From Chthoniobacteraceae bacterium (GTDB taxonomy: Bacteria > Verrucomicrobiota > Verrucomicrobiia > Chthoniobacterales > Chthoniobacteraceae), in NCBI GenBank assembly GCA_031409335.1, contig JANNWY010000214.1:1-64000 (forward strand): a stretch of 64,000 nucleotides of DNA, given 5' to 3'. How positions within the stretch are numbered: position 1 is the stretch's first letter; each line of letters opens with the position of its first letter. A program made the position numbers and the translations under genes. Under the pieces are notes generated by a model that saw only the letters and a program-made list of their open reading frames with translations, was not told where the DNA came from and searched no databases. Of the stretch, positions 1 through 64,000 are shown in pieces.

Positions 1-742
1 TGAGAAAGCGATTCTTGAAATGATCGTAGAGCGTGTTTCGCCGCTCGGTCGCGTAGCCATCGAGCAAGTCATTCAGCGCCTCGTTCATGTCCTTCTCGTC
101 GAGCAAGAGGTTGTAAGCATTCTCCAGCGTCACGTCGGCGCGGATTTCGTAGAGCGTTTCCAGCGCCTTCGCGATGTGGGTCTGTGCCTGATTCTTGAAG
201 AAGCCTTTGTCGCCCTGCTGCCCGAGACTCGACGCCGTATCGACGACGAATTTGGCGTAAGTGCTGGCGGGAATGCTCCGGTCGGAAGTGAGGTTGTAGG
301 CGTGTTGCGGTGCCCAGCCTGGTGCGGCGTTGTCGGGCTTCACTTGCAGCAAAATCAAATCGTTCTGCCGGTTGAAGTGCGCGGCCATTTCCGAGAGCGT
401 TTCCCAATAGAGTCCCTTGTCGTCGATGCACACGCCGCCCCATCCCGGCTCATTTTTGAAAACTTGATAGAGCAGCGGGGTGATGCCGGAGCGCGTCTTA
501 CCGGAACCGGTATCGCCGGTGATGAGCCAGCCGCGGCAGAAATCCTCGCGTGTCCACGAAAGCCCGCGAAGCCGCACGATCACTTTGCGCTTTAGAGCGC
601 CAGCAGGAAGGGTCAGCGCGTAGCAGGCAAGGGAGCCGAACGCGCCGGCCATGATGAGCGACCTCGGCGTGTCGAGGATTTGCAGCGCGTAGTATCCGGC
701 TGCGGCCGACAGCCCGGCGAGGATGACGTTGAGGAAATTCAT
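1..742 (-). CDS. Type IV coupling protein (VirD4/TraD-like), runs off left edge
   Basis: Not in ORF track. Manual translation from ATG at 742: MNFLNVILAGLSAAAGYYALQ...WLITGDTGSGKTRSG...GGVCIDDKG; N-terminal TM segments plus Walker A; ATGA overlap with upstream gene. Confidence 0.8.
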   Translation of the reverse strand, partial: MNFLNVILAGLSAAAGYYALQILDTPRSLIMAGAFGSLACYALTLPAGALKRKVIVRLRGLSWTREDFCRGWLITGDTGSGKTRSGITPLLYQVFKNEPGWGGVCIDDKGLYWETLSEMAAHFNRQNDLILLQVKPDNAAPGWAPQHAYNLTSDRSIPASTYAKFVVDTASSLGQQGDKGFFKNQAQTHIAKALETLYEIRADVTLENAYNLLLDEKDMNEALNDLLDGYATERRNTLYDHFKNRFL

Positions 743-1101
743 AGCGCGAACTTTCCGATGGCGATGCCGGCTGCGAGCGCGACGAGCGTGAGCAGGAAGA
801 AGGTGAGCCAGCGGCCGGAACGCATCTGCCGGGCCGTCTCCGGGAGCTTCCGCAGCTCGTGGGTTAGCTCCGTGGCTTGCTTCGCGAACGTCTTCGTTCG
901 CTGGTCGAGGAGTTCGATGGATTCACGGAACTCTTCAAATGTCGGTGGTCGCGAACCGTTCGCCGGTGGCTCGTGCGTCCGCAGATAAATGTGGAACAAC
1001 TCCAGTGAGGCCAGCATCGGATCGCCGTCGCGAATGCCGTATTTCTTCTGCCATTCGAGCACCGCATTTTGCAGCGCAACATTGCGCTCCTCGGGGTTCA
1101 C
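739..1101 (-). CDS. Hypothetical protein with C-terminal TM helix (positionally TraM-like)
   Basis: 120 aa, coiled coil then hydrophobic C-terminus; overlaps both neighbours by 4 bp. Confidence 0.65.
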   Translation of the reverse strand: MNPEERNVALQNAVLEWQKKYGIRDGDPMLASLELFHIYLRTHEPPANGSRPPTFEEFRESIELLDQRTKTFAKQATELTHELRKLPETARQMRSGRWLTFFLLTLVALAAGIAIGKFAL

Positions 1102-1868
1102 GAGACTGCCGCCCCCGCTTGTTCCGCTGGGAGTGCGGGCTTCTTCTTCGTCTTTCCACCGCTTTTCGCCTGTTCCGCGTTGGGCAGGATCAAGTCGCGC
1201 GCCTGGTCGAGCTGCTCGTAAAAGTTCGCCTGCCAGTTTTTCAACCGCTGCCGGTCCACGAGGCTGAATTCGCTTCCGGCGATTGCCGCCGTCATGGACA
1301 GGTTCGTTTCGTTCAACCCCGTCACGAGCCAGTCGTAGAGTTTGGGCATCAGGATCTCGCGGCCTGCCAACTCCCCGAGAACACGGCTGCGCGTTTGGCT
1401 GTTGTCGTAAATCCTGAACTGCTCGCTATGCGCTTGATTGCGCACGATCAGATACCGGCATTTCGCGCCGAGCGCCTCGGCGATGATCTTGACCTGCTCC
1501 ACACTATCCGCCTCGTGGTTCACCGGAGAAACGATCGTTAGCGCGGCATCGAGCATGTCGAGAATCTCGAACGCACGGACTTCGGCGAAGTAGTCGAGAA
1601 AGATGTCGGTGGAAGCTGCGCGGCAATCCACGACGACCAGGCTGCTCTTTTCGAGCGCGGCAAAGAGCGCGTCGATCTCCTGCACGTTGTTGATGTTGAT
1701 AAACTCCGCTTCGCCGTGGAAGCGCTTCAACGTGGAGTTCTCATTGTCCGTGTCGATCGCGTGATGCTCGATCTGCTGGTCTTTGAGGTATTGAACGAGA
1801 TTCGTGGCGAAGAAGCTTTTCCCCACACCGCCTTTGCCGTTCAGGATGATGACGAGTTGTTTTTTCAT
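1098..1868 (-). CDS. ParA/MinD-family P-loop ATPase (TraL-like)
   Basis: Deviant Walker A NGKGGVGKS, IDTD and VVVD motifs. Confidence 0.8.
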   Translation of the reverse strand: MKKQLVIILNGKGGVGKSFFATNLVQYLKDQQIEHHAIDTDNENSTLKRFHGEAEFININNVQEIDALFAALEKSSLVVVDCRAASTDIFLDYFAEVRAFEILDMLDAALTIVSPVNHEADSVEQVKIIAEALGAKCRYLIVRNQAHSEQFRIYDNSQTRSRVLGELAGREILMPKLYDWLVTGLNETNLSMTAAIAGSEFSLVDRQRLKNWQANFYEQLDQARDLILPNAEQAKSGGKTKKKPALPAEQAGAAVS

Positions 1869-1886
1869 AGTCTTGGTTTTGATGGG

Positions 1887-2279
1887 TTAAACATTTTTGG
1901 GATCGGCGATGCGCGGGCCTCTTGAACGAGAAGGAGGTGCAGGAAGCGGCGGCGCTGCCGTCTCGCGTTGCGCCTTGAGGATGCTCGCGACGTTGGACTT
2001 CGGCGGTGCGCTCACCGGCTTCGATGAGTCTTTTCTTTGCGCGGGCTGCTCAAGGATTTCATGACAGAAGCGGGCGACCGTATCGTGGGAGACATCGACG
2101 CCGGCCCGCTTCAAGAGATTGGCGATGGTGCGGAACGACGCCTGTTTTCCACGCAGTTCGGCGATGCCCTTTTTGTGAGCCATGAGCGCATGAATCTTTC
2201 CGCCTACGCGCCGCTCGTAGCCTCTGACAGCCGCATCGAATGATTTCTCCGCTGGCTGCGTCGCTGCTCGGTCAGCCAT
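1887..2279 (-). CDS. Small basic DNA-binding protein, possible relaxosome accessory factor
   Basis: HTH-like SFRTIANLLKRAGVDVSHDTVARF; first gene of the operon divergent from the relaxase. Confidence 0.55.
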   Translation of the reverse strand: MADRAATQPAEKSFDAAVRGYERRVGGKIHALMAHKKGIAELRGKQASFRTIANLLKRAGVDVSHDTVARFCHEILEQPAQRKDSSKPVSAPPKSNVASILKAQRETAAPPLPAPPSRSRGPRIADPKNV

Positions 2280-2665
2280 CAGACGGCCTCCTGACTTGGG
2301 TGCGGCGACAATCCTTCCCGTGCTGCGTCAATCGACTTACTGCCGTCTGTCGTTGATGCGTCGCTGCACCGCCGAGCCGCTGGCGAGGTTGCGTCGATCC
2401 CCCGGCAGACGCAGCGGCTACCGTCTTACAAACATCTGACACCGCTCTGCCATTCGTCTGACGCTCCCGCGCCGATACTCGCGCGGATGATGCGGCGCGC
2501 GCCTGCCACGGTTCTGACTGTATGGCGTGAAAAGTTCCTAACCCATCGTTAGGGGTAGGGCGTCCGTTCTTAAAAATCATTTCCGCATCCTGCCTTGGTG
2601 CGGCATCCAAGTGGCTCCGCCGGTGGAGCCACTTTCGGCTTCGACTCAAATAAGGTGAGCGGTTG
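2280..2665. promoter_or_regulatory. Candidate oriT / divergent promoter region
   Basis: Lies between relaxase and divergent accessory operon; hairpin cctaac-ccatc-gttagg near 2537-2553; 11-bp phased NTCTGAC-like motifs. Confidence 0.5.
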
Positions 2666-5473
2666 ATGCTGTCACCGAAGACGCAATACAATTTGAAGAA
2701 TGCTCAGGAGTATTTTGAGGAGCATCTTTGCGCCGGAGACTATTACAGCGAAGGACAGAGGATTCGCGGACAGTGGTTCGGTAAAGGCGCTGAAGCTCTC
2801 GGTCTGCGCGGCGATGTGGGGCGCGATGAGTTCCTTGCGTTGTGTGAGAATCACCATCCACAGACCGGCGAGTCTTTGACGCAACGCCGCAAGACTCTCC
2901 GGCGCGAATGGGATGAAAATGGAGATGAAAGAAATGCGGCAAACCGGCGCGTATTTTACGATTTCACGCTGTCTCCGCCGAAGTCAGTGTCCATCGCCGC
3001 GCTCGCTGGTGGTGACGAGCGAATCATCGAAGCACATGGACGGGCGGTTTCCATTGCGATGGGGGAGTTGGAACAATTCGCCGCAACCCGTGTGCGTCGT
3101 GCCGGAAGTCTTTCGGATCGAGAGACGGGCAATGTCGCGGGTGCCATGTTCCATCACGACACGTCCCGTGCTCTCGATCCTCATTTGCACAGCCACTGCA
3201 TTCTGTTCAATGCGACTCACGATGCCGTCGAGGACCGGTGGAAGGCGCTTCAGAATTACGGAATGCTCCGGGCGCAGAAGTATGTCGAGAATGTCTATTA
3301 CCACGAGTTGGCCCGCGCATTGATCGGCTTCGGTTACGAAATCGAAAATCATCGACGCGGCGATTTCGAGTTAAAGGGGATGTCGTCGGCATTGCGCGAC
3401 AAGTTCTCCAAACGTCGCGCCGAGATTGATGAGAAGACGCGCGTGTTGCTTGCGAACCAGCCGGAAAAGGCGTCCGGCAATATCGCCGACATCCGCGAAC
3501 ACATCGCGCACGATGAACGCTCACGAAAGATCAAGAACGTCGGTCGCGAGAAATTGCTGAGTTTGTGGAAGCAGCAAATGATCAAGGGCGAGCTTGCTGA
3601 ACTCGAACGCCTGACTGCGCGAAAAGGGACGCACTCTACGGCACAGACGCATAGTGCGGCAGCCGCTCTAAGCTGGGCGGAAGATCATCTGTTTGATCGG
3701 CGTTCCGTCGTCAACGATCACGAGCTTTGGCGGCACGCGCTTGAATTTGCACGCGGGAGCGAGATGGAAATCGCCGCACTCAAATCGTTGGCAGCAAAGC
3801 GCGATTATCTTCGCGATGAAAACCAGCCTCGCAAACTGACGACGCGCGAAGTGCTCGGGCGCGAATGGGACATTCTGCAAGTCGCGAAGGATGGAGCAGG
3901 GCAGCATCAGCCATTTAACGCGAAGCATGTCGCGACCGATTCGCTGGACGAAGAGCAAGGCACTGCGGTCGGGCACATTTTGCGGTCAACGGATTTCCTG
4001 ACGCTGTTTCGTGGGGCTGCTGGCACTGGCAAGAGCTTCGCGTTGCGCGAAGTGCTGCGCGGCCTCGAAAGCGCGGGCCACGCTGTTCACGTCATCGCGC
4101 CGCAGCGGCAGCAGGTGATTGATCTCGAAGCAGCCGGATTCGCTGGCGCACAAACGGTCAGCGAGTTCCTCACCCGGAAATCCATGAGTCCCGGCGGCGT
4201 AGTAATAGTGGATGAAACCGGCCAGCTCGGCGCGAAGCAAATGCAGGCGCTCCTGGGCTGCGTGAAGGAAAATGGCGGACGCATCATTTGCTCCGGCGAC
4301 ACGCGCCAGCACGGAGCGGTGGAGGCGTCGGATGCGCTGAGGGCCATCGAAAAGTATTCGGGTTTGAAGGCTGCGGAGTTGACCGCGATTCGCCGGCAAG
4401 ATCCCGCTCGGGCAAAGACGAGTGAGGAGCGGAGTTTCATCGAGGAATACAAACAAGCTGTGCAGGAAGCCTCGGCGGGCCTGGCCTCGGAGTCATTCGA
4501 CCGGCTGGAGCGACAAGGTGCGGTGGTGGAGTGCGGAGCAGGGGAGCAGCAAGAACGGCTGGCGAGTCAATACCTGGAACTCGCCCGCAAAGGCGAATCG
4601 ACCGTCGTGGTCGCGCAAACGTGGTCGGAGATTCGGAAGGTGAATGAGAGTGTGCGCGATGCGCTCAAGCGGGCGGGGTTGATCGGCGCAGAGGAACACG
4701 CGATCACGGCTCTCGAAGCCGTCGATCTCACTGACGCGCAAAAGCGCGACGCTCGCTCTTACGAGCCGGATAGCGTGCTCGTCTTCAACCGCGACACGAG
4801 AGGGTTTCGTAAAGGTCAGCGCGGTCGGCTGGTTGCCATGAGCGGGGACGCGATCGTGGTCGAAGCGGACAACAAGATTCGCGAGGTCGCTTTCGGGCAG
4901 CTTGATCGGCTCACGATTTGTCGTGAGCGAGAATCGTCGCTCTCAATCGGCGACCGATTGCAACTCAAGGCGAATGCGAAAACGCGCGATGGTCGTCCGT
5001 TGGCGAACGGAGAGCTGGTCACAGTCGCCCGGATCGAGGGCGATGGACGCATCGTGTTGCAAGATGGCCGCACACTTGAAAGGAGCTACCGTCAGTTCGT
5101 GCGCGGCTATGCGGTCACGTCGTATGCCTCACAAGGCAAGACCGTGGACTACGTTCTTTTCTCAGACTCGGCGGTGCAGGCTGCAACAAGTCGGCAGCAA
5201 TGGTATGTGACCATCTCGCGCGGACGCAAAGGCGTCAGAATTTTCACCGCCGATAAGGAGCAGTTGCGAGAAAACATTGCACGCTCCGGCGACCGCGAGC
5301 TGGCGCTCGATCTGACAAGGCCGCGTCAATCCAAGCGTCAGCGGTTGCGTCGCGGTCTGACAATCGGCCTGACACGAGGGCGTCAACTCGCTGCCACGAT
5401 CTGCCACCGCATTGCCGCTCTTGCGTCACGGATGAGAGCGAATGCCGCGCGGCGAGAGGTATCCATCCCATGA
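2666..5473 (+). CDS. MOBF-family relaxase-helicase (TrwC/TraI-like)
   Basis: N-terminal tyrosines (EYF...GDYYSEG), YDFTLSPPKSVS, HUH motif HDTSRALDPHLHSH, helicase GAAGTGKS / VDETG / YASQGKTVD / YVTISRGR. Confidence 0.95.
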   Translation: MLSPKTQYNLKNAQEYFEEHLCAGDYYSEGQRIRGQWFGKGAEALGLRGDVGRDEFLALCENHHPQTGESLTQRRKTLRREWDENGDERNAANRRVFYDFTLSPPKSVSIAALAGGDERIIEAHGRAVSIAMGELEQFAATRVRRAGSLSDRETGNVAGAMFHHDTSRALDPHLHSHCILFNATHDAVEDRWKALQNYGMLRAQKYVENVYYHELARALIGFGYEIENHRRGDFELKGMSSALRDKFSKRRAEIDEKTRVLLANQPEKASGNIADIREHIAHDERSRKIKNVGREKLLSLWKQQMIKGELAELERLTARKGTHSTAQTHSAAAALSWAEDHLFDRRSVVNDHELWRHALEFARGSEMEIAALKSLAAKRDYLRDENQPRKLTTREVLGREWDILQVAKDGAGQHQPFNAKHVATDSLDEEQGTAVGHILRSTDFLTLFRGAAGTGKSFALREVLRGLESAGHAVHVIAPQRQQVIDLEAAGFAGAQTVSEFLTRKSMSPGGVVIVDETGQLGAKQMQALLGCVKENGGRIICSGDTRQHGAVEASDALRAIEKYSGLKAAELTAIRRQDPARAKTSEERSFIEEYKQAVQEASAGLASESFDRLERQGAVVECGAGEQQERLASQYLELARKGESTVVVAQTWSEIRKVNESVRDALKRAGLIGAEEHAITALEAVDLTDAQKRDARSYEPDSVLVFNRDTRGFRKGQRGRLVAMSGDAIVVEADNKIREVAFGQLDRLTICRERESSLSIGDRLQLKANAKTRDGRPLANGELVTVARIEGDGRIVLQDGRTLERSYRQFVRGYAVTSYASQGKTVDYVLFSDSAVQAATSRQQWYVTISRGRKGVRIFTADKEQLRENIARSGDRELALDLTRPRQSKRQRLRRGLTIGLTRGRQLAATICHRIAALASRMRANAARREVSIP

Positions 5474-5865
5474 TTAGAACAAGCCAGTCGGAGAGCAAAA
5501 CTTCCGAGCCCAGCGCGACCAAGCGAGCCGTGGTGTGTTGGAATGAAGACCCACAAACGCAGGCGCTCCTTGTCGAATTGAAGAACGGGAATTTCTATGT
5601 GTTCCCGGTCTCTCATTTCCTCTCCGCCGAATTCACCCAAGGGGACAAAGGCGATGTGCTCAAGCTGCTGTTCACCACGCACGCGGTAAAAGTCTCCGGG
5701 CAGCACTTGCGCGAGATGGCGTTGGCCCTGCACAAACTGGCAGTCGAATGGATCAAGGAAATCGCACCGAAGTATGCCAAGCTCGCCGAGCCGAATGCTG
5801 CGGTCATTCTTGCCATCGAAGTCGCCGCCGTCGCCGATTCAGACGGGGAAGAGGGCGAGCAATAA
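5470..5865 (+). CDS. Hypothetical protein
   Basis: 131 aa ORF with ATGA overlap to the relaxase stop; globular-looking sequence. Confidence 0.65.
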   Translation: MIRTSQSESKTSEPSATKRAVVCWNEDPQTQALLVELKNGNFYVFPVSHFLSAEFTQGDKGDVLKLLFTTHAVKVSGQHLREMALALHKLAVEWIKEIAPKYAKLAEPNAAVILAIEVAAVADSDGEEGEQ

Positions 5866-5889
5866 CGCGGCTCGATAGCGTCGCTTTCG

Positions 5890-7032
5890 TCAGCGAGGAA
5901 ACGTGGCGAGAACTTGCGCGTGAACTCGGGCCAGCTCCTCGCCGTCGATGCGGAATTCGGTCGCTGGTCGATGCGCGCGATACCACTGGCCGACGCGCTC
6001 CCGTCTCGTCAGGCCGTCGCGAGCCAGAAGTTTGCGCGCCTTTACCACGGTCGATGACAGGTTGAAAAACCCGATCTTGCCCGTGCTTGCGGCTTGATCG
6101 ACGGCAAAGCCGTGGCAGACGTAAAGCGCATCGGCATAGCACGAAAGGATGCGCTGCACTCGATGCCCGTCGGTGAGGGAAGCCAGCGCAAATCGGAACG
6201 CAGTGCGGCGGGCAAAGGTCACTTTGCAGTTGTCCCAATGGCAGCCCGCGAGTGGCTCCAGCATCGCAAAGGCTTTTTTCCGCAACGCGGAAGCGCCTTT
6301 GCGCTTCGCCCCGTCTTCTTCCCAACCGCGCCACTGCGCAACATCGCGCCATGCGCCGTATTGATCTGGCTGCTGTATTCCGTAGGAATCCTTTCTAGTA
6401 TTAGCATTGTCACAGACTCGGTTATTTTCGGCGGACGTTGCTGGCGTCGTTTCCGGGCGCGATGAAGCCTTCGAATCCTTTTGTGCCGGTGGTTGTTTCT
6501 TCGGAGCGACAGACTCCTGTGGCCGGCTTTTTCGCGGACGGCCGAGCGGACGCTTCTGCGGCACAATTAGGATCGTCGGCGCGATCTTCTCACCTCCGTT
6601 GCCAAGCGTCGTATAGTTGTGAAGCGGCCTGCCACGACGGTCGTAGAATAGGGAGTGCTTGTCGAAGCAGAGCTTCGACGGATCGGCGACGATGACGCCC
6701 CATTTCTTCGTGCCTCGTCCTCCCTTAGTCCTCATCTTCGTCTCAAATACGAACTCTCCGTCACGACGCAGTTTCGATAACTCTCGCGTGGTGTGCTCCC
6801 GACTATAGCCCGTCTTCCGACAAAAGGCCGCGAGGTCGATGCCACCCCAAATAGGGGAGCGCGCAGCCACGTTCTTGATCCATCCTTTCAAGCGGGCACG
6901 GCACGTTGCAACGTGGCCACGGCGACGACCGCGGCAGCGACGAACACTGTTAGTTTCTTCCCGGCATGAGGGCAGACCCCACCGGTCAGAAAAACTCGGC
7001 ATTTTTCTTGACTCCCGGCCATCGGAAGCCAA
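5890..7032 (-). CDS. Hypothetical HTH protein, possible replication initiator of the element; start uncertain
   Basis: Long ORF with HTH-like IDLAAFCRKTGYSREHTTRELSKL, low-complexity linker and helical C-domain; rep function inferred from position only. Confidence 0.55.
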   Translation of the reverse strand: MASDGRESRKMPSFSDRWGLPSCREETNSVRRCRGRRRGHVATCRARLKGWIKNVAARSPIWGGIDLAAFCRKTGYSREHTTRELSKLRRDGEFVFETKMRTKGGRGTKKWGVIVADPSKLCFDKHSLFYDRRGRPLHNYTTLGNGGEKIAPTILIVPQKRPLGRPRKSRPQESVAPKKQPPAQKDSKASSRPETTPATSAENNRVCDNANTRKDSYGIQQPDQYGAWRDVAQWRGWEEDGAKRKGASALRKKAFAMLEPLAGCHWDNCKVTFARRTAFRFALASLTDGHRVQRILSCYADALYVCHGFAVDQAASTGKIGFFNLSSTVVKARKLLARDGLTRRERVGQWYRAHRPATEFRIDGEELARVHAQVLATFPR

Positions 7033-7075
7033 GTTCGTCGCTAATTATTACGACTCCCTGGCTCCCAAAAGCCTC

Positions 7076-7118
7076 CGGGGATTGGTGAGCGACTAACTCA
7101 CCAATCCCCGTTTTTTTT
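7076..7118 (+). terminator. Intrinsic terminator
   Basis: Perfect 14-bp stem cggggattggtgag / ctcaccaatccccg, 7-nt loop, then T8. Confidence 0.8.
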
Positions 7119-7357
7119 GGATTAGTGGTTAGTTGTTAGGTGGGCATATTAGTCACCTCCTCGGAGTAAGGGATGGGAGCCGGAAAGCTGCGCTGTGCAT
7201 GGAGCAACTTTCATCAAAAGGACTGCGGTAAGCCGTAGATTCACGGACCGGGCAGCAGTTTGTGAATGTGAGAAACTTCAATGTGCGTCCGCCCCTCCAT
7301 ATTGCTCCGCCCACGGCGCAACCCCGTTGTTTAGCCGCGCTAAGGTGCCGCCACATT

Positions 7358-7687
7358 ATGAACCAACCGACTTACAAAAATGTGGTGGGACCGAAGATCA
7401 GAAGTTTGCGTCTCCAATTAGCCTGGACGCAGGAAACTCTGGCGGAATACCTGCGGCGGATGGGCTGGAATATCTCGCGCAGCACGCTCGCCAAAGTCGA
7501 AGCGCGCCTTGTCCTTGTCACCGATTCCGACCTCCTCTACTTTGTCCGGCTGTTTGAAGTGGAACCGAGCTATTTGCTGCCCGAACTCGACCCGGAAGAG
7601 CATTTAGGAACCGCCGTTCAACGCCTGCTGGCTCGCGGGCAAGGAAGACGTGGACACCTCCTGGCACCGCAACGGAAAGTAAGATGA
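7358..7687 (+). CDS. XRE-family HTH transcriptional regulator
   Basis: MNQPTYKNVVGPKIRSLRLQLAWTQETLAEYL...ISRSTLAKVE; ATG at 7358 preferred over the longer track ORF. Confidence 0.85.
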   Translation: MNQPTYKNVVGPKIRSLRLQLAWTQETLAEYLRRMGWNISRSTLAKVEARLVLVTDSDLLYFVRLFEVEPSYLLPELDPEEHLGTAVQRLLARGQGRRGHLLAPQRKVR

Positions 7688-7878
7688 AAAAGCCTGTCCC
7701 CCGTTTCGTCCCGCAAAAGCCCGGCTATTCTATTTTGGAGGCGGCGGCCTATCTGGGCGTCAGCGAGCGCACTATTTTCGAGTTGCTTCAGCGAAAGCTA
7801 CTGCGCCGCTGCAAGGCGCTCCGGCGCACCATCATTCCCGGCGCTGATGTGGAAACCTTTTTGGAACGCAACTCGTGA
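7684..7878 (+). CDS. Excisionase-like HTH protein
   Basis: YSILEAAAYLGVSERTIFELL; next to integrase. Confidence 0.8.
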   Translation: MKKPVPRFVPQKPGYSILEAAAYLGVSERTIFELLQRKLLRRCKALRRTIIPGADVETFLERNS

Positions 7879-7916
7879 GTCCTGCAGCCTGCGTTCGCGA
7901 AGGCAACGCCCGTCTG

Positions 7917-9038
7917 CTATGCGCTGGCAAACGCCAGCGCAGCCTTCGCCGACTGCGCACGCTCGTAACTGTCGGAAGTGCTCCCGAAGACTTCGGTGTA
8001 GATCGTCATAATGAGCTTGCCGCCGTCCCTGTGCCCCTGCCATTGGGCGATGATTTTCACGTCCACGCCCGCTTCCCACAGTCGTTTGATGCGCATGGCT
8101 CTCAGTCCGCGGTGGGTGAAATGCGGCATTCCCAGCCGGCGGCAGGCTGATGCCAGCGCGTTCTTGACGCTCTTGATTTTGAAGACTGGCCCTCTATCTC
8201 CACCGGTCGCGCGCAGGCGCAACAGAAGCGGTTCGAGCCACGGATGGATCGGAGTGCGAAAAGCCGTCTTGGTCTTTTTGCGCACGAAGTGGATGGTGCC
8301 TTTCTCGAAGTCGATGTCCTCCCATTTGAGCCCGACCGCCTCAGCCTGCCCCACGCCTGCGAGCCCGAGGAATTCCGCGAAATCCGCGCTCTCGTGCTGA
8401 AACATCGGGCGCTGGCCGCCGTGCCGGCCTTCGACCGTCTTCCAAGTTGGCTGGCGAATCTCGGCGACGATGGCTTGAAACTCCTTCTCGGAGGGGATGA
8501 GGCGCGTGATGGGGTCTTTCTTGGCTTTGCGGCAAAGCCGCGGATCGAAGGGATTGACGGGAAGCGCCCGCGCAGAAACCGCGAAATCGAAAAGCGCACG
8601 GACAAAAGCCCGGTTCTGATTGCGGGTCGATGCACGTTTGCCCTCGTTCACTTTGGCGAGCCATTCGGCCATGTCCGAAGCGGTAGCGCGACAGGCCAGC
8701 GAATCCATTGGGCGTGGAAAGAGTTCGCGGAACTGCCGGATGCGTCCGCGTTCGCCCACCAGCGTCGAGGCGGCCATATCTGTCCGAACGGCCTGATATT
8801 TTTCTACCAAAGCCGCGAGTGTCAGGTCGTTATTCCCGGGATCGACCGCCGACAGTTCCGTAATCCAATCGCGCAAGCGGGCATTGGCGATCTTTCGATC
8901 TGTAGTGTCGAGCTTGTGGGTCTTGAGCTTGTAGCTCACCCGTTTAATCGCATGGTATGTGCCGTGGACGCTGTGCCGGTAAAGATAGGGAGCCACCTTT
9001 TCGAGCTGTTGTCGGGTAGATGGTTTGGCTGGTTTCAT
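7917..9038 (-). CDS. Tyrosine recombinase / integrase
   Basis: HFTHRGLR (HxxxR-like), GHRDGG...IYTE (H and catalytic Y), KKTK; start at MKPAKP. Confidence 0.9.
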   Translation of the reverse strand: MKPAKPSTRQQLEKVAPYLYRHSVHGTYHAIKRVSYKLKTHKLDTTDRKIANARLRDWITELSAVDPGNNDLTLAALVEKYQAVRTDMAASTLVGERGRIRQFRELFPRPMDSLACRATASDMAEWLAKVNEGKRASTRNQNRAFVRALFDFAVSARALPVNPFDPRLCRKAKKDPITRLIPSEKEFQAIVAEIRQPTWKTVEGRHGGQRPMFQHESADFAEFLGLAGVGQAEAVGLKWEDIDFEKGTIHFVRKKTKTAFRTPIHPWLEPLLLRLRATGGDRGPVFKIKSVKNALASACRRLGMPHFTHRGLRAMRIKRLWEAGVDVKIIAQWQGHRDGGKLIMTIYTEVFGSTSDSYERAQSAKAALAFASA

Positions 9039-9230
9039 GGATTTCGATACTATCCACCAGTCAATACACGAGTCAATACACATGCTTTTTCTTCGTGCGG
9101 TTCGGCGCATTTCCGCGCAGTCCAAAACGCCGGTCTGCTTTCTAATAATACAGAGGGAAATGCACGCTTTGCACTTCTGCGCAGTCCGGCGCAGTTCGGC
9201 GCGGTCCATTCAAACAACCAGCAGACTATG

Positions 9231-9276
9231 TATGGGGTTCAAGAGGTCGCGGGTTCAAATCCCGCCGGCCCGACCA
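9231..9276 (+). repeat. att site: duplicated 3' half of tRNA-Pro(GGG)
   Basis: tatggggttcaagaggtcgcgggttcaaatcccgccggcccgacca has anticodon loop, T-arm GGTTCAAATCC and CCA, but no 5' acceptor strand or D-arm upstream. Confidence 0.85.
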
Positions 9277-9391
9277 CTTCAAACCACGATTGGCAGAGGC
9301 TTTGCGGGCGATGGACGTTTCGCGAAGAATGCGAGATCGGTTCTTCCGATCGGAAAAGTGCGCGGGTGGAGTGGTCCTTTTCGCAGGTCCG

Positions 9392-10801
9392 TCAATGCGC
9401 GCTTCGCCCGGAAGTGGGTTCCCTTTGCGCCCGGTACATTTCCAGCGCGCGATCCCGCTCGGCGTGGTGATCAATCATCGGCAGCGGATATCCGCGCGCG
9501 AGTGGAGCACCGTCCCGCGGCGGTTCGCAAAGTTTCGCCGCGGGCACATCGCGCAGCTCCGGCACCCATCGCCGGATGAACTCACCGGACGGATCGAAGC
9601 GCTTCGTCTGCGACCATGGATTTTGGATGCGAAAGTAGGGCGCGGCATCGGTGCCGGTGCTGGCGCTCCACTGCCAGCCACCGTTGTTCGAGGCGATCTC
9701 GCCATCCACGAGCTGCCGCATGAACCAGCTCTCGCCCTCGCGCCAGTCGAGATGCAGATCCTTCGTCAGGAACATTGCCACGATCATGCGCACGCGATTG
9801 TGCATCCAGCCGGTGGCGGCGAGCTGGCGCATCCCGGCATCGACGATGGGAAAGCCAGTCTGCCCCGCGCACCAGCGCTGCAATGCGGTCGCGTTTTTCT
9901 CCCACCCGAGGCCGCGATAGTCCTCCTGAAATTCCACGTCGAGCACTTCGGGCCAGTGCCACAGCACCTGCATGTAAAACTCGCGCCAGATTAGTTCGTT
10001 GATGAACATTTGCACTCCGCGCCGATCCGCCGGCGCTGCTTTTTCCATCGCTTCCACGCTGCGCGCGTAGATTTCCCGGATCGAGAGCGTGCCGAAGCGA
10101 AGATCCTGCGAAAGTCGAGAAGTGCCAGCTTCGAGAGCCGGCAGGTCACGACATTCCGCGTAGCGAAAAACCGGGCCGTCGAGAAATCTCGCGAGCCGTT
10201 TGCGCGCGGCGGATTCGCCGGACTCGATGATCTGCGCGCCCGGCTTGAGTCCCCACGTCGCCAGCGTCGGCAGCGGCAGACTCGGCACGGTAGGTGGAGT
10301 CGCGATTCGCGCGGCGGTCTTTCCGGGCGCGGTTTTATCCAGCTTCGACCACGCGCGCGCATACGGCGTGAAGATCCGAAACGGCGTGCCGGCACCGGTC
10401 ATCACTTGGTCCCGCTCGTGCATCGTCACATCGGCATGACCGCGAATGGCGATGCCAGTGCGGCCGACGTTCGCCTCCATCTCGCGCCCGAACGGATCCG
10501 GATCGCGGTTGAAATAGATCGCCTCCGCGCCAGTCTCGCGCGCTAGGTCGTGGAGCACGGAGTCCGCGCGGCCCTCGCGAATGATCAGACGTCCGCCTTT
10601 CGCCTCCAGATTTTTTGCGAGCGATGCGAGACAGCCGCAGAGAAATTCCTGCCGCGCGGGGCCAGTCCAGCCATGTTCGCCGTGCCACTCGCTCAGGATG
10701 TAAACCGGGATCACGTGATCGTGAGCCGTGAGCGCGGCGTTGAGCGCGGTGTTATCGGTCAGGCGTAAATCTCGTCGGAACCAGTGGAGGGCGGTGCTCA
10801 T
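9392..10801 (-). CDS. phrB: Deoxyribodipyrimidine photolyase
   Basis: WFRRDLRLTDN, TSRLSQDLRFG, TGFPIVDAGMRQL, GWMHNRVRM, NNGGWQW. Confidence 0.95.
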   Translation of the reverse strand: MSTALHWFRRDLRLTDNTALNAALTAHDHVIPVYILSEWHGEHGWTGPARQEFLCGCLASLAKNLEAKGGRLIIREGRADSVLHDLARETGAEAIYFNRDPDPFGREMEANVGRTGIAIRGHADVTMHERDQVMTGAGTPFRIFTPYARAWSKLDKTAPGKTAARIATPPTVPSLPLPTLATWGLKPGAQIIESGESAARKRLARFLDGPVFRYAECRDLPALEAGTSRLSQDLRFGTLSIREIYARSVEAMEKAAPADRRGVQMFINELIWREFYMQVLWHWPEVLDVEFQEDYRGLGWEKNATALQRWCAGQTGFPIVDAGMRQLAATGWMHNRVRMIVAMFLTKDLHLDWREGESWFMRQLVDGEIASNNGGWQWSASTGTDAAPYFRIQNPWSQTKRFDPSGEFIRRWVPELRDVPAAKLCEPPRDGAPLARGYPLPMIDHHAERDRALEMYRAQREPTSGRSAH

Positions 10802-10866
10802 GATTTTCCCGTGGATACGTCCCACGAGCGCGGGCGGGCTCTTTTGAAAAGGCAAACCGCAATGCT

Positions 10867-11598
10867 TCAGCGGATCTGATAAATGACCGGCACCGTCCGC
10901 GTTTGATTCGGCGGACCCTTCCAATTTCCCCGTGCGAAAGACCGTGTGTTCGCGTCCAGGAGCGGATTGATCGGTCCGGTGATCACGACATTCGACACAT
11001 TCCCCGAGCCATCCGTGGTGATCCGGACCGAGCCGGAGCCCTGAATCCGCGAGGCAAGCGCCGCAGTCGGATACGGAGGGCGCGGCGTGCGCCAGCCTTG
11101 GTTTCCGACCTTTTGCCCGCCAGGGGTTCCCGTCAGTTTGCCTTCGGTAACATTGCCGCCGACCACACCCGCCCGGGGTGTCGGGCCGACCTTCGCTCCT
11201 GGAGGAGCGGGCGCGGGCTTCGCGGCCACCTTTGGTCTCGGTGCCGGTGTGGCTTTCGGTGCCGGTGCAGGCTCGACGAAATCCGGCTCCTTCATCGACG
11301 GTTCGGGTGGGGGAGGCTCAGGCTCTGGCTCCGGCTCGGGAGGCGGAGGCGGCGGTTCGGGCGGAGGCGGCTCCGGCGGGGCAGGGGGCGTCGCTGCGAC
11401 GATCAACTCCTGCACTTCCTCTCCGAGCGTCACATCGATTCCAAGTTCCAATTCCTCCTCCGGCTTTGGCAACGTGCCCATGTGTTTGCCGGCCCAGATC
11501 GCGAATATCGCCAGCCCGATATGTGCGCCGATCGAAAGCATGAACAGCAATGCCAGCCGTCCGCTCTTTGGCTTGCGGTATGCGATTGGCGCGCTCAT
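10867..11598 (-). CDS. tonB: TonB family energy transducer
   Basis: TM anchor, Pro-rich linker, PPYP...IQGSG C-terminal domain; in operon with exbBD. Confidence 0.85.
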   Translation of the reverse strand: MSAPIAYRKPKSGRLALLFMLSIGAHIGLAIFAIWAGKHMGTLPKPEEELELGIDVTLGEEVQELIVAATPPAPPEPPPPEPPPPPPEPEPEPEPPPPEPSMKEPDFVEPAPAPKATPAPRPKVAAKPAPAPPGAKVGPTPRAGVVGGNVTEGKLTGTPGGQKVGNQGWRTPRPPYPTAALASRIQGSGSVRITTDGSGNVSNVVITGPINPLLDANTRSFARGNWKGPPNQTRTVPVIYQIR

Positions 11599-11605
11599 CG
11601 GCGGA

Positions 11606-12085
11606 TTACGGGTTCTTCGGCGCGGGTGGAAGCGGTTCCGGTGCCGGGACTGCGCCGGCCGGTTTCGCCACACCGCCGGGCTTCATCGCGAAGGACACTT
11701 TCGTGACCCCGGCCTGGCGGACTTTGTCCAGCACCTCGATCACCATGCCGTGCCGCGCGTCGGTATCCGCGTTGATGTAAATGCGCAGGTCCGGATTCGC
11801 CTGAAACAAAGCCTTCACCTTGGGCACGATTTCCTCCTTCGCGATCGGCTTCTGCTCCTTGTCCCAAAAAATATCGCCTGCCGGCGAAACGCTGATCGGG
11901 ACGAAATCCGGCTTCTTCTCCGGCTCCGCGGAAGCTGCCTGTGGAAGCGACATTTTCACACCCGCGAGCTTGATCATGCTCATGCTCACCAGCATGAAAC
12001 TCGCGAGCAGGAAGAACATGATGTCGATCAGCGGGATGATTTCGATCCGCGCCTTTCGGTGCGGAATTGGCGCGTGCAATTTCAC
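11606..12085 (-). CDS. exbD: ExbD/TolR biopolymer transport protein
   Basis: IEIIPLIDIMFFLL; INAD...VIEVLD. Confidence 0.92.
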   Translation of the reverse strand: MKLHAPIPHRKARIEIIPLIDIMFFLLASFMLVSMSMIKLAGVKMSLPQAASAEPEKKPDFVPISVSPAGDIFWDKEQKPIAKEEIVPKVKALFQANPDLRIYINADTDARHGMVIEVLDKVRQAGVTKVSFAMKPGGVAKPAGAVPAPEPLPPAPKNP

Positions 12086-12768
12086 GCCAGCGATCCCTCG
12101 GACTTTCTCTTTTCCACCAGGGCTTTCATCATGACTTCGAGGTTGGTCGCCGCGGTTTCCAGCTCAAAGGCAAGGAACTGCACCTTTGCCGAGTAGTAGT
12201 TGAAAGGGATCAGCGTTACCATCGCGATGCCTAGACCGAAAGCGGTGGCAATCAGCGCCTCGCCGATTCCCGCGCTGACAATGCTCGGGTCGAGCCCGGC
12301 TTCACCCACCGAGTTAAACGCTTTCATGATGCCCGTGACCGTGCCCAGCAAGCCCAGCAGCGGAGCCAGCGTGATGATCGTATCCATCACGGTGAGAAAG
12401 CGCGATGCCCGCTGGATTTCGACCGCTGCCGCGAGTTGCAGCGCGCCCTGCATGGAGTCGTGCTGATTGTTCAAACCCTGCCAGACCACCCGCAGCCGCG
12501 GATCATTCGAGTCGTCGGAAAGCTGGCTGGCCTTTGCCACATCGCCTGCCTGGATTGCGTCATACACCCGATTCAGTGTCGCGGTCCGTTTGCGCGAACC
12601 TTCGCGAAGCCACCAAAACACCCGCTCCAGGATGACCGTCCCCGCCACCAGCGACACGAGCACGATCGGATACATGACTGGCCCGCCCTTGTAGAACAGG
12701 TCGAGCGCTGCATTCCCGGTGTTGATTGCGGAGGTGGAAGTGGCGGCGATAAGACTCGTTCCGAACAT
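12082..12768 (-). CDS. exbB: ExbB/TolQ/MotA proton channel protein
   Basis: APLLGLLGTVTGIM, GIGEALIATAFGL. Confidence 0.92.
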   Translation of the reverse strand: MFGTSLIAATSTSAINTGNAALDLFYKGGPVMYPIVLVSLVAGTVILERVFWWLREGSRKRTATLNRVYDAIQAGDVAKASQLSDDSNDPRLRVVWQGLNNQHDSMQGALQLAAAVEIQRASRFLTVMDTIITLAPLLGLLGTVTGIMKAFNSVGEAGLDPSIVSAGIGEALIATAFGLGIAMVTLIPFNYYSAKVQFLAFELETAATNLEVMMKALVEKRKSEGSLA

Positions 12769-12877
12769 AGGTTACAGTGGTATTCGCAGATGCGACCGGC
12801 ATTGGATGCGCGGGATACCCGGACGCTGCCAGCGTGAAACAGGAACGGCAACCGGAATTTCGCGCGTCGAGTGGCTG

Positions 12878-15800
12878 TTACTTCAGCGTTTGCAGGAAGG
12901 CTTGAATGTCCGCGATTTCCTGTGGCTTCAAGATCAGGCCCATCGGCGGCATCGGCGAAGCGCCCAGTTGCTGGAAGCCTTCTGCCAGAGTTTTTCCAGG
13001 TTCCAGCAGACTCTCCTTGATGTAAGCGGCGTCCTTCCGCATCGAAAGCCCATCGAGCGCCGGGCCGACCGTGCTGCCTTTCCCGCCGAGCATGTGACAC
13101 AGCGCGCAGGCTGCGGTGGGGTGTTTCCAGAAGATGTCTTCACCGCGCTTCATATCTCCGGCGAGCAGCGCATCGTCCCCGGCAGCCTCCGCTGGCAGGA
13201 GTTCGCAGAGCTTTACATCGTCAAATATGCCTTCGCCTTCGCACACATGCAGGATGTTCACGCTGGATACGTTTCGATCGCCGCTGGTGAATGTGACATC
13301 CACCTCGGTCCACTCGCCGGCACGCGTGACGACTTCGGTTTCCGCTCGGCCGATGTGGTCGTTGAAACTAATCTTCCCGCGGATACCCTTCCCCGCCTTC
13401 ACCCAGCCGGAGAGCCGGTAAGTCGTGTTGGGTTTCAGCGGCACATCGGCAAAGAAGCTCGTGTCGGCAGCTCCGGTGCTCTTGCAGCGAAGCGCCCGCT
13501 CGCCGCTGTGAACATTGCCGGCACCGGTGACGACTTCCCATTTCGCCGACTTGTTCGCCTCACGGTTGCCGTAGTCGCGCCGCTTCCACCCTTCCGGGAA
13601 CCCATCGGCAGCGATCGTTTCCAAACCTGCATTTGGCAATAGATTTGGTCCGTCCTTGAAGGAGCTGGCACCATGCCTCTTGCCTAGAACGCGGATGGCT
13701 TCCTTCAGCCAGTCATCCTTCGCAAGGGTCGGATCAGTCCCAAGGCGGGATGCAAGGGTCTTGATCTCGGGGGTCGTGTCAAACGCGGCCAGTTTCACAA
13801 ATGCCGCCAGCCGGTTGGCGGGTTCCGCATCGCTGATCGTGCCTGAACCGAATAGCAGCGCCTGCGATTTCGCGTCATTGGCCAGGGCCCGCACGGCATT
13901 GCGGCGAAGCACCGGATCTTTCGCAAGCAACGCGCTCCGATGCGCAGCCTCGTCGAGCTGACCGATGCCATGCAAAGTCCAAAGCGCATGGATGGCTGCG
14001 ATATTCCCATCGTTCGCGCTCACGATCTTTTTCAGCGACTCCGTGACATCCACCGCCTTTCTCTCGACGAGCATCTGCTGCCCGCGCAGCCTCCAGAATT
14101 GGTTGTCGCTCCCCAACGCCTTCACGAGATCCGCGTTGGACGCACCCTTCAAGGTGGAAATGGCGGGAGTCGTCGCCTTCTTCCACACCACCCGGTAAAT
14201 GCGCCCGCGTTCGTGATCGCGCAGCGGATTTTCATGGGCTCCGCCCACGCCAGTCTTCGCCGCATACCCACCGCGATCCACACTCGGCGTGGGATTGTGT
14301 TGAATGATGAAATTCTGAAAGTCCGCAACCCATACGGCGCCGTCCGGCCCGACCTCGGCAAAGACCGGCGACATCCATTCATCGCTGCTTGCCAGCAGGT
14401 TGAACCCATCGTGCGCATCGTAGCCCGCGCCGTTCGCGCGGACATCCATCAGCGAGACCAGCTTCATCGTTGGCTCGCAAACCAGCGCTTTTCCCTGAAC
14501 GCGGGAGGGAAGGTTCGCGCTGTAGGCGAATGCACTTCCCGCTGCCGCAGTATAGCCACCCATCACATCCACTTGCCTGAAATTCGGAGTGATCGTGTGC
14601 GCCTCCGGCACCAGGTTGATCTTCTTCGCGGTCATACCTTTCATCCCATCGGGGTAGGCGGTTGCCGGGATGCCTCCGAAAAAGATCGGTGCGCCATTCG
14701 CGGTTCCGCCGAACTGGTCGCCCGCCGCATTCATGCCATGCGCCCACGAGTTGTTCGTGAACTGATGCAGGAATTCCAGCGCGCTGCCATCCGCGCGGAA
14801 GCGATAGGTGCCCATCCCAAACTTCTTTTTCACACCGCCGACCGACCCATCGTAGCCGGAGTAACCCACGCAGCCATAGAGCCAGTTGTCGTAGCCATAG
14901 TGAAGGCTGTTCGCCTGCGCGTGGGTATCGCCGATTCCCCACCCAGTCATGATCTCCTCGCGCACATCCGCCTTGTCATCGCCGTTGGAGTCTTTCAGGA
15001 AAAGGAAACGCGGTGGCTGGCTGACGATGATTCCGCCATTGGCAAAGACGATGCCAGTCGGGATGTTGAGCTTGTCGGCGAAGACCGTGAACTTGTCCGC
15101 CTTGCCATCGCCGTTCGTGTCTTCACAGATGCGAATGCTGTCGTTACCCATGCCATCGGCTTTGACGCCGTGGGGATAGTCGCTGGTCTCGCAGACCCAG
15201 CAGCGTCCGCGTTCATCCCAAGCCATCGCGATTGGCTTGCGAATGTCCGGCTCGCTCGCGAATAGCTGGAGATCCATGTCCGCCGGGACTTGGGTCCGCT
15301 CCATGCTGGCCTTCACCGTCATCGGGAGTTGGAAGGTCAATGGCTCGGGCCGTTTCTCGTAGTTGGCGACATTGGGATTGGCCTCGCGTTTCTCAGGCTC
15401 CCTGCTGCTGAGGAAGGCTTCCCACTCACCCTTCACCTCGTCACCCACCGACCAGACGATCGCGTTCCGCAACATCTTCTGAAAGTCCGCGTTCTTCCAA
15501 GTCCGGTCATCGTGTCCGCTGGCCGTGTAAAAGACACGCCCATTTCCCTGCTCGCGCACCCATGTCCACGGTTCGCGATGCGCACCCTCGACGCGCTCGG
15601 CCAGCATCTTTCGACCAATCGGATTCAGTTGGTCATGCACATAGGTTTCGTCCCATGTCTCATATTCGCTTACGCCTTGCATGATGGGATGGGTCTTGTC
15701 CACGATCACTGCCTTGAAAACGCCATCCTGGTGCTCCTTAAAGCGTCCGCCAACCAGGGCGATAAATCGTGGCTCATTTCCAAAGCACGCGCTGGCACAA

Positions 15801-16126
15801 TGGATGGGGAGAAAGCCGCGGCCGCTTTCCACGAAGCGATTCAGCGCATCGAACTGCTCCGGCTTCATCGTCCCGTGGTTGGCATACAGCATCACGGCGT
15901 CGTAGTGGGAAAGAGTCTCCGGATTCAGGCAATCGGGCCGGGTGAAGTAGTCGAAGTAAATCGCCTCGCGTCCGAAGTTCGCCATCAGATAGGGCAGATA
16001 CTTCGCGGAATTGTGGTGCTCGCTTTCGTGGCCGAGAAAGAGCACGCGAATGGGCCGCGGCGCAGCCGAAGCAGCTACGGCGAGCACGAACGCGACGACG
16101 ATGGTCAGCAACGGGGACTTTTTCAT
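12878..16126 (-). CDS. PVC-type heme-binding CxxCH protein (ThuA-like domain, beta-propeller dehydrogenase-like domain, HEAT repeats, CBM-like domain, cytochrome c)
   Basis: Signal peptide; ThuA-like GRVFYTASGHD; FASEPDIRKPIAMAWDERGR; C-terminal CALCH...GPALDG...MPP. Confidence 0.88.
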   Translation of the reverse strand: MKKSPLLTIVVAFVLAVAASAAPRPIRVLFLGHESEHHNSAKYLPYLMANFGREAIYFDYFTRPDCLNPETLSHYDAVMLYANHGTMKPEQFDALNRFVESGRGFLPIHCASACFGNEPRFIALVGGRFKEHQDGVFKAVIVDKTHPIMQGVSEYETWDETYVHDQLNPIGRKMLAERVEGAHREPWTWVREQGNGRVFYTASGHDDRTWKNADFQKMLRNAIVWSVGDEVKGEWEAFLSSREPEKREANPNVANYEKRPEPLTFQLPMTVKASMERTQVPADMDLQLFASEPDIRKPIAMAWDERGRCWVCETSDYPHGVKADGMGNDSIRICEDTNGDGKADKFTVFADKLNIPTGIVFANGGIIVSQPPRFLFLKDSNGDDKADVREEIMTGWGIGDTHAQANSLHYGYDNWLYGCVGYSGYDGSVGGVKKKFGMGTYRFRADGSALEFLHQFTNNSWAHGMNAAGDQFGGTANGAPIFFGGIPATAYPDGMKGMTAKKINLVPEAHTITPNFRQVDVMGGYTAAAGSAFAYSANLPSRVQGKALVCEPTMKLVSLMDVRANGAGYDAHDGFNLLASSDEWMSPVFAEVGPDGAVWVADFQNFIIQHNPTPSVDRGGYAAKTGVGGAHENPLRDHERGRIYRVVWKKATTPAISTLKGASNADLVKALGSDNQFWRLRGQQMLVERKAVDVTESLKKIVSANDGNIAAIHALWTLHGIGQLDEAAHRSALLAKDPVLRRNAVRALANDAKSQALLFGSGTISDAEPANRLAAFVKLAAFDTTPEIKTLASRLGTDPTLAKDDWLKEAIRVLGKRHGASSFKDGPNLLPNAGLETIAADGFPEGWKRRDYGNREANKSAKWEVVTGAGNVHSGERALRCKSTGAADTSFFADVPLKPNTTYRLSGWVKAGKGIRGKISFNDHIGRAETEVVTRAGEWTEVDVTFTSGDRNVSSVNILHVCEGEGIFDDVKLCELLPAEAAGDDALLAGDMKRGEDIFWKHPTAACALCHMLGGKGSTVGPALDGLSMRKDAAYIKESLLEPGKTLAEGFQQLGASPMPPMGLILKPQEIADIQAFLQTLK

Positions 16127-16138
16127 GAGTCGTGTGTG

Positions 16139-16309
16139 TTACCCCATCAGTGTTTGCATGACCACCGAATTTCTCCGGTTGCGCGTCGCATTTCCCGCGC
16201 CGACATCAGCCATCGCCTTCGCCTCCTCCGCACTACCCAAATAGACGATGGTGAAAAGGTCCATCCGGTGCGCGAGCGCGATGGTCTCGAACTCCTTCTT
16301 AACGCTCAT
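16139..16309 (-). pseudogene. Possible internal fragment of a PEP-hydrolase-like (Tm-1-related TIM barrel) gene
   Basis: Manual translation MSVKKEFETIALAHRMDLFTIVYLGSAEEAKAMADVGA... resembles, from memory, the E..I..AH..DL.T..Y....EEA.AMA..GAD segment of that family. Confidence 0.45.
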
Positions 16310-16339
16310 GTGTCGGCACCGCCGCTTTTGCTGGAAAGG

Positions 16340-19300
16340 CTATGGAGTCCGCACGACCCGATAGAAGCGCTGCGGCCCATCTGCTGCCGGATCGCTGAGT
16401 GTCAGCACCGCACTCGTGGCTGTGACAGGCGCACCAATCGGCGTCCATGCCGCACTGGTGAGATCGTCTTTGTATTCGAGCTGATAGCCATATTTCGGCA
16501 GAACGCTCAGCGTAAAAGTCACGACGTTGCCGCTCTTCAAAATAGACACTCCCGGCAGCCCGGCCGCGCCGCCATTCGGCGTGCCCGGCGTCGGCATGGT
16601 GAGGTAAGCGATGACCGTTCCTCCGTCCGTGGTCCGGCCCTGGCTGATGTCGTCGTATTGCTGTCCGAAAGTGACGGTGTCAATGAGTGTGCCATCGGGT
16701 GCGCGCAGGACTAGCGTCTCACCGGCGCTGGCGAGCTTGAAGGGGACATGCAGATTGCCCGGCGTGGTGCTTTGCACGGTTTCATCATCGCACCAGATGC
16801 GCAGCCTTCCGCCCGCCGGAATGGTGTAGCCATTGGGAATGATATAGTTGACGCCCGGCGCCGGCGCACTGTCGCCGAGCGTCCAGCCAGCGAGGGTGAC
16901 GGTCGAGGCTGTCGGATTGTAGAGTTCGACCCAGTCTTCAAAATCAGCATCCGCGGGATCGGCGTTCGTGCTGTTGTTGGCGGCGAGCCATTCATTGATC
17001 CGCAGGGCCGCCCAGGCGTTCACGCCGGTAAAGGTGACAGTCACCGTGCCGGTGCCGACTTGCACACCGTTTCCATCGAACGCGCGGACGACATACGGAT
17101 TCGTACCCGACGCTGGCACGAGCGGGATGCTCCATGCCGTCACGCTCGTCCAGGTCACAGGCAGCGCCGCGTTGTTGACCGTCAGCGTCGCGACCGTTAC
17201 CGGTGCCGTCCCGCTAATGGTCACGGTTGGCACAGTCACGGTCACGTTCGCCGGACTGGTAATGGCAAAACTTGCGCTGACAGCATTCAACTCCCCCTGA
17301 AGAAAAGTGCGCCGCTGGTCGATCCATTGCGTGATGCTCAAGCTATAAGCGCCACTGGCCACAAAGGGCGAGGTGAGAGCGATGCCGTTGGCCGTGAAGG
17401 CATCGTATCTTCGCTGGAGCTGGCTGGTGACGCCGGTGCCGCTGAAGAACGTCGCGAAGGCCTCACTGATCGTCTGCCAGTAGATGCGGCGGAATGGCGC
17501 GAAAGCCTGGAGCGCATCGACCTTGGTATCGACCGTCGCGGGAAAAAGGGCCGCGTTGGTTGGATCGTTGAATACCCCGAGTCCGACATCCATATCCCAG
17601 GTGAACTGGGTCCAGCGGCCCGCCATTGGTTTGTATAGATAGGTATTCTTATGGTTCGGGTTGCCAAACCCATCCCAGTACGAACAGAGATCGTGGAAAG
17701 CGAATGTGCGCATCCAGTTTTCCACGTCGATGCGGGATTCGATGGCTGCCTGGTAGCCGGTGGTCGCGTTCACTGCGTCGATGAGGGAAAAGAGATCCGC
17801 AAACTCGTTCGCCGAACGCGCCGCGCGCGGACGCCAGGTCCAGCGGTAACGCGCAAGTTTGTGCTGCCCGGCGCTGTCATAGTGCCGGAGGATGTTGGCT
17901 TCGCCCGCCGTCACGGAATTCGCGGCGTCGGGGCTTTCGTTCCAGTTGTTGGATTTGTGGAGATGCCCGTCGTTGTCATCGGGAAAATACTCGTCGATCA
18001 GCGTGCCGTCGGGCTGCTGCACGTCGTCGTAGATGGTCCCGCGCCGCACCCCATTGACGAAGAGATGCACGTAGCGGCGATAGAGATTTGGCAGGCGAAG
18101 CTGCTCGGCCATCCAGAACATCAGCACCTCGCGCTGATCGGTCACATCGCGCACCGGGAAATCGAGCGAGATGTGATTCTCTTCGAGAACTAAGTCGTCT
18201 TGGGGAAGGGTTAGATTGTAGCCACAAAGTCCGCCGAGCGGCGAAGTAAAGCCGGGCGTGCTTGCCTCACTGCCAGCATACCAGGCACCGCCGCCATACA
18301 CCGCGCGGACGCCACCATACACATAGGTCACGTCGATCGGTTCGTTGCCAAACTTCGCCCGGCTCGCCCACGTGGTAACATTCGCTGACGTGAGCCAGAT
18401 CCGATACACGCCGAAATCTCCCGCCTGGGCAGGCTCGCCGACCCGCGCGAGACATTCGTGTGCTGGAGCATCGGGCGGGAAAAGCGCGCTGGCCGGCGAG
18501 GGTGCGGCGTCCGTGGCTTCGATGCGGAAGACAATCAGCGTCCCCGCCGTTTGCTGGGGAATCGTGCCAGTAAAAAGGCCGTCGCCCGCGAACGTGTCGC
18601 CATTCACGCCGTCATCGTGCATGACCGCACTGGTGAAAGTCCCCGTCGTTTCCACGCGCCACCGCAGCGTCACCGCACTGAGGCCATCCGGATCGATGAC
18701 GCGCGCGAAAACGCGGAAGGGCACGCCTGCCACCGGCAACACGGGAAAATGGGAAACCTCGGCGATCGCCGGGCCGGCATTCGCCACCGCGCGACTGTTC
18801 GGAGCGCCGGGTGTGCCAAGATTTTTCGGAACCGTGAGCGTGCCGAAGGCTTCGAGATAGCCGCCTTTCAAGCGCAGGATCGCCTCGGGCCGTCCGGCCA
18901 GCCAGCGCATCTGCGCGGAGACGGTGGCGTTGGTGTTCGCGGCCAGCGTCGAGGTCAGCGCGCTGAAAACGCGGTTGCCCTCGACATCGCCGTCGTCGGT
19001 CCCGCGCAGCCGCAGCGCGCTTCCACCGCCGACGCCCTGGCCCGCCACGGCGGTCGAGCGACTCTGATTGCCCTGCACCGTCCAGCCAGTCAGCCCGCCC
19101 TCGAAGCCGCCATTCGTCACCACATTACCGGCACCATTCGGGGCCACGACGATGTTGTCCACGAGCGTCTCGCCCGTGCCCATGAGGAAAAGCTGCACGC
19201 GATCCGCGCCCGTGGTGCCGACGTTGCCGAGATCGAGCGTGCCGCTCACACTCACCGTGGTCCACGGCGCTTTGGCGGTTTCATTGCTGTCCGCCCACGC

Positions 19301-21715
19301 GCTCGCGAAAGAGCGGTCGGCGCGCAGGTCGGTGACTTCGAGACTCGATCCGCCGCCATCCGCCCACTGGCTCCAGCGTCCGCCATCGCGATACGTCAGG
19401 GAATCGACTTCCACATTGATCGTCAGCGCACCGACCGTCTCGGGCCGATCGAGCGTCAGATGATCGCCACCATTCCCCAGCGTGCCGCTGTAGTCGCCGA
19501 AGACGAGCGCGGGATTGAGCGCGGGATGGTTTGCCCGCGTGCGCGCCGCATTTTTCGCCACCACGAGGCGTCCGCCGGCTCCGATGCTCGTGCTGGCGGG
19601 AAAAGTGAAACTGATGCCGTCGGAGAAACGCCAGCCGCTCAGGTCGATCGGTGCGCCAGTGGTATTCGTCAGCTCCAGCCATTCGTCGAGATCGTCGCCG
19701 GTGATCGGATTGAAGAAAATCTCGCTGACCAAAACCTCGGGCGTGCGCAGCGCCGCGTTCGCCGCGCCGGGGCTGCGCGCGGCCAGCGGGCGCAAGTCGC
19801 CGAGGCCATTTGGCACGCGGCCGATGCTCAAATTCGCGGCCTGGCCGCCGAAGCGCACGGCGTCGAGTACGCGCGTTCCGGCGGCATTGGTGAAGTAGAG
19901 CGTCTCGCCGTCCGCGCCCAGCGCGAAACCGAGTTGCGTTTCATCGAACATCGCGAAACCGCCCGCGGGCAGGACGGTGCCGGGCGGGATGACAAACTTC
20001 GCCAATGCCGCCGGGTCGTCGCTCAGCGTACCGCCGGAGATGTCCACGTTTAGCGGCGAGCGGTTGTATAGCTCGATGAAATCGACGAGCGGCACATCGG
20101 AGCGCGCGAGCACTTCATTGATGACGACATGATCCTGCGCGCTTCCCGGCCCGACATCACCCGCGCCCGGCGAGCCGCCACGCAGCGCGCTCGCCTCCCA
20201 CGCGCGCGGATCGCCCGCGCCATAGCTCGGGCGCACGAGGATCAGCGAATGCCCCGTGCCGTCCGCCGCGACCGGCCACGGCGCGTGATCGTTCCACGAG
20301 ACCTCCTGCACGATGGCATCGCTCCCTTTGCGCAAACGCACGGTGCCACCTTCGTTTGAGAGATTGCCAATGAACGGCCCGAGCACGCCGCTCAATCCAT
20401 ACACCGTCTGCAAGTCCGTCGGCACATGCGCGATAACCACCCGGCCCTTCGCCGCGATCGTTGCGCCTGCCGGGAAAGTGTAGCTGACATCGCCAGTCAA
20501 CCGGTAACCGGCGAGATCCTCGATCCACGGGTTCGAGTTGTAGAGCTCGACGAATTCGAGATCGAGCGCATCGAGCCGCGGCGCGGGGTGATAGTGGATT
20601 TCCGAAACGACGAGCCCGGTCCGCCGGTTCGACGGCCCCGGTGGTTCCCAGGTCGCCTGCTGCGGTGTTTGGAAAGTGACGTTCACCGTGGCGTCCGCGG
20701 TCGCCGTGCCGATCGGATTCGTCACCGCGATGGTATAAAGCCCCGCGTCCGCCGCGCCCGCGCTGGCCACCGCGTAGGTCGCATTCGTCGCGCCGGGGAT
20801 CGGGACGTTGTTGCGGCTCCATTGATAAGTGATCGGCCCGGAGCCCGAGGCCACGACACTCAGCGTGAAGGGCTGGCTGAAGGGCAGCGATTGCGAGACC
20901 GGTCCCGTCGTGATTGTCGGCGGCTGGGGGATGTTGTTGATCTGCGTGAGCACGAGGACATCGACGCGCGCATCCATGATCGTGCCCGTCCCGGAGGCGT
21001 TGCCGCCATTGTGCGCGCGGAATTCGATGAAGCGATCCGTCGCATTGTCGAAGCCCACATTCCACGTCCCAAGATCGAAAGTGCTCGCGCCCACCTGCAC
21101 CGTGGCCTGCGCCGTCGGTTGCGCCAGCGTTTCATCGACGGTGATCGTGACGGTGAACGATGTGGCCCACAAATCCGGGCTGCGCAGCGCCGCCGGCAGG
21201 CCGCTGGCCAGCACCAAATTGTCCGCCCACGATTGCCAGCCTGCGGTCCCGCGCACGAGCAGCGCGAAATCCGCCGAAGCGCTGTTCGGGCCGACCACAT
21301 CCGCCTGATCGCCAATAGCAAAAGAGAGCCACGCGTCGCTGATGCTCGTGCTGCTGCGGTCGAGCCGCGCGACAAAGCGCGCCGTCCATTTCAATCCCGC
21401 GAGCGAAGCGCCAAAACTCCCGTTCGCGCGCAACGCCATCTGGCTGAGTGCTGCCCCGTGGATGGTGTGCAGATTCACCACATCGCTGCCGACGAGCGTG
21501 CTGTCTTCGAGAAAGGCGTCGTTGCCCGCGTTGCCCGTCACCGTTTCGGTGTAGGTCGTCGTCGCCGTGCCGCCGGCTTGGCGGGCGGGCACGTCGAGAT
21601 TCACGTCGGTATCGGTATTGCCGGGGCTGGAGGGAAAACTGAACGGGTCGTTCAGGATCGTGGTGTCGGCGTAAAGGACCGCCGTCGTGGCGAGTAGGAG
21701 AAACAGCGTGCGCAT
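16340..21715 (-). CDS. Large secreted lamin-tail-domain / CotH kinase-like protein with Ig domain
   Basis: Repeated LTD motifs (SEIHYHP, INEVLA..DFIELYN, SEIFFNP, INEWLAAN), CotH-like HLFVNG..G.Y / NTYLY...WDMD; signal peptide from MRTLFLLL. Confidence 0.85.
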   Translation of the reverse strand: MRTLFLLLATTAVLYADTTILNDPFSFPSSPGNTDTDVNLDVPARQAGGTATTTYTETVTGNAGNDAFLEDSTLVGSDVVNLHTIHGAALSQMALRANGSFGASLAGLKWTARFVARLDRSSTSISDAWLSFAIGDQADVVGPNSASADFALLVRGTAGWQSWADNLVLASGLPAALRSPDLWATSFTVTITVDETLAQPTAQATVQVGASTFDLGTWNVGFDNATDRFIEFRAHNGGNASGTGTIMDARVDVLVLTQINNIPQPPTITTGPVSQSLPFSQPFTLSVVASGSGPITYQWSRNNVPIPGATNATYAVASAGAADAGLYTIAVTNPIGTATADATVNVTFQTPQQATWEPPGPSNRRTGLVVSEIHYHPAPRLDALDLEFVELYNSNPWIEDLAGYRLTGDVSYTFPAGATIAAKGRVVIAHVPTDLQTVYGLSGVLGPFIGNLSNEGGTVRLRKGSDAIVQEVSWNDHAPWPVAADGTGHSLILVRPSYGAGDPRAWEASALRGGSPGAGDVGPGSAQDHVVINEVLARSDVPLVDFIELYNRSPLNVDISGGTLSDDPAALAKFVIPPGTVLPAGGFAMFDETQLGFALGADGETLYFTNAAGTRVLDAVRFGGQAANLSIGRVPNGLGDLRPLAARSPGAANAALRTPEVLVSEIFFNPITGDDLDEWLELTNTTGAPIDLSGWRFSDGISFTFPASTSIGAGGRLVVAKNAARTRANHPALNPALVFGDYSGTLGNGGDHLTLDRPETVGALTINVEVDSLTYRDGGRWSQWADGGGSSLEVTDLRADRSFASAWADSNETAKAPWTTVSVSGTLDLGNVGTTGADRVQLFLMGTGETLVDNIVVAPNGAGNVVTNGGFEGGLTGWTVQGNQSRSTAVAGQGVGGGSALRLRGTDDGDVEGNRVFSALTSTLAANTNATVSAQMRWLAGRPEAILRLKGGYLEAFGTLTVPKNLGTPGAPNSRAVANAGPAIAEVSHFPVLPVAGVPFRVFARVIDPDGLSAVTLRWRVETTGTFTSAVMHDDGVNGDTFAGDGLFTGTIPQQTAGTLIVFRIEATDAAPSPASALFPPDAPAHECLARVGEPAQAGDFGVYRIWLTSANVTTWASRAKFGNEPIDVTYVYGGVRAVYGGGAWYAGSEASTPGFTSPLGGLCGYNLTLPQDDLVLEENHISLDFPVRDVTDQREVLMFWMAEQLRLPNLYRRYVHLFVNGVRRGTIYDDVQQPDGTLIDEYFPDDNDGHLHKSNNWNESPDAANSVTAGEANILRHYDSAGQHKLARYRWTWRPRAARSANEFADLFSLIDAVNATTGYQAAIESRIDVENWMRTFAFHDLCSYWDGFGNPNHKNTYLYKPMAGRWTQFTWDMDVGLGVFNDPTNAALFPATVDTKVDALQAFAPFRRIYWQTISEAFATFFSGTGVTSQLQRRYDAFTANGIALTSPFVASGAYSLSITQWIDQRRTFLQGELNAVSASFAITSPANVTVTVPTVTISGTAPVTVATLTVNNAALPVTWTSVTAWSIPLVPASGTNPYVVRAFDGNGVQVGTGTVTVTFTGVNAWAALRINEWLAANNSTNADPADADFEDWVELYNPTASTVTLAGWTLGDSAPAPGVNYIIPNGYTIPAGGRLRIWCDDETVQSTTPGNLHVPFKLASAGETLVLRAPDGTLIDTVTFGQQYDDISQGRTTDGGTVIAYLTMPTPGTPNGGAAGLPGVSILKSGNVVTFTLSVLPKYGYQLEYKDDLTSAAWTPIGAPVTATSAVLTLSDPAADGPQRFYRVVRTP

Positions 21716-21887
21716 GGATTGGGGAAAATTCGGCAACATCGCGAGTGCGACGATCCGAGCACATTTCCCCGCAAACAACGAATTGCCAAGTCTCCGTTTT
21801 TTTTGTTATTTTTTCGTGACAAAAATCCGTTGGGCACCTAGAAATTCATGCGGCATTCGACAACCCGAATGCCGATCCCCCAAAATT

Positions 21888-23072
21888 ATGATGCTCTCAC
21901 GCAACCTTCTGCCCATGCTCTGCGCCTGCGCTGGCGCTCCTTTCGCTCTCGCCGGCCCCGCAGTGCCGATCACCGGTCTTTTTAATACCGGCGTGGACGC
22001 CTTCGGCGTGCCGCTGACGGACAACACGCCGGACATTCACTACACTTTTGCCGTGCCACCGCCGACCGGCACCGTGCCGCTCGTCACCACTTCTGCGGGG
22101 GGCTTCCCAATTGGTCCGTGGCTCGGGGACAACACAACGTCCGCATGGATCACACCGTCGCCCGATACCACGGGCAATGCCGGCGACTATATCTACCGCA
22201 CCACTTTCACCATCCCGACCGGCACGGACCCGAGCCAGATCTATATCCGGGGTAGTCTGACGAGCGATAACGGCACGACGGGCGTGCTCATCAACGGCGT
22301 TTCGACTGGCATCACCGGCAGTGGAAATTTTCCTGCGTTCGATGCCCCGTTCACGATTGCCAAAGGCTTCGTGGTCGGCGTGAACACGCTCGATTTCGTC
22401 GTCAATGAAGCCACGGGCAGCGCGGGTGCCGGCGGCTTTACTGGCTTGCGCGTGGAAATGGGTGGCGCGCACGGTCCGGTCGGGCATGTCTCGATTCCGG
22501 GGCTCATCAACACTGGCGTGGCCGTGGCCGAAGGCGCGCCGCTGCCGGAGGATTCGCTGGACACGCACTATGCGCTGACCGGGTCGGTCACTGGATCGCC
22601 GTTTGTCGCGACGTCCGCAGGCGGCTTCCCGATTGGGCCTTGGCTTGGCGATTCGCAAAACTCCGCCTGGATCGTCCCCGCCGCCGACACCAATGGACCG
22701 GACGGCGACTACTTCTATACCCTCGCCTTCGACCTGACGGGCCTTGATCCATCGACAGCCAGCATCTTTGGCCAATGGTCCGTGGACAACCTTGGCGTGG
22801 AGATCCTGCTCAATGGCGCACCGACCAGCAACGTGAATGGCGCTGGCTTTGGCGGCTTTACCGACTTCACCGTCTCCGCCGCGCAAGGCGCGCTCTTCTC
22901 GGCTGGGGTGAATATGCTGACCTTCCAAGTGAACAATGGGCCAGGCGCCGGTCCTACTGGCCTGCGCGTCGATTTCCTCAGCGCCACCGCCGCCGTCGTG
23001 CCCGAGCCCTCATCCGCACTGCTCCTCGCAAGCGGCCTCGGCTTCCTCGCGAGCCAGCGTCGGAAGCGGTAA
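21888..23072 (+). CDS. PEP-CTERM surface protein with two tandem copies of one domain
   Basis: Signal peptide, C-terminal VPEPSSALLLASGLGFLASQRRKR, repeated TSAGGFPIGPWLGD. Confidence 0.9.
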   Translation: MMLSRNLLPMLCACAGAPFALAGPAVPITGLFNTGVDAFGVPLTDNTPDIHYTFAVPPPTGTVPLVTTSAGGFPIGPWLGDNTTSAWITPSPDTTGNAGDYIYRTTFTIPTGTDPSQIYIRGSLTSDNGTTGVLINGVSTGITGSGNFPAFDAPFTIAKGFVVGVNTLDFVVNEATGSAGAGGFTGLRVEMGGAHGPVGHVSIPGLINTGVAVAEGAPLPEDSLDTHYALTGSVTGSPFVATSAGGFPIGPWLGDSQNSAWIVPAADTNGPDGDYFYTLAFDLTGLDPSTASIFGQWSVDNLGVEILLNGAPTSNVNGAGFGGFTDFTVSAAQGALFSAGVNMLTFQVNNGPGAGPTGLRVDFLSATAAVVPEPSSALLLASGLGFLASQRRKR

Positions 23073-23133
23073 GTTGATCTAGGAGAACTTTGGCGCGACA
23101 CCGCTCGCGGGCCGATCAACCCGCGCGCCGCCG

Positions 23134-24573
23134 CTACGCCAGCAATCCCTCGACGACCCGCGCTGCCTGTCCATCCGTGAGCGTCATTTCGGTGGCGTTG
23201 CGTTTGTAGGCGAGCCGGGTGTGATCGAGGCCGAAGAGGTGCAGGAGCGTGGCGTGATAGTCGAAGTGGTTGACGATGTCCTTGACCGCGCGGTGGCCGA
23301 ATTCGTCGGTTTCGCCGTGTGCGCAGCCGGCTTTGATGCCACCGCCGGCAAGCCACATGGAGAAGCCGTAGGTGTTGTGATCGCGACCCCATTTTTCGCG
23401 GCCGGCGTCGTTTTGCAAAACCGGGAGACGTCCCATTTCGCCGCCCCAATGGACGACGGTGGAATCAAGCAGACCGCGTTGCTTGAGATCGGCAACGAGC
23501 GCAGCGCAGGGCTGATCGACGGCGCGGCAGGAAGCGGGGAGGGCATTGATGATGTTGCCGTGGTGATCCCACGACTGGCCTTGATTGAGCACCTGCACGA
23601 ATCGCACGCCGCGCTCGACAAGCCGCCGCGCGATGAGGCAGCGCGTGGCGTAATCGCGCGTTTCGTCGCGCTCGATGCCATACATTTTTTTGATGTGGTC
23701 GGGCTCGCCGGAGATATCGAGCGCCTCCTTCGCGGCGGTCTGCATCTTCGCGGCAAGTTCGTAGCTGGCGATGCGGGCTTCGAGATCCTGTTCGCCGGGA
23801 TGCGCGGCGAGGTGTGCCTGATTGAGCGTGCGCAGATACTCGAGCTGCCGGGCCTGCGGTGCGCCGACGTATTCCGCAGGCGGGTCGAGATTCAAAATGC
23901 GCGGCTCGGTCGGGCGGACGACGGTGCCTTGGTAAATCGAAGGCAGCCATCCGCCGGTCCAGTTTTCACCGACGAGGAGCGGTGCGCCGTTCGGATGTGT
24001 GAGGGCGACGTAGGCGGGGAGTTCCTGCGATTCGCTACCGAGCCCGTAGCCGAGCCAGCTTCCGAGCGACGGTCGGCCGGCAATGGTGCGCCCGGAGTTG
24101 AGCGCATACATGGACTGGCCGTGGTTGTTCACGCCGGTGTGCATGGAGCGGATCACGGTGATGTCATCGACGATGCCGGCGAGGTGCGGGAGCAGTTCGG
24201 AAAGCTCGGTGCCGCACTGGCCATGTTTCTGAAACTTCCACGGACTTGCAAAAACCTTGGCGCTGGCCTCCGCGGCGTTGTCGTAGCGGATATCGCCGGG
24301 GAATTTCTGCCCGTCATACTTCGCGAGGATCGGCTTTGGATCGAGCAGATCCATCTGCGATGGGCCGCCAATCATCAGGAGCGAAATCATGGCTTTCGCC
24401 TTCGGCGCGAAGTGCGGTTGCTTTGGCAGGAGGTCGAACGTGCGGCGTTCGAGGTCGGGCTTCACCGGGGCGGCGAGCAGGCCGTCTTCGCGGAGCAGAT
24501 GCGTGAGCGCAAGCGAACCGAGGCCAAAGGCATTTGCGCGGAGAAAATGGCGACGGGAGCAGAACGTGTTCAT
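23134..24573 (-). CDS. DUF1501 domain protein (Tat-exported, sulfatase-like)
   Basis: SRRHFL Tat motif, GGPSQMDLLDPKP, ARRLVERGVRFVQ, WDHH, GRDHN. Confidence 0.92.
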   Translation of the reverse strand: MNTFCSRRHFLRANAFGLGSLALTHLLREDGLLAAPVKPDLERRTFDLLPKQPHFAPKAKAMISLLMIGGPSQMDLLDPKPILAKYDGQKFPGDIRYDNAAEASAKVFASPWKFQKHGQCGTELSELLPHLAGIVDDITVIRSMHTGVNNHGQSMYALNSGRTIAGRPSLGSWLGYGLGSESQELPAYVALTHPNGAPLLVGENWTGGWLPSIYQGTVVRPTEPRILNLDPPAEYVGAPQARQLEYLRTLNQAHLAAHPGEQDLEARIASYELAAKMQTAAKEALDISGEPDHIKKMYGIERDETRDYATRCLIARRLVERGVRFVQVLNQGQSWDHHGNIINALPASCRAVDQPCAALVADLKQRGLLDSTVVHWGGEMGRLPVLQNDAGREKWGRDHNTYGFSMWLAGGGIKAGCAHGETDEFGHRAVKDIVNHFDYHATLLHLFGLDHTRLAYKRNATEMTLTDGQAARVVEGLLA

Positions 24574-27170
24574 TCGACGTAGAGAAAGCGGTTTGCGCTG
24601 AGGAGCGTCTGGCAAAGGCTGGCGAGCGCCTGGAGATGGGGATCGACGGGCGGCGCGTCTTTCTTTGGTGGTGTCAGGGCGGCGCGGGCTCGGAGCGTTT
24701 CGGATTGTTCGGCGAGGAAGCTGAGGGCGGTGCTGAGTGCTGCGTCCGACGGGGCGCTCCCGTAGAGCAGATGCCACGCGGCATTGAGCTGACCGCGGGC
24801 ATCACCGCCGTGCTCGACGCGAAGACGTTCGGCGAGTTTCGTCGCGGTGTTCACGATGAAGGCGTCGTTCATCAACAGGAGCGACTGCGGGGCGACGGTG
24901 GTGGTGTCGCGGAGATTGCAATTCGGCGACATGACGGGCGCGTCAAATGTGTCGAGCATCGTGAGCGGCTGGCGTCTCCGCATCGTGATGTAAATGCTGC
25001 GCCGGAATTCCTGATCGCCGACCGGATCGAAGCCGATCGGATCGCCATTGTTGTCCTTCTTCTGATTGCCGGGAACGATGCGGCCTGCGGGATCAAGCGC
25101 GATGCCGACGGCGGGGCCGAACTGCTGGGCGTTGAGTCTGCCGGTGACGGCGAGCATGGAGTCCCGGAGCGCCTCGGCATCCAGGCGATGGAGGCGGAAG
25201 CGCGCGTAGAATTTGTTGTCGGGATCGGCGTTCTGCGCGGCGTCATTGCGCGACGACTGGCGGTAGGTGCGGGAGATGACGAGCAGTTTGTGCAATGGCT
25301 TCAAGCGCCAGCCGTTCGCCATGAATTCGCTCGCGAGCCAGTCGAGCAATTCGGGATGCGTGGGTTTTTCACCGAGCGTGCCGAAATCGCCGGGTGTGTT
25401 CACGAGACCGCGTCCAAAGTGACCCAGCCAAAAACGATTCACGAGCACGCGGGCGACGAGCGGGTGCCGCCCGCTCGTGAGCCAGCGCGCGTAGGCGAGG
25501 CGTCGCTGCGTCGTGTCGCCCGCGCGTTCTGGAATGTCTGCGACATCGGCAGCACGCAGGATCATGAGTTCACCGGGCGCGATCTTTTCGCGCGGCTGCT
25601 CGTGGTCACCGCGATTGAAAAGATGCGTCTCGGGCGCCTGTCCGGCGACTTCGGTCAGCGCCATTACGAACGGTTCGACGGGTTTCGCCGCGCGCCGCTT
25701 CCTGCCTTCCTCACGAAGCGCCTTCACTTCCTTGTCCGCCGCCATGTCGAAGAGATCAAGGCTGCCCGCATCGACATTCAGGCCGGGATGTTCCTTGAAA
25801 AGTTGCTGCTGCTCGGGCGTGCGTTTATCGGCAGGAGTGGCGCGCGCGAGGCGGATGGGTTCGCGCAGATTTTCCGGCAATGCGGCGAGGCGCGCGGCAA
25901 AGATGCGGTGCTTGTGCTCGATCGTGCGCGCTTCGGCGACAAGATCCCATTCGTGCGCTTCGCCTTCGATCGCCTCAGCGTGGAGGCGCTGCGCTGGCGT
26001 GTAGAGCGAAGTGAGGCGCTCGTTCGGCCTGCGCCAGTTCTTCCAATCGAGCGCGGGCTCGAAGACGGCGCGGAGCCGGAAGTAATCCGCCTGCGCGATG
26101 GGATCGTAGCGATGATCGTGGCACTGCGCGCAGGCGACAGTGAGCCCGAGGAGCGACGATGAGACGACTTTCAGCGTGTCGGCGATGACTTCATTGCGCG
26201 CGAGTTTTTGATCGGGCACTTCGTCGCCAGTGCCATCCGGTGCCATGCGGAGAAAGCCGGTCGCGGTGAGCAGGTCGAGCTTCGCGGGATCGGTGGCGAC
26301 TTGCGCGGCATTCGCGTGATTTGCGGCGGCGAGTTCGTCGCCCGCGAGTTGTTCGACGATGAAATCGCTCCACGGTTTGTCGGCGTTCATCGCGCGGATG
26401 ACGTAGTCGCGATAGCGCCACGCGTGAGGGCGGGGAGAGTCCGCTTCCGTCATGCCATTCGAGTCGGCGTAACCCGCGACATCGAGCCAGTGGCGCGCCC
26501 AGCGTTCGCCGTAGGCGGGCGATGCGAGCAGGCGATCGGCGAGCCTTTCGTAAGCATCGGGCGCGGTGTCGCTCGCGAATGCTTCGACTTCCTCCGGCTT
26601 CGGCGGAAGGCCGGTGAGATCCAGCGACAGGCGGCGGATGAGCGTGCGCGCATCGGCCTCGGGCGCGAAGTCGAGGCCGTGCTCTTTCAATTTCGCCGAC
26701 ACAAACCCATCGACCGGATTTCCGTCTCCGGGCACTGCGGGGCGGGCGATCGGTCGAAACGCCCAGAACTCACGCTCTTCTTCCGTGATGAAAAACTTTG
26801 GCACCTCCGCGGGTTCCTCGCGCCCCGTTGGCGCTCCCGCGGCGATCCATTTTTCGAGCTTCGCGATTTCCTCGGCATTCAGCTTCTTTCCTTCCTTGGG
26901 CATCTCGCCTTCGCGGACGAGCCGCAGCATTTCACTCTCCTCAGGCTGGCCCGGCACCATCACGTGCCCGCCGCCGTCCTTGAGTTCGCGCAACATGAAA
27001 CGTCGCAGCCGCAGATCGACGCCGCCCTTCAATTTCTCACCCTCGCCGTGGCAGTGAAAACAATGCGTCTTCACGATCGGCCGAATGTCGCGCTCGAACG
27101 AAAGATCGGCGCCTGCATTGAAAAGCGGAAGCGTCGCGAGAATCGCGATGAAATGTGAGACGCGGCGCAT
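24570..27170 (-). CDS. Planctomycete cytochrome c / DUF1549 / DUF1553 protein
   Basis: CFHCHG, YGERWARHWLDVAGYADS, CAQCHDHRYDP, PTHPELLDWLA; start MRRVSH. Confidence 0.92.
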   Translation of the reverse strand: MRRVSHFIAILATLPLFNAGADLSFERDIRPIVKTHCFHCHGEGEKLKGGVDLRLRRFMLRELKDGGGHVMVPGQPEESEMLRLVREGEMPKEGKKLNAEEIAKLEKWIAAGAPTGREEPAEVPKFFITEEEREFWAFRPIARPAVPGDGNPVDGFVSAKLKEHGLDFAPEADARTLIRRLSLDLTGLPPKPEEVEAFASDTAPDAYERLADRLLASPAYGERWARHWLDVAGYADSNGMTEADSPRPHAWRYRDYVIRAMNADKPWSDFIVEQLAGDELAAANHANAAQVATDPAKLDLLTATGFLRMAPDGTGDEVPDQKLARNEVIADTLKVVSSSLLGLTVACAQCHDHRYDPIAQADYFRLRAVFEPALDWKNWRRPNERLTSLYTPAQRLHAEAIEGEAHEWDLVAEARTIEHKHRIFAARLAALPENLREPIRLARATPADKRTPEQQQLFKEHPGLNVDAGSLDLFDMAADKEVKALREEGRKRRAAKPVEPFVMALTEVAGQAPETHLFNRGDHEQPREKIAPGELMILRAADVADIPERAGDTTQRRLAYARWLTSGRHPLVARVLVNRFWLGHFGRGLVNTPGDFGTLGEKPTHPELLDWLASEFMANGWRLKPLHKLLVISRTYRQSSRNDAAQNADPDNKFYARFRLHRLDAEALRDSMLAVTGRLNAQQFGPAVGIALDPAGRIVPGNQKKDNNGDPIGFDPVGDQEFRRSIYITMRRRQPLTMLDTFDAPVMSPNCNLRDTTTVAPQSLLLMNDAFIVNTATKLAERLRVEHGGDARGQLNAAWHLLYGSAPSDAALSTALSFLAEQSETLRARAALTPPKKDAPPVDPHLQALASLCQTLLSANRFLYVE

Positions 27171-27251
27171 CACTCTTTCCCAATCGTACAAAGCGCGCGC
27201 ATTTAGGAACAAACTTGGCGCGGCGGCGCTTCGCGGTGAAGGTTGCCCCGC

Positions 27252-28337
27252 ATGGCTGACGAACGCGAACCCATCAAATCCCTGACCCTCGATGAACTCG
27301 GGCAGCACCTCGCCGTGCTCGGACAGCCTGCCTATCGGGCGAAGCAGGTGATGGAATGGATTTACGGGAAGCGCGTGAAGTCGTTCGACGGGATGAGCAA
27401 TCTGCCAGCGGCTTTGCGGGCGCAGCTTGCGGCGGAGTTTTTGTTCGATGACTTGAAGCCGGTGCGCACGCTCGGTGCCGAGGATACGACGCGGAAATTT
27501 CTCTTCCAGCTCGGCGACGGCGCGCTGATCGAGGCGGTGCTGATCCCGGCTTCGCCCGCGCTTTACGGCGAAGCATCGGACCGGCGGACGCTTTGCGTTT
27601 CGACCCAGGTCGGCTGTGCGTATGGCTGCAAATTTTGCGCGAGCGGGTTGGATGGGTGGAGCCGGAATTTGAGCGCGGGCGAAATCGTCGATCAGATTTT
27701 GCGCGTGGAGGAAATCAGCGGCGAGAAGATCAACAACATCGTCTTCATGGGAATGGGCGAGCCGATGGCGAACTACGCGAATTTGATGAAGGCGATCGCG
27801 ATCATCAATGCGCCGTGGGGCATCGGGCTCGGCGCGCGGCACATCACGATTTCGACGAGCGGACTCGCGCCGCAAATCCGTGAGCTGGCGGAACAGCCGC
27901 TGCAGGTGCGGCTCGCCATTTCACTGCATGGCGCGACGGATGAAGTGCGCGAGCAAATCATGCCGGTGAATCGGAAATATCCGCTCGCGGTGCTGCTGGA
28001 GGCGTGTGCTTTTTACGCGGAGCGAAAAAGCCAGCGGCTGACGTTTGAATACATCCTGATCGACGGCGTGAACGACCGCCCGGAAGACGCCGCGGCGCTG
28101 GTGCGGGTGGCGCGCAAAATCGGGGCGAAGGTGAATTGCATTCCCTACAACGCAGTGGACGGGCTCGACTGGAAGCGCCCGAGCGAAGCGCGGCAGGATG
28201 CGTTCATGATGATCCTCGAAAACGCCAAAATCCCCGCGACGATCCGGCGGGAAAAAGGCCACGACATCGCGGCGGCCTGCGGGCAATTGCGGCGGCAAAC
28301 CATGCCGGAGCTGGCATCGGGCACGCGGCCCGCTTAA
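27252..28337 (+). CDS. rlmN: 23S rRNA/tRNA m2A methyltransferase RlmN
   Basis: CVSTQVGCAYGCKFC, MGMGEP, AACGQL. Confidence 0.96.
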   Translation: MADEREPIKSLTLDELGQHLAVLGQPAYRAKQVMEWIYGKRVKSFDGMSNLPAALRAQLAAEFLFDDLKPVRTLGAEDTTRKFLFQLGDGALIEAVLIPASPALYGEASDRRTLCVSTQVGCAYGCKFCASGLDGWSRNLSAGEIVDQILRVEEISGEKINNIVFMGMGEPMANYANLMKAIAIINAPWGIGLGARHITISTSGLAPQIRELAEQPLQVRLAISLHGATDEVREQIMPVNRKYPLAVLLEACAFYAERKSQRLTFEYILIDGVNDRPEDAAALVRVARKIGAKVNCIPYNAVDGLDWKRPSEARQDAFMMILENAKIPATIRREKGHDIAAACGQLRRQTMPELASGTRPA

Positions 28338-28383
28338 ACTCTTTGCAGAAAGGAGAACGCCAAGCTAAAAACCGCCCAACGAT

Positions 28384-29040
28384 ATGGCTGAATCTGACGA
28401 GCCGGAAAAAATCTGGGATGAATACGACTGGGAGCGTTTTCTCCAGCAGCAGGATCGGAAGACCGAGAAATACATGGAGCTTCTCGAGCGCTACATCGAC
28501 GATCCGAACCGCGACCAAATCATCGCCCGCGAGATGGGCTGGTATCATTTGCTCGATCAAGACGGCGAGCGCTGGGCGGAAACCGTGGATTCGACTTTTG
28601 AAGACGGCGAGGAGGCGGCGGTGGAAAAGGAACAGATCAATGTAGAGCCTGAAGAATCCTTTGAAGTCCATCCGCTGTATCAGGCGTCGTTCGCGCTGAC
28701 GGTGTGGATCGATCAATTCATCGAGGAACTGCCGGGCGCGCAGAATCAGCCCGCGGCGGTGAAACTTTCCACCCAGACCGCGATCGCGAGCGCAAAGCTG
28801 GCGGCGGCTTTGAGCGACGATGATGTGGATGAAATCGGGATGACGATCGCGTATTTGAAGCGCGCTCTGAAGGCGATCATGCTCGGGATCGATGCGTCAG
28901 TGCAGCTTCGCAAGGACGCAAAACTCGGCCCCGACGAGTTCGGCGTGCTCAATCAGCGGCTGTTTCGGATTCGTGACGGAATCATTCAACTGATGGGTGA
29001 ATTTCGCGTGGAATGGCGGCGGCGTTACAATCACGAGTGA
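28384..29040 (+). CDS. Hypothetical acidic helical protein
   Basis: 218 aa ORF, host-like codon use, in operon context. Confidence 0.75.
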   Translation: MAESDEPEKIWDEYDWERFLQQQDRKTEKYMELLERYIDDPNRDQIIAREMGWYHLLDQDGERWAETVDSTFEDGEEAAVEKEQINVEPEESFEVHPLYQASFALTVWIDQFIEELPGAQNQPAAVKLSTQTAIASAKLAAALSDDDVDEIGMTIAYLKRALKAIMLGIDASVQLRKDAKLGPDEFGVLNQRLFRIRDGIIQLMGEFRVEWRRRYNHE

Positions 29041-29702
29041 GCGGAAAAGATTCCGGCGTTGGATCGAATGAAAATGCGCCGGCTGCGTCGAAGGAAATGC
29101 AATCCGGGGCCGACCACGCACCGCCTGCCGATGAGCTTCGGCTCGTCGCCAAAGCACAGGCGGGTGAAACCGCGGCCTTCGATGAACTCGTAACCCGTTA
29201 CCGCAGCCGCGCATTTTCCATGATCTACAATATGGTCCGCAACGAACAAGACGCCTGGGATGTCGCCCAGGATGGCTTCGTGAAGGCGTGGAAAAACATC
29301 GGGCGCTTTCGCGGGCAGTCGGCGTTTTACACGTGGCTCTACCGCATCCTGATGAACGTGACGATCGACTCGCTGCGGCGGAAACAGGTGGAAGGCGGGA
29401 CGGAATTTGACGACGCGATCGGCCTGCAAAATATCGAGCCGGGTGCGGCGACCACGCCGCGCGGCGAGCTGGAGCCGGCGACGCGGCTCGGCGACAAGGA
29501 AATCCGCGCGCGCATCGACGAAGCCATCACGCGGCTCTCGCCGGACCATCGCGCGGTGATCGTGATGCGCGAGATCGACGGGATGGATTATCAGGAAATC
29601 GCCGACGCGATGGAATGCTCGCTCGGCACGGTGATGTCGCGACTTTTTTACGCCCGCAAAAAAATGCAAACGATGCTGAAAGATGTCTATGAAACCCTTT
29701 GA
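29037..29702 (+). CDS. rpoE: ECF (sigma-70 family) sigma factor
   Basis: DVAQDGFVKAW, FYTWLYRI, YQEIA...GTVMSRLFYARK; start GTG 29037 (GTGA overlap) or ATG 29097. Confidence 0.92.
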   Translation: MSGKDSGVGSNENAPAASKEMQSGADHAPPADELRLVAKAQAGETAAFDELVTRYRSRAFSMIYNMVRNEQDAWDVAQDGFVKAWKNIGRFRGQSAFYTWLYRILMNVTIDSLRRKQVEGGTEFDDAIGLQNIEPGAATTPRGELEPATRLGDKEIRARIDEAITRLSPDHRAVIVMREIDGMDYQEIADAMECSLGTVMSRLFYARKKMQTMLKDVYETL

Positions 29703-30204
29703 AGAACAATTCACCGCATGGGTCGATGGCAAACTGTCCGGCCCGGAACTCACCGCATTTGAAAAGCAACTGGCGCAGCATCCGGAAGCCAGCGCCGATC
29801 GCGCCGCTGCCAAAACGGTGGGCACTTTGCTGCGCGAAAATTCGACCGCGCCGAAGCTGGAAAACGCGGACTTTTTCAACCTGCAAATCCAGCAGCGCAT
29901 CGCCGTCGATCGCCCTCGCGAACAGCTTCGGGAAAAGGCGTCGAGTGGGTTCTGGTCGTGGCCGCGGCTGTTTGTCGCAGGCGCGGCGTGCCTGCTGGTC
30001 GCGGGCGCGCTCTTCCAGATGCTGATCCCGACGGGCGCATCGGTGAACGAGGAGGATCAGTCGCCTTACTTTGCGCAGGTTGTCGAGTCGTGGACGTCCG
30101 AGCCGGGCGTTTGGGCGAACACAGTCTATAATCCGAAGGACAATGTGACCGTCCTTTGGCTCGACGGCCTCGACTACATCCCCGCCAGCTACCAACTGAA
30201 ATAG
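29689..30204 (+). CDS. Anti-sigma factor (single TM)
   Basis: AWVDGKL...FEKQL N-domain, central TM helix, directly after the ECF sigma. Confidence 0.8.
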   Translation: MKPFEEQFTAWVDGKLSGPELTAFEKQLAQHPEASADRAAAKTVGTLLRENSTAPKLENADFFNLQIQQRIAVDRPREQLREKASSGFWSWPRLFVAGAACLLVAGALFQMLIPTGASVNEEDQSPYFAQVVESWTSEPGVWANTVYNPKDNVTVLWLDGLDYIPASYQLK

Positions 30205-30207
30205 CCG

Positions 30208-30654
30208 ATGCTGATTCGACCCGCGCTATTCACCGCATTCGCACTTGGCATCGCCGCATCCGCCCGAGCCGAGGACAAAATCTGGACCGCCGTCGTGCTT
30301 GCCACGAATGCCGCGTCGCCAAAGGAAACCCCAAAGGAACTGCGAGCTTCGCTGCCAAAGCTGAAGCGTGTTTTCGGCTACAATCAATTCGAGGTGATCG
30401 GCAGCGCGACCGACAAGATCGAGGATAAATCCGAATTGAAACTGATGCCGACGCAGAGCTTTTGGATGCAGGCCAAAGCCCGCCGCTCGACATCGAAGGA
30501 AGCGCGCGGCGGCTACCTCTTGAGCCTTCAGCTTTTCAACGAAAAGCGCCAGCTCGTGGACACCGAAGCCAGACTCGCCCCCGGCAGCCCGCTCTTCATC
30601 CGCGGGCCGGAGTATGGGAAAGGGCAGATCGTTTTCGCGCTGATGATCGAGTAG
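30208..30654 (+). CDS. Exported hypothetical protein
   Basis: Signal peptide (ASARA), third gene of the sigma operon. Confidence 0.7.
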   Translation: MLIRPALFTAFALGIAASARAEDKIWTAVVLATNAASPKETPKELRASLPKLKRVFGYNQFEVIGSATDKIEDKSELKLMPTQSFWMQAKARRSTSKEARGGYLLSLQLFNEKRQLVDTEARLAPGSPLFIRGPEYGKGQIVFALMIE

Positions 30655-30689
30655 TGAGGGAGTGGTGTGGCCTTGCTCTCAACCGTCGT

Positions 30690-31025
30690 TCACCAGGACG
30701 CTGACAGACGCAAACATTCCGCGATTTTTCGCGCGATCAGCGCCCGTCGGGGCGCGCTGACCTGTTCCCGATGCCCGGCGAATTCCACCTTCGGCAAAAG
30801 GTAAATCACATCGCAACGCACGGCGGTCTTCCAGTCCAGGCCATCGGACTCATCGAGAATGATTTCGTTCTTCTTCGGCGGGCGATTCAGCCGTGCCGTC
30901 GTGCAGATCAGCGCATTGACCACATCGAGGTCCGCGTTCTCGCACCGTTCGTCGTTTGAGATAATGACTGCCGGGTGTGGCAATTCTTCGCGGAACAGAA
31001 AGAGCACGATGTCCCACTGCTTCAC
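30690..31025 (-). CDS. PemK/MazF-family toxin
   Basis: MKQWDIV...HPAVIISND...GLDWKTAVRCD. Confidence 0.8.
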   Translation of the reverse strand: MKQWDIVLFLFREELPHPAVIISNDERCENADLDVVNALICTTARLNRPPKKNEIILDESDGLDWKTAVRCDVIYLLPKVEFAGHREQVSAPRRALIARKIAECLRLSASW

Positions 31026-31246
31026 TTGACGATCCTTCGCACCGAGCGCCGCGCCAACTCATTGGAATCGGCGATTTCCTCCGCGTCGTAACAGTCGGCG
31101 AAGTAGCCTGCCGGTCGCGACGAAATCAGGCCAGTGAGCTTCGCGATGGGTTCACCGCCGCGAGTAATCACCACCTCCTCTCCCGTGCGGGCGAGTTCCA
31201 AAATCCGTGGGAGGTCAGCCTGTGTTTGTTCGACCGTCGCAATCAT
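31022..31246 (-). CDS. Phd/YefM-family antitoxin
   Basis: LPRILELARTGEEVVITRGGEPIAKL; 4-bp overlap with toxin. Confidence 0.85.
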   Translation of the reverse strand: MIATVEQTQADLPRILELARTGEEVVITRGGEPIAKLTGLISSRPAGYFADCYDAEEIADSNELARRSVRRIVK

Positions 31247-31271
31247 GACGGCAGGCTAGGGAGGGTGATGG

Positions 31272-31514
31272 TTAGTCTTTCGCAGGCTCGCCCGCAGTGC
31301 TCTTCCGCCTTGCCGCAGTTTTTTTCTGACCCATTACTTTGGGAATGTTTTTTCGCGAGACGCCACCGGCGCTGCCGCGCTCCGGCTGAACTGGCTGGAG
31401 TGTCGCGGCTCTCCTCCTTGCCGACTTCTTGGCGCCACCGGATTTCGTTGCAGCCACGCGAGGTTTTCCGCCAGCGCTACCTCTCCGTCGGGAATGAACG
31501 GTCGATACTTTCAT
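31272..31514 (-). CDS. Small Lys/Arg-rich hypothetical protein
   Basis: 80 aa basic ORF upstream of the TA pair; no recognisable domain. Confidence 0.35.
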   Translation of the reverse strand: MKVSTVHSRRRGSAGGKPRVAATKSGGAKKSARRRAATLQPVQPERGSAGGVSRKNIPKVMGQKKTAARRKSTAGEPAKD

Positions 31515-31635
31515 GTCCGCTTGTCTGAAGTGTCGGCCTTAGTCTGTAAAGAAAATAGGCTGTGATCTCGCGTGGAACCGCAGAGTAGAAGCCGCGCCCG
31601 ACAAGTCGCGGCCTTGGTCGGCGGAGTTTTGAAAT

Positions 31636-33387
31636 CTATTGGAAGCCTGATGCCCGGGATTTCGCATTTCCCGCCCGCCCCGTCTCTATGATGACCCGCA
31701 CAATCAAGCCCGCCTTCGCGACCATTTCCGCATCCGTTTTCCACTGCGCGACGGGCAACGCGAGGCGCTCGCTCCAGTTCGCGTCGCTCACCGCGCCGGG
31801 CACGTTGAAACGCTGCGCGGTGGCGAAGACATCGGTAATCATCAGCACGGCCATCCACGATCGGCTGGCGAAAAGCGCGCGCACGATTTGCGCGCGGATT
31901 TCCTCCGAAAAAGGGGTGAGGCGCGGCACTGCGAATCCGCACCACGCGGCGAGTCGGCGCACTTCGGACCAGGCAGCGTCGCGCGCGGGCCAGGTGTCGG
32001 GGCCGCCGTGTTCGGCGAGTTCGATCGCGTGCATCCATGTCTCCCACATTTCGCGCAGCGTGGGATGATCGTGCGTGGCGTAGGTGGCGAGGGAAAGCGG
32101 CTCGTAGTTTTCGCCGGGGATCATCGCGCCGTCGCCGTGCGTTTCCCATTGCGGCACTTTGAAGCCGGCGATGCCGAGTTCGTGCAAACACGGACGCACG
32201 TACCCGGGGACCGCGCCGAGGTCTTCGCCGATGAGCCGGAATTCGCCGCACTCGGCGACGAGCGCGCGCAGCATTTCCGCTCCCTGTTTGCGATTCGCGG
32301 CGCAGTGCGCGGGCGTGTCGTCGGCGTGCGCGACGAAGCGCGGAAGCTGCCCGCGCGTCCGCTCCTTCGCCTCGTCCTCGGTCAGCGGCAGAAATTCCGC
32401 GTTGCGCTCAGGCCGCCACGGAAAGCCGTAGATGCGGAAGCAGCCGAGGATGTGGTCGATGCGAAAGAGGTGAAAAATGGCGCGCACTTTGCGCACGCGC
32501 AGACGCCACCAGCGGTAGTCGCTTTTGCGCAGCACGCTCCAGCGGTAAAGCGGGATGCCCCAGTTCTGGCCCCATTTGTAGGTGAATTCATCGACCTTCA
32601 GCAGCCGCTCGGGCGGGCAGCCGCCGCACCACTTGTGATCGAAAAGCTGCGGGTTCGCCCACACGTCGGCGGAGAAAAAACTGACGCCGAACGGAATGTC
32701 GCCCATGAGCGCGATGCCGTGCCGCGCAGCGTCCTCGCGGATCGCGCGCCACTGCTCCCACGCGAGCCACTGGACGTATTTGCGAAATCGCACGCGCTTT
32801 TCGAAGGCCCGGCGCTCCTTCACTGTTCGCGCGGCCAGCCAGCGCGCGGCGCGCTCGGGATCGCGATGATCTTCCGACCAGAGATTCCAATGCTCGGTGC
32901 CGCCATTTTCCTCCATCAACACGCGGAACGTGGCGTAGTCGTCGAGCCACTCCGCTTCATCGCGGCAGAATTTTTGGAAACGCCGCGCACGCGCATCGCG
33001 CGCCTTCCACGAGCCGGCGACAAAGCTCTCGAATGCGCGTTCGAGCAGGCGCGTTTTGAGCGCCTTCACGGCGGGATAATTCACCGGGCCGGCCCGCAGC
33101 GCGCCGAGGTGCGCGATGTCACCCGCGGTCAAGTCCGGGACTGCGTCGGGCGTTAGTTCGAGCGTCGTGGGTTCGAGCGCGACCGCCGAAATCGCGTTGT
33201 AGGGCGAATGATCGCCGCCCGTTTCGTTGATCGGCAGCAATTGCACCATGCGGAATCCCGCCTCACGCGCCCATCCGAGAAACTCGCGCAACGCGCCGAT
33301 GTCGCCGATGCCCAGATCATGCGTGCCGCGCAGTGCGAAGAGTGGCGTGAGCACGCCCGCGATTTTGTGGTCGGGATTCAGCGTCAT
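31636..33387 (-). CDS. malQ: 4-alpha-glucanotransferase (amylomaltase, GH77)
   Basis: QLLPIN..SPY, LMGDIP, GQNWGIP, FRIDHILG, GEDLG, THDH; start MTLNPD. Confidence 0.95.
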   Translation of the reverse strand: MTLNPDHKIAGVLTPLFALRGTHDLGIGDIGALREFLGWAREAGFRMVQLLPINETGGDHSPYNAISAVALEPTTLELTPDAVPDLTAGDIAHLGALRAGPVNYPAVKALKTRLLERAFESFVAGSWKARDARARRFQKFCRDEAEWLDDYATFRVLMEENGGTEHWNLWSEDHRDPERAARWLAARTVKERRAFEKRVRFRKYVQWLAWEQWRAIREDAARHGIALMGDIPFGVSFFSADVWANPQLFDHKWCGGCPPERLLKVDEFTYKWGQNWGIPLYRWSVLRKSDYRWWRLRVRKVRAIFHLFRIDHILGCFRIYGFPWRPERNAEFLPLTEDEAKERTRGQLPRFVAHADDTPAHCAANRKQGAEMLRALVAECGEFRLIGEDLGAVPGYVRPCLHELGIAGFKVPQWETHGDGAMIPGENYEPLSLATYATHDHPTLREMWETWMHAIELAEHGGPDTWPARDAAWSEVRRLAAWCGFAVPRLTPFSEEIRAQIVRALFASRSWMAVLMITDVFATAQRFNVPGAVSDANWSERLALPVAQWKTDAEMVAKAGLIVRVIIETGRAGNAKSRASGFQ

Positions 33388-33467
33388 TTTTTGCGCGCGA
33401 CGTGTACGGGGCGGCGAAAGCGACGGCAAGGGAAAGCGCGGGCAGGGTGGACGGTGGGAACTGCCAG

Positions 33468-33824
33468 CCAACGCCGCGACGGCGCTGGTCTGCGAGTGGC
33501 GTGTTCTGTCCAGCGCAGCGAACGCGCTGGTTAGCGCGAAGGCCGGGCTGGTTGGCGCGGGGAGCGATTTGGCTTACGGGGCGGGCCTGCTTGGTTGGGC
33601 GGCAGGCGTTTTAGCCTGCGATCGGATTGATCTGGCTTGCGGCGTGGGCGATTTGTTTGGCGGCGCGGGCGCTCTTGCCTGCGGGATCAGCGATCTTGTC
33701 AGCGGAGCCGGCGTTCTTGTCAGCGGAGCCGGCGTTCTTGTCTTCAGAGCCGGCGTTCTTGTCTTCGGAGCCGGCGATCTTGTCTTCGGAGCCGGCGTTC
33801 TTGTCTTCGGAGTGAGTTGGCTGG
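33468..33824. repeat. Tandem array of about 17 units of 21 bp, degenerate on the left and near-identical on the right
   Basis: Consensus tcttcggagccggcgttcttg at 33699-33803; same phase traceable back to about 33468. Confidence 0.85.
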
Positions 33825-34079
33825 TTGCCGAGGGCGGGCGCAGGTGGTGACGGGGGCGGCGTTGGTGGCGGGATTGGTTCTTTAGCCGCCGATGCAGCGA
33901 ACGCACCGACCGCCCGCCGTGTTCGAAGTCCTCCAGAAAGAGGGCGACGAGGGGGGTGAGCAGTCTGCGAAAAAGAGCGACCCGCTTGCGGTGATGAGAA
34001 TTTATCATGCTCCTGAATGACCAGGATACCTTCATGGACCAAAGGCGAAATCCGTGATGATACACGGGCAGTGAACTGC

Positions 34080-34181
34080 CAGCCCGGAGGGCTGATGGAA
34101 AGTAGCCGGGGGTCGAGCGAGGCACGAGCGACAACCCCCGGAACCAGCCCCACCAATCATGCACCCCGGAGACGGTGCGGG
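34080..34181. repeat. REP-like multi-hairpin element
   Basis: cagccc-gga-gggctg; GTAG then ccggggg...cccccgg stem; gcacc...ggtgc. Confidence 0.45.
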
Positions 34182-34266
34182 AAAATTGGCGAATGAATCG
34201 CTTCCGCAAATCCAACTTCTGCCCCATAGAATCCGACTACGAACAAAGCCGCCCACTCAGCAAACC

Positions 34267-36318
34267 ATGAAAGAAATCCCGGTCACAGCACAGCCCGACC
34301 ATCTGGCCGCCTACATGAAGGCAAGACCGGTGGCCGCTGTTGCTGAACTGATTTGGAACGCGCTGGATGCTGTCGCAACGAACGTGGCTGTCACCATCGA
34401 CCGGGACTCGCTGGGCAATCTCGCTGCGATTCATGTCGCCGATGATGGTGACGGGATACCGTTCGACGATGTGGAGGTCACCTTCGGGAATCTAGGTGGC
34501 TCTTGGAAGGGCGTTGGAAACCGACGGACTCGGCGGGAAGGGCGTAGCCTGCACGGGCGATATGGGCGTGGCCGCTTCCGCGCATTTGCACTCGGCACAA
34601 GTGTCGAGTGGCAGACGACGTTTCAAGATGCAGGCATCCTCAAGTCATACGGAATCTACGGTCGGAGCGGGACGATACAATCCTTCCGCGCGGACGACCC
34701 GAAACCGGCGCAGAACCAACAGACAGGCACCACCGTTCACATCAGCGGCATCGAACACGAGATGCGCTCGCTGGCACCGGAATACTGCGTTCCAAAACTG
34801 ACCGAAGAGTTCGCCCTCTACTTGAAGGAGTATCCAAACGTCAGAATCAGATTCGAGGGCCAGCCCGTTGACCCGGCGCTGGTCATTCAGCGGTCAGAGG
34901 AAATGACACTGCCGGACATCGTGATGCCAGATGGGCAGCCGGTGAAGGCAGAGCTGACGGTAATTGAATGGAGCTTTGTCCCAGACAAGCGTCGCCTTTA
35001 TTTCTGTGACCGCCGAGGAGTCGCTCTCTGCGACATTCAACCCGGCATTCAAGCTCCCGGCTATCAGTTCACGGCATATCTGAGGTCCGACTATCTCGCC
35101 GAATTGAATCGGCAGCAGCACGCGCTTGAACTCGGCGACTTGCACCCCGGAGTCCGGCTGCTGGTAGATGCCGCGAAGGAGCGGCTGAAGGATTACTTCC
35201 GTGCAAGGGCTGCGGAGGATGCGTCCATGCTGGTCAAGCAATGGAAGGAGGAAGCAATTTACCCTTACGAGGGCGAGGCGGTTAGCCCGGTCGAGCACAT
35301 CGAAAGGCAGGTATTCGATGTATGCGCCGCATCTGTGGCAGCACATCTGAAGACTTTTGAGGACTCCCCACCAGACAACAAGAGGTTCGTCTTTTCCCTG
35401 CTGCAACAAGCGGTGCGCGAAAACCCTGAATCGCTACGACATATCTTTCAGGAAGTGCTCAAGCTCCCGAAAGAGCAGCAGAAGGACCTGTCCGAACTAC
35501 TCAGGCGCACCACTCTCACGGCGGTGATTGTAGCAGCAAAGACCGTTGCAGACCGTCTGAACTTTATCGCGGGGTTAAAAGACCTCGTTTTTGGGAATAA
35601 CAAAGCGAGGTTGCAGGAGCGCAAACAACTTCACCGAATGTTGGCTGTAGAAACTTGGATATTCGGTGAGCAATATAACCTTTCCGTCGATGATCAGGGT
35701 CTTACCGCGGTCTTGGAAAAACACCGTACCGTTCTTCTGAAGGGGGACGTTTTGGATGATGAACCAGTTACGCTCGAAGATGGTTCCAGGGGCATAGTGG
35801 ATCTCATGCTGTCGCGCAAGATGGCCCATCTTGTAGGCCGCGACGTGGAGCATTTGGTGATCGAGCTTAAGCGTCCAACGCAAAAAATTACCCGGAAAGT
35901 TTTAGATCAAGTCGAAGACTATGCCCGTGCTGTAGCCACCGACGAGCGATTCCGGACCCAAGAGGATGTCCGCTGGACGTTCATCGCTTTGAGCAACGAC
36001 ATGGATGCTGCAGCCGAGTCGAGAGTGCGGCAGGCAGGACGTGACCCAGGGATCGCTTTTCAAAGTGAAGACAAACGGATTACGATCCGCGCGGTGACGT
36101 GGGCTCAAGTGTTTGCCGCAGCGGATGCACGGCTTGAGTTCTACAAGGAGAAGCTTCAGTATTCGCCCGATATCGAGACAGCCAGAGAGTATCTGGCCAA
36201 GACTCATGGCAAGTACCTCCCTTCAGCCGAGGTAGTGCAGAAGGAGGATGCGGCCCAAGCTGCGCCCAAAAAGAAGATGAAAGGGAGGAAATCCAAGAAA
36301 CCCAAAAAGCAGCCATGA
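34267..36318 (+). CDS. GHKL (MORC/HATPase_c-like) ATPase fused to a C-terminal PD-(D/E)xK nuclease-like domain
   Basis: ELIWNALDA, DDGDGI, GRYGRGRF, GTTV; C-terminal VDLMLS...VIELKRP...QVEDYA; start MKEIPV. Confidence 0.85.
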   Translation: MKEIPVTAQPDHLAAYMKARPVAAVAELIWNALDAVATNVAVTIDRDSLGNLAAIHVADDGDGIPFDDVEVTFGNLGGSWKGVGNRRTRREGRSLHGRYGRGRFRAFALGTSVEWQTTFQDAGILKSYGIYGRSGTIQSFRADDPKPAQNQQTGTTVHISGIEHEMRSLAPEYCVPKLTEEFALYLKEYPNVRIRFEGQPVDPALVIQRSEEMTLPDIVMPDGQPVKAELTVIEWSFVPDKRRLYFCDRRGVALCDIQPGIQAPGYQFTAYLRSDYLAELNRQQHALELGDLHPGVRLLVDAAKERLKDYFRARAAEDASMLVKQWKEEAIYPYEGEAVSPVEHIERQVFDVCAASVAAHLKTFEDSPPDNKRFVFSLLQQAVRENPESLRHIFQEVLKLPKEQQKDLSELLRRTTLTAVIVAAKTVADRLNFIAGLKDLVFGNNKARLQERKQLHRMLAVETWIFGEQYNLSVDDQGLTAVLEKHRTVLLKGDVLDDEPVTLEDGSRGIVDLMLSRKMAHLVGRDVEHLVIELKRPTQKITRKVLDQVEDYARAVATDERFRTQEDVRWTFIALSNDMDAAAESRVRQAGRDPGIAFQSEDKRITIRAVTWAQVFAAADARLEFYKEKLQYSPDIETAREYLAKTHGKYLPSAEVVQKEDAAQAAPKKKMKGRKSKKPKKQP

Positions 36319-37225
36319 CCATCCCACAGCCCTTCCAATACCAAGGCAGCAAGCGGGCGCTCGCGCCGCTGATTCTGCCTTACTTGCCGATGAAGTTCCG
36401 GCGGCTGGTGGAGCCGTTTGCGGGGTCGGGGGCGATGTCGCTGGCTTGTGCGGCGCGGGGGCGGGCGGAGCGGTTTTGGCTCAATGATTTGAACCAGCCG
36501 CTGGCGGAGTTGCTGAATCTCATGGTGAACCGGCCCGAGGATTTGGCGGATGCTTACGCGGAGCTTTGGCGCGGCGAGGCGGTGGATGCGCTGGAGCATT
36601 TCTACTCAGTGCGGGAGCGGTTCAATCGCACGCAGGAGCCGCAGCTTTTTCTCTATCTGCTGGCACGGTGCATCAAGGGTGCGGTGCGCTACAACAGCGA
36701 GGGGTTGTTCAATCAAAGCCCGGACAAGCGGCGGCTCGGCACGCGCCCGGAGACGATGCGGCAGAACATCATGACGGTGTCCATGCTGCTGCGCGGACGG
36801 ACGGTGGTGACGGCGCATGACTTCCGCGATGTGCTCGCAGCGGCGGAGGCGGATGATGTGATTTACATGGACCCGCCGTATCAGGGCACGTCGGGCGAGC
36901 GGGACTCGCGCTATCTCGCGGGGCTGTCGTTCGATGATTTCGTGACGGCACTGGATGAACTCAACTCGCGCGGCCTGCGCTATGTCATCAGCTACGACGG
37001 GCGCACGGACGCACGGGCGACAAGTCGTATGGCGAGCCGCTGCCGCGATATTTGAAACTGCAGCACATCGAAGTGGAGGCTGGCCGCTCCACGCAGGCGA
37101 CGTTGCTCGGACGCGATGAGGCGACGGTGGAATCGCTCTACCTCTCGCCCGCACTCGCCACGGATGCAGGCACGCTGCCGCGCCGGGTGCATCGTCGAGC
37201 CGCCGAACAGCCATCGCTTTTCTGA
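36315..37225 (+). pseudogene. Dam/D12-class N6-adenine DNA methyltransferase, frameshifted
   Basis: YQGSKR, EPFAGSG, DPPY; 8 extra bases at 37009-37016 shift the frame; removing them gives ...DGRTGDKSYGEPLP...GRSTQATLLG...ESLYLSP to TGA at 37225. Confidence 0.88.
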
Positions 37226-37228
37226 GCC

Positions 37229-37954
37229 GTGCCGAAGCCGCCGCAGTATCCCGAAGCCTTTCTCGCGCTCTGCCGCTCGGTGACTGCCAAGCGTCCCAAG
37301 ACGGTCATCGAGCACATTCTCCAGCACGGCTAAATCACGACGGAGGAACTCAAGAACCGCTACGGCTACAATCACCCGCCGCGCGCCGCACGCGACGTGA
37401 AGGAGCACGGCATCCCCATCGAGCGCGTGACTGTGACCGGCTCGGATGGGCGGAAAATTGCCGCGTATCGTTTCGGCGACCCGACGGCGGTGAAGGTGCG
37501 GCGCTTCGACGGACGCACGGGCCTGTCGAAGCAAATCAAAGACGCGCTCATCGCGAAGTATGGCTGCCGGTGCTTCATCTATTTGGAGGAGATGCCGGAA
37601 GCGTCGCTGCAAATAGACCATCGCGTGCCGTTCGAAGTCGGCGGCGAATCGGAAGCAATGGCCCCGGAGGAATTCATGCTGCTCTGCGGCTCGGCGAACC
37701 GCGCGAAAAGCTGGTCGTGCGAGCACTGCGAGAATTGGCGGAACCTCAAGCAGCGCGAGATTTGTCTGACCTGCTACTGGGCGTATCCCGAGAACCACAC
37801 GCACGTCGCCATGCAGCAACTCCGCCGCGTGGACCTCATCTGGCAGGGCGCGGACACCGCGCAATACGAGCGGCTGAAAGCGGACGCCGCGAGCGCAGGC
37901 ATGGAGATTCCCGACTTCGTGAAGGACGTGCTGCGGAAGGCGCTTCGCGAATAG
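37229..37954 (+). pseudogene. SphI-like HNH type II restriction endonuclease with internal stop
   Basis: GTG 37229, in-frame TAA at 37331-37333, then GYNHPPRAARD, LQIDHRVPF, LCGSANRAKSWSCEHCENW, motifs I recall from R.SphI. Confidence 0.85.
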
Positions 37955-38571
37955 CGCGGACGTCCGCGCTCATGCCGCGAATCGCGCGGTTCGAGCAAAG
38001 CGCCATCGCGACCAACTCATCGTCGCCCTCCGGCTGCACGTTGACGACCCAGTAGGCATCGAGCAGCCCGGTCCCTGCCGGCACATCGTAAGTGACCGTG
38101 TCCGACTTCAGCCACTGCCCATCCTTGCGGCAATATCCACACGAGCGACCGTCACACGATCGCCGCCGCGCCTGCGTTTGGATTGCAAGCGGTGACGCTT
38201 TGAGGATCGGAGGAGGCGCGGTTACTTCCAGCCCGGTTGCCGGAGAGCGCGTGTCAAAAGGAACTCCGCGCGCCGTGCGTCCACCGGATGCGGGTGCTGC
38301 AAGTTGCGTGGATTGATGCGGTCGGTGTGCGGCTGGGCAAAGGAGCGCTTCGCGGAAAAGCAATGGGGGAAAATCCACATGGTCAGGCGCGTGCGGTTCT
38401 GCTTCACTCCGAGCGAGATGAAAATCCTCGCCGTTCACGGACTTGGCTATTGGACGGCTGAGTTCAGTTTGAAATGAAGTATTCCACCTCCAACACGCGG
38501 TTGAATCTGTGCTCGTTCAAGCGGCGCGGTTGCCACGCAGTCGGCACCAGGCCATCCGAACCTCTCAAGCA

Positions 38572-39543
38572 ATGATCCAGATTCACTGTCAGCTTTTCAT
38601 CGCGCTTTTCGCCACGCTGTTCACCGGCTGCGCCGGGATCAATCAAGCCAACCAGCTCGGCAATCCGCTCGCGCCGCCGAGCCCGATCGCGAAGAGCGTG
38701 GTGGCGAAGTGGGAGAAGGAACTCGCGGAGACGGACATCACCGCGATCGCGACGCGGCGCGAGCGCAACGATCTCGTGTATCGGCTGATTTTCATGAGCG
38801 ACTACCGCTTTCAACGCTACGAAGCGGACCTGGTGCTCGGCAGGGCGACGCGCGATAGCTTCGTCGATCTGTCGATGTTTGGCATCAATGCGGCATCCAC
38901 GCTGATGACGCAGGGCGCTTCGACAAAGATGCTTTCGGCGATCGCGGGCGGACTCGGGTTTTCGCGCGCGACGATCGAGAAAAACTTTTACATGAACCAC
39001 GCCGCGCCCGTGCTGATGGGAAAGATGCGCGCGCTGCGCGCGGAGAAGAAGAATGAGATCGTCAAAAATCTTTCGCGAGGGATCGACTCGTATCCGGCGA
39101 GTCTCGCGATCATCGACGTGCTCGATTACTACAATCGCGGGACGATGCTCGGCGCGCTCCAGGCGATCTCGAATGACACGGCGACGCAGGCGATTCGCGC
39201 GGAAGGTGGACGGGTGACGGAGCCGGAGAAAGCACCGGCGGTTTCCGCGCAAATCAGAGCCGGCACGATCGCGGCGCAGACGGGAAACCGCGAGCCCGCC
39301 GTCACCCGCATGAGCATCGGGGCGCGCAAAAAACGCCCGGCAAAAGTCGCCCCGCCCGTGATCGCCGAGCCGGTCGAAACCGTGGAGGCGAAGCCTGCGG
39401 CGGGCACGCCGATCCCGAAGACTGCGCCGCCGGTGATCGACGAACCCATCGAAAGTATCACTGGCAAGCCCGCGCCGAAGACGACGATCCCCAAAACTGC
39501 GCCGCCGATGGTGAAGGAAAAAAGCGCCGCCGAACCGCTCTAA
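38572..39543 (+). CDS. Hypothetical lipoprotein with Pro-rich repeated C-terminal tail
   Basis: Lipobox LFTGC; tail repeats APPVI.EP.E....KP....IPKT. Confidence 0.75.
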   Translation: MIQIHCQLFIALFATLFTGCAGINQANQLGNPLAPPSPIAKSVVAKWEKELAETDITAIATRRERNDLVYRLIFMSDYRFQRYEADLVLGRATRDSFVDLSMFGINAASTLMTQGASTKMLSAIAGGLGFSRATIEKNFYMNHAAPVLMGKMRALRAEKKNEIVKNLSRGIDSYPASLAIIDVLDYYNRGTMLGALQAISNDTATQAIRAEGGRVTEPEKAPAVSAQIRAGTIAAQTGNREPAVTRMSIGARKKRPAKVAPPVIAEPVETVEAKPAAGTPIPKTAPPVIDEPIESITGKPAPKTTIPKTAPPMVKEKSAAEPL

Positions 39544-39549
39544 CGCAAT

Positions 39550-40866
39550 ATGAAAACCAAGCTCAAGAGCGCTCCGAAGGCCATCACGCTCGACGAACTC
39601 GACGCTGGCATCGCGCGCAATGAGGCAGACGGATACGAACTGATCTCGATCAGCAAAGGCACGGTCGCGGGCGATGAAATGAACGTGCTGACCTTCAGCG
39701 AACGCACCAGCGAGCTGATCGGCGACGTGGAACTTTTCCGCGCGAAAGCGAACGCGGGCGAGGACGACATTAACGAGCTTTTCGAGGAGCTTTCGGACAA
39801 AGGTTACTCGTTCATCTGCTATGCGGACGTGTTCATCGAAGGCAGCCCGGTTCCGCTCATTGCCGCGCGAAAAGGCGGCGTCCCGCTCGGCGCGAATCAC
39901 CTCGTCTTGCAGGGCCGCATGTCCACATTTGGCGGTCCCGCTGACGATGGCATGACCGAAACGGAAGATCTGGCACTCGTCGAAAAACAGCACCAGGCCG
40001 ACGACTATCCAGCCGATTTTTTTCTCTCCGAATCCGCCGCCCGAGCCAGCGGATGGGGCCGCCGGCTCAATCCCGACAAATTCTACATCGCCTGCCGCTG
40101 GGACTATTCGCTGACGCCAAAAGCATTTCTGCGCACCGCGCAAGTCACCGTGCAAGACCCGACCAATGGCCGGTCCGCGCAGGCGCGCGTGGTCGATTGG
40201 GGACCGCACGAGCGCACGGGACGCATCGCCGACATCTCGCCGGGACTCGCGCGTTTTCTCGAGATCAACACGGACGACATCGTGAACGTGATCGTTCCCA
40301 CGCCCGCCGGCCTCACCGCGTCCGCCGTCACCGTTTCGCCGACCTCCGCCGACGCCCCGCGCTGGTTCGATGTGCCGGAACTCAACCGCTTCTTCGGCAA
40401 ATTCGACTTCCGCTCACTGCGCGATGGTTCGATCCAAATCCTCGGCTCATGGGAGCGCGACAACATCGTCACATTCGATGTGCCGACGCTCAAAGGGATC
40501 GACAGTTACGGTGGAAAATTCAGCGGCAAGGTGCGCATCCACCGGCTGATGGCGAAGGCATTCGCGGGCGCATTCGCCGAGATCGGCGCGAAGCCGAAGC
40601 TGCGCGAGAAACTGCTCTTCTGGTCCGGCGGATTCGTGCCGCGCCACATCGCGCGGAATCCGAGCCGCTCGCTGAGTCCGCACAGTTGGGGCACGGCTTT
40701 CGACATCAACGACGAGTGGAACGGCTGGGGCACCGCGGGCGCGCCGAAAGGAAAGTACGGCAGCGTGGTGGAACTGATCCCGGTCTTTGAAAAATGGGGG
40801 TTCTACTGGGGCGGAAATTTTTCCAAACGCGACCCGATGCATTTTCAGTATGGCCGTCCGTCGTGA
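39550..40866 (+). CDS. Multi-domain peptidoglycan hydrolase: RlpA-like double-psi beta-barrel plus M15 peptidase
   Basis: ARVVDWGP...RIADISPGLA; SPHSWGTAFDIN (SxHxxGxAxD), WGGNF..RDPMHFQ. Confidence 0.82.
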   Translation: MKTKLKSAPKAITLDELDAGIARNEADGYELISISKGTVAGDEMNVLTFSERTSELIGDVELFRAKANAGEDDINELFEELSDKGYSFICYADVFIEGSPVPLIAARKGGVPLGANHLVLQGRMSTFGGPADDGMTETEDLALVEKQHQADDYPADFFLSESAARASGWGRRLNPDKFYIACRWDYSLTPKAFLRTAQVTVQDPTNGRSAQARVVDWGPHERTGRIADISPGLARFLEINTDDIVNVIVPTPAGLTASAVTVSPTSADAPRWFDVPELNRFFGKFDFRSLRDGSIQILGSWERDNIVTFDVPTLKGIDSYGGKFSGKVRIHRLMAKAFAGAFAEIGAKPKLREKLLFWSGGFVPRHIARNPSRSLSPHSWGTAFDINDEWNGWGTAGAPKGKYGSVVELIPVFEKWGFYWGGNFSKRDPMHFQYGRPS

Positions 40867-40889
40867 TCCGACCGGGAAACCGACTCGCG

Positions 40890-42278
40890 CTAGATTTCAG
40901 CGAAGCCCGTCCACTGCACTGCCTGCTCGTCGGTGGTGAAACGGATGAAGCCGCGACCGCCGGGGCGACCATTGCCGGAATCGCGCAAGCCGCCGAACGG
41001 CAGGGTCGATGGGGAAAAAGTCGTGGGCAGATTTGCGTAGAGATTGCCGACCTCGATCATCTCGCCGAGCGCGCGAAACTTTGCCTCGGAGCGGGTGAAG
41101 ACGGACGCGGTGAGGCCGAATGGCGTCGCCTGGTGAATGCGCAGCGCGTGATCGAGATCGTCGGCGATGAAGAGGCTGACGATGGGGACGAAATTTTCCA
41201 CATCGCCGCGGCCATCGTCGCCGCGCCGGACCACGGCAGGTCTGGCGAAATGGCCGCGTTTCCCCGCGATCACCGGTTCGATTTTGCCGGGCTGGAGCCA
41301 GTCGCCCGGGATTTCCGCACACAGTTTCTCGTAGCGTGACACTGCGGCGGCGCTGATCAGCGGGCCGAGTTTCGTGGTTCGCAAAAGCGGATCGCCAGGC
41401 TGATACGCGGCGAGTGCTTCGAGAAATCTCTGCGTAAATTCGGCGGCGACGCTTTTCTCGACGATGACGCGGCTCGTCGCGTTGCAGCGCTGCCCCGCAG
41501 TGAGGCAGGCGCCTTCCGCGGCTGCTGCCGCCGCATGGTCCAGATCAGCGTCCGCGCAGACGATGAGCGCGTTCACGCCGCCGAGTTCGAGCGCGAGGTC
41601 TTTTGAAAAATCCTCCGCGAGCGCCTTTGCCAGCGAACGCCCCACTGCCGCCGAGCCGGTGAAGCAGACTGAACGCACGCGGGCATCCAGGCAGAGCGCT
41701 TCACCCTCCGCGCCGCCGCCTTGCAACACGCCAAACACGCCCGGCGGAAATGCGGCGGTCATGATCGCGCCATAGTCCGCCGCGACATTCGCGCCCAGCG
41801 GCGACGGTTTGCACACGACCGGATTTCCCGCGAGCAGATGCGCGACGTTTGCGCCGTGGCCGAGATGCAGCGGAAAATTAAACGGCGCAATGACCGCCGC
41901 CGGTCCGCGCGCGCGCCGTCGCACGCTGGCCGCGTGCGGTCCGCCACCATGGCTTTCCTCGGCAAGCCAGCGCTTCGCATCCTCGATCGTCAGATCGATT
42001 TTGGCGATGACCGCGCCGACTTCACCGATGGCTTCGCCGAGCGGTTTCCCAGTCTCGATCGTGATGCCGCGGGCGAGCCGGTCTTTCACCGCATCAAGAT
42101 CTTTTTGCACGGCTTTCATGCGCGCGATCTTTTCCACGAGGGGAGCCCGCCGCCATGCCGCGGCAGCGTGCGCGGCAGCCGCGACTGCGTCGTCCACACT
42201 TCCCGCGGACACTTCGTTGAGTTCGATCGAGAGGTCGCCAGGACTGCGATTGCGCCAGGAGCGCGGAGAAACGGGCAT
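40890..42278 (-). CDS. Aldehyde dehydrogenase (AstD-like)
   Basis: APFNFPLHL, FTGS, LELGG, TAGQRCNA, PFGG; start MPVSPR. Confidence 0.9.
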   Translation of the reverse strand: MPVSPRSWRNRSPGDLSIELNEVSAGSVDDAVAAAAHAAAAWRRAPLVEKIARMKAVQKDLDAVKDRLARGITIETGKPLGEAIGEVGAVIAKIDLTIEDAKRWLAEESHGGGPHAASVRRRARGPAAVIAPFNFPLHLGHGANVAHLLAGNPVVCKPSPLGANVAADYGAIMTAAFPPGVFGVLQGGGAEGEALCLDARVRSVCFTGSAAVGRSLAKALAEDFSKDLALELGGVNALIVCADADLDHAAAAAAEGACLTAGQRCNATSRVIVEKSVAAEFTQRFLEALAAYQPGDPLLRTTKLGPLISAAAVSRYEKLCAEIPGDWLQPGKIEPVIAGKRGHFARPAVVRRGDDGRGDVENFVPIVSLFIADDLDHALRIHQATPFGLTASVFTRSEAKFRALGEMIEVGNLYANLPTTFSPSTLPFGGLRDSGNGRPGGRGFIRFTTDEQAVQWTGFAEI

Positions 42279-42443
42279 GAATGAAACATGACCGGCGGCG
42301 CACTCGGCGTCGATTGTTCTGTCGTGGCGCGAGCCAGGACGAACCACGCCACCGATTTGGCTAAAGCCGAAGCTACTTTCGCTGCGGCTCTTGATTGTGC
42401 TGACGAGCGGCGGCGGATAGTCAGAAGGCTCCCCACCCTTCTT

Positions 42444-43391
42444 ATGAAAATCCGCTCTACACTCCTCGTCGTCCTGGTGTCGCTTTCCCGCTCGTTCGCG
42501 GAGCCTTCTCCGGCGCTTGCCGGACACGATTTTTTTTACGCGGGCGAGAACAAGGTGCATGACATGTTTGTCGTGAAGAACGGCGAAATCGCCTGGCACT
42601 ATCACAATGCCGAGAGCCGCGGCGAAATCAGCGATGCCGTGCTGCTTTCCGATGGGAGCGTCCTGTTTGCGCATCAGTTCGGCATCACGCTCATCGACTC
42701 ATCGAAAATGGTTCTTTGGAAAATGGACGCTCCCGCGGGAACCGAAATCCACACCGCGCAACCGATCGGGAAAGAACGCATCGTCTATCTCCAAAATGGC
42801 GCGGAGCCGAAGTGCGTCGTCTTCAATATCGCGACGGGAAAAGCAGAGCGCGAGTTTCCGCTCGAAGTGGGCAATCCGAAGAACGTCCACGGCCACTTCC
42901 GCCATGCGCGGCTCACTGCCGCGGGGACGCTGCTCGTCGCGCACATGGACAGCGGCAAAGTCTCGGAATACGACGACCGCGGCAAGGAGCTGTGGACGAC
43001 GAAATTCCCCGGCCCGTGGGCAGCCTCGCGCCTCGCCGACGGCAACACGCTCATCACGGGCAGCAGGTTCATCCGCGAGGTGAATGCCAAAGGTGAAACC
43101 GTGTGGGAATGCACCCATGCCGATTTGGCCGGGCACGGAATCAAGAATTTCCAAATCGCGACGCGCCTGCCGAATGGCAACACGCTGCTGAATAACTGGG
43201 TGAACCCGTGGGAAGGCGCGATCGACTTTGCCACGGCCCCGGCGCAAGCGCTGGAAATCACGCCGGAGAAAAAAGTCGTGTGGACGCTCCGCTCATGGAC
43301 CGCCCCGGACAACCTCGGTCCCGCCACCACTATCCAGCTTCTCGACACGCCATCCACTCCCGAAGATGTGCATTTCGGCGAGTTCCGCTAA
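42444..43391 (+). CDS. Exported beta-propeller protein
   Basis: Signal peptide; repeated RL.[DN]GNTL / EV...G..VW blades. Confidence 0.75.
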   Translation: MKIRSTLLVVLVSLSRSFAEPSPALAGHDFFYAGENKVHDMFVVKNGEIAWHYHNAESRGEISDAVLLSDGSVLFAHQFGITLIDSSKMVLWKMDAPAGTEIHTAQPIGKERIVYLQNGAEPKCVVFNIATGKAEREFPLEVGNPKNVHGHFRHARLTAAGTLLVAHMDSGKVSEYDDRGKELWTTKFPGPWAASRLADGNTLITGSRFIREVNAKGETVWECTHADLAGHGIKNFQIATRLPNGNTLLNNWVNPWEGAIDFATAPAQALEITPEKKVVWTLRSWTAPDNLGPATTIQLLDTPSTPEDVHFGEFR

Positions 43392-43429
43392 CCCGCATTT
43401 CGAACACCCATCAGGAAAGGAGCCTCGCT

Positions 43430-46400
43430 TCAGGCACGACGCCGACGTCCGAGCAGCCCGAGCGCCCCGAGCGCGAGCAGGCCAAGCGCACCGGGCTCCG
43501 GCACCGCCGCGGCACCCGCCACAAAGTCCGCTGCCGCCGCGCCAAAGTTGGCCTCGGCAAACGCGGGCGCGGGGGGCGCGGCGTGCGGTGGCAATTCCAG
43601 TGTCACCACGACGCCATCGGCAATCGCCAGCGAACCAATGGTCTGGCTTGCGCCGAAGTTTAGCGTGGCATTCGCGATGACGGCCGCGGTTCCATTGGTA
43701 AAGGAGCCGTCGATGTTCGTCTTACCGCCGGTGGCCGTGAGGGCGCTGTAATTCTGCGGGCCACTCAGGGTCTGGATGCCGGTGCCGACCTTTTCGATCG
43801 CCAGCGTCCCCGCGCCGTTTTCGATGAGCCCATCAAAGTCGCCGCTGCCATTGCCATTGCCGACCGTCAGCTTGCTGGCTCCCGCAGTGTCGGTGGTAAT
43901 TCTTCGCGAGGTGTTTGGCGTGGCGTTCCCACCGGTGTTCGGCGCGCCGATCAGTGCGTTCACGGTCTGATTCACCCCGCTTAGAATGAAGGTGCCGACA
44001 TCGTTGTTCACGCCGCCCGCGCCGTTCACGACGGCTTGGCCGATTTGCAGATCGCGATTGATCGCAAGGGCGTTATTGGCGGTGATTTTTACGGTCGTCC
44101 CATTTTGCGTTATCACGTCGCCGATGTCGTTGTTGCTGACATTGAACACCACGGTGCCACCGGCATGGGCAGTGATTCCCCCGCCATTGTTGACGATGGC
44201 TGCGTTCACATTCACCGTCGCCCCCACGCTTGGGTCAAACGTGATGCCGCCGGTCCCGCCGATGCGCTGGATGAGACCGAGGTTCAGCACTCCATTGAAT
44301 GAACCGATGCGGAACCCAGGCGCGCCGGTCAGGATGATGGCTCCGCTGACCGTGTTGCTCCCGGTCTGCGAAGCGATGGCTTTCAGAAACGGTGCCGCGT
44401 CGCCTGTGCCGACGACCGTGAGATTTTCGGCAATCGTGATGCCTCCGCTGAGCAGCACTTGTCCGCCCGTGCTCGTGCTGCCGTCCGAATTGACCTCGGT
44501 GTGGCTGAACGCGCTGCCAAGGGCGGTGTTATTCGCGACCGTGAGGATGCCCGCAGTCACCGTAGTTACTCCGTCAAAGGTGTTCGCGCGATTGAGGGTT
44601 AGGTTGCCGGTGCCCGCTTTTGTCAGGGTGCCCGTGCCGCTGATGATGCCGGCATAGGTCTGATTGGCGGCGATGTTATAGTTGAGCGCCCCATTGTTCA
44701 CGATGCCGGAGCCAGTGATCGAGCCATCATTGAAAACCACGCCATCGCCGAGTTGCAAAGTGCCACTCGCGATGGTCGTCACTCCGGCATAGGTGTTCGC
44801 TTTGGTAAAGACCACGGTGCCGGTGCCGGCATGGGTCACGCTGCCGCTTCCGCCAATGGCACCGCCAAACTCGGTTCCCTGGGAGATGTCGTTCGAGTGG
44901 TTAAAGATCACGGTTCCATTGTTCGTGATGGTGCCGAAGGCGTGGAGCGTCCCAGTCACGCCACCGTCGCCAAGCTGCAGGGTTCCCGAGTTAATGACCG
45001 TCGCGCCGGTATAACTGTTCACCCCAGTCAAAATCGTCGTGCCAGCCCCAGCTTGGGAGAGGCTCACGATGCCGGAACCATTGTCGATGATGTCGGATTG
45101 AATGGTGAGCGCGTTGGCGGAATTCTGGGTAATGATCAGATTGGCATCCGCATTCGGCACCGGCCCGGCGGTCAGCGTGCCATCGCTCACTGCCGCGCCG
45201 ATAGTCAGTGCGCCCGCGCCGCTCTGGATGAGCAAGCCGCCGCTCCCGAGACTCAGGCTTCCACCAGCCGCGGGATCAATGGTAGCGCCGCCCGCGCTGG
45301 CCTCCATTTTCAAGGTATTGATCTGCGTATTCGTCGCACCCAGAGTTACATTGCCCACGGTTCCGCCGTTGATGATGCGGACGTTATTTGCAGCCACATT
45401 GGCTATGGCGCTGACGCCGAGCCGGGTGACATCCGTGTAGCCAGCATAGGCGGTGATGAGTCCGTTCGCAGCGTTGGTGGAATTCACCGCCCAGTCGCTG
45501 CCGCTGACCGTCGCCCACGATCCGAGGATGCCGGTGGCGTCGTTTAACGTGTCGGTGCTCGCGATGCCATTGGCGCTGAAATTCACGCTGCCGCCGGGGT
45601 TCGCGGTGATGGCTCCCATTTGCAAAACAGCCGTGCCTCCGCTTTGGGTGATGGTCGAGGCGCGATTGACCGTCGTCGCGGCGACGATCTCATTGTGGGT
45701 GCCGTCGGTGAGTTCCAAATTACCGCCGCCGAGGATGAGCGGGGCAGTGTCCGAAAGTTTGGTGCTATCGTTGATCGAGTAATCCAGCCGGAGCAGACCA
45801 CCCAGAATCTCGGTGCTCTCGCTGTAGCTGTTCGCTCCCCTCATTGCCACGGTGCCGCCGGTGGCCGTGCCCACGAGTTGATTCGCGTTCGCGTCCGCGA
45901 AGCCATCCAGATTGTTATCCAGGTTCGGGTGATTGCGGAACTGATTGATCGTGATCCGCGTCCGGCTGCCGGCCAGGGCTGCGCTGGGCGTCGCCGTGCC
46001 GAGAGTCTGCACGGTGCTGCCGCTGATGCTGCCGGCAAATTCCACAGTCCCGCCCGTGGCCGAGATCAGCGCGATGTTATGCACCGCCCCGATGACATTC
46101 GTGCCACCGGCTCCGGCTGCGGTTCCGCTCACCGGAACGACCACCGTTCCCGGTGCGATGTTGGCGCTGTAGGTCACGGTGCCGCTCGTGTTCCGTCCGC
46201 CGATTTGGTAGCCATTCAGCGTATTCACGGTGCCCGAGTTTCCGTAGAGCGGCTGATAGGTTGCGGGAGTGACCGTATTGATCGTGGCCGTGGCGATGTT
46301 CGAGTTCGTGCCGCCAGCGGGCGTGAGCGCGCGGTCAAAGCTGGTGCCGGGGTTTGCGAGAAAGAGGCTCCGGGTGGCACCCTCCACGTTCGTGTTGAAC

Positions 46401-47638
46401 ATGTTGCCACCATTGCCATCGGCGAACGAGACGGTCTGCGTCCCGATCGGGCTGGCGACGCCCACGGCACCCACACTACCTTCGATGACGAAGGTGCCAT
46501 TGGTCAGGTTTTGCACGTTCGTATAGGTCCGCGCGACATCCGAGAAGCGATAGGTGCCATTGGTGCGCCCATCTACATTTACCGCGCCGGGCGCTCCCGG
46601 ACCCCAATAGATGGTGCCCTGGGTTCCTGAGCCAGAATTGATCTGGCCGGTGAGATACATCGTCTGCCCCTGCCGTGCGGCGAAGAACTCCATGCGGCGG
46701 CCGTTCGAGCCCATCGTCACGTTGCCGCTTACGGTCAGCGTGTTGTTGTTCAGGCCGCCGGTCCCGTCTCCCGCCATAGAAAATCGCGCCCGCCCCGCGG
46801 TGTTATCGCCCACACCGGTCGAGAAGTCCAAGTTGCGCGCGAAGGTGTAGTTCGTCGTGTCATTGGCAGCTTGCAGACGGAGTTCGGCAGCTATGGTGTT
46901 CTGGAAGTTCAACGCGGCGCTGGAGGTAAGGCTGCTGGCGCTGGTCAGTTGCACGGCATTGGCCGAATTGCCGAGTGCGCCATTCGTGCTCACGAGCACA
47001 TCGCCGCGGTAGATCAGGCCGCCATTGGAGACCACGGTGTCGCCCGTATAGCTGTTGCCCAGGTTGGTAAGATCGAGGAACTGCGTGTCACCAGCCACGA
47101 CAGTCGGCAGGCCCGGTGCAATCATATTGATGCCACCCCCGCCCGAGACCGTGCCGGTGATGCGAATGCCATTGCCATTGGCCAGCCAGGGCAGGCGCAC
47201 GTTTAGCGAATCAGCCAGCGAGACACTGGCGTTGATGATATCAGTGACGTTGGGATTCACCGTCGCCGCGCGGATCAGCGTCGCCGGGCCGCTGTCGGTG
47301 GCATCAAAGGTGAGCGAGCCGCCCGTTCCCGCATTGAGCGTGACGGCGGAAAACGCCGTCGTCGTATCGCCGAGAACCAGCGAACCGACCGTGATCGCCT
47401 GATTCAGATTCACCGTCACCGCGCCCCCGAAATTGACGCCCAGCGTGGCTACGTCGGCCACGCCATTTGGAAACTGTGTCCCGGAAAGCCAGTTCGCCCC
47501 GACATTCCACGAGTAAGTGCCGGCAGTGAGCTGGTTCCAAGTATCGCTGGCTGCGCGAGCCGGGTGCTGGCTGAGCAGCGCGGCGATGCCGGAAGCGAGG
47601 ATGGCCAGAGTGGGACGGAGGGATGGGAGGGTTTTCAT
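43430..47638 (-). CDS. PEP-CTERM protein with autotransporter-associated beta-strand repeats
   Basis: Repeats of G.GT..L...N.Y.G.T.I..GTLQLG; C-terminal VPEPGALGLLALGALGLLGRRRRA; start MKTLPS. Confidence 0.9.
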   Translation of the reverse strand: MKTLPSLRPTLAILASGIAALLSQHPARAASDTWNQLTAGTYSWNVGANWLSGTQFPNGVADVATLGVNFGGAVTVNLNQAITVGSLVLGDTTTAFSAVTLNAGTGGSLTFDATDSGPATLIRAATVNPNVTDIINASVSLADSLNVRLPWLANGNGIRITGTVSGGGGINMIAPGLPTVVAGDTQFLDLTNLGNSYTGDTVVSNGGLIYRGDVLVSTNGALGNSANAVQLTSASSLTSSAALNFQNTIAAELRLQAANDTTNYTFARNLDFSTGVGDNTAGRARFSMAGDGTGGLNNNTLTVSGNVTMGSNGRRMEFFAARQGQTMYLTGQINSGSGTQGTIYWGPGAPGAVNVDGRTNGTYRFSDVARTYTNVQNLTNGTFVIEGSVGAVGVASPIGTQTVSFADGNGGNMFNTNVEGATRSLFLANPGTSFDRALTPAGGTNSNIATATINTVTPATYQPLYGNSGTVNTLNGYQIGGRNTSGTVTYSANIAPGTVVVPVSGTAAGAGGTNVIGAVHNIALISATGGTVEFAGSISGSTVQTLGTATPSAALAGSRTRITINQFRNHPNLDNNLDGFADANANQLVGTATGGTVAMRGANSYSESTEILGGLLRLDYSINDSTKLSDTAPLILGGGNLELTDGTHNEIVAATTVNRASTITQSGGTAVLQMGAITANPGGSVNFSANGIASTDTLNDATGILGSWATVSGSDWAVNSTNAANGLITAYAGYTDVTRLGVSAIANVAANNVRIINGGTVGNVTLGATNTQINTLKMEASAGGATIDPAAGGSLSLGSGGLLIQSGAGALTIGAAVSDGTLTAGPVPNADANLIITQNSANALTIQSDIIDNGSGIVSLSQAGAGTTILTGVNSYTGATVINSGTLQLGDGGVTGTLHAFGTITNNGTVIFNHSNDISQGTEFGGAIGGSGSVTHAGTGTVVFTKANTYAGVTTIASGTLQLGDGVVFNDGSITGSGIVNNGALNYNIAANQTYAGIISGTGTLTKAGTGNLTLNRANTFDGVTTVTAGILTVANNTALGSAFSHTEVNSDGSTSTGGQVLLSGGITIAENLTVVGTGDAAPFLKAIASQTGSNTVSGAIILTGAPGFRIGSFNGVLNLGLIQRIGGTGGITFDPSVGATVNVNAAIVNNGGGITAHAGGTVVFNVSNNDIGDVITQNGTTVKITANNALAINRDLQIGQAVVNGAGGVNNDVGTFILSGVNQTVNALIGAPNTGGNATPNTSRRITTDTAGASKLTVGNGNGSGDFDGLIENGAGTLAIEKVGTGIQTLSGPQNYSALTATGGKTNIDGSFTNGTAAVIANATLNFGASQTIGSLAIADGVVVTLELPPHAAPPAPAFAEANFGAAAADFVAGAAAVPEPGALGLLALGALGLLGRRRRA

Positions 47639-47883
47639 ATTGGGCGGGTAACTTGAGGCTATTGTCGTGAAACCTGCGGCGCAAGCCTGCGACATGGCGC
47701 GTGAAATCCGCGGGGTCCCCGCGGGCGCGTTCAAATTTATGCACTCCTCGGAGGACGGGGTTCCTGCCGCGTCGATCGCCATTGGAAAGCCATTGGAAAC
47801 TCTTGCAGGATTTCGCTGCCTGAGCTTGCGAATTGAACGCGCGGGAACAAACTGCGCTCTCACGCTTCCAATCATCAATCACT

Positions 47884-48525
47884 GTGAAACAATTCCTGCT
47901 CACCATCCTCATCACCACCGCGACCGCGCTCACGCCATTCGCACAAGCCGCCGACAAAGTGAACACCGACTCCAAACCAGCCGACTCCGCCACCGCTCTC
48001 GAACGTGTCACCTTTGGAGGCGGATGTTTTTGGTGTCTGGAGGCCGTGTTCCAGCGGCTGAATGGAGTGAAATCGGTCGCGTCAGGCTACGCGGGCGGAA
48101 AGGTGAAGAATCCGACTTACGAGCAAGTCTGCGATGGCGACACGGGCCATGCCGAGGTCGTGCAGATTGCGTTCGATCCGAAAGTGCTGACTTTTGAAAA
48201 GCTGATGGAAGTGTTCTTTGCGGCGCACGATCCCACGACGCTGAACCGGCAGGGCGGCGATCGGGGCACGCAATACCGCTCGATCATTCTCACCGAGAAC
48301 GACGCGCAGAAAACGGCAGCGGAGAAGGGGAAAGCCATTGCGAAGTCGGAATACAAGGATCCGATCGTGACGGAAATCGCGCCGCTCACGATTTTCTACA
48401 AGGCGGAGGCAAGTCATCAGAACTACTTCAACCAGAACGCGGGCAAGAATCCGTATTGCTCGGCGGTGATCCAGCCAAAGTTACAAAAGCTGCTCAGCAA
48501 AGGGCTGATTTCGCAGCCGAAGTAA
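47884..48525 (+). CDS. msrA: Peptide methionine sulfoxide reductase A, exported
   Basis: GGGCFWC, GYAGG, TGHAE, HDPT, GTQYRS; GTG start with signal peptide. Confidence 0.95.
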   Translation: MKQFLLTILITTATALTPFAQAADKVNTDSKPADSATALERVTFGGGCFWCLEAVFQRLNGVKSVASGYAGGKVKNPTYEQVCDGDTGHAEVVQIAFDPKVLTFEKLMEVFFAAHDPTTLNRQGGDRGTQYRSIILTENDAQKTAAEKGKAIAKSEYKDPIVTEIAPLTIFYKAEASHQNYFNQNAGKNPYCSAVIQPKLQKLLSKGLISQPK

Positions 48526-48539
48526 CGGGCCGGGCGGCT

Positions 48540-49772
48540 TCACCCGACTTCCACGCCAGCCGCGATCGCCGGCAATACCGCGCGCAGGGATTCGTCGGTG
48601 CGGGCGTGAATTTGAAGGAGCGGTTCACCCTTCGCGATCGTCTCGCCCACTTTCCGAATCGCGCTCACGCCAACTGCGAAGTCGATCGCGTCCGCGGCTT
48701 TTGCGCGACCGGCGCCGAGCGCCACGCAAGCGCGACCGATCGTGCCAGCGTCCATGCGCGAAATCTTTCCGTCGCATGACGCTGGCAGTTCGTGAATCAC
48801 GGGCGCGCGATGAACCTGCGCGATGCGTTCGAGCGTCGAGGCATGGCCGTTTTGCGCTTCGACCATCGCGACGAATTTCTTCCACGCGGTGCCGTCGTTC
48901 AGCCATGCGGCGAGTTGGTCGCGGGAGACGGTTGAAACTTGCGCGGCGAGATCGAGCGTGAGTTCCACGAGATCGCGCGGGCCGCGTCCTTGCAGCGTTT
49001 CCACGGATTCGGCGACTTCGAGCGCGTTGCCAGCGGAGTGGCCGAGCGGCTCATCCATCGGCGTGAGCAGATGCGAAGTTTTCACGCCCATCTCGCAACC
49101 CACGGCAGTGAGCGCGGCGGCGAGTGACTCGGCTTCGGCGCGCGTTTTCATGAATGCGCCGCTGCCAAATTTCACATCGAGCACCAGCCGGTCGAGCGAC
49201 TCGGCGAGCTTCTTCGACATGATGCTCGCGACGATGAGCGGCTGCGAGGGCACGGTCGCGGTGACATCGCGCAGGGCGTAAAGCTTTTTGTCCGCAGGGC
49301 AAATGTCCGCGGTCTGGCCGATCATGGCGACGCCGATACGGTCGAGTTGATGGAGCGTTTGCGCTTCGCTGAGGGAGACGTTGAAGCCGGGAATACTCTC
49401 CAGTTTATCGAGCGTGCCGCCGGTGATGCCGAGGCCGCGCCCGGAGATCATCGGCACCCACAAATCATCGCACGCCAGCAGCGGCGCAAGGATCAGCGAA
49501 ACTTTGTCGCCGATGCCGCCGGTGCTGTGTTTATCGACCTTCGGCGGCGAACCGGCGGGATACTCCAGCACGCGCCCGCTGTGCATCATCGCGCGAGTGA
49601 GCGCGCCCGTTTCCGCCGCATTCATCCCGCGAAAAAACACCGCCATCGCGAACGCGCTCGCCTGGTAGTCGGGAATCTCGCCGCTCGTATAGCCGCGGAT
49701 GAATTCCTGAATCTCCGCCGCGGAAAGTTCGCCGCCGTCGCGTTTGCGTTCGATGAAAGTGGGGACGTGCAT
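48540..49772 (-). CDS. deoA: Thymidine/pyrimidine-nucleoside phosphorylase
   Basis: DKHSTGGIGDK, SGRGLG.TGGTLDKLESIPG, SIMSKK. Confidence 0.95.
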   Translation of the reverse strand: MHVPTFIERKRDGGELSAAEIQEFIRGYTSGEIPDYQASAFAMAVFFRGMNAAETGALTRAMMHSGRVLEYPAGSPPKVDKHSTGGIGDKVSLILAPLLACDDLWVPMISGRGLGITGGTLDKLESIPGFNVSLSEAQTLHQLDRIGVAMIGQTADICPADKKLYALRDVTATVPSQPLIVASIMSKKLAESLDRLVLDVKFGSGAFMKTRAEAESLAAALTAVGCEMGVKTSHLLTPMDEPLGHSAGNALEVAESVETLQGRGPRDLVELTLDLAAQVSTVSRDQLAAWLNDGTAWKKFVAMVEAQNGHASTLERIAQVHRAPVIHELPASCDGKISRMDAGTIGRACVALGAGRAKAADAIDFAVGVSAIRKVGETIAKGEPLLQIHARTDESLRAVLPAIAAGVEVG

Positions 49773-49819
49773 ACGCGGGCAGGTTGGCGCGGTAAATCAG
49801 TTTGTCCCGCGCAAAAAGT

Positions 49820-49980
49820 TCCGGGTAGCACGCTCGTCCCGAGCGTTGGCGCAGGCGTCCCGCCGGCGCGGACTTTCGACACCGCCCCTTTTCCGAGAAC
49901 GCTTCCTGAGCTGAAAGCGCAGGGAAGTTCGTTTCGGCGGGACGCCAAAACCAACGCTCGGGACGAGCGTGCTACCCGGA
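49820..49980. repeat. REPIN-like element (two inverted GTAG-type REPs)
   Basis: Perfect 30-bp IR 49820-49849 / 49951-49980, each copy GTAG plus acgctcg-tcc-cgagcgt hairpin; inner 12-bp IR 49854-49865 / 49935-49946. Confidence 0.85.
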
Positions 49981-50000
49981 GCCAGATTGCCGCCTTTTAA

Positions 50001-50664
50001 AACTCGTGCCCAAGCTCCAGCTTGGGCACGCCCTTGTCCCCGAAGCTCCGCTTCGCCGCCGCACGCTACCTCCACGGATCGCACCGCAGCATCGGCTGCG
50101 CGCCCGGCATCCACTCGTGCGCCGACGAGTAGCGCCAATGCTCCGGCGCACTGACCCAGCCGCGCTTCACCGGATTCTGGTGTAGATACGCCCGCTTTTG
50201 CTCCATCATCTCATCGTGCAGGATGCGCTGCGGATGCGATCCCTCCTGCCAGAGCTGATATTCGTTCGGTTTGTGCGCGGCCCGGAAATGCCGGAGCTGA
50301 TTGAGCAACCATTCGCGGCGTTCGACCTTGATCTGCTGGGCGAGTTGTTGGGCGGTGAAGCTCTTCAGATCGCGCAGGACGGCGGAGAGATCGGGCGCGG
50401 CGAGGATCGCGTGGAGATGATGGTCGAGGATGACCCATGCATGGATGGCCAGCCCTTTGTGCTCGCGGCCGTATTCCAGCGATCGCACCACGATGTCGCA
50501 GCACGCCGTGGAGGTGAAGACGGGCAGCCATTCGACCACGGTGGCGGTGACAAAGTATCCGCAGTCTGACTCGCGAGCATGGTAGCGGCTGCGCATCCAC
50601 CGAGCGTGGCGAAGCAGAGCTTCGGGGACAAGCGCGTTCCCAAGCTGGAGCTTGGGAACGAGTT
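50001..50664. mobile_element. RAYT locus flanked by 57-bp inverted palindromic repeats
   Basis: 50001-50057 and 50608-50664 match 53/57 as inverted repeats and bracket the transposase. Confidence 0.85.
50066..50596 (-). CDS. REP-associated tyrosine transposase (Y1 HUH)
   Basis: YFVT, AWVILDHHLHAI (HUH), LWQEGSH, YLHQNPVKRG, WRYSSA; start MRSRY. Confidence 0.92.
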   Translation of the reverse strand: MRSRYHARESDCGYFVTATVVEWLPVFTSTACCDIVVRSLEYGREHKGLAIHAWVILDHHLHAILAAPDLSAVLRDLKSFTAQQLAQQIKVERREWLLNQLRHFRAAHKPNEYQLWQEGSHPQRILHDEMMEQKRAYLHQNPVKRGWVSAPEHWRYSSAHEWMPGAQPMLRCDPWR

Positions 50665-50835
50665 GACGAGTTGAATGCAACCCAGCACCCGCCGGATGCG
50701 ACCCTCCGCCCGACGGGTTTCCCGCTTGCCACCGACGAATAAACGTGCTCGGCTCACCGCATATGCTGCCGCAGTCCCCTGCCGAACCCAACTCGCGAGT
50801 TGCGCGGCTTAACGAGATGTTAAAGTCTTTGACCC

Positions 50836-51399
50836 ATGTCCACTAAAGGCGCGATTAAATGGCTTGCTCGACTTCGCGAGCCGCGAACCATTGAATCCCT
50901 TATCTCGGAAATTTACGGCGAGGCGGCGTGGTATGGCTGTCTCTTCGAGGGAGAGGTAGCCGACCTCCTCAACTTCGCCGACCTCTCACACAAGCCGCTC
51001 GAAGCGATGATGAGGGAGCCATTCAACACTGAAGACTGGTCACTCAGCCAACTACTCAAAGAGTTGGCGAAGCGTGACCTTCCCGAAGATCACTTAACGA
51101 TGCTTCGGGACGGCAAAGACGCCCGAAACGAACTCGTGCATCGTCTCATTGCTACACGCTGCGTGGCTTCGAGAGCTGACAAGGAGCTTTTTCTTGCACA
51201 AATTGACGCACTCTACTTCCGCGTTTGGCGTGCTTACCAATTCGTTCGCGATCTCAAACAGCAATATGCAGCCAAGATTGGTGTGACTGATGAACGCATC
51301 AATGAAATCCTCCGTCAGAAGCGTGAAGAGGCCGAAATGGAGGACCACAACCTCAAACATTTGCTCGGAGAAGACCCCGATGACCGAAGCGCCTCCTGA
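50836..51399 (+). CDS. Hypothetical helical protein (accessory, lower GC)
   Basis: 187 aa ORF; RNELVH resembles an RxxxxH HEPN-type motif. Confidence 0.65.
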   Translation: MSTKGAIKWLARLREPRTIESLISEIYGEAAWYGCLFEGEVADLLNFADLSHKPLEAMMREPFNTEDWSLSQLLKELAKRDLPEDHLTMLRDGKDARNELVHRLIATRCVASRADKELFLAQIDALYFRVWRAYQFVRDLKQQYAAKIGVTDERINEILRQKREEAEMEDHNLKHLLGEDPDDRSAS

Positions 51400-51480
51400 A
51401 TTACTGGGAGAGCCGGAAACCGTGTGGTTCAATAACATGTTAGGCACCGCAAGCCGTTTTCTGTAACTAAAAGACACCGT

Positions 51481-51768
51481 ATGGAGAAAAGGACCAAAAT
51501 TCAGAATCACTTCGACAATCCCAATCCCAATCTTCACCCCCAAAAAGATCTGCCGGGCGAAATCGAAATGATAGCGGCCAGAGACCAACGCGAAGCAGGG
51601 GCTCGGCAACAGGCAGAGGAGCGTAAGCACGTCTTCAATTACATTCGGGAGCATCCAGGCTGCACAATTACCGCGATTGCACAAAACGTCGGACGGGCCG
51701 GCCTGAAGGAATGGCTTCGCGATGGCTTCGTCATCAAGCGCGGCAGCGGCCACTACGTTGCCAAATAA
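51481..51768 (+). CDS. Small hypothetical protein with winged-HTH-like C-terminus
   Basis: VFNYIREHPGCTITAIAQNVG. Confidence 0.5.
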   Translation: MEKRTKIQNHFDNPNPNLHPQKDLPGEIEMIAARDQREAGARQQAEERKHVFNYIREHPGCTITAIAQNVGRAGLKEWLRDGFVIKRGSGHYVAK

Positions 51769-51848
51769 GAATAGGAAAGAACTGCAAAGAACTGGGTCAG
51801 TTCTAGAATCTCGCTCATTTCCTGCCGCGGAGCGGATGCGGCCCGGAT

Positions 51849-52961
51849 TTAGATGAAAGCTTCCCCGACTTTCCACGGCTCGGGGAGCGCGAAGGATTTG
51901 GCGAGGGTGGCGGCGATGTCGGCGAAGGTTTCGCGCGTGCCGAGGGGGGTGGCGTTTGGGCCGTGGAGGACGAGGAGGGGGACTTCTTCGCGGGTGTGGT
52001 CGGTGCCGGTCCAGGTGGGGTCGTTGCCGTGGTCGGCGGTGATGATGATGAGGTCGTCGGGCGTGGTCTTTTTTAGAAAGGAGGGGAGCCAGGCGTCGAA
52101 TTCGGCGAGGGCGGTGGCGTAGCCGGCGGGGTCGCGGCGGTGGCCGAAGAGCATGTCGAAATCGACGAGGTTGGCGAAGAGGAGGCCGCGTTCGGTTTCG
52201 CTCCAGAGGCGCGCGATGGTGGCCATGCCTTCGGCGTTCGTCTTCGTGGGCGTGGAATCGGTGATGCCGCTGGCGGCGAAGATGTCGCTGATTTTTCCGA
52301 TGCCGCGGACGGGAATGCCGGCGGTGGTGAGCGCGTTCAGCACGGTGGGCGGCGGGACGAGGGAGTAGTCGTGGCGTCCGCTGGTGCGTTTCCATGCGCC
52401 GGGTTTGCCGGTGAAGGGGCGCGCGATGACGCGGCCCACGCGGTAGGCGTCCACGTAGCGGCGGGCGATTTTGCAGATTTGGTAGAGGCGTTTGAGCGGG
52501 ATGACGGACTCGTGCGCGGCGATTTGCAGGACGGAATCGGCGGAGGTGTAGAGGATCGGGTGGCCGGTGCGGACGTGTTCCTCGCCGAGTTCGTCGAGGA
52601 TCGCGGTGCCGCTTTGCGCGTAGTTGCCGATGAATTTTACCGCGGCTTCCGCCTCGATCGCGCGGATGAGTTCATCGGGAAAACGGGCGAAGGTTCCGAG
52701 CGGTTTTTCGGTGATGACGCCCGCGATTTCCAAGTGCCCGGTCGTCGTGTCCTTGCCCGCGGATTTTTCAGTCATGCGACCCCAGCTCGCGCGCGGCGGC
52801 GGGCCATCACGGCCCGTGATCGCGGCGAGGCCGAGGGCGTCGAGATTTGGCGTGTGCGCGGCGATGTGGCCGAGCGTGTTCGCGCCTTCGTCGCCGTAGG
52901 CCGCGGCGTCCGGCGCATTGCCGCAGCCGACGCTGTCGAGCACGAGCAACAGCGCGCGCAT
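51849..52961 (-). CDS. deoB: Phosphopentomutase
   Basis: LVLDSVG, GKDTTTGH, YTSADSV, NLVDFD..FGHRRD, TADHGNDP, DHTRE. Confidence 0.96.
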   Translation of the reverse strand: MRALLLVLDSVGCGNAPDAAAYGDEGANTLGHIAAHTPNLDALGLAAITGRDGPPPRASWGRMTEKSAGKDTTTGHLEIAGVITEKPLGTFARFPDELIRAIEAEAAVKFIGNYAQSGTAILDELGEEHVRTGHPILYTSADSVLQIAAHESVIPLKRLYQICKIARRYVDAYRVGRVIARPFTGKPGAWKRTSGRHDYSLVPPPTVLNALTTAGIPVRGIGKISDIFAASGITDSTPTKTNAEGMATIARLWSETERGLLFANLVDFDMLFGHRRDPAGYATALAEFDAWLPSFLKKTTPDDLIIITADHGNDPTWTGTDHTREEVPLLVLHGPNATPLGTRETFADIAATLAKSFALPEPWKVGEAFI

Positions 52962-52963
52962 CG

Positions 52964-53182
52964 TCAGTCGTCCCCTCCATCATCGCCGCCACCGGAGTAA
53001 CCCGAATCCGAAGTGTCCGCCGCCGAATTCCAAAAGCCCCCGCGTGTATCGTTGGAAATCACGTTCAACTTTTCCGCCTCGCGTGCAGCGGCACGTGTTT
53101 GCTCACGATGCCGGATCACCATCAATGTGGCGAAAATCACCACGGAAACGATCGCGATCGCTATGGTAGATTCGACGACCAT
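52964..53182 (-). CDS. Small single-TM membrane protein
   Basis: N-terminal hydrophobic helix, Gly/Asp tail; ends 2 bp before the deoB start. Confidence 0.55.
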   Translation of the reverse strand: MVVESTIAIAIVSVVIFATLMVIRHREQTRAAAREAEKLNVISNDTRGGFWNSAADTSDSGYSGGGDDGGDD

Positions 53183-53186
53183 TGAA

Positions 53187-53381
53187 TTACAGGCCGATCG
53201 GATGCCAGGCGGTCTTCATCTCGATGGTGTCGAGAATCCAGTATGGGTCTTCCGCTTTGGCGCTGGACCAATCCTTTGCCGCTAGCGAGCGGACCGCGAT
53301 TCGCTTGAGATTCAGCGCGGCACCGGCTCGGAGGGTTTCGGCGACTGCGGGGTCGCCCGAGCCATCGACGATCGCGTTGAC
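53187..53381 (-). pseudogene. 3' remnant of an aldehyde dehydrogenase family gene
   Basis: Manual translation VNAIVDGSGD...AALNLKR...DW...PYWILDTIEMKTAWHPIGL*; resembles the C-terminus of deoC-linked ALDHs; no plausible start. Confidence 0.65.
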
Positions 53382-53411
53382 GGGAGGAGAACGGCGTTCT
53401 AGCGCGCTTTT

Positions 53412-53561
53412 ATGGCCCTGAGAGATCCCCCAGACTTTTCCACCCGATGCAGCGTCGGCGGTAAACGGAAACCGCCACCTCCTCCTGCCAAGAAAGCCGC
53501 GGCGAAACCCCGGGCAGTCAAAGCGGCGCGGACGAGGAAGGCCCCGGCGCGAAGGAAATAA
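53412..53561 (+). CDS. Small basic peptide (49 aa)
   Basis: Below track cutoff: MALRDPPDFSTRCSVGGKRKPPPPPAKKAAAKPRAVKAARTRKAPARRK. Confidence 0.5.
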   Translation: MALRDPPDFSTRCSVGGKRKPPPPPAKKAAAKPRAVKAARTRKAPARRK

Positions 53562-53615
53562 CCCCTTTTCACTCTTTTCACCCGCGCGGAAAACAGCACC
53601 CCACTATCACCAACC

Positions 53616-56456
53616 ATGCCGATCATTACCTGCACCCCGAGGATCATGACGCCGGAACGGGAAGCACTGGCCCGGCGGCGCAGTATCGAAATCAACCCTG
53701 CCAATGCCGATCTCGTGCGGGAAGTGGAACGCGATGCGGGCGGACGCCGCGGCGGGCGGCGGCTGGCGCTGCTCGTTGGGAATCGCTGGCCGGAGGCGGG
53801 CGTGCGGCTCTCCGTGCAGTTTCTCGACAAGCCCTCCAAGGAACTCCGCCAGCGTCTCCTGCTGCACATGAATGCGTGGGACAAGACGGCGAACATCCGC
53901 TTCGTCGAGACGAAAGGCACGGGGCATGTCCGCCTCGCGCGTTCGGACGATCCCGATTTGGGAGGCTATTGGTCGTGGGTCGGCACCGAGATCCTCGCGG
54001 TCGAGCACGAAGACGAGCCCACGATGAATCTGGAAGGCTTCACCATGAAAACGCCGGATGAGGAATTTCACCGCGTGGTGCGCCACGAGGCCGGGCACAC
54101 GCTGGGTTTTGACCACGAGCACATGCGCGCGGAGCTGGTGAAAAAGATCGACGTGAAAAAAGCGATCGTTCACTTCCGCCACACCGACGGCTGGAGCGCG
54201 GAGGAGACGCGCGCGCAAGTGCTCACGCCGCTGAGGGCCAAGTCCATCATGGGCACGACTGAGGCCGATCCGACCTCGATCATGTGTTATCAAATCCCCG
54301 GCGAGATCACGAAGGATGGCCGGCCGATCCCCGGCGGGCTCGACATCAATGAAAAGGATTTCGCCTTTGCCGCGAAAGTCTATCCCAAGACGGGAAAAGA
54401 GCCGCCGCCTCCGCCCAAAGCGAAAGCCGCAGCCGGCGAGACTGCCACGCAGAGCACGGCGAACAAGGAGTACAAGAATGAGGCCAGCGAAAGCGTCGAG
54501 CCGCCCGTCGCCCCGCGCAGCCAGTCGCTGGGTCTGGAGGAAGCGGACACCTTTCAAATCCTCGTCATGGATGACTTCGATCCCGAGGACATCCGATCGA
54601 GTCTCGCCGATTGCCAGGAAAAGGTTGCGCTCGCTTCCGTCGGCGGCACGGCAAAGCCCGAGCCCGGCCAGCTTCCGCCGAAAAAGCCGAAGCCGAAGTA
54701 TGCGCGCGTTTTTGCCAGCTACGGCGGAGCGCGTGTCTCGTGCGCCATGCGTCTGCGCGCGGACAAGGGCGAGGAGCCCACGCCTTTCGGCAAAATCATC
54801 CGCGTCCACGAGCAGATCAAAAACTACACCGACCGCGAAAAGGGCAGCCTGCCGGATGATGATGAGATGATGAAATTTGGGACGAACCTTTTCGACGCGC
54901 TCTTCCCCGGCGTCGTCGGACGGCTCTACGACGAAGCGCGCTCGCGCCAGCGCCACCGCAAGCTCGATCTCGTCTTCACCTCCATGATCCCGTGGATCGC
55001 CGAAAAGCCTTGGGAATTTGCCTACGACAAAGTGCGCAACAGCTTCCTCGCCACCGAGGAAATCCACCTGATCCGCAATGTGCTGACGGCCGTGCCCGCC
55101 AATGTCATCCCACCGCTCAGCGGCCCTCTGCGCATCCTCGTGGCGTCGGCGCAGCCGGTGGGCTTTGGCCGACTCTCCATCACGCAGGAGGAAACGGTCA
55201 TCCGTCGCGGATTCCAGCCGCTCATCGACGCGGGCTCCGTCGTCGTCAAAGTCCTGCCGCACGCCACGCCCGGCCTCATCCACGGCGAACTGGCGACGGG
55301 GAATTACAACATCATCCACTTCATCGGACACGGCGTGTACGACGAGGGGAAAAAGGAGGGAATGCTCATCTTTGAAAATGAGCGCGGCGATGAATACCCG
55401 CTCGGCGAACGCTCCGTGCGCGAGATCTTCTGCCAGCGCGGCGTGAGCCTCGTCTTCCTGAATGCCTGCCAGACGGGCGCGGGCGGACGGGCGGATTTTA
55501 ACAAAGGCGTCGCGCAATCCCTCGTCGCGCACGGTCTGCCCGCGCTCGTGGCGAATCAATACAGCGTGCTGGATTCCTCGGCCACGTCGTTCGCCCAATT
55601 CTTCTACTGGGCGCTCGCGCAAGGCATGAGCCTCGGCCAGGCCGCGCGCGAGGCCCGCATCGCCGTGAACTATTCCCTGACCGGCGATCCCATCGACTGG
55701 GCCGTCCCCGTCGTTTATGCCCGCGAACCGAATAAATCCCTCTGCGCCAAACCGGAAACCGTCGATCCCATTCCCGCCACCGCCGTGCGCCAAACTCTCC
55801 GCCACGCGCTGCGCGACCGGCGGACGCGCGTCGCCTTTTGGGATATTGATAACGTCTTCCCGGCGCTCGAAGGCACGCTCGCCACGATGAATGAAGCGCA
55901 GTCCGAATTCGGCTTCGAGCTGGCCGCCCTCTCCGCGCCCGTGGACGCGTGGGACTTGGAAAACAAATCGCCCGACGGCTCACCGTACCTCTGGGCCAAC
56001 AAAGTCGCCGAACGCCTGAAGCGGACCACAATCGATCTCCGCGTGGACATCCTAGCCTGCATCACCCGGCACTGGATGTGCAACGATGACTCCATAAATA
56101 TTTACGGCTGGTGGGCCGATCATCAGGAAACGCCCGTCGTCATGTTTTCCGCCGCCGGGCTCGATGACCTGGAGCCGGAGGGAAGCCAGACCGACCGGCT
56201 GCTGGCCAATGTGCTCGTGTTGCTGCTCGCTGGATATTTCAGCGAGATGGATTGCCACGATAAAAAGCGGGAAACGGAGTGCCCGCTCTTCCGAAATGCC
56301 GACCGCGACTTCGGGCACATGACGGGGCCGCAGCAGTTCGACAAAATCTGCCGCGCGAAATTGCGGACGAAAATTCCCAAACTACTCCCCGCCCTCGAAA
56401 CCCTCCTGCAAACTTTTCAACCACCGCAACTCGCAAACCGGAAAACCAAGCCATGA
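53616..56456 (+). CDS. Astacin-like (M12) zinc metalloprotease / CHAT caspase-like protease fusion
   Basis: HEAGHTLGFDH plus Met-turn SIMCY; PWE, LRILV, HFIGHG and LVFLNACQT (His-Cys dyad), DWAVPVVY; no signal peptide. Confidence 0.9.
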   Translation: MPIITCTPRIMTPEREALARRRSIEINPANADLVREVERDAGGRRGGRRLALLVGNRWPEAGVRLSVQFLDKPSKELRQRLLLHMNAWDKTANIRFVETKGTGHVRLARSDDPDLGGYWSWVGTEILAVEHEDEPTMNLEGFTMKTPDEEFHRVVRHEAGHTLGFDHEHMRAELVKKIDVKKAIVHFRHTDGWSAEETRAQVLTPLRAKSIMGTTEADPTSIMCYQIPGEITKDGRPIPGGLDINEKDFAFAAKVYPKTGKEPPPPPKAKAAAGETATQSTANKEYKNEASESVEPPVAPRSQSLGLEEADTFQILVMDDFDPEDIRSSLADCQEKVALASVGGTAKPEPGQLPPKKPKPKYARVFASYGGARVSCAMRLRADKGEEPTPFGKIIRVHEQIKNYTDREKGSLPDDDEMMKFGTNLFDALFPGVVGRLYDEARSRQRHRKLDLVFTSMIPWIAEKPWEFAYDKVRNSFLATEEIHLIRNVLTAVPANVIPPLSGPLRILVASAQPVGFGRLSITQEETVIRRGFQPLIDAGSVVVKVLPHATPGLIHGELATGNYNIIHFIGHGVYDEGKKEGMLIFENERGDEYPLGERSVREIFCQRGVSLVFLNACQTGAGGRADFNKGVAQSLVAHGLPALVANQYSVLDSSATSFAQFFYWALAQGMSLGQAAREARIAVNYSLTGDPIDWAVPVVYAREPNKSLCAKPETVDPIPATAVRQTLRHALRDRRTRVAFWDIDNVFPALEGTLATMNEAQSEFGFELAALSAPVDAWDLENKSPDGSPYLWANKVAERLKRTTIDLRVDILACITRHWMCNDDSINIYGWWADHQETPVVMFSAAGLDDLEPEGSQTDRLLANVLVLLLAGYFSEMDCHDKKRETECPLFRNADRDFGHMTGPQQFDKICRAKLRTKIPKLLPALETLLQTFQPPQLANRKTKP

Positions 56457-57616
56457 CTCAGCCCAAAAAAATAAAATCCGCTCGCAAAAATTCCCCGAAA
56501 CCCGCTGCCAAAGCCGCGCCCCGAAAAAAATCCCCCACGCGCGCTGCCCGTGCCACCGCTCCCGCTGGCGAAAGCCCCGTCACCCTCGAGCAAGCCCGCG
56601 CCCTCGTCCGCGCCCGCGCCCCGAAGCGCGCCTTGCGCGGGCCCGCCGCTACCGCTCCGGCGGCTTCGCCCGAGAGCATTGGGCTCGCCCGCGAACGACT
56701 CGCCGCAGAGCGACGCCGGGAAGATGAGCGGCGCATCCGCGAGTATCAGGCGACGATGGAAATCATGAAACGGCGCGGCGTGAAAGGTCTGGATGCCAAG
56801 GCGGTGAAAGCCGGCAAACGCCGCGCTCCCGGAGCAGGCCGGCCCGCCGCCGCCCCGAAAGCACCCGCCGCACAGCCTCTGCAAATTTTTGCCGAAGGCG
56901 ATTCCTGGTTCGACTACCCTCCCTTCCTCTTCAGCGGCGGCCTCATCCCGCGCCTCGAAAAAAGGCTCGGCGTCCCCATTCTGAATCTCGCCAAGGCCGG
57001 CGATGAAGTCCGCTACATGCTTGGCGTCGAGCAGCGAAGAATCCTCACGCAAAAACTCAGCGATGGTAGTCCCGCCGGCGGCCCGTGGGATGCGCTGCTT
57101 TTCTCCGGCGGAGGAAACGACATCGTCGATAACCCGATGGCGCTTTGGGTCCGGGACTTTGTGCCCGCGAAGCCGGCCAAGGCCCTTATCCATCAAGCGC
57201 GCTACGATTCCGCCCTTGCGCTAGTCCGCGCCGGCTACGAAGACCTCATCACCCTGCGCGACAGCTACAGCCCCGGCACGCGCCTCATCTTCCACGCCTA
57301 CGATTTCGCCATCCCGGATGGACGCGGCGTATGCCACCTCGGCCCGTGGATGAAGCCGACCTTCGACCTGCGCAAATTTCCCGCTGCCTCGTCCCTCCGG
57401 TTTGAAGTCGTAAAGGAAATGCTGAAACAATTCGCTGCCCTCATGCTGTCGCTGGAAAGCCATTCGCGCGTGACCTTCATCAACGGCCAGGGAACCCTCA
57501 CGCCGGGTCCCGGCTCGTGGCACAACGAATTGCACCCCACGAAAGATGGCTTCGACCTGTTCGCCGACCTCTTTCACAAAAAATTGCAGGCGCTCTTTCC
57601 AACCCGCGTGCTTTGA
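56453..57616 (+). CDS. SGNH/GDSL-family hydrolase with long basic N-terminal extension
   Basis: AEGDSW, SGGGND, NELHPT; ATGA overlap with the protease gene; start MTQPKK. Confidence 0.87.
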   Translation: MTQPKKIKSARKNSPKPAAKAAPRKKSPTRAARATAPAGESPVTLEQARALVRARAPKRALRGPAATAPAASPESIGLARERLAAERRREDERRIREYQATMEIMKRRGVKGLDAKAVKAGKRRAPGAGRPAAAPKAPAAQPLQIFAEGDSWFDYPPFLFSGGLIPRLEKRLGVPILNLAKAGDEVRYMLGVEQRRILTQKLSDGSPAGGPWDALLFSGGGNDIVDNPMALWVRDFVPAKPAKALIHQARYDSALALVRAGYEDLITLRDSYSPGTRLIFHAYDFAIPDGRGVCHLGPWMKPTFDLRKFPAASSLRFEVVKEMLKQFAALMLSLESHSRVTFINGQGTLTPGPGSWHNELHPTKDGFDLFADLFHKKLQALFPTRVL

Positions 57617-57735
57617 CCGGCGGGAGCGATGATCGGAAGGCCGCGGTTCCGCGCGCCGCGCGCCCGCATTTTTCCCCGGAGGAAAATGCGAGCCGGATTC
57701 GCTCGCCTCGAATTGCTGACCGCCGCACGACGATC

Positions 57736-57835
57736 GGAAATTCCGAATTCCAAGCGTAAAATTCCGGCCTTACGCCGGGAACGATCTTCCGGCTGAAATT
57801 TGTTTGTAATTCGGTGCTTGGGATTTGGAATTTCC
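57736..57835. repeat. Imperfect 20-bp inverted repeat with inner hairpin upstream of mdh
   Basis: ggaaattccgaattccaagc / gcttgggatttggaatttcc; inner tccggc-cttac-gccggg. Confidence 0.55.
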
Positions 57836-57875
57836 CGCAAACGGTGTTTCATCTCCGGTCCTCAAAAAAACACCT

Positions 57876-58859
57876 ATGAAAACTCCCATCCGTGTCGCCG
57901 TCACTGGCGCAGCCGGTCAGATCGGCTACTCACTCCTTTTTCGCATCGCCTCCGGCGCCATGTTCGGCCCGGATCAGCCGGTCGAACTCAACCTCATCGA
58001 AATCGCCCCCGCGCTCCCGACCCTCGGCGGCGTGGTAATGGAACTCGATGACTGCGCATTTCCCCTCCTGAAAAAAATCGTGGCCACCGCCGATCTCGAC
58101 GAGGGATTCAAAGGTGTGAACTGGGCGCTGCTCGTCGGCAGCGTCCCGCGCAAGGCTGGGATGGAGCGCAAGGATTTGCTCGGGATCAACGGGAAGATTT
58201 TCATCGGCCAGGGCCAGGCGATCGCGCGCAATGCCGCCTCGGACGCGCGCATTCTCGTCGTCGGAAATCCGTGCAACACGAATAGCCTCATCGCGATGAA
58301 CAACGCGAAGAGCATCCCTGCGGATCGCTGGTTTGCGATGACGCGGCTCGATGAAAATCGCGCGAAAGCCCAGCTCGCCGCGAAGGCGGGCGTGGACATC
58401 ACGCGCGTGTCGAATGTGGCGATTTGGGGAAATCATTCCGCCACGCAATATCCCGATTTTCACAATGCGCGGATCGACGGACGCGCCGTCACCGATGTCA
58501 TCGCGGATCACGGATGGCTCGAAGGCGACTTCATTGCCACGGTGCAGCAGCGCGGCGCGGCGATCATCAAGGCGCGCGGCTCTTCCAGCGCCGCATCCGC
58601 CGCGAATGCCGTGGTGGACACCGTGCGTTCGCTGACGACGCTGACGCCGGATGGCGACTGGTACAGCGTCGCCGTGTGCGCCAACGGTGAATACGGCACC
58701 GACGCCGGCCTCATTTCGTCGTTCCCCATCCGCACGACTTCCGGCAGCTACGAGATCGTGAATGGCGTGCCGGTAAATGCATTCAGCCGCACAAGAATCG
58801 ACGCTACGCTCAACGAACTGCGCGAAGAGAAATCGCTCGTGGCGGAACTGCTGGGCTAA
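57876..58859 (+). CDS. mdh: Malate dehydrogenase
   Basis: [46 protein letters not shown]. Confidence 0.97.
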
Positions 58860-58904
58860 ACGGGGCGCGTCGGTGGAGGCCGTCGCTCCGCCGCGCCATG
58901 ACTC

Positions 58905-60302
58905 TCACACGCCGAAAGCGGCGGGAGGCAGCGCGCGGTCGATTTCTCCCAGCCGGTAGCCGAAGCCCGGCCCGCGGATGCTGCCTAAATCCACACAACC
59001 ATCCCTTCGCCTGTAAAGTCCCGGATGAACTGCGGCCTCCGGCGCGGATGCCTCGGGATAGAACTGCATGGCATTCGTTTCCACACCCATGATCGTCCCA
59101 ACATGGGAGGCGAGCGCGACGTGCGGGATCTGCGCGAGCATTGGGTTGGTGAGGTCTTGCACCATGAGTTGCATCCCGCGCGCCTTTGCCCAGCAGGCGG
59201 TCAGTAGCGCGCCGGTCTGCGTCTTGCAGGTTTTTAGCGCGACGCCGTTCCAACCCAGACGCCAACCCAGCCGGACCATCCGCCAATCATGCGCGCTTTC
59301 ATCGAGGAACAGCGGCCTGCGAGCTGACACGCTGCGGACATCGATCCGATGTTTTTCCAAGTCATACGGGAATGGCTGCTCGACATAGAGTAACATGTCG
59401 AAAATCCGGGGATGCTGGTCGCGCAGACGATCCAGGATGACGGAGACATAGTCGGGGTCGGTGACTGTGCAGTTAAAGTCGGCAGACAGATGTGCCACTG
59501 CGAGCGCCCCTGCGACCTCACCGACCCGCACCATGCGTTCGTAGTCCCATTCCGCGTCGGTGCCCCGCAGTTTTACTTTCAGGCATTTCAGGCCATCGAC
59601 ACGAATCCAGTCGGGCAATAGCACGGGATACCCATCGTTTGGCTCGTCGCCCTTTAACTCCGTCTGATCGAGCAAGTCCAATCCCCCGACCAGATGCCAT
59701 GCAGGCAATTGAGCGGATGGCTGGCTTTCAAGAAAATCCTGCGGGAACTTGCCCTCGAAACTCAAGCCGTCCGAAGCCTCCAGAAACGCCCCCAAATCAC
59801 GGTTCATGAAATCCGCGTTGTAGGTTTCGTAGATGGGTCGTTGCACGAGTTGCCCGAAGGCATCGTGCAGCGCGATGTCGAAGGGCGAACAGCAGACCAG
59901 CGCGGCGAGCCAGGGCATGGCTTCGGATTCCGCTTTGCGCGCCGCATTTGCCCGTGCCAGCAGCGAGGGGAGGATGTGCTCCTGGAAGTCATGGCCGATT
60001 TCCATGGCATGGCCTCGTGGCTCGAATGACGACCATGCACGGGCGAGTGCCACGCAGAAATCCTGCAATGCCTGGGCCCGTACACCGACAGGCAATGAAC
60101 TCGGCCAAACCCATGTCGAGCTGAGGGGTGTTTCGCCCCAACCCACCGCGGTTTCCCCGCGTTCATTTGCCACTCGCAACATCACCCGCGCGCACACGAC
60201 TTCTGTTACGGTCTCGGCTCCGAACTTCAACGGCACGCGAGTATGCACGGGCAGAAAGTAAAGCGAGGTGCCCACCACCCGGATGTCTGTGGCCTTGCTC
60301 AT
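58905..60302 (-). CDS. Enolase superfamily (mandelate racemase/MLE-like) protein
   Basis: LKVKL, ADFN, YVEQP, LDES, ALKTCK. Confidence 0.85.
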   Translation of the reverse strand: MSKATDIRVVGTSLYFLPVHTRVPLKFGAETVTEVVCARVMLRVANERGETAVGWGETPLSSTWVWPSSLPVGVRAQALQDFCVALARAWSSFEPRGHAMEIGHDFQEHILPSLLARANAARKAESEAMPWLAALVCCSPFDIALHDAFGQLVQRPIYETYNADFMNRDLGAFLEASDGLSFEGKFPQDFLESQPSAQLPAWHLVGGLDLLDQTELKGDEPNDGYPVLLPDWIRVDGLKCLKVKLRGTDAEWDYERMVRVGEVAGALAVAHLSADFNCTVTDPDYVSVILDRLRDQHPRIFDMLLYVEQPFPYDLEKHRIDVRSVSARRPLFLDESAHDWRMVRLGWRLGWNGVALKTCKTQTGALLTACWAKARGMQLMVQDLTNPMLAQIPHVALASHVGTIMGVETNAMQFYPEASAPEAAVHPGLYRRRDGCVDLGSIRGPGFGYRLGEIDRALPPAAFGV

Positions 60303-60311
60303 CGTCGGCGA

Positions 60312-61604
60312 TTAGTCTGGAAGCGGCTTATCCTTGGTTTCGGGCGCGAACCAGATGAGGACCATGCCGACGAGATATACCAGCACGATCGCTGCACCGG
60401 CTTTGGGGTAACTCTTGTCGAAGAAGGCCATCAGTGAACCCATTTGCCATGCGCCGACCGCGGCGACGATTCGTCCGCAATTGAAGGCCAGTCCCTGCCC
60501 GGTGGCGCGGACGCGGGTCGGGAATAGCTCCGGCAGGTACTGAGGCAGCCATCCATAGAAAGACGCGGTACACATTCCCACGACGAAAACGCCCGCGAGA
60601 AACCAGCCGTCGTAGTGCTCGAAGGATCGGAAGAGGACGCTGCACACGAGCAAAGAAACCAAGCACAGACAAAAGTAAACCGGACGCCGGCCAAACTTCC
60701 AACCGAGGAGGGGCGCGATCAAACTTCCGATCACTGCCCCGAGCGCGGATGCAAGCTGGATGTAGGCTTTGACCTTTGGCTGCTTGCCACCGGTCATCTG
60801 ATCCGCCCACAAGGGAATCCACTGCACGATGCCCCATGTAACGATGAGTGCCACCGACGAAAAGCAGATCGCCAGGAGGGTGGAGCGCAGCAGTTTCGGG
60901 CTAAAAATTTCGCGGATCGGATTTGAAGGACCATCCTTCAGCGATTTCTTCCAGCGCTCCGACTCTGGCACAAACAGCCGGATCAGGAAGGTGAGAAGGG
61001 CCGGCGTCATTCCCACGATCATCACCCAGCGCCAGGATTCGCGGGTGATTTCGAAGTTGATCCCGATGATCGCGATCGTGGCGTACCCGAGATTGGCCGC
61101 CGCGCCGATGAGGCCGGCCATCAGCGGACGTTTGCTCGCCGGCCAGCATTCCATGACGAGGGCCACGCCGAGCGCCCATTCGCCGCCCATGCCAAGCGCT
61201 GCGATGAAACGAAACGCACCGAGATGCCAGGGTTCCCGTGAGAAGTAGGCGAGGCCGGTAAAAAGGGAGTAGCAAAGGATGCTCAAACTCATCGCGCGCA
61301 CGCGACCCACCTTGTCGCCCAGCCAGCCGAAAACCACCCCACCCACGGCGGCGCCGAGCAGGAATAGGGCGGTGATTCGCCCCATCCACATTTGCACAAA
61401 TTTCTCGTCCAGCACGCCTGCCGCGAGTTGCATCTCCTGCAGCGCCGGTCGGGCGACGAGAGGGAAGATACCCATCTCCAAACCGTCAAACATCCAGCCA
61501 AGAAATGCCGCGAGAAAGGCCATCCATTGGGCGGACGTTAGCTTTGGTTCGCCCGCCGTCGGAGGGATTGTTCCGGTTATTGGACCGATTGAAATTTTAC
61601 TCAT
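60312..61604 (-). CDS. MFS transporter
   Basis: GWLGDKVGRVR, GMGGEW, PELFPTRVRATG, about 12 TM helices. Confidence 0.93.
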   Translation of the reverse strand: MSKISIGPITGTIPPTAGEPKLTSAQWMAFLAAFLGWMFDGLEMGIFPLVARPALQEMQLAAGVLDEKFVQMWMGRITALFLLGAAVGGVVFGWLGDKVGRVRAMSLSILCYSLFTGLAYFSREPWHLGAFRFIAALGMGGEWALGVALVMECWPASKRPLMAGLIGAAANLGYATIAIIGINFEITRESWRWVMIVGMTPALLTFLIRLFVPESERWKKSLKDGPSNPIREIFSPKLLRSTLLAICFSSVALIVTWGIVQWIPLWADQMTGGKQPKVKAYIQLASALGAVIGSLIAPLLGWKFGRRPVYFCLCLVSLLVCSVLFRSFEHYDGWFLAGVFVVGMCTASFYGWLPQYLPELFPTRVRATGQGLAFNCGRIVAAVGAWQMGSLMAFFDKSYPKAGAAIVLVYLVGMVLIWFAPETKDKPLPD

Positions 61605-61616
61605 CGGGACTCCCCA

Positions 61617-62399
61617 CTAATCGACGCCAATCAAGCTATCGCCAACATCGCCTGCCCTGTCTTGAGATCGCAACGGGATCGGTAGCGCTGGTTCGAGACT
61701 CTTCCGCCATTCATCTGCGAGTTCTTCGATGCCGCGGCCAGTGCGTGTTTCCCACAGCTCCGCGACGTCGCGCTTCTCGCGCAGGGCAGCGTTGAGTTCC
61801 TTGAGCAATTCCTTGTCGTATTTGCCGATGACGAAGTTTAGGAAATTCGCGCTGATGCGGTAGCTGCCATCGTGTTTCGCGGAGGCAGCGCGTTTCGGCG
61901 GGATTTCGCAGCCTTTCGACTCGGGCTCGTAAAGGTACCAACGGATGTAGTCCGGGATTCCCTCGACAAGCCATCCGGGCGGACGGCCTCCGCGATATTG
62001 CTGCACCACGTGAACGAGTTCATGCACGAGCGAGCCGATGGCTTCGCCTTTGAGCTGGATGCGATACCACGCGGGATTGCATTCGATGCGATTCCCACCA
62101 GTCGCGGCGACGCCTTTGTTACGTTCGGTAAAGGTAATGTTGAAGGTCTTTGGGGCGGAGTAGCCTTCACTCGGGAGCATGGCAACGATGAGCGGATACC
62201 ACTTTACCATGACGGGAATGAGATCGCGATGCGCCCACTCCGTAAGGTCGGGAGACTCAGTGGTATCGACCGTGAAACGGTAGCCACCCTCGGCGATTTC
62301 CACGGATTTGACGTTGGGCGTTTCATCCGGGAATGAGATTGCCGAGAGGCACGCGAAGACTGCAAGCGAAGCCGCCCACCCTCGCGATGCCGCAATCAC
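61617..62399 (-). CDS. Basic secretory protein (BSP)-like zinc peptidase
   Basis: HELVHVVQQY...WLVEGIPDYIRW. Confidence 0.8.
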   Translation of the reverse strand: MIAASRGWAASLAVFACLSAISFPDETPNVKSVEIAEGGYRFTVDTTESPDLTEWAHRDLIPVMVKWYPLIVAMLPSEGYSAPKTFNITFTERNKGVAATGGNRIECNPAWYRIQLKGEAIGSLVHELVHVVQQYRGGRPPGWLVEGIPDYIRWYLYEPESKGCEIPPKRAASAKHDGSYRISANFLNFVIGKYDKELLKELNAALREKRDVAELWETRTGRGIEELADEWRKSLEPALPIPLRSQDRAGDVGDSLIGVD

Positions 62400-62827
62400 G
62401 GATTGATGAAAATGCGGTCGCAGGATGGATCGACCACTTTCGCTCCGCGCGGAATGCCGGCTACGTCGATGAGATTCCGGTTGCCATAAGGGCTGCGGAC
62501 GAGTCCATAGCGGCCGGTGCGGGAACCCACCGGATAGCTGCGCTCGTAACTCCGGTATTCGCGATCGCGGCTGGAGTAGCGTGAATCGTAGTAGCCATCG
62601 TCGTATCCGCGTTCGCGCTCCCTTTTCGCAGCATGGCCGAGCAGTGCGCCGGCTCCCGCGCCGATGGCCGCGCCCGCGAGCGCGTCGCTGCCGCGCCCGT
62701 GCAGGAGACCGCCGATGGCTGCGCCGGTCGCCGCACCTGCGAGCGCGCTTTCGCCAGTGGTTTCGCAGCCGCTAAATGTGAATGCGCTGATGAGTGCGAG
62801 GGAAATGGCGGGAATGAATCTTTTCAT
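62396..62827 (-). CDS. Glycine-zipper lipoprotein
   Basis: Lipobox FSGC, GAATGAAIGG / GAAIGAGAG. Confidence 0.82.
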   Translation of the reverse strand: MKRFIPAISLALISAFTFSGCETTGESALAGAATGAAIGGLLHGRGSDALAGAAIGAGAGALLGHAAKRERERGYDDGYYDSRYSSRDREYRSYERSYPVGSRTGRYGLVRSPYGNRNLIDVAGIPRGAKVVDPSCDRIFINP

Positions 62828-62892
62828 GGTGTGTGGGACTTAGACTGAGAATCGACTTCGACGCAAGCGGCGGATGCCCATTCAAAATGCGA

Positions 62893-63672
62893 TCACGCGC
62901 CGAGCTTTTCGTAGAGCTTGGCGAGCCGGCGCGCGTGTTCATCGTAGGCGGACTCGAACAGTGCGACCGCGCGCTCTTCACCGACGATCACCGCGCCGCT
63001 CAGGACTTTTGGCGGATGCCCCGCGCGGGTGAGACGCGCGGCCACTTCCGCCTTGATCGCATTCACGAGCAGGCAGCCGCCGACCGTCGAGCCGGGCGCA
63101 ACCGGCGTGTCGAGCCCGTCGATTTTCACCATCGCATCGCCGACCGGCGCGCCGGTATCGAGCACGATGTCGGCGAAATCCTGGAGCTTGCGTCCGTCCG
63201 CGCGTTTGCTCGTGCTGGCCTCGCTGTGCGCGCGGCTGATGATCGCCACCACGCGCACGCCGCGCCGCTGAAATTCCCCGGCCATTTCGATCGGCACGAC
63301 ATTGCAGCCGCTGGATGAAATGACGAGCGCACTATCCTGCGACGAGAGATCGAAATTCCGCAGCACGCGCTCCGCGAGACCGCTCACGTTTTCGAGGAAC
63401 ATCGCCTGCCGCTGCCCGTTCGCGCCGACGACGAGATTGTGAAAGCTGAGCGACAGTTCGACGATCGGATTGAAGCCCGGAAACGAGCCGTAACGCGGCC
63501 ACATTTCCTCGACCAAAATCCGCGAATGGCCGCTGCCGAAAAGATGGACCATCCGCCCAGCGAGGATGGTCGCGGCGAAGAGGTCGGCGGCTTGCGCGAT
63601 GGCGTCGGTCTGCGCCTGCACGGCATCGACGAGCGCGCGGCATTTTGCGAGGTAGTCGAGGGCGGGAGTCAT
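62893..63672 (-). CDS. SIS-domain sugar isomerase-like protein
   Basis: HLFGSGHS, VISSSG.N, DTGAPVGDA. Confidence 0.87.
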   Translation of the reverse strand: MTPALDYLAKCRALVDAVQAQTDAIAQAADLFAATILAGRMVHLFGSGHSRILVEEMWPRYGSFPGFNPIVELSLSFHNLVVGANGQRQAMFLENVSGLAERVLRNFDLSSQDSALVISSSGCNVVPIEMAGEFQRRGVRVVAIISRAHSEASTSKRADGRKLQDFADIVLDTGAPVGDAMVKIDGLDTPVAPGSTVGGCLLVNAIKAEVAARLTRAGHPPKVLSGAVIVGEERAVALFESAYDEHARRLAKLYEKLGA

Positions 63673-63691
63673 GGGTGCCAGTCTGCGCTTT

Positions 63692-64000
63692 TCAAAACAT
63701 CAGCAAGGCTTCGTCTGGGTCGGCGAGGAACACCTTGATGGTTGCCGTATGGCTGGCAATGAGCGCAGCAATCGTGGACGTCGGACAATTGCCGAGGCAG
63801 AGATAGACCAGCTTTGGCGGATGTCCGCGGAGCAGGGAGAGAAAGTGGAAGTCAGCGTCCTTGGAGACGATCGCAAAGCCGTCTCGCGCGGCGCGCTCCC
63901 AAATCGTCGCATCGTCCGACTCTGCGAGGCCCAGTTGTTTGACGTGCGCCGAGCCGGGGAAGTCGGCAGCCACGGTTTGCACGAGCCGATCCGACAAATT
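63692..64000 (-). CDS. DUF5615-family PIN-like protein, 5' end outside window
   Basis: NLSDRL...DDATIW...IVSKDADF...GHPPKLVYLCLGN. Confidence 0.85.
   Translation of the reverse strand, partial: NLSDRLVQTVAADFPGSAHVKQLGLAESDDATIWERAARDGFAIVSKDADFHFLSLLRGHPPKLVYLCLGNCPTSTIAALIASHTATIKVFLADPDEALLMF

Follow-up and report, generated by a model that had tools for sequence, protein, structure and literature searches.

That gating of effectors by proteases is one of the main principles of bacterial immunity was shown in 2025. So far the effectors tested comprise nucleases, pores and a single alpha/beta hydrolase, mostly under the control of NTPase or nucleotide sensors. In Lysobacter a caspase-like protease (LcCaspase) cleaves its alpha/beta hydrolase (LcHydrolase) at R-G, yielding fragments that are lethal (PMC12642450), a caspase and alpha/beta-hydrolase module having been predicted earlier (PMC7159879). 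A SAVED-CHAT protease activates a second protease, PCaspase (bioRxiv 10.1101/2023.06.23.546230; PDB 8tl0), and myroilysin, from a family described as secreted, is reported to use a cysteine switch. The locus analysed here lies in a 64,000-nt window from a Chthoniobacteraceae bacterium (contig JANNWY010000214.1) and is probably an undescribed version of such protease-triggered bacterial self-destruct switches against viruses. Its features are collected in Table 1.

Table 1. Features of the locus, with positions in the window.
Feature	Position	Strand	Basis
Small basic Lys/Pro/Ala-rich ORF, 49 aa	53412..53561	+	ORF list
946-aa M12 - linker - CHAT - dead archaemetzincin-like protein	53616..56456	+	ORF, Pfam, PDB, fold search
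Predicted prosegment, residues 1-49, candidate cysteine-switch Cys6 (53631-53633), basic GRRG site	53616..53762	+	Homologue motifs
Myroilysin-like M12 metzincin catalytic domain, zinc motif at 54084-54116	53763..54389	+	PDB 5gwd, Pfam Astacin
CHAT (clan CD) protease and N-terminal subdomain, His572 (55329-55331), Cys618 (55467-55469)	54546..55760	+	Pfam, PADLOC, conserved dyad
Catalytically dead archaemetzincin-fold domain (CTD), residues 728-937	55797..56426	+	Model, fold search
SGNH hydrolase subfamily A, 387 aa, Ser151 (56903-56905), Asn222, His361 (57533-57535)	56453..57616	+	Sequence, Pfam, fold
SGNH basic N-terminal extension, conserved helices 45-55 and 73-108, invariant K-x-R-G (56768-56779)	56453..56869	+	Homologues, model

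The SGNH gene is translationally coupled to the 946-aa gene, its start overlapping the stop of the latter by 4 nt; the overlap as such had been noted in the first-pass annotation. The locus is flanked by genes for phosphopentomutase and malate dehydrogenase, which counts against a role in conflict; gene order around deoB and mdh varies among genomes of the same genus, so that insertion boundaries could not be defined. GC3 of the module genes (0.79 and 0.72) was host-like (mdh, 0.77), and thus gave no sign of recent transfer. Promoter and terminator scans of the locus stayed at chance level and no repeats tied to the module were seen. The upstream 49-aa ORF had been proposed as a core part of the system; considered here as core member or inhibitor, it was rejected as core: similar ORFs with an SVGG motif, 46-81 nt upstream, were found only in loci L005/L064 and L061, i.e. 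in 4/62 loci from three Verrucomicrobiota genomes including the source genome (3/61 genomes), and the ORF is a lineage-restricted accessory or remnant. SVGG occurs in 14/14,454 short ORFs of the source genome and also in a CHAT loop of the 946-aa protein; since S[AV]GG is present in this loop in just 6/120 homologues, and neither of the two further genomes with the peptide has it there, nothing supports a role as decoy.

Homologues of the 946-aa protein were taken as the best 120 of 808 matches (56-100% identity over 90-99% of the length). Two protease sites, with motifs HEAGHTLGFDH (residues 157-167) and SIMCY (221-225) for the metzincin and HFIGHG (568-573) and LNAC (615-618) for the caspase-like domain, are intact in the one ORF, as annotated, and are conserved in these homologues: the zinc motif (HExxHxxGxxH), the Met-turn (S[IV]MCY) and LN[AS]C were each present in 120/120 and the His motif in 113/120, and the His572-Cys618 dyad was invariant in 30/30. 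The M12 domain matched Pfam Astacin (E 2e-5) and, as closest solved relative, myroilysin (PDB 5gwd, E 1.6e-29), the alignment starting at residue 48, short of the myroilysin Cys. An N-terminal Cys had earlier been suggested as a possible cysteine switch; the Cys6 motif was found in 107/120 homologues (the 13 misses were mostly shorter start calls) and the basic GRRG site in 109/120. From the motif and the myroilysin precedent, Cys6 may act as a switch in the predicted M12 prosegment. Pfam CHAT spans residues 421-699 (E 8e-32), and the best match to this domain in PDB and PADLOC was SAVED-CHAT (PDB 8tl0; PADLOC SAVED_CHAT, E 7e-13). A listed defence system was not recovered with PADLOC (2023 library), which gave this domain-level match and no system-level gene set. 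By analogy with the Lysobacter protease (PMC12642450) and the statement on metacaspases in the SAVED-CHAT preprint, CHAT specificity is probably for Arg/Lys.

While the M12 and CHAT domains of the annotated list were borne out, a third domain, the CTD, had been overlooked. By sequence it matched no Pfam family and no PDB entry, and an Atlas search with it pointed no further than to DUF6775/DUF7001, at 0.77; its identity was settled by fold search with a confident model (pLDDT 95.8; Foldseek, E 1e-6), for which archaemetzincins were the best matches (2x7m, 3zvs and 3lmc, Z 13.9-16.3; for 2x7m Z 16.3, rmsd 3.0, 172 residues aligned). HExxH was found in 0/120 homologues and 1/150 distant matches, and the CTD is therefore a pseudo-peptidase; it keeps His881, Cys889 and Cys912, and the C-terminal CxxC is kept in 36/150 matches. 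A conserved pseudo-peptidase of this kind is a candidate sensor.

For the SGNH hydrolase, the Pfam score (32.2) fell just below the cut-off (32.9), the fold was confirmed in the model (Z 14.3, rmsd 3.4, 189 residues aligned) with mixed esterases as nearest folds, and PADLOC (2023 library) gave no match. The catalytic blocks carry Ser (GDS), Asn (GGND) and His; in place of the canonical D-x-x-H, block V reads N-E-L-H in both subfamilies, Asn replacing Asp, and Glu359 may serve as the acid or a dyad may suffice. The N-terminus is basic as annotated, with a median length of 135 and a median net charge of +26 among homologues, but it is not merely low-complexity, since residues 42-108 are conserved and two helices were confidently modelled. 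[MIL]K.RG was found in the extension of 118/118 homologues. K-x-R-G may mark where the extension is cut or may cap a helix: it sits where helix 73-108 ends, so a cap could account for its invariance, and subfamily B has no such motif; both points count against a gated hydrolase.

Linkage of protease and hydrolase, as first proposed, was borne out by the neighbourhood survey: the SGNH gene was adjacent and co-oriented in 36/52 M12-type loci from about eight phyla, with a gap of ≤30 nt in 27/39 pairs measured, and an M12-SGNH fusion exists (P0130). The first-pass annotation had missed a wider family whose members have other ester hydrolases in place of SGNH. The SGNH slot is filled by two subfamilies with a mutual identity of ~30%, subfamily B being confined to one CHAT clade that spans three phyla. 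Among 44 long CTD-bearing representatives, 27 showed H[SG]RGG, the motif that marks the DUF7379 form, and Pfam assigned DUF7379 to 21/21 scanned; where this alpha/beta hydrolase is fused to the core of CHAT and dead zincin, SGNH was found in 0/6 loci (Fisher p 0.002 for exclusivity, overstated by kinship). Three distant loci encode CHAT, a stand-alone CTD and then an LCAT-like hydrolase; with the query used, no stand-alone CTD turned up in another 400 genomes of Acidobacteriota. As the core otherwise pairs with DUF7379 or LCAT-like enzymes, the conserved unit combines a caspase-like protease and a pseudo-peptidase with an ester hydrolase that can be exchanged. Distances between partners correlate (Mantel r 0.34-0.76), with kin not independent.

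A looser arrangement, in which the basic extension tethers a constitutive SGNH enzyme to anionic membrane or nucleoid and the genes form a mobile bag of hydrolases without an enzyme-substrate relation, would fit the 16/52 M12-type loci in which the protease stands without an adjacent SGNH gene, a count that also speaks against coupling. For SGNH-anchored loci, counted without a background rate and with queries taken from those very loci, a peptidase gene lay within ≤1 kb in 18/32, in favour of coupling, whereas 14/32 had none nearby and only 5/32 had the M12-CHAT protease itself, against it. The presence of at least five unrelated peptidase types beside SGNH, similar Lys/Ala-rich N-termini on several neighbouring proteins and the weak distance correlation of CHAT with SGNH-A (r 0.34) also suit the looser arrangement. 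This reading is nevertheless considered rather improbable in view of the translational coupling, the exclusivity with DUF7379, the recruitment of two SGNH subfamilies and the M12-SGNH fusion. Among 25 genomes with a locus lacking an intact SGNH gene, which may be incomplete, a close SGNH was present elsewhere in only one, which counts against coupling. Functional coupling of protease and hydrolase is held to be very likely.

Where such a coupled pair would act was addressed by a hydropathy check rather than a signal-peptide predictor. A hydrophobic N-terminal stretch above the cut-off was found in 1/120 homologues of the 946-aa protein and 0/120 of the SGNH hydrolase, the former in agreement with the annotated lack of a signal peptide in this protein. 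Export or release by lysis for predation, interbacterial attack or nutrient capture, with the enzymes latent inside the producer, would be suggested by the secreted family of myroilysin and by an amidase-fusion gene adjacent in 10 loci, but the leader is absent from both families and no recurring secretion or immunity gene was seen among adjacent genes. This use is likewise considered rather improbable. The module is rare and patchy (1/151 genomes of the family, 1/401 of the phylum), and hosts of the gene pair are scattered soil and water bacteria; they include the isolates Bradyrhizobium sp. DOA9 and cir1, so the module is directly testable. PADLOC matched 14/147 neighbouring proteins, mostly by generic domains, and most neighbourhoods are not defence islands, which counts against a role in conflict. 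No TPR or NTPase sensor recurs at the loci, as had been noted for this one.

These mostly ordinary neighbourhoods, the 56-82% identity across phyla (best 120 of 808 matches), judged unusual for arms-race genes, and a weak NCBIfam HetF match (E 2e-4, far below cut-off) would suit regulated proteolysis and deacylation in stress or development (HetF-like CHAT use), with SGNH processed or co-regulated rather than a death effector. Rarity and patchiness among kin, repeated swapping of the hydrolase and co-clustering with canu-like modules in some lineages stand against it, and this role appears unlikely. The last point refers to an LmuA/Avs1a-type MBL module that adjoins 6 loci in three arrangements; an MBL of this type had no match in the source genome. 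In related loci the MBL has a large neighbouring gene, which could not be confirmed as CHAT (hhalign probability 0.5, no Pfam match); His and Cys motifs were seen in it by eye only.

Directly seen are two protease sites that are both intact, a dead zincin domain, an SGNH gene coupled to the protease gene, and a hydrolase partner that has been exchanged repeatedly. A cytoplasmic module in which proteolysis gates an ester hydrolase, and which acts in biological conflict (against phage, or in comparable death or dormancy of the cell), is given an even chance. In this reading the Cys6 prosegment would block the M12 domain at rest and the helical basic extension would keep SGNH latent. A trigger, to which the dead archaemetzincin-like domain plausibly binds, would license CHAT; CHAT would then cut the prosegment at its basic GRRG site and free M12. 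CHAT or M12 would remove the extension of SGNH near K106-G109, and the enzyme so released would deacylate lipids of the membrane or some other acyl ester that is essential. A more far-reaching and much more tentative version, doubtful as a whole, is a one-polypeptide cascade: the dead archaemetzincin, as pseudo-protease sensor or trap, would arm CHAT, CHAT would release a cysteine-switch metallopeptidase, and this in turn would unlock a lipolytic death effector of exchangeable type (SGNH, DUF7379 or LCAT-like). If this version is true, SGNH hydrolases are a new class of protease-gated effector, and the metzincin relay and pseudo-zincin sensor are new parts of prokaryotic immunity. The two-gene module would offer a new effector fold and a cross-class (cysteine and metallo) protease relay, comparable to eukaryotic zymogen cascades, and the DUF7379-CHAT family, which is larger and unstudied, can be viewed within the same frame.

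Within the literature covered, which included few subscription papers, M12-CHAT, CHAT-SGNH and DUF7379 were not found described, and the supplements of PMC7159879, PMC12642450 and PMC12799240 may list such loci; SGNH and GDSL occur 0 times in the text of PMC12642450 and SGNH 0 times in that of PMC7159879. The caspase and alpha/beta-hydrolase module of these two papers shares with the present locus a clan CD protease beside a lipase-like hydrolase and a candidate R-G site, and alpha/beta hydrolases (DUF7379, LCAT-like) occur with relatives of the present CHAT, either within the same chain or encoded downstream; here, however, the effector has the SGNH fold, and an active-site-intact M12 domain and a dead zincin are added while STAND, MoxR/vWA and repeat sensors are absent. 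The SAVED-CHAT cascade differs in that no SAVED domain, CRISPR or cyclase is present here and the second protease is a metzincin on the same chain. Myroilysin (M12A) is homologous in the catalytic domain, with zinc motif, Met-turn and Cys-bearing prosegment, whereas the present M12 domain lacks a signal peptide, is fused to CHAT and has a putative cysteine switch; the archaemetzincin AmzA (PDB 2x7m, 3zvs, 3lmc) resembles the CTD in fold, the latter without HExxH. The canu caspase-nuclease loci (PMC12799240) follow the same logic of a caspase-gated pro-enzyme without a classical NTPase sensor, and canu-like MBL modules adjoin some related loci, although their MBL pro-nuclease partner was not found here; canu pairs a MALT1-like caspase carrying an Ig fold with a nuclease bearing internal gates, in contrast to the CHAT protease and the esterase with an N-terminal extension of the present locus.

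The motifs from which the first-pass annotation had read a dual protease, a metzincin site and a caspase-like dyad, were all located in the 946-aa ORF, whose stop overlaps, as it had also stated, the start of an SGNH hydrolase gene; the overlap is 4 nt and the hydrolase has 387 aa. Homologues were collected as 808 matches for the 946-aa protein and 1,374 for the SGNH hydrolase among 8,000 scored candidates, and motif counts for both proteins rest on the best 120 of each set, in which all catalytic motifs were kept and a hydrophobic leader was found in neither family, in agreement with the absence of a signal peptide noted for the protease. The feature is real, is conserved beyond what the first reading could know and holds one domain more than was described there.

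Features of the window and of related loci
Feature	Position	Description
Small ORF	53412–53561 (+)	49 aa
Protease ORF	53616–56456	946 aa; Pfam Astacin (66–212) and CHAT (421–699)
Genes flanking the pair		Phosphopentomutase and malate dehydrogenase (Pfam)
Y1_Tnp gene	50001–50664	IS200-like (weak Pfam, E 0.08), between 57-nt inverted repeats, 93% complementary; presumably a REP-associated tyrosine transposase
Unannotated ORF	50836–51399	187 aa; lower-GC stretch beside the transposase
Unannotated ORF	51481–51768	95 aa; same stretch; sole match weak, CARF3 (E 0.05)
PEP-CTERM protein	43430–47878	1482 aa; passenger-associated transport repeats, typical of Verrucomicrobiota
Island, also in L055 and L057	L009:2824–15502	Patatin, large protein with caspase-like motifs, LmuA-type MBL, C39-like protein, M12-CHAT/SGNH pair, amidase fused to unknown C-terminal domain
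Recurring gene order, also in related loci	L086:8145–11119	C25-like peptidase, 92-aa protein, subfamily A SGNH
Distant SGNH of the same family	L169:1465–3272	Directly downstream of papain-like C1 peptidase; genome of a family relative

Myroilysin was the closest solved structure to the N-terminal (M12) domain (E 1.6e-29); among the best 120 of 808 homologues, a Cys6 motif was present in 107 (misses were mostly shorter start calls) and a basic GRRG motif, N-terminal to the start of the myroilysin alignment, in 109. The additional C-terminal domain (CTD, residues 728–937) had no Pfam match and no PDB sequence match; its model (pLDDT 95.8) matched archaemetzincins best (2x7m, Z 16.3, rmsd 3.0, 172 aligned), against Z 11.3 for the next-best family. 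Since HExxH was found in the CTD of 0/120 homologues (best 120 of 808) while His881, Cys889 and Cys912 are retained, the CTD is a predicted pseudo-peptidase of archaemetzincin fold.

The SGNH fold of the 387-aa protein was confirmed, with Asn in block V where Asp is usual (the canonical motif is D-x-x-H). Its N-terminal extension, previously called basic and of low complexity, is present, but the model places two confident helices in it, and a K-x-R-G within it is invariant (118/118 homologues, from the best 120 of 1,374). This motif is absent from subfamily B, one of two homologous partner groups about 30% identical. Gly can serve as a helix cap; the motif may be such a cap in the model, which together with its absence from subfamily B weighs against the defence reading. 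The small ORF, formerly counted as part of the system, is probably real because the SVGG background is 0.1%, but is accessory, similar basic ORFs with SVGG occurring only in three Verrucomicrobiota genomes.

Linkage was surveyed in 185,579 species genomes, which gave 219 relatives; the best 80 of 219 were kept as 69 loci, 6 of which were left out as contig-edge cases. An SGNH gene was adjacent and co-oriented in 39/63 loci (23 subfamily A, 16 subfamily B), including one remnant (L032), one frameshifted copy (L071) and three genes that are truncated where their contigs stop (L033, L048, L054). After removal of one duplicate genome, SGNH adjoined 36/52 M12-type loci, so that the proposed M12-CHAT/SGNH neighbourhood holds in most, but its absence from 16/52 counts against defence; it was found in 0/6 loci with a DUF7379 alpha/beta hydrolase in place of M12. 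Domains, motifs and linkage of the module are direct observations. In fast trees without bootstrap, subfamily B was restricted to one CHAT clade across Acidobacteriota, Gemmatimonadota and Pseudomonadota, DUF7379 forms were both basal and nested, and the type of N-terminus changed at least 4 times and the partner at least 2 times. Partner distances, without housekeeping control, correlated with those of CHAT-CTD and M12 at r 0.34 and 0.62 for subfamily A (21 loci) and at 0.76 and 0.71 for subfamily B (13 loci).

From the SGNH side, the metagenome loci, at least 550 in number, were reduced to the best 80, of which 32 have 1 kb on both sides. A peptidase gene lay within 1 kb in 18/32 (raw count without background rate, queries from the same loci), namely 5 M12-CHAT-CTD, 6 C25-like, 4 subtilase, 2 M12 and 1 trypsin; the 14/32 without one count against defence. 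Evidence on the cutting protease is split, since P0130 joins M12 to SGNH (one contig, possibly an artefact) and locus L052 pairs CHAT-CTD with SGNH without M12. The 92-aa protein of L086-type loci also precedes SGNH in five loci where no peptidase was found. Distant SGNH relatives in two related genomes (L155, L156) have no N-terminal extension, and no peptidase gene was recognised within their 1.5 kb flanks.

Among 1.84 billion representatives, 346 CTD-bearing proteins were detected with a profile. Of 50 longer ones scanned, 49 carried CHAT or the DUF7379 form, 24 DUF7379 and 1 Astacin; by these counts the common form is lipase-CHAT-CTD, with M12-CHAT-CTD as a subclade. A separate M12 gene immediately upstream of DUF7379-CHAT-CTD (L016, L022) suggests a possible origin of the M12 fusion. 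Three distant Acidobacteriota loci (L191, L192, L194) have an operon of CHAT, a stand-alone CTD (an archaemetzincin-like protein matching no Pfam family) and an LCAT-like hydrolase. With the DUF7379, SGNH and LCAT-like partners taken together, what recurs is a caspase-like protease combined with a dead zincin and an ester hydrolase, the hydrolase having one of two folds. One family member, P0374 (1685 aa), bears a sensor: WD40 repeats, DUF7379, a CHAT-like region and the CTD.

For defence speak the rarity of the module (1/151 family genomes, 1/401 phylum genomes, and 6 strong matches in an Acidobacteriota family of 301 genomes, 3 of which have SGNH and overlap loci already counted) and the patatin/large-gene/MBL clusters adjoining 6 loci, with the MBL type confirmed. 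Against it, 24/25 genomes checked, whose locus has no intact SGNH, had no close SGNH copy elsewhere, and of 147 proteins neighbouring 42 linked loci PADLOC matched only 14, for the most part by kinase, ABC, methyltransferase or subtilase domains; specific matches were an LmuA/Avs1a-type MBL, an AbiE pair and PDC-S03.

We give an even chance to the best reading, a gated one, in which a latent two-step protease relay would unlock the ester hydrolase, which would then act in cell death or conflict; the dead zincin is a candidate sensor or adaptor. Its latency and cleavage steps, like the substrate, the trigger and the phenotype, are drawn by analogy. A developmental role is known for HetF. Sources on mechanism were PMC12642450, PMC12799240, PMC7159879, PMC8195603, PMC9848320 and bioRxiv 10.1101/2023.06.23.546230; a term search of bioRxiv 10.1101/2025.09.30.679545 found neither CHAT nor SGNH. 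No printed description of the M12-CHAT/SGNH module was found in the literature search, supplements aside, and the module is a variant among known protease-effector modules.
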